Shown here piece after piece: positions 1-24,097 of a stretch of 24,097 bases of DNA (within the stretch, counting starts at the first letter, position 1; the number at the start of each line of letters is the position of its first letter). This DNA is from Armatimonadia bacterium (GTDB lineage: Bacteria; Armatimonadota; Zipacnadia; Zipacnadales; UBA11051), in NCBI GenBank assembly GCA_039683575.1, contig JBDKRC010000129.1:1-24097 (forward strand), in the 5' to 3' direction. A program made the position numbers and the translations under genes. The notes beneath the pieces are model-generated. The model did not search any database. It was given only the letters and a program-made list of their open reading frames with translations, and was not told the origin of the DNA.

Positions 1-119
1 TTTCGATTGGCAGGAATATCTTCCAGCATGAGCGGCCCGAGCAGATGGTAGCGGCGGTAGTGGAGATCGTGCAGGCGGGGCGCGCGGTTGATGAGGCAAT
101 GAAGGCGTTGAAGGGTTAG
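1..119 (+). CDS. 3' end of class I aldolase-family protein, probably 2-amino-3,7-dideoxy-D-threo-hept-6-ulosonate (ADH) synthase (partial)
   Basis: Manual translation from base 3 gives SIGRNIFQHERPEQMVAAVVEIVQAGRAVDEAMKALKG*, TAG at 117-119. GRNIFQ is the C-terminal motif of DhnA/FbaB-type aldolases, and the next gene is DHQ synthase II, its usual partner. Confidence 0.8.
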   Translation, partial: SIGRNIFQHERPEQMVAAVVEIVQAGRAVDEAMKALKG

Positions 120-222
120 GTCGGGGCTAATCGCAGATTTGGCGGTCAGGAGCGTCAGGCGGCTTGCCTGCCGGCGCGGGCGAGCCGCCCGCGCTACTGG
201 TATATCTACTACGGAGCTATCA

Positions 223-1227
223 ATGAGCTCACAGCAAAAGACAATATGGGTGCGTGTTGTGCCCTGGAATAAGGACCTGGTGACCGCGGCCCTGGAGGCC
301 GGGGCGGATGGGATTGTGGTTGAGGAAGGGCGGAGTGTGGAGGTCAAAGCGCTGGGGCTGATGCAGACCATTGCGCCGGACGGGGACTTGCGGCTTGGTG
401 AAGATGTTGTGGAGGTGGAGATACGCGGGAAAGATGATGAGGAACGTGCGCTGGAGCTTAGCCGCAGCAAACTCGTGATCGTGGGGACGACAGACTGGAC
501 GATTATCCCGCTGGAGAACATCATCGCGGGCGGGGGGCGGGTGATTGCGCGGGTTCGGGATGCGGCGGAGGCGCTGACGGCGGTGCAGACGCTGGAGCAG
601 GGCGTGGCAGGGGTGCTTCTGGAGACCGGCGATCCGCAGGAAGTGCGGCGGACGGTAGAGGCGGTGCGTGGGCAGAGCGAGCGACTGGCTTTGCAGGTGG
701 CGGAAGTGCGGGAGGTGCGGCCGCTGGGGATGGGAGATCGGGTTTGCATTGATACGTGCAGCAACATGGGGATCGGCGAGGGGATGCTGGTGGGCAATAG
801 CAGCGCGGCGCTCTTTTTGATACATGCCGAGAGCATCGATAATCCGTATGTGGCCCCGCGACCGTTCCGGGTGAACGCAGGGCCTGTCCATGCGTACGTG
901 AGGGCACCGGGCGGGGCTACGCGGTACCTGGCGGATTTGCGGTCGGGAGATGAGGCGTTGCTGGTGGACTGGCAGGGCCAGACGCGGACGACGAACATAG
1001 GGCGGGTGAAGGTGGAAAGGCGGCCGCTGGCGCTGGTGACGGCGGAGGTGGAGGGGAAAGAGATCACGGCGATACTGCAGAATGCGGAGACGATACGGCT
1101 GGTGACGCCGGAGGGGCAGCCGGTCTCGATTGTGGAGCTGAAGGCGGGGGATAAGGTGCTGGTCGCGGTGGAGGAGGCAGGGCGGCACTTTGGGATGAGG
1201 GTGGAGGAGACGATTACGGAGCGGTAG
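223..1227 (+). CDS. 3-dehydroquinate synthase II (archaeal type)
   Basis: Motifs DWTIIPLENIIA, GDRVCIDTCS, GEGMLVG, RPFRVNAGPVHAY, GRVKVERRPL, LQNAETIRL, GRHFGM. ATG at 223 with GGAG upstream is preferred over the ORF-track start at 139. Confidence 0.95.
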   Translation: MSSQQKTIWVRVVPWNKDLVTAALEAGADGIVVEEGRSVEVKALGLMQTIAPDGDLRLGEDVVEVEIRGKDDEERALELSRSKLVIVGTTDWTIIPLENIIAGGGRVIARVRDAAEALTAVQTLEQGVAGVLLETGDPQEVRRTVEAVRGQSERLALQVAEVREVRPLGMGDRVCIDTCSNMGIGEGMLVGNSSAALFLIHAESIDNPYVAPRPFRVNAGPVHAYVRAPGGATRYLADLRSGDEALLVDWQGQTRTTNIGRVKVERRPLALVTAEVEGKEITAILQNAETIRLVTPEGQPVSIVELKAGDKVLVAVEEAGRHFGMRVEETITER

Positions 1228-1251
1228 GAGAGAGGGTGCTTGGGAGCTTGT

Positions 1252-1286
1252 CAGGATGGACAGGATAACGGCAGGATAGACAGGAT
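1252..1286 (+). repeat. Four direct CAGGAT hexamers
   Basis: CAGGAT starts at 1252, 1261, 1272 and 1281 (spacing 9, 11, 9), intergenic. Confidence 0.75.
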
Positions 1287-1301
1287 GCTATTGAGGGGGA
1301 T

Positions 1302-1323
1302 GCGGGCGGGACGCCATCGCTAC
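1302..1323 (-). repeat. GTAG-type REP-like element
   Basis: Minus strand reads GTAGCGATGGCGTCCCGCCCGC: GTAG head plus short GC hairpin. A similar element lies at about 174-197 (minus strand GTAGCGCGGGCGGCTCGCCCGCGC). Confidence 0.5.
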
Positions 1324-1354
1324 GCGTTGAGGTGTGTGACGCGGCGAACACGAG

Positions 1355-2248
1355 GTGAGGCAGTTGGCTGACTTTGCCATGACCGTGCTGGATATCCCTG
1401 ATATTGACCGAGGGGTGGGGTTGGCGATTGTGCTGCAGACGCCCGGGGGGCGGACGTGGCTTTATGATACTGGGACGGGCTATCCCGAGGGGGACGGGTG
1501 GCAGGGCGACGTTAACAGCGGGCGGGACCAGATCGAGCCTTTCCTGCGGGAGCGGGGGATTGTGGGGCTGGATGGCATCATCATCAGCCACGCGCACTAT
1601 GACCATTTTGGGGGGCTGCTGTGGCTGGTGGACCGGGTGCCGATTGGGCGGCTGATTGACAACGGGTATGCGTATGGCGGGCCGCGTGATGCCCATTATG
1701 ACAAGGAATTGGCGGATTACGAGGCGATAAGGGAAGAGTTCAGGCGCCGGGGGCAGTATCAGGCGGTGGTTGCAGGCGATAGCCTGGAGCTTGATGAGGC
1801 GTTGGAAGTGGAAGTCATTGCCCCGCCAGCAGAGTTTTTCGAGGAGCCGCACCCGGAGAACAGGCCGGAGAAGAATCCGGGCGCGCACTATATGCTGAAC
1901 AGCAACTCGCTGATGCTGCGGATCACCCATGGTGACGTGGTCTTCCTGTTACCTGGGGACATTGAGAAGGAAGACCAGAGCCGGTATCTTCTGCCGAGCG
2001 TGCCGGAGGGGAAGCTGCGATGTGACGTGCTGGTCGCACCGGGGCATGGGCTGCACACGGCGGAGGACTTCGTGGCGGCCACACAGCCCAAAGTGACCGT
2101 GGTCAGTCTGTTCGAGCGGTGGCTGGGGGCGTGTTCGGCGCGTGAGGGCTTCGCGTCAGTGGGGTCGGAGGTATATGTGACGGGAGTAAACGGGGACGTG
2201 CGGGTGGTGTCGGACGGGGAACGGTGGGAGGTTGAGGCGAGAGCGTAG
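1355..2248 (+). CDS. MBL-fold metallo-hydrolase, ComEC/Rec2 C-terminal-like, stand-alone
   Basis: HxHxDH motif SHAHYDHFGG, LYDTG, NSNSLMLRITHGDVVFLLPGD and APGHG. No membrane competence domain. Start could be GTG 1355 or ATG 1379. Confidence 0.85.
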   Translation: MRQLADFAMTVLDIPDIDRGVGLAIVLQTPGGRTWLYDTGTGYPEGDGWQGDVNSGRDQIEPFLRERGIVGLDGIIISHAHYDHFGGLLWLVDRVPIGRLIDNGYAYGGPRDAHYDKELADYEAIREEFRRRGQYQAVVAGDSLELDEALEVEVIAPPAEFFEEPHPENRPEKNPGAHYMLNSNSLMLRITHGDVVFLLPGDIEKEDQSRYLLPSVPEGKLRCDVLVAPGHGLHTAEDFVAATQPKVTVVSLFERWLGACSAREGFASVGSEVYVTGVNGDVRVVSDGERWEVEARA

Positions 2249-2299
2249 AGCGTAGAGCGTGGGAGCCTATGGGCGTGGGCAACGTGGCCGGACGCGCGT

Positions 2300-2327
2300 T
2301 GTCATCCTGAACGAAGTGAAGGATCTC
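2300..2327 (+). repeat. REP-like palindromic element of the GTCATCCTGAxCGAAGxGAAGGATCT type
   Basis: TGTCATCCTGAACGAAGTGAAGGATCTC contains ATCCT...AGGAT inverted arms, intergenic. Confidence 0.6.
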
Positions 2328-2362
2328 GGTGGGGGGAGACTTGAGTACCACCGATCACTGAC

Positions 2363-3220
2363 ATGCCGATCATCCAGACTATCTTTGACCCGGTTCCTCT
2401 GCCGCGGGTTGGGTTCGCCGGCTCGTTGTCGTTCACGTTCTACTGGGCGGCGCGTCCGACTGTGCCCCCCGGATGGATGGTGGAGCCTGGGCGGCGGGAC
2501 CATGCGGTGTTGTGGCTGATCGTGGCGGGGGAGCTACATCTGCAGACGCCTTCCGGAGGGGTGGACTGTGGCCCCGGGGCGCTCATCGTATTCCCGCCGG
2601 GCTCCTCGCCGCAGGCAGAGAATCGTGGCGCAGTGCCTGCGACGCGGTACGTGCTTTCGTTTGAGATGCGGGTGTGGGGCGAGGTGGATTTCTTCCGGCT
2701 GTACCGCACTCCCGCGATCAGCAAGGTGAGTGATCTCGCGGCACTGATTGAGCCGTGGGAACGCCTGGTGGCGCAGTTGGAGGCGCATGACGGCGCGGTG
2801 ACGCTCGGGGCCGAGGGCTGGGCGCGGGTGCTGGTGGATGCCTGGCTGAGCGCGCTGGAGGCAGAGGGCGAACTGTTGCCCGCACTGGCTGCGGATGAGC
2901 GCCTGACGGCGGTGCTCGCGGCGGTGGATGATGACTTGCGGGGGGACTGGACGCTGGCGCGGCTGTCCGAGGTCATGTGCCTGAGCCCGGTGCGCGTGCG
3001 GCAGATCTTCACCCTGCATCTCGGCGTGCCCCCGGCGCGGTACATCACGCTGCGTCGCATCGCCCATGCGCGCGACCTGCTCGCCCAGACCGACCTGACC
3101 TCAGTCGAGATAGCCGAACGCTGCGGCTTCCCCGACCCCAGCCACTTCAGCCGCGTTTTCCACCGTCTCACCGGCGTCCGCCCGACCCAGTATCGCGAGC
3201 AGACCCGGCGGCGGGATTGA
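2363..3220 (+). CDS. AraC-family transcriptional regulator
   Basis: N-terminal cupin-like region (HAVLWLIVAGEL...CGPGALIVFPPG) and C-terminal double HTH (ARDLLAQTDLTSVEIAERCGFPDPSHFSRVFHRLTGVRPTQYR). Confidence 0.95.
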   Translation: MPIIQTIFDPVPLPRVGFAGSLSFTFYWAARPTVPPGWMVEPGRRDHAVLWLIVAGELHLQTPSGGVDCGPGALIVFPPGSSPQAENRGAVPATRYVLSFEMRVWGEVDFFRLYRTPAISKVSDLAALIEPWERLVAQLEAHDGAVTLGAEGWARVLVDAWLSALEAEGELLPALAADERLTAVLAAVDDDLRGDWTLARLSEVMCLSPVRVRQIFTLHLGVPPARYITLRRIAHARDLLAQTDLTSVEIAERCGFPDPSHFSRVFHRLTGVRPTQYREQTRRRD

Positions 3221-3332
3221 CCCTCACCGACGTTATCGTCTCGTCCCACCACAACTATCGCCATCGCCATTTCGCGCCCGTCGTGGTTGAGTATACTTCC
3301 GGCAACTCCGCAACATAGCACTGGGGAGGCCC

Positions 3333-4286
3333 GTGATGCTCAGTACTCAGGACGTGAAGGACTTCTGCCTGCAGGCCGGAGCCGACGTGGTCGGCATCGG
3401 CTCGATGGACCGCTACGAAGGCGCGCCCCCGGAGATGGACCCGCGCTATATCTTCCCCGATGCCAAGGCCATTGTCGGCCTTGCCTTCCGCATTCACCGC
3501 GGGTGCTTCCGCGGCATCGAGGAGGGCACGTTCTTTGGCGCCTACCCGTCAATGGGGTATGCCGGGATAAACTACCGCGACGCACCGATGACGCTGCGGG
3601 CGGTGTGCAGCGCGCTGGAGGATGAGGGATACGAGGCGGTGCCCATCCAGAACATGCTGTTCCTCAACCCCCTCAATCCCCTGGACGGCACGCCGCAGAC
3701 CGTCAGCCGCGCAGTAGCACCGGGCCTGCCTGCGCCCGATGTCATGCTCCACTATCGCATCGCCGCGTACATCTGCGGCATGGGTGAGATCGGCTACAGC
3801 AAGATCTTCCTGACCCCGCGGTTCGGTCCGCGCCAACGGTTCGTGTTCCTGCTGACGGATGCGCCGCTGGAGCCCGATCCGATCTTCGAGGGCGGGCTGT
3901 GCGACCGCTGCAAGCTCTGCGTGCGGGATTGCACTGTGGGTGCACTAAGCGACACGGAGACTGTGAAAGTAACTGTGGCGGGGCATGAACTGGAGTGGGC
4001 GAAGCTTGACGAACTCAAGTGCTCGAGCGGCTACCAGGGCGCCAATGCGCACTACTCGCCCTTCACGCCCGAGGATTACGACATGGAAGCAGCCATGACG
4101 CGGCCGTATGGCGCGGCGGAGTTGCCCTATAACCGTGCGGGACATGGCATGTTCCATCTCCCCGGCGCGATGGAAGGGGCCCGCGGCTGCATCCGCGCCT
4201 GCATGGTTCACCTGGAGGAGACGGGCCGCATCGGCAACGCTTTCAAGCGACCATTCCGCATTCGCAAGCCGTGGAAGCTGGATTAG
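3333..4286 (+). CDS. Epoxyqueuosine reductase / reductive dehalogenase-like 4Fe-4S protein (probably cobamide-binding)
   Basis: GADVVGI, AAYICGMGEIGYSKIFLTPRFGPRQR, LLTDAPLEPD, CDRCKLCVRDC, then KC...GCIRAC. GGGGAGG RBS upstream. Confidence 0.8.
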   Translation: MMLSTQDVKDFCLQAGADVVGIGSMDRYEGAPPEMDPRYIFPDAKAIVGLAFRIHRGCFRGIEEGTFFGAYPSMGYAGINYRDAPMTLRAVCSALEDEGYEAVPIQNMLFLNPLNPLDGTPQTVSRAVAPGLPAPDVMLHYRIAAYICGMGEIGYSKIFLTPRFGPRQRFVFLLTDAPLEPDPIFEGGLCDRCKLCVRDCTVGALSDTETVKVTVAGHELEWAKLDELKCSSGYQGANAHYSPFTPEDYDMEAAMTRPYGAAELPYNRAGHGMFHLPGAMEGARGCIRACMVHLEETGRIGNAFKRPFRIRKPWKLD

Positions 4287-4336
4287 CGGCCGAGGTGGCG
4301 TGGAGAGAGCCCTAAAGGCCAATTGGTTGTATTCCG

Positions 4337-4366
4337 AGATACCCTTCAAACGTTTGAAGGGTATCT
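4337..4366. promoter_or_regulatory. Perfect 30-bp palindrome
   Basis: AGATACCCTTCAAACGTTTGAAGGGTATCT equals its own reverse complement and ends 2 nt before the ATG at 4369. Function (operator or RNA hairpin) is inferred. Confidence 0.6.
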
Positions 4367-4368
4367 TC

Positions 4369-7113
4369 ATGTTCTGGCCCCGGTTGGTCCTCTCGCTACT
4401 TGGTCTGTTTGGTTGGGCAATGGGCGCCGTACAGGCACAGCAGCCGCCGCTGCAACTGCAGTTTGTGCGCTGTGCCAACACCTTCTATCGCGATGAGAGG
4501 GTGCGTATTGGCGTGGTCTCGTCGGGGACGCGGCAGACGGTTACGTACCAGGTGACGGACTTCTGGCGACGGACGGTGCGGCGGGGATCATTCCCGGTGG
4601 GGGCGGAGCAGCCGGTAACGCTGGACCTGGCAGAGCCGGGAACGGGGTGGTACCGGCTGGTGCTGCAGCATCCGGAGGGGGTGCTGGAGGACACTTTCTG
4701 CGTGCTGCCGAGGCCGTACGAAGACCCGGGGAACTACAACCTGTTTGGGCTGTGCCCGGACGGCGGGTGCACTGAGGACAATATGGAGCCAGCGGCACAG
4801 ATGGGGGTGCGAGTGGCGCGGCAGACGGTTCCGTGGCCGCAGGTACAACTCAAGCGCGATGAGTGGCGGGTGAGCTTTCTTGATGAGTCATACCGGGCGA
4901 GCAGCAAGTACGGCATCCAGTTGATGCTGATTCTGGGCTACACGCCGGCGTGGGTGGCGGAGAAGCCCATCAACTATCTCGATTCCTGGGTGGAGGCCGC
5001 TCCCTTCACGTGGCATCCGAAGGAGTCGAACGAATTCGGGCGGTATCTGGACGCGGTGACTGCCTACGCGGCAGAGAGGAGCGTCACCTGGCCGAGCGCG
5101 GCGGTGTTGCCGGAGGCGGGTGCAGGGACGCTGCGGCAGCAGTTGCCGTGGGCGCATAGCTGGGAGATGTGGAACGAAGCGGACATCATGTTCTACGTCG
5201 GGGATTGGAACCGTTACCTTGATCTGTTGCACATGGCCTGGGCCGCGGGGCGGCGGGACCTGCCGGACGTGCCGATGATCTACGGCGGGTCCACAGGAAA
5301 CTGGCATGCCATGGGGGTGACGGCGTCAGGTTCGGGCAGGTACTGTTTCGACTATGGGTCGTTGCACACCGGGGGCGATCTGGAGGACTGTCTGCGCGTG
5401 TGGTATGGCGGGGCGCAGCAAATACCGTGGGTGGTGGGGACGCCGCGGGAGACGATGCACACGGAATGCTATGCGCAGGGACGGCGGGGGACGGTGAACT
5501 ACCCCGACTATAACGAGACGCCGGGGGAGCTGCTCAGGACATATCTGGTGCTGAAGGCGTGGCGGGAGGCGGGGTTTTTCCGATCCGGAATTCTGGGAGG
5601 GTTTATCTGGCAGCCGGGGGGGATGTGTCCGGGGACGACGCTGCTGCATCGCCAGCCTGACGGGAGTCTGTCGCCTTCGCCGCTGTACCCGGCGTTCGCG
5701 TGCGCGCGGAAGCTGCTCTCGGACGCGACGGAAGTCGGGCCGGTGAGCCTGGGGAGCCGCGTGACGGCGCATGTGTTCCTGAAGCACGGAAAGGTGATGC
5801 TGGCGGCGTGGTCGGATGACGGGGCCCTGAGCCGGGTGTATCTGGAACCGGGCGCGGTGCGGGTGGATGCGATGGGGCAGGAGCACTCGCTGAACGATCT
5901 GAGCTATACCACGCGGGCGCTGACGGCTGAGCCGACGGTTCTCATCGGCGTGAAAGCCAAGTACCTTGATGAGGCCATGCGGCGGCGGTTTGGGCTGCTT
6001 GCAGATACGGCGTATGGCACCCCCCAGACGAATCCGGCGTGTACGGTTTGGTATGCACGGCCGCTATATGTGGATCTGGGTGACCTGGTGGGGCCCTCGG
6101 GGGGGAAGGAGTTCAGGCAGCGGGTGGAGGCGGCGGCGCGAAGACTGGGCCTGGACGGGGCCGGTAGCGTGGAGGGTGTGCTGAGGGCCCAGCTAGACTG
6201 CTACAAGCTGATGGGGGAGATCGTGGAGCGGTGTCCGGTGGGCAAGGAGGTTCCGCCGGCGGCGGCGGACGCGCTGTGGCGGCTGGCGCGCATTGGTGAG
6301 TGGCTCGGGGAGATTGCCGATGATCGCAGCGCACTGTGGGGAAACTCGCGGACAAGCGAACTCGAGCGGTCGCAGCTAGCCAGGCGGCTCAATCAGGCCA
6401 GAGCGAGGATCGGAGTGCTGTACAAGGCGTCTGATCTGCCGGTGGCGGACCAGCTCCTGCGGCGGGCGCAACGGCAGCTGTGGCAGGTACAGCAGTACCG
6501 GCGGCGGGGCACGTACCAGGCGGTCCTGCACAAGATATACATCGCCGAGCGGCTGATGCGGGTGGAGATGCCAGTGGTGCTGCGGGTTGTGCCAATGGTT
6601 GACTTCACCACAGGGCGGTGCTTGCGCAAGGCGCGGCTACTGGAGCCGGGCCCGCAAGTGCTCAATGCGTGGGTCTACAACTACCTGGAAGAGCCGGTGT
6701 CGGGGACGCTACGGCTGAAACTGCCGACGGGATGGGTGCCGGAAGACCCGGAGGTGCGGTTCACGGCGCAGCCCGGGCAGCCGTCGGCAATGGTGCCGGT
6801 GCGGGTGACCGTGTCGGAGGACCCGAAACCGTGGGCTGAGCTCTGGAGCTTCACCATGGACGGGTTCATCAAGTTGGGGCTGCCGGCGACGCTCAACGAC
6901 CGGCCGCTGATTGAGGTTGAGGGTAGTCTGGACAATGGGGAGCGGTTCTCGCCGATGGGGTACTATGTGAACACGGGGCGCTGGCTGGATGACCCGACGC
7001 TGCAGACGGCATCGCGGCGGAAGACGATGGATTCGGCGCAAGCGAAGCTGGCGCTGCCAGAGGCGGTGCGGAGGGTCCAGGCTGAGGTGGCGCGTCGGGT
7101 GGTGGGGAGGTAG
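4369..7113 (+). CDS. Secreted multidomain protein with a clan GH-A-like glycoside hydrolase domain (GH39/GH5-like)
   Basis: Signal peptide MFWPRLVLSLLGLFGWAMGAVQA; WEMWNEAD (candidate acid/base Glu) and MHTECY (candidate nucleophile); ILGYTPAW; C-terminal Ig/NEW3-like LRLKLPTGW. ORF-track start 4108 overlaps the upstream gene, so ATG 4369 is used. Confidence 0.7.
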   Translation: MFWPRLVLSLLGLFGWAMGAVQAQQPPLQLQFVRCANTFYRDERVRIGVVSSGTRQTVTYQVTDFWRRTVRRGSFPVGAEQPVTLDLAEPGTGWYRLVLQHPEGVLEDTFCVLPRPYEDPGNYNLFGLCPDGGCTEDNMEPAAQMGVRVARQTVPWPQVQLKRDEWRVSFLDESYRASSKYGIQLMLILGYTPAWVAEKPINYLDSWVEAAPFTWHPKESNEFGRYLDAVTAYAAERSVTWPSAAVLPEAGAGTLRQQLPWAHSWEMWNEADIMFYVGDWNRYLDLLHMAWAAGRRDLPDVPMIYGGSTGNWHAMGVTASGSGRYCFDYGSLHTGGDLEDCLRVWYGGAQQIPWVVGTPRETMHTECYAQGRRGTVNYPDYNETPGELLRTYLVLKAWREAGFFRSGILGGFIWQPGGMCPGTTLLHRQPDGSLSPSPLYPAFACARKLLSDATEVGPVSLGSRVTAHVFLKHGKVMLAAWSDDGALSRVYLEPGAVRVDAMGQEHSLNDLSYTTRALTAEPTVLIGVKAKYLDEAMRRRFGLLADTAYGTPQTNPACTVWYARPLYVDLGDLVGPSGGKEFRQRVEAAARRLGLDGAGSVEGVLRAQLDCYKLMGEIVERCPVGKEVPPAAADALWRLARIGEWLGEIADDRSALWGNSRTSELERSQLARRLNQARARIGVLYKASDLPVADQLLRRAQRQLWQVQQYRRRGTYQAVLHKIYIAERLMRVEMPVVLRVVPMVDFTTGRCLRKARLLEPGPQVLNAWVYNYLEEPVSGTLRLKLPTGWVPEDPEVRFTAQPGQPSAMVPVRVTVSEDPKPWAELWSFTMDGFIKLGLPATLNDRPLIEVEGSLDNGERFSPMGYYVNTGRWLDDPTLQTASRRKTMDSAQAKLALPEAVRRVQAEVARRVVGR

Positions 7114-7132
7114 GGCTATTGGCGGCGGGGGC

Positions 7133-7160
7133 GTGGGTGCGGGATGCACCCACCTACGCG
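7133..7160 (-). repeat. Single GTAG-type REP copy between convergent genes
   Basis: Minus strand CGCGTAGGTGGGTGCATCCCGCACCCAC, one mismatch from CGCGTAGGTGGGTGCGTCCCGCACCCAC at 22465. Confidence 0.85.
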
Positions 7161-7199
7161 GGAAGGGGCGAGCGGCCTCCCGCCCCACCGTTGCCCTCG

Positions 7200-7595
7200 C
7201 TAGACGACGCCTTCGGGGAAGGCTTCGTGTCCGGCCATTACTTCGTGGATGGCTTCCTTGACGCGCTCGAAGGGCTCGTCCTTTAGTACGTACCCCATTC
7301 CGCCCGCGGCCTTGAAGAGCATCATTATGTAGCTGTCGGCGTGCATTGAGAAGGCAATCACCCGGGCGTCAGGGTGTCGCTCTATGATGATGCGGGTGGC
7401 CTCGGTGCCGCTGATGTCGGCCATGCTGATGTCCATGAGCACGACATCGGGCTTGAGGTCCTCGACGCGCTCAATGGCCTCGGCGGCGGTGGAGGCTTCA
7501 CCGACGAGTTCGAGATCGGGCTCGCGCTCGAACAGCAGCCGCATGCCCTCGCGAATAACCTTGTGATCATCTGCCAGGACGATTCTGATGCTCAT
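7200..7595 (-). CDS. Single-domain response regulator (NarL-type receiver, no HTH)
   Basis: IRIVLADDH, PDVVLMDISM (phospho-Asp), IAFSMH, GYVLKD. Ends at 131 aa where a LuxR HTH would normally follow. Confidence 0.9.
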   Translation of the reverse strand: MSIRIVLADDHKVIREGMRLLFEREPDLELVGEASTAAEAIERVEDLKPDVVLMDISMADISGTEATRIIIERHPDARVIAFSMHADSYIMMLFKAAGGMGYVLKDEPFERVKEAIHEVMAGHEAFPEGVV

Positions 7596-7636
7596 CTTTC
7601 CCTCTCACAGGCTGTGATGGTTGCGGCCGTTCACCC

Positions 7637-8320
7637 CTACAGCGACGGGCCACCACGTGCCACAGCGGCCTTGGCATGGGCGGTCATGAGGGCGTCATCG
7701 CCGGCAACCTCGCTCATGCGCTCGGCAGTGATGGCCAGGCGGGCGCCGATCACATGGCAATGCGTCCACTCGCTCTTTGTCAGCAGGCGCGGAGCTTTGG
7801 GATGGCTGCGGTGATCGGGGCCGAGAACGAAGCTCTGCTCGTAAGTGGTCGCCAGGTTCGGCGCTGCCTGGGGTATGCCGATCATGATGAAGCCGAGCAG
7901 TGACAGCGGCGCCCACATTGTGAATTTCGTGAGTTCCTGGCCGCTTTCCCCGACGTGGGTAGCGGTGAAGGTTGCAGCAGGCTTGTTAAATAGTTCCCCG
8001 TTGCGGCGCACGCGAAACAGGGAGTCGATGAAGTCCTTCATCTCGGCTGAGGCGCTGGCATAGATCGCGGGTGTGCCAAAGGCGGCGCCGTCACACTTGA
8101 GAAGCTCGGTGGAATCGGCCAGAGCATATTCCTTGCGGCAGCGCTCATCAAGCATGCGCCGCAGCGGGTCTTCGAGGACCTCGCCCAGTTTGTGCTCCAG
8201 AGGCGGGACATAGGCGAGGATGGGCTCGCCGCCGTACTCCTTGACGCCGTCGCCGATGGCGCGCGCCATGAGTTCAACTTCACCGGTAGCGTCGGCAAAG
8301 CAGATATAAATGCTGGCCAC
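7637..8320 (-). CDS. Flavodoxin-fold WrbA-like protein (divergent)
   Basis: MARAIGDGV, CDGAAFGTP, MKDFID, LFNKPAATFT, GQELT follow the WrbA layout. GTG start with GAGGAGG RBS. Confidence 0.75.
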   Translation of the reverse strand: MASIYICFADATGEVELMARAIGDGVKEYGGEPILAYVPPLEHKLGEVLEDPLRRMLDERCRKEYALADSTELLKCDGAAFGTPAIYASASAEMKDFIDSLFRVRRNGELFNKPAATFTATHVGESGQELTKFTMWAPLSLLGFIMIGIPQAAPNLATTYEQSFVLGPDHRSHPKAPRLLTKSEWTHCHVIGARLAITAERMSEVAGDDALMTAHAKAAVARGGPSL

Positions 8321-8447
8321 TGCCGCCTCCTCACTAACATGTTTTCTCGTTGCTGAGGACTGTATTTTTGGGGGGGATGTTCAGAGGGGGAGGCAGGCGT
8401 CAGGGATCACGTTGCAGGGCTCGGGGAACGGCAACTGAGACGGAAAT

Positions 8448-8482
8448 GACACAGGCGACGGGGTTGACCCGTCGCCTGTGTC
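8448..8482 (-). terminator. Hairpin, probable terminator of the DegT gene
   Basis: GACACAGGCGACGGG-gttga-CCCGTCGCCTGTGTC, 15-bp perfect stem about 20 nt after the stop codon; only a short U tract (ATTT). Confidence 0.65.
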
Positions 8483-8503
8483 GTCTGTAGCGTGAGCGGG
8501 GGC

Positions 8504-9760
8504 TTAGCGGGTGATGGCCTGGGTGGCCTGGGCGTCTTCGCCCTCGCGGTAGGTGGTCTCGCCGGCGGCGATGCGGCGGGTGGCGGTGGCCACGGCCGCG
8601 GAGATGTACTCGTTGTCGTGGTGGGACATCTGCGGGTGCATCGGCACGCAGAAGAGGCGCGCGGCGATGAGCTCGGACTTGGGCAGGTTCTGGCCCTGCG
8701 TGTGCTCTGCGATGAAGGGCACGGTGGTGTGACAGGGCGGGTTGGCTACTACGCTGGAGACCTGGTAGTCTTCCCAGAGCATGCGCATGAGTTGGTCGCG
8801 CTTTGCGCTGGCCCAGTCCTCAGGAACGAGGATGGTGTACAGGTAGTAGGTGTGCTTGACCAGGTCGTTCTCGTACGGCAAGGTCAGCTCGGGCACGTCC
8901 TTGAGCAGTTCGGTGCGGGCGATGGCGACAGCGCGCCGCTCGGCGATCATCTTGTCGAGCTTGCGAAGTTGCACGATGCCAACGGCGGCCTGGACCTTGG
9001 TCATCTTGTAGTTGCTGCCCCAGCCGCCGCCCTGCCAGCCGAACTGGCGCAGGCCGCGCAGACGGTTGGCCAACTCGGGATCTTCCACAGTAACGCCGCC
9101 ACCCTCACCGAGAGTGGTCATGAGTTTCTGGGTGTGGAACGACAGGACGCTCATCCAGGCGCCGGCGGTGTTCTTCCTGCCCTTGTATTCGCCGCCCATG
9201 CAGCGGGCCACGTCGCCGATGAACTTGGCGGGGCCATACTTGGGGTGCGGGCGAGCTTCGGCGATGGCCTGGTACTCGTCAATGTGGGCTGAGTAGCCAT
9301 TCATGTGGGTGACCATGATGGCGCGGGTGCGCTCGGTCAGCTTGGCTTCGACGTCGGCGACGTCGGCGCAGAGGGTGCGGGGATCGATTTCGCACACAAC
9401 AAGCTTCGCGCGCTGGCCGATGACGGCCAGCATGGCTGCCTTGAAGTTGACGGAGGGGACGATGACCTCGTCCTCGGGCGACAGATCGAGGCACATCAGG
9501 GTCATGTCCAGGCCGGCGCCGGCGCCGTTGATGGTCACGCAGTCGGCGGTGCCGCAGTACTTGGCCAGGGCAGCCTCAAACTCCTCGATCTCGGGGCAGA
9601 TGAAGCCGAAGCCCTTGGTGGGGTCCATGGAATCGCGAATGGTGCGATTGATGACTTCGAGTTCCTCTTCGCCATAGTAGCTGCCAAGCAGCGGCTCATT
9701 GGGCCAGGCAATATCCAGGCCTCCGGAAGCCAGAATCTTCTCACAGGTCGATGCATCCAT
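8504..9760 (-). CDS. DegT/DnrJ/EryC1/StrS-family PLP-dependent aminotransferase
   Basis: EFEAALAKYCG, EDEVIVPS, SFHTQKLMTTLGEGG (PLP lysine), GSNYKM, RLFCVPMHPQM. ATG 9760 is better spaced from GAGGAGG than TTG 9769. Confidence 0.93.
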   Translation of the reverse strand: MDASTCEKILASGGLDIAWPNEPLLGSYYGEEELEVINRTIRDSMDPTKGFGFICPEIEEFEAALAKYCGTADCVTINGAGAGLDMTLMCLDLSPEDEVIVPSVNFKAAMLAVIGQRAKLVVCEIDPRTLCADVADVEAKLTERTRAIMVTHMNGYSAHIDEYQAIAEARPHPKYGPAKFIGDVARCMGGEYKGRKNTAGAWMSVLSFHTQKLMTTLGEGGGVTVEDPELANRLRGLRQFGWQGGGWGSNYKMTKVQAAVGIVQLRKLDKMIAERRAVAIARTELLKDVPELTLPYENDLVKHTYYLYTILVPEDWASAKRDQLMRMLWEDYQVSSVVANPPCHTTVPFIAEHTQGQNLPKSELIAARLFCVPMHPQMSHHDNEYISAAVATATRRIAAGETTYREGEDAQATQAITR

Positions 9761-9869
9761 TATGCTCAAACCTCCTCGGTTTAGTGGTGAATGGATTGGT
9801 GCGAGCTAGTTCGGCGTGAGGGTGCGGAAGACCTCCGAAGAGCGGCGAATATGTTGTGTCCACAAGATA

Positions 9870-9907
9870 GCTGAGGCCGGCACCCTCGGACGGGTGCCGG
9901 CCTCAGC
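9870..9907 (-). terminator. Hairpin, probable terminator of the TPR gene
   Basis: GCTGAGGCCGGCACCC-tcggac-GGGTGCCGGCCTCAGC, 16-bp stem, followed on the minus strand by TATCTTGT. Confidence 0.7.
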
Positions 9908-9941
9908 GAACTGCGGGTCCCGCGCCTGCTGGCAGGACGGT

Positions 9942-11066
9942 TCAGAACCGGTCTGGCACTCCGGGGCGATGAGGACGGTTCATCTTGGCATGCAGGGCGT
10001 CGATGAAGCCGGGATCGATCTGGGCCCCCCAGCGGGCGGCCCGGTCCACTGCCATCCAGGCCTGCCGGTACTGGCCCCGCTGATAGTAGGCCATCGCCAT
10101 GCCTACGAGAGCGTCGGCATTGCGGGGGTTGTTCTGCACCGCCCCGTGGAAGCGGCGCATTGCCATATCATAGTCTCCCTGCGAGGCGGAAATGACGCCA
10201 AGTTCGTATTCCGGCTCCCCGGGATTGGAAGTGTCCTGCAGCGCTTGTTCCTGCTGAAACGATGCCTCGACAAGCGACGTTCCGGACTCGCGCAGGGCCT
10301 GACCGAGAAGCAGGTGGGCTTCAGCCGAGTCGGGCGCAAGGTCGAGGACCGCACGGTACTCAGGGATGGCCTCGTCCCAATAGCCGAGATTATGCAAGGC
10401 ATTGGCCAGATCGAGGCGCGGTACTACGGCGTTGGGAGCGTTGTTGGCGAGCCATGTGAGGTCTGCAAGACCGGCGTCGGTGCGGCCGGCGTCGAGCAGG
10501 GCCAGACCCCGGAGGTGGCGGGCGATGCCAATGTCCGGGTTGTTCTCGACCGCGGAGTCAAAGAGGGGGGTAGCGATGGCATCATTGCCAGCCTGGGCGT
10601 TGGCATTGGCCACGCGAAGCTGGCCGAAGGGATCATACGGGATGAACGTGCGCAGGAACTCCAGGCGCTGCAGAGTGTTCGCTCCATCAGGCAGATAGGC
10701 AGCATCGTGGAAGTTGCCGTCCTGATCCACCGTGGTCACACGCACGGGCGCATAGGGCTCCATGAACACGCGAGCCCGGAAACCCGTGACAGGAAAGGTG
10801 GTCGGAGCGCCCAGAACGTGGTAGTTGTTCACGGGGAACAGTAGCGCCTGGACACCACCCACGTTGACCCGCGCGATGGGATTCTCAGAGGCCACCACGC
10901 CCATGACCGGATACGAAATCGCGGTGGCGATGGGCATGTAATGCCCCAGGTCGTCGCTCTGAGGGGAGAGCAGTTCAATGAACATGGCCTGGGCCGAGGC
11001 AATCTGGGGCAAGGCCACGAGTACTAAGGCCAGCGCCAGAGGGCGCAGGCACGATCTCACTATCAT
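9942..11066 (-). CDS. Secreted tetratricopeptide-repeat protein
   Basis: ATG 11066 with GAGGTG RBS; signal peptide MIVRSCLRPLALALVLVALPQIASA; beta-rich N-domain then TPR units (LANALHNLGYWDEAIPEYRAVLDLAPDSAEAHLLLGQAL). Confidence 0.85.
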   Translation of the reverse strand: MIVRSCLRPLALALVLVALPQIASAQAMFIELLSPQSDDLGHYMPIATAISYPVMGVVASENPIARVNVGGVQALLFPVNNYHVLGAPTTFPVTGFRARVFMEPYAPVRVTTVDQDGNFHDAAYLPDGANTLQRLEFLRTFIPYDPFGQLRVANANAQAGNDAIATPLFDSAVENNPDIGIARHLRGLALLDAGRTDAGLADLTWLANNAPNAVVPRLDLANALHNLGYWDEAIPEYRAVLDLAPDSAEAHLLLGQALRESGTSLVEASFQQEQALQDTSNPGEPEYELGVISASQGDYDMAMRRFHGAVQNNPRNADALVGMAMAYYQRGQYRQAWMAVDRAARWGAQIDPGFIDALHAKMNRPHRPGVPDRF

Positions 11067-11236
11067 AGTGGACACCTCACAATTCAGGTCAGTTGTACGG
11101 ACGCCGGGGGGAAGGCCGAGGTTCTTGGACGGCAGGGGAGGTTTTGGGGGCCTGGGCGCGTAACCTATGACTGTAGATGAAGCTATTTCGAGCTGCGACC
11201 GCGGAGCTTCTGCAGGAGACCGTGTAGGAGGATCTA

Positions 11237-11884
11237 ATGCCAGACAATATCGAGTTTGTAAGAAATGTGAGCGATCTATCAACAGACGAGGGCTTTCAGT
11301 TCGAATTCTACTGCGACCGATGCAACAACGGGTTCCGGACGCCCTTCAAGGCCTCGGTGTCTGGGAAGGTAGCAGGCGCGCTGGAGGCCGCGAGCAGCGT
11401 CTTCGGCGGCATCTTCAATACCGCGGCCGATTTGACCAACCGCGCCCGCTCGGCTACCTGGGAGCAGGCGCATGATAAGGCTTACGAGGCGTCGGTGGGC
11501 GAGCTGAAGCAGAGCTTCTCACAATGCCCGCATTGCCAGTCATGGGTGTGCCGCAAGAGCTGCTGGAACGAGAAGCGCGGGCTGTGCAAGGAATGCGCGC
11601 CGGACATGGGTGTGGAGATGAGCGCGGCGCAGGCGGCGAAGTCGCGGGAAGAAGTCTGGGCGCACGCGAAGATGAGTGAGGATGACAAGAAGCTGGCCGA
11701 AAGCAACTGGCGCGAGACCATTGTGGCACAGTGCCCCAAGTGTGAAGCGACTCTGGAGAACAACGCGAAATTCTGCCCGGAATGCGGTCACAACCTCAAG
11801 GCCGCGGCCCATTGCAGCGAATGCGGTGAGAAGCTGAAGGAAGGGGCCAAGTTCTGCTCGGGGTGTGGGGCGAAGGTGGAGTAG
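11237..11884 (+). CDS. Zinc-ribbon protein (double zinc ribbon C-terminus)
   Basis: AGGAGG RBS; multiple CxxC pairs (CDRC, CPHC, CKEC, CPKC, CPEC, CSEC, CSGC) and AKFCPECG/AKFCSGCG repeats. Confidence 0.9.
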   Translation: MPDNIEFVRNVSDLSTDEGFQFEFYCDRCNNGFRTPFKASVSGKVAGALEAASSVFGGIFNTAADLTNRARSATWEQAHDKAYEASVGELKQSFSQCPHCQSWVCRKSCWNEKRGLCKECAPDMGVEMSAAQAAKSREEVWAHAKMSEDDKKLAESNWRETIVAQCPKCEATLENNAKFCPECGHNLKAAAHCSECGEKLKEGAKFCSGCGAKVE

Positions 11885-11906
11885 GAAACTAAGAGGGCGG
11901 TGGCTC

Positions 11907-14168
11907 ATGTCTCGGTGTCTGATCTGCCTGTTCTGCATGTTGCTCTTGACCTCGGCGTTTGCCGAGGTCATTGCTTCTGTGGATTTCGAGGGCTGGACGG
12001 CCCCTCTGCCGCAGACCTACGGCGATGGGCCGCAGGTGCTGATGAACGGCGTGGAGGCGGCTGCCGGGCGGACCGGGGCCGGACTGCGGCTGAAGCTGCA
12101 GTATGGGGCCGAGACGCCCAAGGGGCTCAGCTACTACAGTATCAACTTCCCCCAGCCGGTACCCATTGTTCCGCAGATGCAGGAAGCCTCGTTTTGGGTG
12201 AAGACGAATGTGCCCGTGGAGATCAAGGTGCCGATCAGCCCCTTTGGGTTCATCTACCATGGGCCGGGCGTCAAGCCGTCGGCGGAGTGGCAGCAGGTCG
12301 CGGTCAGAGACCTGTATGGCGAGATGAAGAAGTGGTGCCTGCGGGGGGACAAGGACGCTGGGGAGGGGTTCATCAGCGGGCTCATCCTGGCGGTGCGGAC
12401 GACGCCGAACGTGCTGGCGGACATCGCTGTGGACGGTGTGACAGTCACCGCCGCTGAAGGAGCTTTGAAGATGATGCAGGAGGAAGCACGCAAGCGGCGG
12501 TTTGCGCGGGTGAATGCCAGCGTGGTGACGTTGCCGCTATCGGAGGAGGGTAGGTCGCTGCCGTACGTGCTGGACCGGCTCGATGAGGCGGGCGTGGTGG
12601 GCAGTGACATCGTGCTGCTGCCGATGGAGTGCGTGCAGACGGTAGGGGAGGCCATTCCGGGGCCGATCAGTCAGGCCATCGCGGCGAAAGCCAAAGAGTA
12701 CGGAATGTACGTGGTGGGGAACCTGCGGGAGCAGGACGGGGAGAAGACCTATGTGACCTCGTTCTTGTGCAACCGGCAGGGCGAGATCGTGGGCAAGTAC
12801 CGCAAGTCGCACAAGATGCCGGATGAGGCTATGGACCTGGGCGACGATCTGCCGGTCTTCAGCACCGACTTCGGGAAGATTGCCATGAAGATCGGGAGTG
12901 ACCGGTACTTCGCGGACCTTGACCACGTGTACACGGCCAAGGGCGCGCGGATGATCCTGTGGAGCCAGGAGCGGGAGCCGATGGAGGATGAGTGGCTCCA
13001 GGACTACCCGCAGGAGGGGCGGGCGCAGGACTACGGCGTGTTCATCGCGTGCGCGCGCTATAGCAACGCGGGCACGGGGTGGATCACCAACTCCATGCCG
13101 ACCTACCGGGGGATGCCGATTGGGCGGTCATATATCGTCAACCGCGAGGGGATGCGGGTGGCGTGTACGCAGCGGAAGGGTAGTGTGGCGACGGCGGTGA
13201 TTCCCAAGGCCGAGCTGAGCCAGCCGGGACGGGGGGCTATTGATCCGAAGTACCCAGGCTTCAAGGTGCTCGTGGAGCCGGTGAAGGTCCCGGCTCCGGG
13301 GCAGTGGGCCAGGCGCAAAGTGCGCCTGGCGGCCATCGAGAACCACGTCGGGATCGAGGACCTGCTCGCCAAGATCGACCAGTGCGGGCAGATGGGCGTG
13401 GACCTGGTCTGCACGTATGAGATGGTATGGATACCCATACACGGCGACACGCCAGCGCCGGAGCAGGTCGCGAAGGACACCGCGCAGGCGGCTGAGAACC
13501 TGCGGCGGATCGCCGAGAAGGCCGCTCAGCACAGGATGTACGTTCTGGTGGCCGGCGTGATAGAGAAGCGGGAACTGAACGAAGCAATCCTGTACGGCCG
13601 CAATGGGCGGGAAGTGGCGCGCTACCGCAAGTGTGTAAGCACCTACCCTGAGCAGGTCTGCGGTACCAGGGCCAACCTTCTGGAGACGGACTTCGGACGG
13701 ATTGGGGTGCGAATCTGTGCGGACAACGCGCTGGTGGAGCTTGACCGGTGCTATGGGGTGCAGGACGCGGATATCATGTTCGACCTGACACAGGACTGGG
13801 GGCCGGATGCCATCCATCGCAACCTGCGCAATATCAGCCGGTGCATGGACGGGCAGTTCTTCCGGGTTGAGTGCACGCACAAGACAAGCGAGCCGCAGCA
13901 CCGCAGCGCGATTGTTGACCCGTCAGGGGTGCCTGTGGCGCAGAGCGAGTACCTGGGGAACGGGATCGTGACGGCGGTCGTGGACCTGGACAACGACCGG
14001 CCGCGACGGTATTCGCGGGAGTGGAAGGTGCGGGAAGTGGGGGGCTATCTGCCGGAATACCAGGACGCGCAGATGCCGACGGAGTACAACGACCTGCGGG
14101 AAACGATCATCAGGCAGCGAAGGCCGGAGCTCTATGGTGCGCTTTGGCCGGAGGAGAAGAAGCCGTGA
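11907..14168 (+). CDS. Secreted protein with an N-terminal beta-sandwich/CBM-like region and two carbon-nitrogen hydrolase (nitrilase-fold) domains
   Basis: Signal peptide ending TSAFA. Domain 1: LLPME, GKYRKSH, TDFGKIAMKIGSD. Domain 2: CTYE, ARYRK, TDFGRIGVRICAD. C-terminal RRPELY. Confidence 0.85.
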   Translation: MSRCLICLFCMLLLTSAFAEVIASVDFEGWTAPLPQTYGDGPQVLMNGVEAAAGRTGAGLRLKLQYGAETPKGLSYYSINFPQPVPIVPQMQEASFWVKTNVPVEIKVPISPFGFIYHGPGVKPSAEWQQVAVRDLYGEMKKWCLRGDKDAGEGFISGLILAVRTTPNVLADIAVDGVTVTAAEGALKMMQEEARKRRFARVNASVVTLPLSEEGRSLPYVLDRLDEAGVVGSDIVLLPMECVQTVGEAIPGPISQAIAAKAKEYGMYVVGNLREQDGEKTYVTSFLCNRQGEIVGKYRKSHKMPDEAMDLGDDLPVFSTDFGKIAMKIGSDRYFADLDHVYTAKGARMILWSQEREPMEDEWLQDYPQEGRAQDYGVFIACARYSNAGTGWITNSMPTYRGMPIGRSYIVNREGMRVACTQRKGSVATAVIPKAELSQPGRGAIDPKYPGFKVLVEPVKVPAPGQWARRKVRLAAIENHVGIEDLLAKIDQCGQMGVDLVCTYEMVWIPIHGDTPAPEQVAKDTAQAAENLRRIAEKAAQHRMYVLVAGVIEKRELNEAILYGRNGREVARYRKCVSTYPEQVCGTRANLLETDFGRIGVRICADNALVELDRCYGVQDADIMFDLTQDWGPDAIHRNLRNISRCMDGQFFRVECTHKTSEPQHRSAIVDPSGVPVAQSEYLGNGIVTAVVDLDNDRPRRYSREWKVREVGGYLPEYQDAQMPTEYNDLRETIIRQRRPELYGALWPEEKKP

Positions 14169-14172
14169 CGGG

Positions 14173-14922
14173 CTAGACGGTCACGCCCAGATGACCTTCG
14201 CATGGCATCCCAATCGCCTCGAGCACCACTTGCTCGAGGCGCTTTACTTTCTGCGGGTCGGTTGGCGGGGGGTCTTCGAGGGGGGAGCGCAGGCCGAGTT
14301 CCTGCCACTTCTCCAGGCCCATGGTGTGGTAGGGCAGTAGCTCCACGCGTTGCAGCGACGGAACGTCGCGCAGCAGGGCGGCAAGCGCGAGAACCTGCTC
14401 CTCGGTGTCATTCAGGCCGGGGACGATGACCTGGCGGACCCACAGCGGGATGCGCTGCTGTCTGACATAGTCGAGGAACGCCAGGGGCTGCTCCAGGCTG
14501 CCGCCGGTCAGCGCGTGGTACTGGGCCGGGTCGGTGTGCTTGAGGTCCAGAATGACGAGGTCGGCGTGTTGCAGAGCCTCTTTCACCGCATCATTGAGAC
14601 AGGCGCCGCTGGTGTCTACTGCAGTATGGATGCCAACATCCTGGCAGCGACGGAGTAGCTCCGCGACGAACTGTGGCTGCGCCAGCGGCTCGCCGCCAGA
14701 GAGCGTGACGCCGCCATCGCGACCGAAGTACGGCCGCGAACGCTGGACGCGCGCGATGATGTCGTCAGCGGTCATCTCGGTGCCCTGCGCGGCCCACGTG
14801 TCGGGGTTGTGGCAGTAGGCACAGCGCAGCGGGCAGCCAGAGAAGAAGACCACGGTCCGCAAGCCGGGCCCGTCGAGGGCACCGAGGGTTTCGATTGAGT
14901 GGATTTGTGCGTTCATGGACAT
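14173..14922 (-). CDS. pflA: Pyruvate formate-lyase activating enzyme (radical SAM)
   Basis: IHSIETLGALDGPGLRTVVFFSGCPLRCAYCHNPDTW, GGVTLSGGEP, ELLPYHTMG. Start at ATG 14922 or 14916; the ORF-track extension runs through a repeat region. Confidence 0.97.
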   Translation of the reverse strand: MSMNAQIHSIETLGALDGPGLRTVVFFSGCPLRCAYCHNPDTWAAQGTEMTADDIIARVQRSRPYFGRDGGVTLSGGEPLAQPQFVAELLRRCQDVGIHTAVDTSGACLNDAVKEALQHADLVILDLKHTDPAQYHALTGGSLEQPLAFLDYVRQQRIPLWVRQVIVPGLNDTEEQVLALAALLRDVPSLQRVELLPYHTMGLEKWQELGLRSPLEDPPPTDPQKVKRLEQVVLEAIGMPCEGHLGVTV

Positions 14923-14948
14923 AGCTAGAGGCCAAAAACAGTTGAAGG

Positions 14949-15140
14949 AAAATGGGGACTGACACCACTTTCGCAACCTAGCCCTCGCAACCCAATAAGC
15001 TCTTTGCGAAAATGGTGTCTGTCCCCGTTTTCCGGTGGTGGCGGGGATGCAAAAGCAGCAACGGGGACAGACCCCAATTTCGCCTGATGATTTGGTTTGT
15101 GATGGAGCCTGGCGAGCGAAATCAGGGTCAGTCCCCGTTT
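14949..15140. repeat. Two inverted-repeat doublets of a GGGGAC(A/T)GAC(A/C)CC element
   Basis: AAAATGGGGACTGACACCACTTTCGCAA (14949-14976) pairs with TTGCGAAAATGGTGTCTGTCCCCGTTTT (15004-15031). AACGGGGACAGACCCCAATTTCGC (about 15060-15083) pairs with GCGAAATCAGGGTCAGTCCCCGTT (about 15116-15139). Confidence 0.85.
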
Positions 15141-15160
15141 CTGTTGCCGGGCCGAACTGC

Positions 15161-17392
15161 TCACAGCGCCTCATGGAAAGTGCGGGCGATTACTTCCTCC
15201 TGCTGCTCGCGACTGAGCTTGTGGAAGTTCACCGCGTACCCAGACACGCGAATCGTCAACTGCGGGTGCTTCTCCGGGTGGTCCATGGCCTCGCGCAGGA
15301 CGTCCTGATTGATGACGTTCACGTTGAGGTGATGGCCGGCCTGCAAGAAGTATCCGTCGAGGAGGCTCACCAGGTTTTGCTTACGGTCGGGGAGAGTCCG
15401 CCCGAGAGTGCCGGGCGTCACGCCGAAAGTGCACGAGACGCCGTCAAGGCAGCATTCGTAGGGTATTTTGGCGACTGAGTTGAGCGAGGCCAGGGCGCCG
15501 CAGTGGTCGCGGTGATGCAGGGGATTTGCGCCTGGCGCGAAGGGGGCGCCGGCCGCGCGGCCATCGGGCGTCATGCCGGTCTTGTGGCCGTAGACGACGT
15601 TGGAGGTGATGGTCAGGACCGAGAGCGTCGGCTTGGCGTCACGATAGGTGGCGTGGCTGGCGAGACCGGCTTGGAAATCGCGGAGTTGCTCGGCAGCGAT
15701 GGCGTCCACGCGGTCGTCGTCGTTGCCAAACTGCGGGTAGTCGCCCTGCACATCGAAATCGGTGATCAGGCCGCGGTCGTCGCGGCGGGCGGTGACCTGG
15801 GCATACTTGATGGCGCTCAGCGAGTCGGCCAGCACCGACAGCCCGGCGACGCCGAAGGCCATGAGACGCTCAACTTCGCTGTCATGCAACGCCATCTGGA
15901 GCTTCTCATAGGCATACTTGTCGTGCATGTAGTGGATGACGTTCATCGTGTTGACGTAGAGTTCCGTCAGCCAGTCTCGGTAGAAGACAAAGCGCTCAAG
16001 CACCTGCTCGTAGTCGAGAGCCCCGTCAGCAATGGGGGGCAGCTCAGGGCCGACCTGCTGGCCGCTGATCTCGTCACGGCCGCCGTTGAGGGCCATGAGC
16101 AGGACCTTGGGGAGGTTGCAGCGGGCGCCAAAGAACTGCATCTGCTTGCCAATGCGCATGGCCGAGACGCAGCAGGCGATGCCGTAGTCGTCGCCATAGA
16201 GCGGGCGCATCAGGTCGTCGTTCTCATACTGGATGGCACCGGTCTCGATGGAGACGCGGGCCACATACTGCTTGAAGGCGTCGGGCAGGTCCTGCGACCA
16301 GAGGATGGTCAGATTAGGCTCGGGCGCCGACCCCAGGTTGTAGAGCGTGTGCAGCATCCGGAAGCTGGTGCGGGACACGAGCGGTCGGCCATCTTCGCCG
16401 ACGCCGCCGACAGCCTCGGTGATCCACATCGGGTCCCCGGCAAACAGTTCGTTGTACTCAGGCGTGCGAAGCTGGCGGGCGAGACGGAGCTTGAGGACGA
16501 AGTCGTCAATGAGCTCCTGCGCGCCGGCCTCGTCGAGAGCGCCCTCGGCGAGATCCCGCTGCAGATAGATATCCAGGAAAGTGCCGACGCGGCCGAGAGA
16601 CATCGCCGCGCCGTTCTGCTCTTTGATCGCGCCGAGATAGGCGAAGTAGAGCCACTGGATGGCCTCGCGGGCGTTTGTGGCCGGGCCGGAGATGTTGTGC
16701 CCGTAGGTGGCGGCCAGGGCCTTGAGCTTCTCGAGAAAGTCTATCTGCTTGTAGATCTCTTCGCTCAAGCGGATATTCTCTTCGGTCATGGGGCGGCGGC
16801 CGAGCTCGCGCTTGTCCGCCTGCTTGGCGGCGATCAGCGCGTCCACGCCATATAGCGCCACGCGGCGGTAGTCGCCGATGATCCGCCCGCGCCCATACGC
16901 ATCAGGCAGCCCCGTGATGACGCCACTGCGGCGGGCGGCCTTCATCTCGTCGGTGTACACGCGGAAGACGCCGTCGTTGTGGGTAGTGCGGAAAGCGAAG
17001 GCCTCCTCGACCCGGTAGTCGAGCTTGTAGCCGTAGGAGGCGCAGGCGTCCCGGGCCATGCGGATGCCGCCGAAGGGATTGACGCTGCGGCGCAGCGGGC
17101 GCGCGGTCTGCAGGCCCACGATCAGCTCGCGATCCTGGTCGAGGTAGCCGGCGGGATAGGTCAGCAGGGAGGATACGGTGGTGGTGTCGATGTCCAGCAC
17201 GCCGCCGCTGAGCGCTTCGAGTTCGAAGTAGCGCTCAGCCTTGTCGCGCAGGGCAACAGTGCGGTCGGTGGGTGGGGCGAGGAAGCCCTCGTCGCCCGTG
17301 TAGGGGGTATAGTTGCGCTGGATGAAATCGCGAACGTTGATCTCATCCTGCCAGGTACCGTCATTGAAGTTGCGCCAGCCGCTGTTGGGCAT
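15161..17392 (-). CDS. pflB: Formate C-acetyltransferase (pyruvate formate-lyase)
   Basis: [22 protein letters not shown], active-site IACCVS, glycyl-radical loop [18 protein letters not shown]. Confidence 0.98.
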
Positions 17393-17446
17393 GTCCGTAC
17401 CTCCGTAGAAGTATTGAAGATCCCATGACAGCGGGGCCCAGAAACG

Positions 17447-17483
17447 AAAAACGCCCGGGCAGCGATGTCATGGTGCCCAGGCG
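17447..17483 (-). terminator. Riboswitch-coupled intrinsic terminator
   Basis: Minus strand CGCCTGGGCA-ccatgacatcgc-TGCCCGGGCG-TTTTT; the 5' arm is the 3' end of the aptamer. Confidence 0.88.
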
Positions 17484-17544
17484 GTCGGCGCGTACTACAG
17501 CCCTGATTCCCGTGGTGAACTCCACTATCCGCCAGTCTCAGGGC
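17474..17544 (-). ncRNA. ZMP/ZTP (pfl) riboswitch
   Basis: Minus strand GCCCTGA-GACTGGCGGATA-GTGG-AGTTCA-CCAC-GGGAA-TCAGGGC, linker, then CGCCGACCGCCTGGGCA. Shows P1, P2, GGCGG/CCGCC pseudoknot and CCUGGGCA 3' motif, in the pflB leader. Confidence 0.93.
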
Positions 17545-17564
17545 ACGCTTTTTGTTGTGTGACT

Positions 17565-17593
17565 AATATACTCTGTTGGGACGGGAATGTCAA
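17565..17593 (-). promoter_or_regulatory. Sigma70-type promoter of pflB-pflA
   Basis: Minus strand TTGACA (17593-17588), 17-nt spacer, TATATT (17570-17565), just upstream of the riboswitch. Confidence 0.85.
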
Positions 17594-17991
17594 CGGCCCG
17601 CGGTACGGGATAGCGCAATGGCCCGTAGTTGAGCCATCTGCTGTCGCGTCGTCTCCTCCTGGAGAAAGGTGGCGATCGCCTGCTCTAATTCAGCGCGGTC
17701 ATTGCATGGGACCAGACTATCCCGGTAGAAATCCAGTTGAACCGGGAAGCCTCCCAACGGCACGTACGCTTTGAACAATACGTGCTCGAAGGTGCCGTCC
17801 GGCAGACGCAGAACGAGCCGCCATTGCTGCCCCATGTTGACAACGTAGCGTGGTTCTGCAACAACCTCAATGGGCTGGAGCGCTTTCTGCAACTGGGCCG
17901 CAAGATCAGTCAGGAATGTGACTGCGGGGTTGGCTTCGCTCGAAGCCTCCCGCATCTGCTGTTGCACAAGATGAGTGAAGTCTATGGACAT
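17590..17991 (-). CDS. Hypothetical protein, 133 aa, coupled to the EEP nuclease
   Basis: Starts 5 nt after the EEP stop, AAAGG upstream, globular-looking sequence, no family recognised. Confidence 0.75.
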   Translation of the reverse strand: MSIDFTHLVQQQMREASSEANPAVTFLTDLAAQLQKALQPIEVVAEPRYVVNMGQQWRLVLRLPDGTFEHVLFKAYVPLGGFPVQLDFYRDSLVPCNDRAELEQAIATFLQEETTRQQMAQLRAIALSRTAGR

Positions 17992-17996
17992 GTGGG

Positions 17997-18974
17997 TCAG
18001 CCTTTCGCGATGAAACTCGCCAGCAGAGGCAGGTGGTCAGAACAGCCAGTGCTCGTCTTCGCTTCCGGATCATACTCCCATTTGATAGGAACGATGCGTC
18101 CGGTCCGCGCGGTGTACCGTGCGATCAGGTCGTCATGATATAGACATACTGAGCGTTCCTGGAGTTGCAGGGAATCCCCGCGCAGCAGCCCTCCCGAGAC
18201 GAGAAGCTGGTCGAATATGCAGTTGCCGTCGGGGCCAAAGCTCGTCGTGGGACGAGGCTGTCTGTAGTCATCAGCAATGGCCTCCTCGTAGTGGTCAGGC
18301 TCATCCAGCCACCGCCACATGGGGTTATAGAGGTGTGCGGGAGAGCGTCGCCAGCGAAGCGGCGTGCTGAAATGGCGGCTGCTGCGAAGCCTCGTCTGGC
18401 CGAATGGCGCCTCGAACGGCTCGGCGTTGAAGTCACCGACGAGGATAGCATCGGTTATCTTGTCCTCACCCCCCAGGCGATCCCCAAGGGCTTCTGCCGT
18501 ATCCCGGCGATCAGCTTCGTCATCAACGCCCCCCAGTTTCATGCGGCTCTTCCAATGGTTTATGATCAGTAAGAAAGGCATTCCATTTGCCCGGACGCGC
18601 ATGTGCAATAGGACATACCTGAGACGCGCTCCGCGGTTGGCGGGATACACTTCCACTGAATCGGGACCCAACACCTTGGTGGCATCCCAAAGCAGGCCAA
18701 TGCCTGCATCGGTGACCTGTTGCGAGCCTTCCCAGACCACGCTGTACCGGCCGGACCACGCGTGCTCTCCCAGTTCCTTGACCAGTCGTTCGGAGTTCAC
18801 CTCTGCGCACGCAAATATGTCTGGACCCTTGCCGTCAAACAGGAGGCCAAGCGTCCTCGCCAGCACTCCTCGCTTAAGCTCTATCTCCCGCTCAGACTGG
18901 GGACCTCGTGCTGATGATCCTGGCTCGTAGTAGTTGCAGAGATTCCAGAAAGCGAAGCTAATCCTATCATCCAT
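17997..18974 (-). CDS. Endonuclease/exonuclease/phosphatase (EEP, DNase I-like) family protein
   Basis: FWNLCN, PDIFACAEV, NHWKSR, VGDFN, LYNPMW, FDQ, SDHLP: full catalytic set, no signal peptide. Confidence 0.92.
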   Translation of the reverse strand: MDDRISFAFWNLCNYYEPGSSARGPQSEREIELKRGVLARTLGLLFDGKGPDIFACAEVNSERLVKELGEHAWSGRYSVVWEGSQQVTDAGIGLLWDATKVLGPDSVEVYPANRGARLRYVLLHMRVRANGMPFLLIINHWKSRMKLGGVDDEADRRDTAEALGDRLGGEDKITDAILVGDFNAEPFEAPFGQTRLRSSRHFSTPLRWRRSPAHLYNPMWRWLDEPDHYEEAIADDYRQPRPTTSFGPDGNCIFDQLLVSGGLLRGDSLQLQERSVCLYHDDLIARYTARTGRIVPIKWEYDPEAKTSTGCSDHLPLLASFIAKG

Positions 18975-19043
18975 GCCCTATTCACACGGCCTCTCTCCGG
19001 CGTTGTTCGACGCACATTCCGCGCCTGTGCGGGAGTCATCTTC

Positions 19044-20681
19044 TCATGCTGGTGTACCAGGATCAGGCGGTACCGGTGCCGCTGGCTCGGCCGGCTTGGC
19101 CGGCGGAGGGGTGGTCGTGGGAGTCGCGGCGTGGGCCTGCACCCGCTGGCTCAGCATGTCCGCCAGATCCAGCCCCAGCAGCGCCTTGACCTGCTCGTTG
19201 AACTGGATGAACTGGCCCGGCACCTGGCTGATTACCCGGTCGATTGGGCCCTTGCCGTCGCCGCTGCCGCCCACGTCCACGATCGAGATATTGTCGATGT
19301 TGGACAGGCCGGTGCCGATGGCATTCATCGGGGCGCCCATGGCGCGGATGATCTCGGGATAGCGCTCAACCAGAAGCTGGATGACGGCGGCATCGCCGTA
19401 GCGGTCCCAGGCCTCGGCCTTGGACTGCATACCCTCGGCTTCCGCGAGCATCTGGGCGCGGATGGCGTCAGCTTCGGCCAGACCCTTGGCGCGGATCGCC
19501 TCGGCCTCACCCTCACCAGTGGCGCGGGCGCGGGAGCCCTCACCGGCGCCAGCCTTCTCAAGCTGGGCCTGTTCGGCCTCGGCGGCGGCGATGCGGGCAT
19601 CGCGCTCACCCTGAGCGCGGATGATGGCGGACTGCCGGGCGCCCTCGGCCTCGACGATGGCGGCCTGGCGGCGGGCTTCAGCGTCAATGACGGCCTTCTT
19701 CTGGTCGGCTTCGGCGGGACGGATGCGGGTAGCCACCAGTTCCTGCTCCATGCGCGCGGCTTCCTGCTCTGCCACAGCGATCTGGGCCTTGCGCTGCACC
19801 TCAAGGATGCGTACCTGCTGGACTTCCACTTCCTGGCGGGCCTGGGCCTCGGCCAATGGCCCCGCCTGATCGGCGCGGGCACGGGCGGCGTTGGCGTCTG
19901 CATCGAACTGCGCTACATTGATGCGCTTGTTCTTGTCAGCCTCGGCGATACCCACGTCGGCAAGTATCTTGGCAGTCTCACCGACCTGGCGGGCCTGGGA
20001 TGATTTGATGTCAGCGTCGCGCTGGGCCTCAGCCATGCCGATCTGGGCGTCGCGGCGGACTTCAGCGGTACGCTTCTGGCCCAGAGCCTCGATGTAGCCG
20101 TGCTCGTCGGTGATTTCGCGGATGGGCATGTTGTCAATGACCAGGCCCATGGTTTCGAGATCGCGGGCGGATTGCTCGACGAGGCGCTCGGAGAAGGCCG
20201 CGCGGTTGCGGATCAGGTCCTCAACGGTCATCGTGCCGATGATGGCGCGCAGGTGGCCCTCCATCATCTGCTGGATGAGCTCGTGAATTTGCGGCTGACC
20301 CATCGTGAGAAAACGCTCGGCGGCGGCGCGCTGGAGGGCTTCGGTGGAGCCGATCTTGATGTTGGCGAGGGATTCAGCCTTGACCGGGACGCCGTCAATG
20401 GTAACCGACCCCACGGTCGTGACGGGGATGGCCATGACTTCCAGCGAGAGCCATTCGACGGAGACGACGATGGGCCACTTGACGAAGCCACCGCCCTGGA
20501 CGAGGCGGAAGCCGACGGCATTGCCTTCAGCGTCACGAACGCGGCGACCGAAGACGACAGCGACGCGGTTTGGGGGAACGCGGACGTAGTAGTATGCAAT
20601 GATGCCCATCAGGGCAAATAGTAGAACTACCAACCCGCCGATGTAGACCGCCGTCATTCCTAGATCCAACATGGGTGTCAC
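19044..20681 (-). CDS. Flotillin-family SPFH domain membrane protein
   Basis: N-terminal TM helix, VRVPPNRVAVVFG, AAAERFL, EGHLRAIIGTMTVEDL, AEA-rich coiled coil, IDNISIVD. Start is GTG 20681 or ATG 20672. Confidence 0.95.
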   Translation of the reverse strand: MTPMLDLGMTAVYIGGLVVLLFALMGIIAYYYVRVPPNRVAVVFGRRVRDAEGNAVGFRLVQGGGFVKWPIVVSVEWLSLEVMAIPVTTVGSVTIDGVPVKAESLANIKIGSTEALQRAAAERFLTMGQPQIHELIQQMMEGHLRAIIGTMTVEDLIRNRAAFSERLVEQSARDLETMGLVIDNMPIREITDEHGYIEALGQKRTAEVRRDAQIGMAEAQRDADIKSSQARQVGETAKILADVGIAEADKNKRINVAQFDADANAARARADQAGPLAEAQARQEVEVQQVRILEVQRKAQIAVAEQEAARMEQELVATRIRPAEADQKKAVIDAEARRQAAIVEAEGARQSAIIRAQGERDARIAAAEAEQAQLEKAGAGEGSRARATGEGEAEAIRAKGLAEADAIRAQMLAEAEGMQSKAEAWDRYGDAAVIQLLVERYPEIIRAMGAPMNAIGTGLSNIDNISIVDVGGSGDGKGPIDRVISQVPGQFIQFNEQVKALLGLDLADMLSQRVQAHAATPTTTPPPAKPAEPAAPVPPDPGTPA

Positions 20682-20777
20682 CCTTCCTCCCGGCCACCGT
20701 AGCGGCCCGTAGATGAGACGTAGCTAGTAGCAGCGGCGGTGCGATAGCCGCCGCCGGATGATATGGGCTGTTTGCGA

Positions 20778-21359
20778 TCAGGAAGTGACGTGGCGGACGA
20801 CGAGGGTGCCACCGAGTTCCTCGGTCACAATTACGCGGCAACCCTCTGCGAGGGGCTCCGAACCTTCCGCACGTGCGAGAGCTTTGAGGGGCACGCCCCG
20901 GGCGTAGATTCTGATCTCGCCCACGCCATTTTGGGGGATGGTGGTCAGGACAACGCCCTCCTGGCCGATCAGATGCATGGTCGAGATGGTGCTGGTGGCT
21001 TCCTGGTTGTACAGGAAGCGGCTGAAGCGGAAGACGATGATGGCGATGAGGAGGCCCACAGCGGCGCCGAAGGGGGCGCTGAAGATGCCCCATTTGAGCA
21101 TGTCGTAGCCAATGAGACCACCCCAGCCCCAGCCGCCGATGAAACCGAGGATGGTGCGCAGGCTTATGTAGCCGGGCCCCTCGGACTGGTGCCCCTCGGC
21201 TGAGTGGCCGGCGTCCACATGGCCGTGGAGGTCAATGACGTGCCCGGCTTCGAGGCCGCCGTGGCCGAAGTCGTGACCGCCGCCCAGCAGGAGCAGGATA
21301 AGCGTGATGAGGGTACCGCCGATGGCCATCGACCAGTAAATGGTGGGTAGTAGTTCCAT
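20778..21359 (-). CDS. NfeD-like (YuaF/YqiJ-type) membrane protein
   Basis: TM helix, His/Gly-rich loop, SLRTILGFIGGWGWGGL, OB-fold C-terminus LIGQEGVVLTTIPQNGVGEI. Directly upstream of flotillin; GGAGGGG RBS. Confidence 0.92.
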   Translation of the reverse strand: MELLPTIYWSMAIGGTLITLILLLLGGGHDFGHGGLEAGHVIDLHGHVDAGHSAEGHQSEGPGYISLRTILGFIGGWGWGGLIGYDMLKWGIFSAPFGAAVGLLIAIIVFRFSRFLYNQEATSTISTMHLIGQEGVVLTTIPQNGVGEIRIYARGVPLKALARAEGSEPLAEGCRVIVTEELGGTLVVRHVTS

Positions 21360-21551
21360 CGCTCCCCCTCCTTGAGTGGACCGGGAATGTCCCGGCTGCG
21401 CATAGAGGCCTAGTCATGATTCACGGCAGACGCAGCGATTCCTTCTTTTCTGTTGCAGGAAAGTGTACTTCAGGCAGGCAGTGGCGCAGGATTGTTGGGG
21501 TGGGGGCACGAATCATCGAGGAGTGACGTGATTTCGAGAGGGGGTATGGTC

Positions 21552-22232
21552 ATGGCGGACTGGGAAAGCGTGTTGCGCAAGTTGCTGGGGTTGGATGTCA
21601 ATGACCCCAGGCGCGGTCAACATGAACTGCAGGAGATGCTGGAGAGCTTTCTGGAGGAGGCCCGGCGGAAGCGGGCAGAGATCAACGCTGAGCTGGGGCA
21701 GATGCGCGCCGAGGCAATAGTGCTGGGCAGGCGGCGGAAAGCGAGCACGGAGCAGGTGCGCAAGTGGGGGGAGAGGGCAGAGGCTGCCCTGCGCGCGGGG
21801 GATGAGCAGCAGGCGCGGGAGCATCTGCGGCGCCAGCGGAGCTTCGAGGATGTGACGGCTGATTGGGAGCGGCAGGCTTCGGCGCAGGAGCAGGGCGTGC
21901 AGGCGCTGGAACAGGCGAGCAGGCAGCTTGCGAGCGGCATCGCGGAGGCGGAGACGCGGCTGGTGGCGCTGGTCTCGCGGCACAAGGCGGCGACGGCGGC
22001 GGCGAAGGTCGAGGGCATCCTGCAGCGCATGGGCGAGCCCACCGACCCCCACCCAGGCTACAAGGTGGCGGAGGTCTCGGTAGACGCCGAGGAAGCCTGG
22101 GCAAAGGCGCTGGCGGAGACCAGCGCGGCAACGGTGGAAAAGCGGCTGCGCGCGCTGGAGGATGGGGAGCAGGAGGCGGAGATTGAGAGGCGGCTGGCGG
22201 AGATGCGGGAGCGGGTGGAGGGGAAGAGATAG
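21552..22232 (+). CDS. pspA: PspA/IM30-family protein
   Basis: All-helical; KWGERAEAALRAGDEQQAREHLRRQ, C-terminal VEKRLRALE...EIERRLAEMRER. GAGGGG RBS; ATG 21552 or 21546. Confidence 0.85.
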   Translation: MADWESVLRKLLGLDVNDPRRGQHELQEMLESFLEEARRKRAEINAELGQMRAEAIVLGRRRKASTEQVRKWGERAEAALRAGDEQQAREHLRRQRSFEDVTADWERQASAQEQGVQALEQASRQLASGIAEAETRLVALVSRHKAATAAAKVEGILQRMGEPTDPHPGYKVAEVSVDAEEAWAKALAETSAATVEKRLRALEDGEQEAEIERRLAEMRERVEGKR

Positions 22233-22544
22233 ACGCGTAGGCGGGTTCATCCCTGAACCCGCGTGTTACGGGGTGTCGGTTCGAGACGAACCGACCTACG
22301 CGTCGTAGGACCGGCGCAATGCGCCCGTACAACGAAAAGCCGCGTAGGTGGGTGCGTCTCGCACCCACAAGGTTGCGCGGGATGACCAGGTGTCGGTTCG
22401 ATACGAGCCGACCTACGCGTTCACAGGACCAAAACGGCGGCATAGTGCCCGTACAACGAAAAGCCGCGTAGGTGGGTGCGTCCCGCACCCACAAGATTGC
22501 GCGGGATGACGATGGTGTCGGTTCGAGACGAGCCGACCTACGCG
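22233..22544. repeat. Cluster of three GTAG-type REP doublets (REPIN/BIME-like)
   Basis: Units 22233-22303, 22341-22419 and 22465-22544, each CGCGTAGG-hairpin ... hairpin-CCTACGCG. Units 2 and 3 with leader GCCCGTACAACGAAAAGC repeat with a 124-nt period. Confidence 0.9.
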
Positions 22545-22564
22545 CTAAGGAGACAGGTTTGCCT

Positions 22565-23809
22565 ATGTCAGATTATCTTCCGACCGCAATCCCCACCGCC
22601 CGCCAGCTTGAGTATCAGGACTGGGAGATGGGACTCTTTCTGCACTTTGGCATCCGCACGTTCTACGAGGGGCACCGGGATTGGGATGGCAAGCCGATGT
22701 ACCCGGAGGCCTTCAATCCCACCGAGTTCGACCCGGAGAACTGGGTGCTGGCAGCCAAGGAAGCGGGGATGAAGTACCTGGTACTGACTGCCAAGCATCA
22801 TGACGGCTTCGCCAACTGGCCCTCGAAGTACACGAAATTCAGCGTGGCCTCATCGGGGTGGCAACACGGGCAGGGGGACGTGGTGCGGGACTTCATTGCC
22901 GCCTGCCGCAAGCACGACATGCACCCTGGGCTCTACTATTCGCCAGCCGAGGCGGGCGACGCGTTCAAGCAGGACGCGAAGGCCTATGATGACTACTTCA
23001 TCAACCAGATCAGTGAGATTCTGGTACCATACGGGCCGATTGACGTGCTGTGGTTCGACGGCTGCGGGTCGGCGGATCACCAGTATGACTGGGCGCGCAT
23101 CACCGATGAGATACGGCGTATGCAACCCGAAGTGCAGATCTTCAGCATGGGCACCGACCCGAACTTCCGGTGGGTAGGCAACGAGTCGGGCATCGCGCCC
23201 GTCCCGTCCTGGAATGCCGTGCGCTCTGACGTGTTTGACAAAGCCGATGAGAATACGCCGGTGAAGTGGCTGCCCGCCGAGTGCGACTGCCGGATGCGGC
23301 AGCAGAACTGGTTCTACAGCGATCAGGACGAGGACACGGTAAAGAGCCTGGAGCAGCTCATGGGACTGTACTACTACTCCGTGGGCCGGGGCTGCAACCT
23401 GCTGATCAACATCGGGCCGGACCGGCGCGGGCTCTTGCCGGACAAGGACCGGACACGGCTGCTCGAGTTCGGGGAAGAGGTGCGGAGGCGCTTTGGGAAG
23501 CCACTGGCGGGGCTGGGGGACTTCAAGCAGAGCGACAATGTGTGGACCTATGCGCCCGACAAGCCGGTTTTGATGGACCATGTGGTGGTGCAGGAGGACC
23601 TGACGACCGGTGAGCGCGTGCGGAAGTTTGAGGTGGAAGCCTATGTGGGGGGCGGGCCGGCGGATTGGGTCAAGCTTTGGGATGGGTACAGCATCGGGCA
23701 CAAGGCGATCTGCCGGTTCCCGCTCTTGCAGGTATATCAGGTGCGGCTGAAGGTGACGGAGGCGGATGGGGAAGTGCGGCTGCGGAGTCTGGAAATACAC
23801 CAAAGCTAA
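22565..23809 (+). CDS. Alpha-L-fucosidase (GH29)
   Basis: LFLHFG, LTAKHHDGFANWPS, GLYYSP, LWFDG (nucleophile), RWVGNESG, WLPAECD, SVGRGCNLLINIGPD. No signal peptide. Confidence 0.95.
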   Translation: MSDYLPTAIPTARQLEYQDWEMGLFLHFGIRTFYEGHRDWDGKPMYPEAFNPTEFDPENWVLAAKEAGMKYLVLTAKHHDGFANWPSKYTKFSVASSGWQHGQGDVVRDFIAACRKHDMHPGLYYSPAEAGDAFKQDAKAYDDYFINQISEILVPYGPIDVLWFDGCGSADHQYDWARITDEIRRMQPEVQIFSMGTDPNFRWVGNESGIAPVPSWNAVRSDVFDKADENTPVKWLPAECDCRMRQQNWFYSDQDEDTVKSLEQLMGLYYYSVGRGCNLLINIGPDRRGLLPDKDRTRLLEFGEEVRRRFGKPLAGLGDFKQSDNVWTYAPDKPVLMDHVVVQEDLTTGERVRKFEVEAYVGGGPADWVKLWDGYSIGHKAICRFPLLQVYQVRLKVTEADGEVRLRSLEIHQS

Positions 23810-23864
23810 CGTCAGAATTGTCGCAGTGACTGCGACCATTGTGACATTGGGCTGCAGAAACAGC

Positions 23865-23906
23865 ACGGGCCGGAGGCGCGACAGGTATGCGCCTCCGGCC
23901 CGTTTT
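23865..23906 (+). terminator. Intrinsic terminator between convergent genes
   Basis: ACGGGCCGGAGGCGC-gacaggtat-GCGCCTCCGGCCCGT followed by TTTCGTT. Confidence 0.85.
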
Positions 23907-23962
23907 CGTTACATTGGTTAAGTTCGCGTGCGTCAACAGCAGGCCATTTTGGTCTGCTTGGG

Positions 23963-24097
23963 CTACAGTTCGATGATCGCCGGGCGGTTGCCCACGCTCA
24001 GGGCTGCCTCAGCGATTCTGGTGGCCTCGATGCCCTCTTTGGCGCCGGCGATGGGGGCCTTGCCGGTCTTGCAGCATTCGATGAAGCTGGCCATCTG
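23963..24097 (-). CDS. 3' end of a probable Gfo/Idh/MocA oxidoreductase (partial)
   Basis: Manual translation QMASFIECCKTGKAPIAGAKEGIEATRIAEAALSVGNRPAIIEL*, resembling the family C-terminus. Confidence 0.6.
   Translation of the reverse strand, partial: QMASFIECCKTGKAPIAGAKEGIEATRIAEAALSVGNRPAIIEL

Follow-up and report, generated by a model that had tools for sequence, protein, structure and literature searches.

A two-gene cassette of an EEP-fold enzyme and a small acidic protein as a candidate mobile toxin-antidote pair

A gene for an enzyme of the endonuclease/exonuclease/phosphatase (EEP) fold and the small gene directly behind it form a real, conserved module, described here from a 24,097-nt stretch of Armatimonadia DNA (the window). 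On the sequence evidence, we give somewhat better than even chances to the reading that the module is a mobile, selfish pair in which an EEP-fold toxin is restrained by a cognate immunity protein or antitoxin. Behind this reading stand the observed pairing, gene order and coupling of the two genes, their patchy distribution and compositional oddity, the intact catalytic set of the enzyme, and the one-sided decay of the pair. The reading adds to these the toxicity and substrate of the EEP protein, physical binding, and inhibition. The two genes would make up a self-contained, horizontally mobile toxin-antidote cassette, whose free EEP protein would act as a cytoplasmic phosphodiesterase that harms the cell, nucleic acid being the most likely target and DNase the most likely activity. 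Presumably made directly after the enzyme from one shared message, the small acidic protein would bind it and block it, serving as immunity protein or antitoxin. Most hosts, the source genome included, appear to be without a secretion apparatus, and in these the cassette would be a module of the addiction or abortive-infection type.

If this is true, an EEP toxin fold and an unrelated inhibitor fold would be added to the bacterial toxin-antidote repertoire, ∼240 sequence clusters that are presently hypothetical would receive a name and a testable role, and a single cassette would be found in use in two ways, on its own as a selfish or defence module and as cargo of type VI secretion systems (T6SS). 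A natural protein that inhibits EEP enzymes could also find use as a reagent, since DNase I, APE1, TDP2, and the CCR4 deadenylases are all members of the superfamily. Should the toxin-antidote reading be wrong, the pair would still be a clean case of a strictly co-inherited enzyme-partner module.

Gene organization and composition of the cassette

The features of the locus are listed in Table 1. The EEP stop codon and the ATG of the small gene (17991-17989) are 5 nt apart, and a Shine-Dalgarno-like AAAGG within the 3′ end of the EEP gene is the putative ribosome-binding site of the small gene. In two relatives, the EEP stop and the small-gene start overlap by 4 nt, and the layout of the junction suggests translational coupling of the two genes. 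The sigma-70-like site at the other end is a consensus match, one site having been found against 0.6 expected in shuffles; it probably serves pflB and would thus mark the downstream edge of the cassette. An earlier reading of the DNA, made from its letters alone (the sequence-only reading), had described two coupled genes with a 5-nt gap lying between flotillin and a pfl promoter, and the open reading frames, flanking genes, and promoter site agree with that description.

Table 1. Positions in the window of the cassette and of the features around it
Feature	Coordinates	Strand	Remarks
EEP-fold (endonuclease/exonuclease/phosphatase) enzyme gene	17997..18974	-	325 aa, ATG start; predicted cytoplasmic; proposed toxin
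Small gene, unnamed family	17590..17991	-	133 aa, ATG start; proposed immunity protein or antitoxin
Junction of EEP gene and small gene	17992..18005	-	AAAGG 18005-18001, TGA 17999-17997, spacer 17996-17992
Flotillin (Band_7 + Flot)	19044-20681	-	Upstream neighbour of EEP gene
pflB	15161-17392	-	Downstream neighbour of small gene
Sigma-70-like promoter site	17565..17593	-	TTGACA-17-TATATT, 11/12 matches; overlaps small-gene stop
Genome-specific segment relative to congener	14169..19043	.	pflA, pflB, small gene, EEP gene; tblastn of window proteins

The same reading had remarked that the two genes use more A/T-ending codons than their neighbours, and counting bears this out, with GC3 values of 0.660 for the EEP gene and 0.657 for the small gene against 0.797 to 0.855 for the flanking genes and a median of 0.80 over the 16 open reading frames of the window. 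The low GC3 is real but not extreme: among 3299 long open reading frames genome-wide, the mean is 0.770 (sd 0.077) and 10.4% have values of 0.66 or less. Both cassette genes lie below the GC3 median of their neighbours in nine of 12 loci. By tblastn of window proteins on a congener (G002, contig C27), the segment from pflA and pflB through to both cassette genes corresponds to a gap of ∼820 nt there; the pflB of that genome is on a different contig. The cassette is positioned at a synteny breakpoint in the source genome.

Pairing and distribution across genomes

Scans that started from the EEP protein found the small gene directly downstream of all 15 close homologues, comprising 9/9 loci on genome contigs, where it is also on the same strand, and 6/6 on metagenome contigs; no close EEP gene without the small gene was found. 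Scans that started from the small protein gave 13 loci in nine of the 401 phylum genomes, mostly with an EEP gene directly upstream. For more distant EEP proteins, no partner was detected at E≤0.01 beside 71 on genome contigs with a first small-protein profile or beside 46 on metagenome contigs with a deeper one, and a rerun of the deeper profile on the 71 produced a single weak match (L099, E 2e-5). Remote homology to the small family was found for the proteins encoded downstream of four more distant EEP genes, L040, L042, L045, and L053 (hhalign probability 96.5%, E 1e-9), as would fit co-diversifying cognate pairs. Cultured strains are among the carriers: Sorangium sp. So ce176, Planctomycetaceae SH248, and Alteromonas abrolhosensis for remote pairs (L040, L042, L053), and Sorangium cellulosum So0157-2 for a close pair (L036).

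The pair was found in none of three congeners and in few of the sampled phylum genomes (9/401), and named records that carry it are titled Armatimonadetes, Planctomycetaceae, Polyangiaceae, Sorangium, and Byssovorax. Viral contigs yielded no EEP relative, a result that says little either way. Neither a small gene unlinked to EEP genes elsewhere nor vertical conservation with host-like GC3, two of the three outcomes that the sequence-only reading had named as contrary to it, was observed: every close EEP is paired, the distribution is patchy, and GC3 is below that of the host.

Small protein family

The small protein has no match in Pfam, NCBIfam, or PADLOC, and a homologous-protein search seeded with it returned the query itself and no other protein. 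Its family was revealed only by whole-genome searches and by an exhaustive HMM search of 1.84 billion proteins, which gave 241 cluster representatives at E≤1e-3, 189 of these at E≤1e-10. Members are acidic (median pI 5.0, 88% below 6), and nuclease inhibitors usually are acidic. The AF2 model (pLDDT 90.5) consists of two N-terminal helices, a five-stranded sheet, and two C-terminal helices, with no DNA-binding domain recognised in it (no Pfam domain, HTH, or RHH). If the pair is an enzyme and its inhibitor, a conserved face of the small protein (G48, N52, G54, R74, G81, D87) would be expected to lie over the active-site cleft of the EEP protein. High-GC genomes hold many spurious open reading frames, and chance adjacency of unrelated genes or a spurious small frame might be proposed on that ground; this explanation is refuted, with next to no probability left to it, by the identical partner downstream of each close EEP gene, by the size of the family, and by the confident model.

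Fold comparisons with the model gave no match at E≤1e-3 in Foldseek searches of the PDB or of BFVD, where the best hit (6.5e-3) is an uncharacterised Klebsiella phage protein. In VIA wide, the model aligned with a Mediator subunit (Z 7.2), with the TriTu immunity protein 7zhm_D (Z 6.7, over 77 residues), and with frataxin/CyaY (Z 6.6), all three inside the stated noise zone of the tool, so that no fold is named. The ESM Atlas returned only unnamed clusters, the best feature score being 0.88, below the lead threshold of 0.9. Three runs of complex prediction for the EEP protein with the small protein scored 0.00, 0.51, and 0.00 (one prediction only).

The EEP-fold enzyme

The best Pfam family for the EEP protein is PF19580, at 41.4 bits, above the gathering score of 27, and PF03372 follows at 23.3 bits, slightly under its cut-off of 24.5. 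Invariant EEP columns in an alignment of 15 sequences include N11, E58, H140, D181, N183, D255, D313, and H314, which we take to be catalytic residues. The AF2 model (pLDDT 82.7) is a four-layer alpha/beta sandwich with 295 Foldseek matches in the PDB at E≤1e-3 (best 1.1e-13), and every listed match is an EEP enzyme, with a Bacteroides EEP protein (3mpr), Nocturnin, and TDP2 as the top structures; Nocturnin is also the best match in a PDB sequence search (2.7e-7). The catalytic Asn is on the first beta strand, which begins at residue 4, and from this start the protein is predicted to have no signal peptide and to be cytoplasmic; an N-terminal trafficking domain is likewise absent, the protein beginning at the catalytic strand.

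Two candidate identities were rejected. E. coli ExoIII (1ako), representing the ExoIII/Xth repair enzymes, ranks only 47th in Foldseek and is not among the PDB sequence matches, and the ExeM/NucH extracellular nuclease model (NF033681) gives 22.3 bits against an NCBIfam cut-off of 300. The view of the enzyme taken from the letters alone was sound on three counts: that all EEP catalytic motifs are kept, with which the invariant residues and the PF19580 score agree; that a signal peptide is missing; and that the protein is unlike ExoIII/Xth and has HWKSR and LYNPMW, both of which are present in the translation.

The solved relatives nearest to the EEP protein are Nocturnin (an NADPH-bound entry), TDP2, mannosyl-6-phosphatase, and CCR4-type nucleases. 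Nuclease activity is a predicted activity, as these neighbours include phosphatases and enzymes of NADPH and RNA, and they are not toxins, so the substrate could be a harmless one. Cytoplasmic EEP relatives without a partner are common in Proteobacteria and Cyanobacteria, and the next EEP clade (∼27% identity; Agrobacterium, Bordetella, cyanobacteria) begins at the catalytic strand and is partnerless, which means that a cytoplasmic EEP protein is not necessarily toxic. These relatives, and the glycosidases and sulfatases found in many neighbourhoods, speak for an ordinary EEP phosphatase or phosphodiesterase of a metabolite, lipid, or RNA end, accompanied by an accessory chaperone, specificity factor, or carrier and maintained as a metabolic trait. 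We regard this alternative as unlikely, if credible, since no conserved neighbouring gene defines a pathway in the neighbourhoods examined, the pair is scattered across phyla with atypical GC3, one locus has a DUF2169/VgrG context, and a subunit that outlasts the breakage or loss of its enzyme (11/27 loci) is hard to explain.

One-sided decay

That last observation comes from 27 unique loci. All of them keep the small gene as one unbroken open reading frame, although loci found via the small gene cannot reveal its loss; 16 have an intact EEP gene, eight a disrupted one, and three none. Among the disrupted loci are EEP genes with an in-frame TAG, with frameshifts, or with truncation at the N or C terminus, a remnant of 60 residues, and an IS5-like element inserted between the EEP gene and the small gene; in the intact EEP copies the catalytic residues are invariant. 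Some of the broken genes were found in MAGs or draft assemblies and may therefore be sequencing errors (L039 especially, which is in four frame pieces), and G398:C20 and C8, which share 97-98.6% identity across 15 kb, may represent variants of one strain and not separate loci. The EEP gene also has 2.4 times the length of the small gene, which by chance would make it decay somewhat more often. The sequence-only reading had offered a small regulator, sensor, or antitoxin as the second component; one-sided decay favours the antitoxin over the sensor.

In genome G029, an orphan small gene has an EEP-like stretch directly upstream that is not significant (E 0.4) and was left uncounted. The same orphan adjoins a radical-SAM activase-like gene.

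Genomic neighbourhoods, mobility, and secretion

Elsewhere the cassette lies in unrelated neighbourhoods, which range from a ribosomal protein operon and IleRS to Pup ligase/proteasome genes and glycosidases, for which reason a conserved link to pfl or flotillin was discarded. An integrase or transposase adjoins three loci. Horizontal mobility of the cassette is the best reading of the patchy occurrence, unrelated neighbourhoods, synteny breakpoint, and low GC3.

At one locus of the 12 examined, the neighbourhood is T6SS-linked. In this Polyangiaceae locus (L035), the EEP gene starts 2 nt after the end of a gene for a DUF2169 protein (E 5e-76), the small homologue follows, and the flanks also have VgrG along with genes for an M74 peptidase and a Tle1-like protein. 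Judged by gene order, a DUF2169 adaptor, EEP gene, and small gene beside VgrG is a classical T6SS effector-immunity layout; toxin-immunity pairs of Agrobacterium are preceded by DUF2169 adaptors according to PMC6945064. The adaptor and VgrG indicate that the pair at this locus is probably T6SS cargo, with the EEP protein as effector and the small protein conferring immunity to it. The source genome (completeness 96%) has no match to VipB, VgrG, or DUF2169.

A broader proposal is tentative, and we place it somewhat short of even chances. The small protein would found a new family of dedicated inhibitors of EEP phosphodiesterases, and the pair would be the first bacterial EEP-fold toxin-antidote module. 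In hosts without secretion systems, of the Armatimonadetes and Planctomycetes type, it would be a mobile cassette that acts by abortive infection or addiction; in Polyangiaceae it would have been recruited as T6SS cargo, and remote pairs would extend it to cultured Sorangium, Planctomycetaceae, and Alteromonas.

Defence-type genes occur in ∼3 of the 12 neighbourhoods examined, and the window's own has none. Directly upstream of the pair, L033 has a type II/III methylase together with a restriction-like domain and a SIR2-Argonaute-associated fragment (E 5e-61), and the locus also has an integrase; an HEC-01A/AriA-like ATPase (E 7e-54) lies directly upstream at L036, and HEC-09 is two genes distant at L113. 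The other nine neighbourhoods, the window's among them, are housekeeping, and a defence island was rejected as the general context; the defence-island enrichment that the sequence-only reading had thought worth looking for is weak. An anti-phage two-component system, with the EEP protein as effector nuclease and the small protein as infection sensor or activator rather than standing inhibitor, would suit the patchy, mobile distribution, the low GC3, and the defence-type genes beside these three loci. It is nonetheless distinctly improbable, given that neither protein matches any family of PADLOC-DB 2.0 (5027 models, 2023) at E≤1, that housekeeping neighbourhoods prevail, and that there is no reason for a sensor to be kept in 27/27 loci while its effector was lost in 11.

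Relation to known systems

The sequence-only reading recognised no named system for the pair, and a match to a described system, the third outcome it had named as contrary, did not turn up in the later searches: there is no PADLOC or NCBIfam match, the small protein has no Pfam family, and no description was found in the literature. Like type II toxin-antitoxin systems, the cassette has two coupled genes, is mobile and patchy, and retains the putative antidote after the putative toxin has decayed; unlike them, it has the proposed toxin gene first and a small protein without a recognisable DNA-binding domain, and a literature search returned no description of an EEP-fold toxin in such systems. 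In colicin E-type nuclease/Im pairs and in barnase-barstar, a small acidic inhibitor is encoded directly downstream and guards the cytoplasm of the producer, an arrangement like the one proposed for the cassette. The nuclease folds of these pairs are unrelated to EEP, and colicins have receptor and translocation domains, whereas the EEP protein here is a bare catalytic domain.

Within the superfamily, CdtB and the EEP proteins of Liberibacter have the same catalytic residue set as the enzyme described here. The Liberibacter proteins are secreted and are proposed as DNase I-type toxins in PMC8557891. Both are exported, by a signal peptide or as an AB toxin, and have eukaryotic hosts as their targets, whereas the EEP protein of the cassette is predicted to be cytoplasmic and is paired. 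We know of no immunity protein described for CdtB or the Liberibacter proteins. ExeM/NucH nucleases (NF033681) resemble the enzyme in its best Pfam family, PF19580, and in a weak match to their EEP domain, and differ in that the enzyme has neither signal peptide nor accessory domains.

The Tde toxin of Agrobacterium uses a fold other than EEP, and the cassette has no sequence similarity or significant fold similarity to Tdi; moreover, 11 of the 12 neighbourhoods are without T6SS genes, as is the source genome for the three markers searched, in which the cassette differs from T6SS pairs. The likeness to Tde2-Tdi2 with Atu3641, which belong to the DUF2169-loaded T6SS DNase pairs, lies in the cognate gene directly downstream, in the occurrence of orphan immunity-like copies, and in the order of adaptor, enzyme, and small protein by VgrG at the Polyangiaceae locus, an adaptor-upstream layout that PMC6945064 describes.

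Organization of the locus

On the minus strand of the window, a gene for an endonuclease/exonuclease/phosphatase-fold (EEP) enzyme is followed by a small gene. Only 5 nt separate the TGA of the EEP gene (17999-17997) from the ATG of the small gene, which starts at 17991, confirming the tight coupling claimed in a sequence-only reading; AAAGG lies 9 nt ahead of this ATG. An NfeD-like gene precedes the flotillin gene, and pflB is accompanied downstream of the cassette by a radical-SAM activase, whose 333-aa ORF as listed probably begins too far upstream. The other genes are housekeeping (dehydroquinate synthase II, AraC regulator, DegT aminotransferase, TPR protein, CN-hydrolase, PspA, and fucosidase), and gene content across the window shows no defence island.

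Features of the window
Feature	Coordinates	Strand	Remarks
EEP gene	17997-18974	minus	325 aa
Small gene	17590-17991	minus	133 aa
SPFH/flotillin gene	19044-20681		ends 69 nt upstream of EEP gene
pflB	15161-17392		downstream of small gene; PFL-like + Gly_radical, 743 aa
Sigma-70-like site TTGACA-17-TATATT	17593-17565		strong; in ~200 nt between small gene and pflB
pflB + radical-SAM activase	14173-17392		segment missing from congener G002 at corresponding site
NfeD-like + flotillin (SPFH) + divergent PspA/IM30	19044-22232		membrane-stress cluster; kept in congeners G002, G003, and G006
1001-aa ORF	4108-7113		GC3 0.80, host-like; no Pfam match

Conservation of the pair

The two genes form a unit, and their pairing is conserved in two separate collections. 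Among 80 EEP loci in genome_contigs, the small gene lay directly downstream on the same strand in all nine scoring at least 175 bits against the clade profile, and the first small-protein profile matched in none of the 71 scoring under 135 bits. The 52 metagenome loci gave the same division, with the small gene downstream of 6/6 close EEPs versus 0/46 others. Of 401 genomes sampled from the phylum, a search with the small protein picked out 9, with 13 loci between them and EEP mostly directly upstream. A 4-nt overlap joins the two genes in two relatives. When a deeper profile was used and profiles were compared with each other, the proteins downstream of four distant EEPs (loci titled Sorangium sp. 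So ce176, Planctomycetaceae SH248, a Roseateles MAG, and Alteromonas abrolhosensis) matched as remote small-family homologues (hhalign probability 96.5%, E 1e-9, 123 columns), and the deeper profile also matched weakly (E 2e-5) downstream of a fifth distant EEP, at locus L099. The module type therefore extends past the close clade, as expected of co-diversifying cognate pairs.

One-sided decay

After removal of four duplicates with equal scores and lengths, 27 unique loci carried the small gene, two of which share 97-98.6% identity across 15 kb, perhaps as strain variants. The small gene is a single intact ORF in every one, while the EEP gene, which is 2.4 times as long and some of whose breaks may be assembly errors, is intact in 16, disrupted in 8, and absent from 3. 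Two of the disrupted copies are truncated, one at the N terminus and one at the C terminus, and two carry a frameshift, one of these in a complete Sorangium genome. The others are a copy with an in-frame TAG, a 60-residue N-terminal remnant adjoining the small gene, a copy in four pieces from a draft genome, and a three-frame copy separated from the small gene by an IS5-like element (DUF4096 + DDE, 16-nt inverted repeats). Where EEP is absent, one locus has a repeat array and assembly gap in its stead, and another has no EEP within 6-8 kb. No close EEP was found without the small gene, which was lost in 0 of 15 EEP-first loci, the only loci through which such loss is testable, as small-gene-first loci cannot reveal it.

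Two loci illustrate local rearrangement. In L017 (G034:C66, 3387-3964), a tandem repeat array broken by a run of N occupies the EEP position upstream of an intact small gene; in a close relative (G038), EEP stands in the corresponding position with an in-frame TAG. In L174 (G398:C8, 8609-9575), an IS5-family element with DUF4096 and DDE in two frames and perfect 16-nt terminal inverted repeats sits exactly between the EEP and small genes; contig G398:C20, otherwise 98% identical, lacks the element and has an intact EEP.

Toxin-antidote pairs are well known, and such a cassette is the best fit here, a reading we lean towards chiefly because the small gene survives wherever EEP decays, and also because of the strict order, coupling, mobility, and intact active site. 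The enzyme, whose toxicity, substrate, and binding we infer, would be damaging unless blocked by the small acidic protein that is produced directly after it; in most hosts the pair would then act as an addiction module of a selfish kind, or possibly serve in abortive infection. The same loci bear on the alternative of a harmless enzyme with an accessory subunit, which we consider improbable, given the intact small genes beside broken or missing enzymes.

The EEP enzyme and the small protein

The EEP protein matches PF19580 (41.4 bits, cut-off 27) and falls just below threshold for PF03372. Invariant columns in its alignment with 14 relatives include N11, E58, H140, D181, N183, D255, D313, and H314, which make up the full EEP catalytic set; the catalytic motifs are thus retained, as first proposed. 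Solved EEP enzymes that resemble the AF2 model (pLDDT 82.7) at E about 1e-13 are a Bacteroides EEP (3mpr), Nocturnin, TDP2, and mannosyl-6-phosphatase, with E. coli ExoIII only at rank 47, and the best PDB match by sequence is Nocturnin (2.7e-7), in keeping with the claimed dissimilarity to ExoIII/Xth. On these matches and the invariant residues, the fold and an active site are established. The first modelled beta strand begins at residue 4 and an FWN motif lies within a few residues of the start in every family member, which would leave no space for a signal peptide, again as proposed. An ExeM/NucH nuclease identity was rejected (NCBIfam score 22.3, cut-off 300).

The small protein lies outside any curated family, with no match in Pfam, NCBIfam, or PADLOC, and a word-indexed protein search returned only itself. 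That it nevertheless belongs to a real family is shown by whole-genome and exhaustive profile searches: 1.84 billion proteins yielded 241 cluster representatives at E<=1e-3, of which 189 reach E<=1e-10. Almost all members span 120-145 aa, and the family is acidic (median pI 5.0). A confident model (pLDDT 90.5, 14-row alignment) predicts two N-terminal helices, a five-stranded antiparallel sheet, and two C-terminal helices; fold searches with it gave no match above noise, and ESM Atlas gave unnamed clusters only. C-terminal extensions without Pfam matches occur in L023 (G133, 1501-2124; ~80 residues) and L035 (6504-7289; ~120 residues), and P0123 (315 aa) and P0158 (295 aa) are longer members among the 150 matches listed.

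Composition, distribution, and mobility

The reported excess of A/T-ending codons holds against the neighbours, with GC3 of 0.660 (EEP) and 0.657 (small) versus 0.797 to 0.855 in flanking genes, but the pair is no extreme outlier genome-wide (mean 0.770, sd 0.077 over 3299 long ORFs), where 10.4% lie at or below 0.66, placing it near the tenth percentile. Both genes fall below neighbour-median GC3 in 9 of 12 loci, and two of the three exceptions lie within mobile or low-GC3 islands. The pair was not found in the three congeners searched (85-96% complete); 1 of the family's 15 genomes has it, and its occurrence is patchy over the order and phylum. Named records with it are titled Armatimonadetes, Fimbriimonadaceae, Planctomycetaceae, Polyangiaceae, Sorangium cellulosum So0157-2, and Byssovorax cruenta. 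Its neighbourhoods share no common genes (ribosomal protein operon, IleRS, Pup ligase/proteasome, glycosidases, sulfatases, LpxB), and a tyrosine integrase or transposase lies beside three loci. In congener G002, homologues of the 11865-14168 gene and flotillin are ~820 nt apart where the window has 4.9 kb (pflA, pflB, small, EEP), an 80% identical pflB is on another contig, and the cassette is nowhere in the genome; the cassette is therefore at a synteny breakpoint. At L016 (G029:C368, 5403-6393), an orphan small gene adjoins a Fer4_12/radical-SAM activase-like gene, echoing the window's pfl activase, probably by coincidence because this is seen at no other locus.

Secretion and defence neighbourhoods

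At L035, a Polyangiaceae MAG locus, the EEP gene starts 2 nt after the end of a gene for a 991-aa DUF2169 protein (E 5e-76) and is followed by the small homologue. In Agrobacterium, DUF2169 adaptors are described upstream of T6SS toxin-immunity pairs (PMC6945064), an arrangement that L035 resembles, and Polyangiaceae appear to have recruited the EEP enzyme to the T6SS as cargo, together with its immunity protein. EEP families are not named in the main text of a survey devoted to adaptor-linked effectors (PMC7714669). The window genome has no VipB, VgrG, or DUF2169 match. On the opposite strand of L035 (7306-12461), VgrG is followed by a 207-aa unknown gene and a peptidoglycan-binding M74 peptidase; with a Tle1-like fragment, these resemble another T6SS effector set that converges on the DUF2169-EEP-small operon.

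Defence-type neighbours occur at three loci other than L035, and PADLOC matches neither protein. Horizontal acquisition of a nuclease with a small regulator, sensor, or antitoxin had been proposed; the mobile, patchy distribution agrees, the antidote role is favoured, nuclease activity is presumed, and a sensor-effector defence system seems improbable. No named system for the pair was found, in keeping with the first impression: among the matches listed in full-text literature searches, none was an EEP toxin that has its own immunity protein or antitoxin, and PMC8557891 and PMC6653060 concern secreted or lectin-fused EEP proteins.

The pair at L033 (3228-9255) sits in a mobile or defence islet, with a tyrosine integrase directly downstream. 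The islet also contains a split type II/III DNA methylase with an Mrr-like domain and a 158-aa fragment that resembles SIR2-Argonaute-associated proteins (E 5e-61). At L036 (Sorangium cellulosum So0157-2, 4403-5545), an AAA_21/HEC-01A/AriA-like ATPase (E 7e-54) directly upstream of the frameshifted EEP could belong to defence in its own right or act as a local partner.
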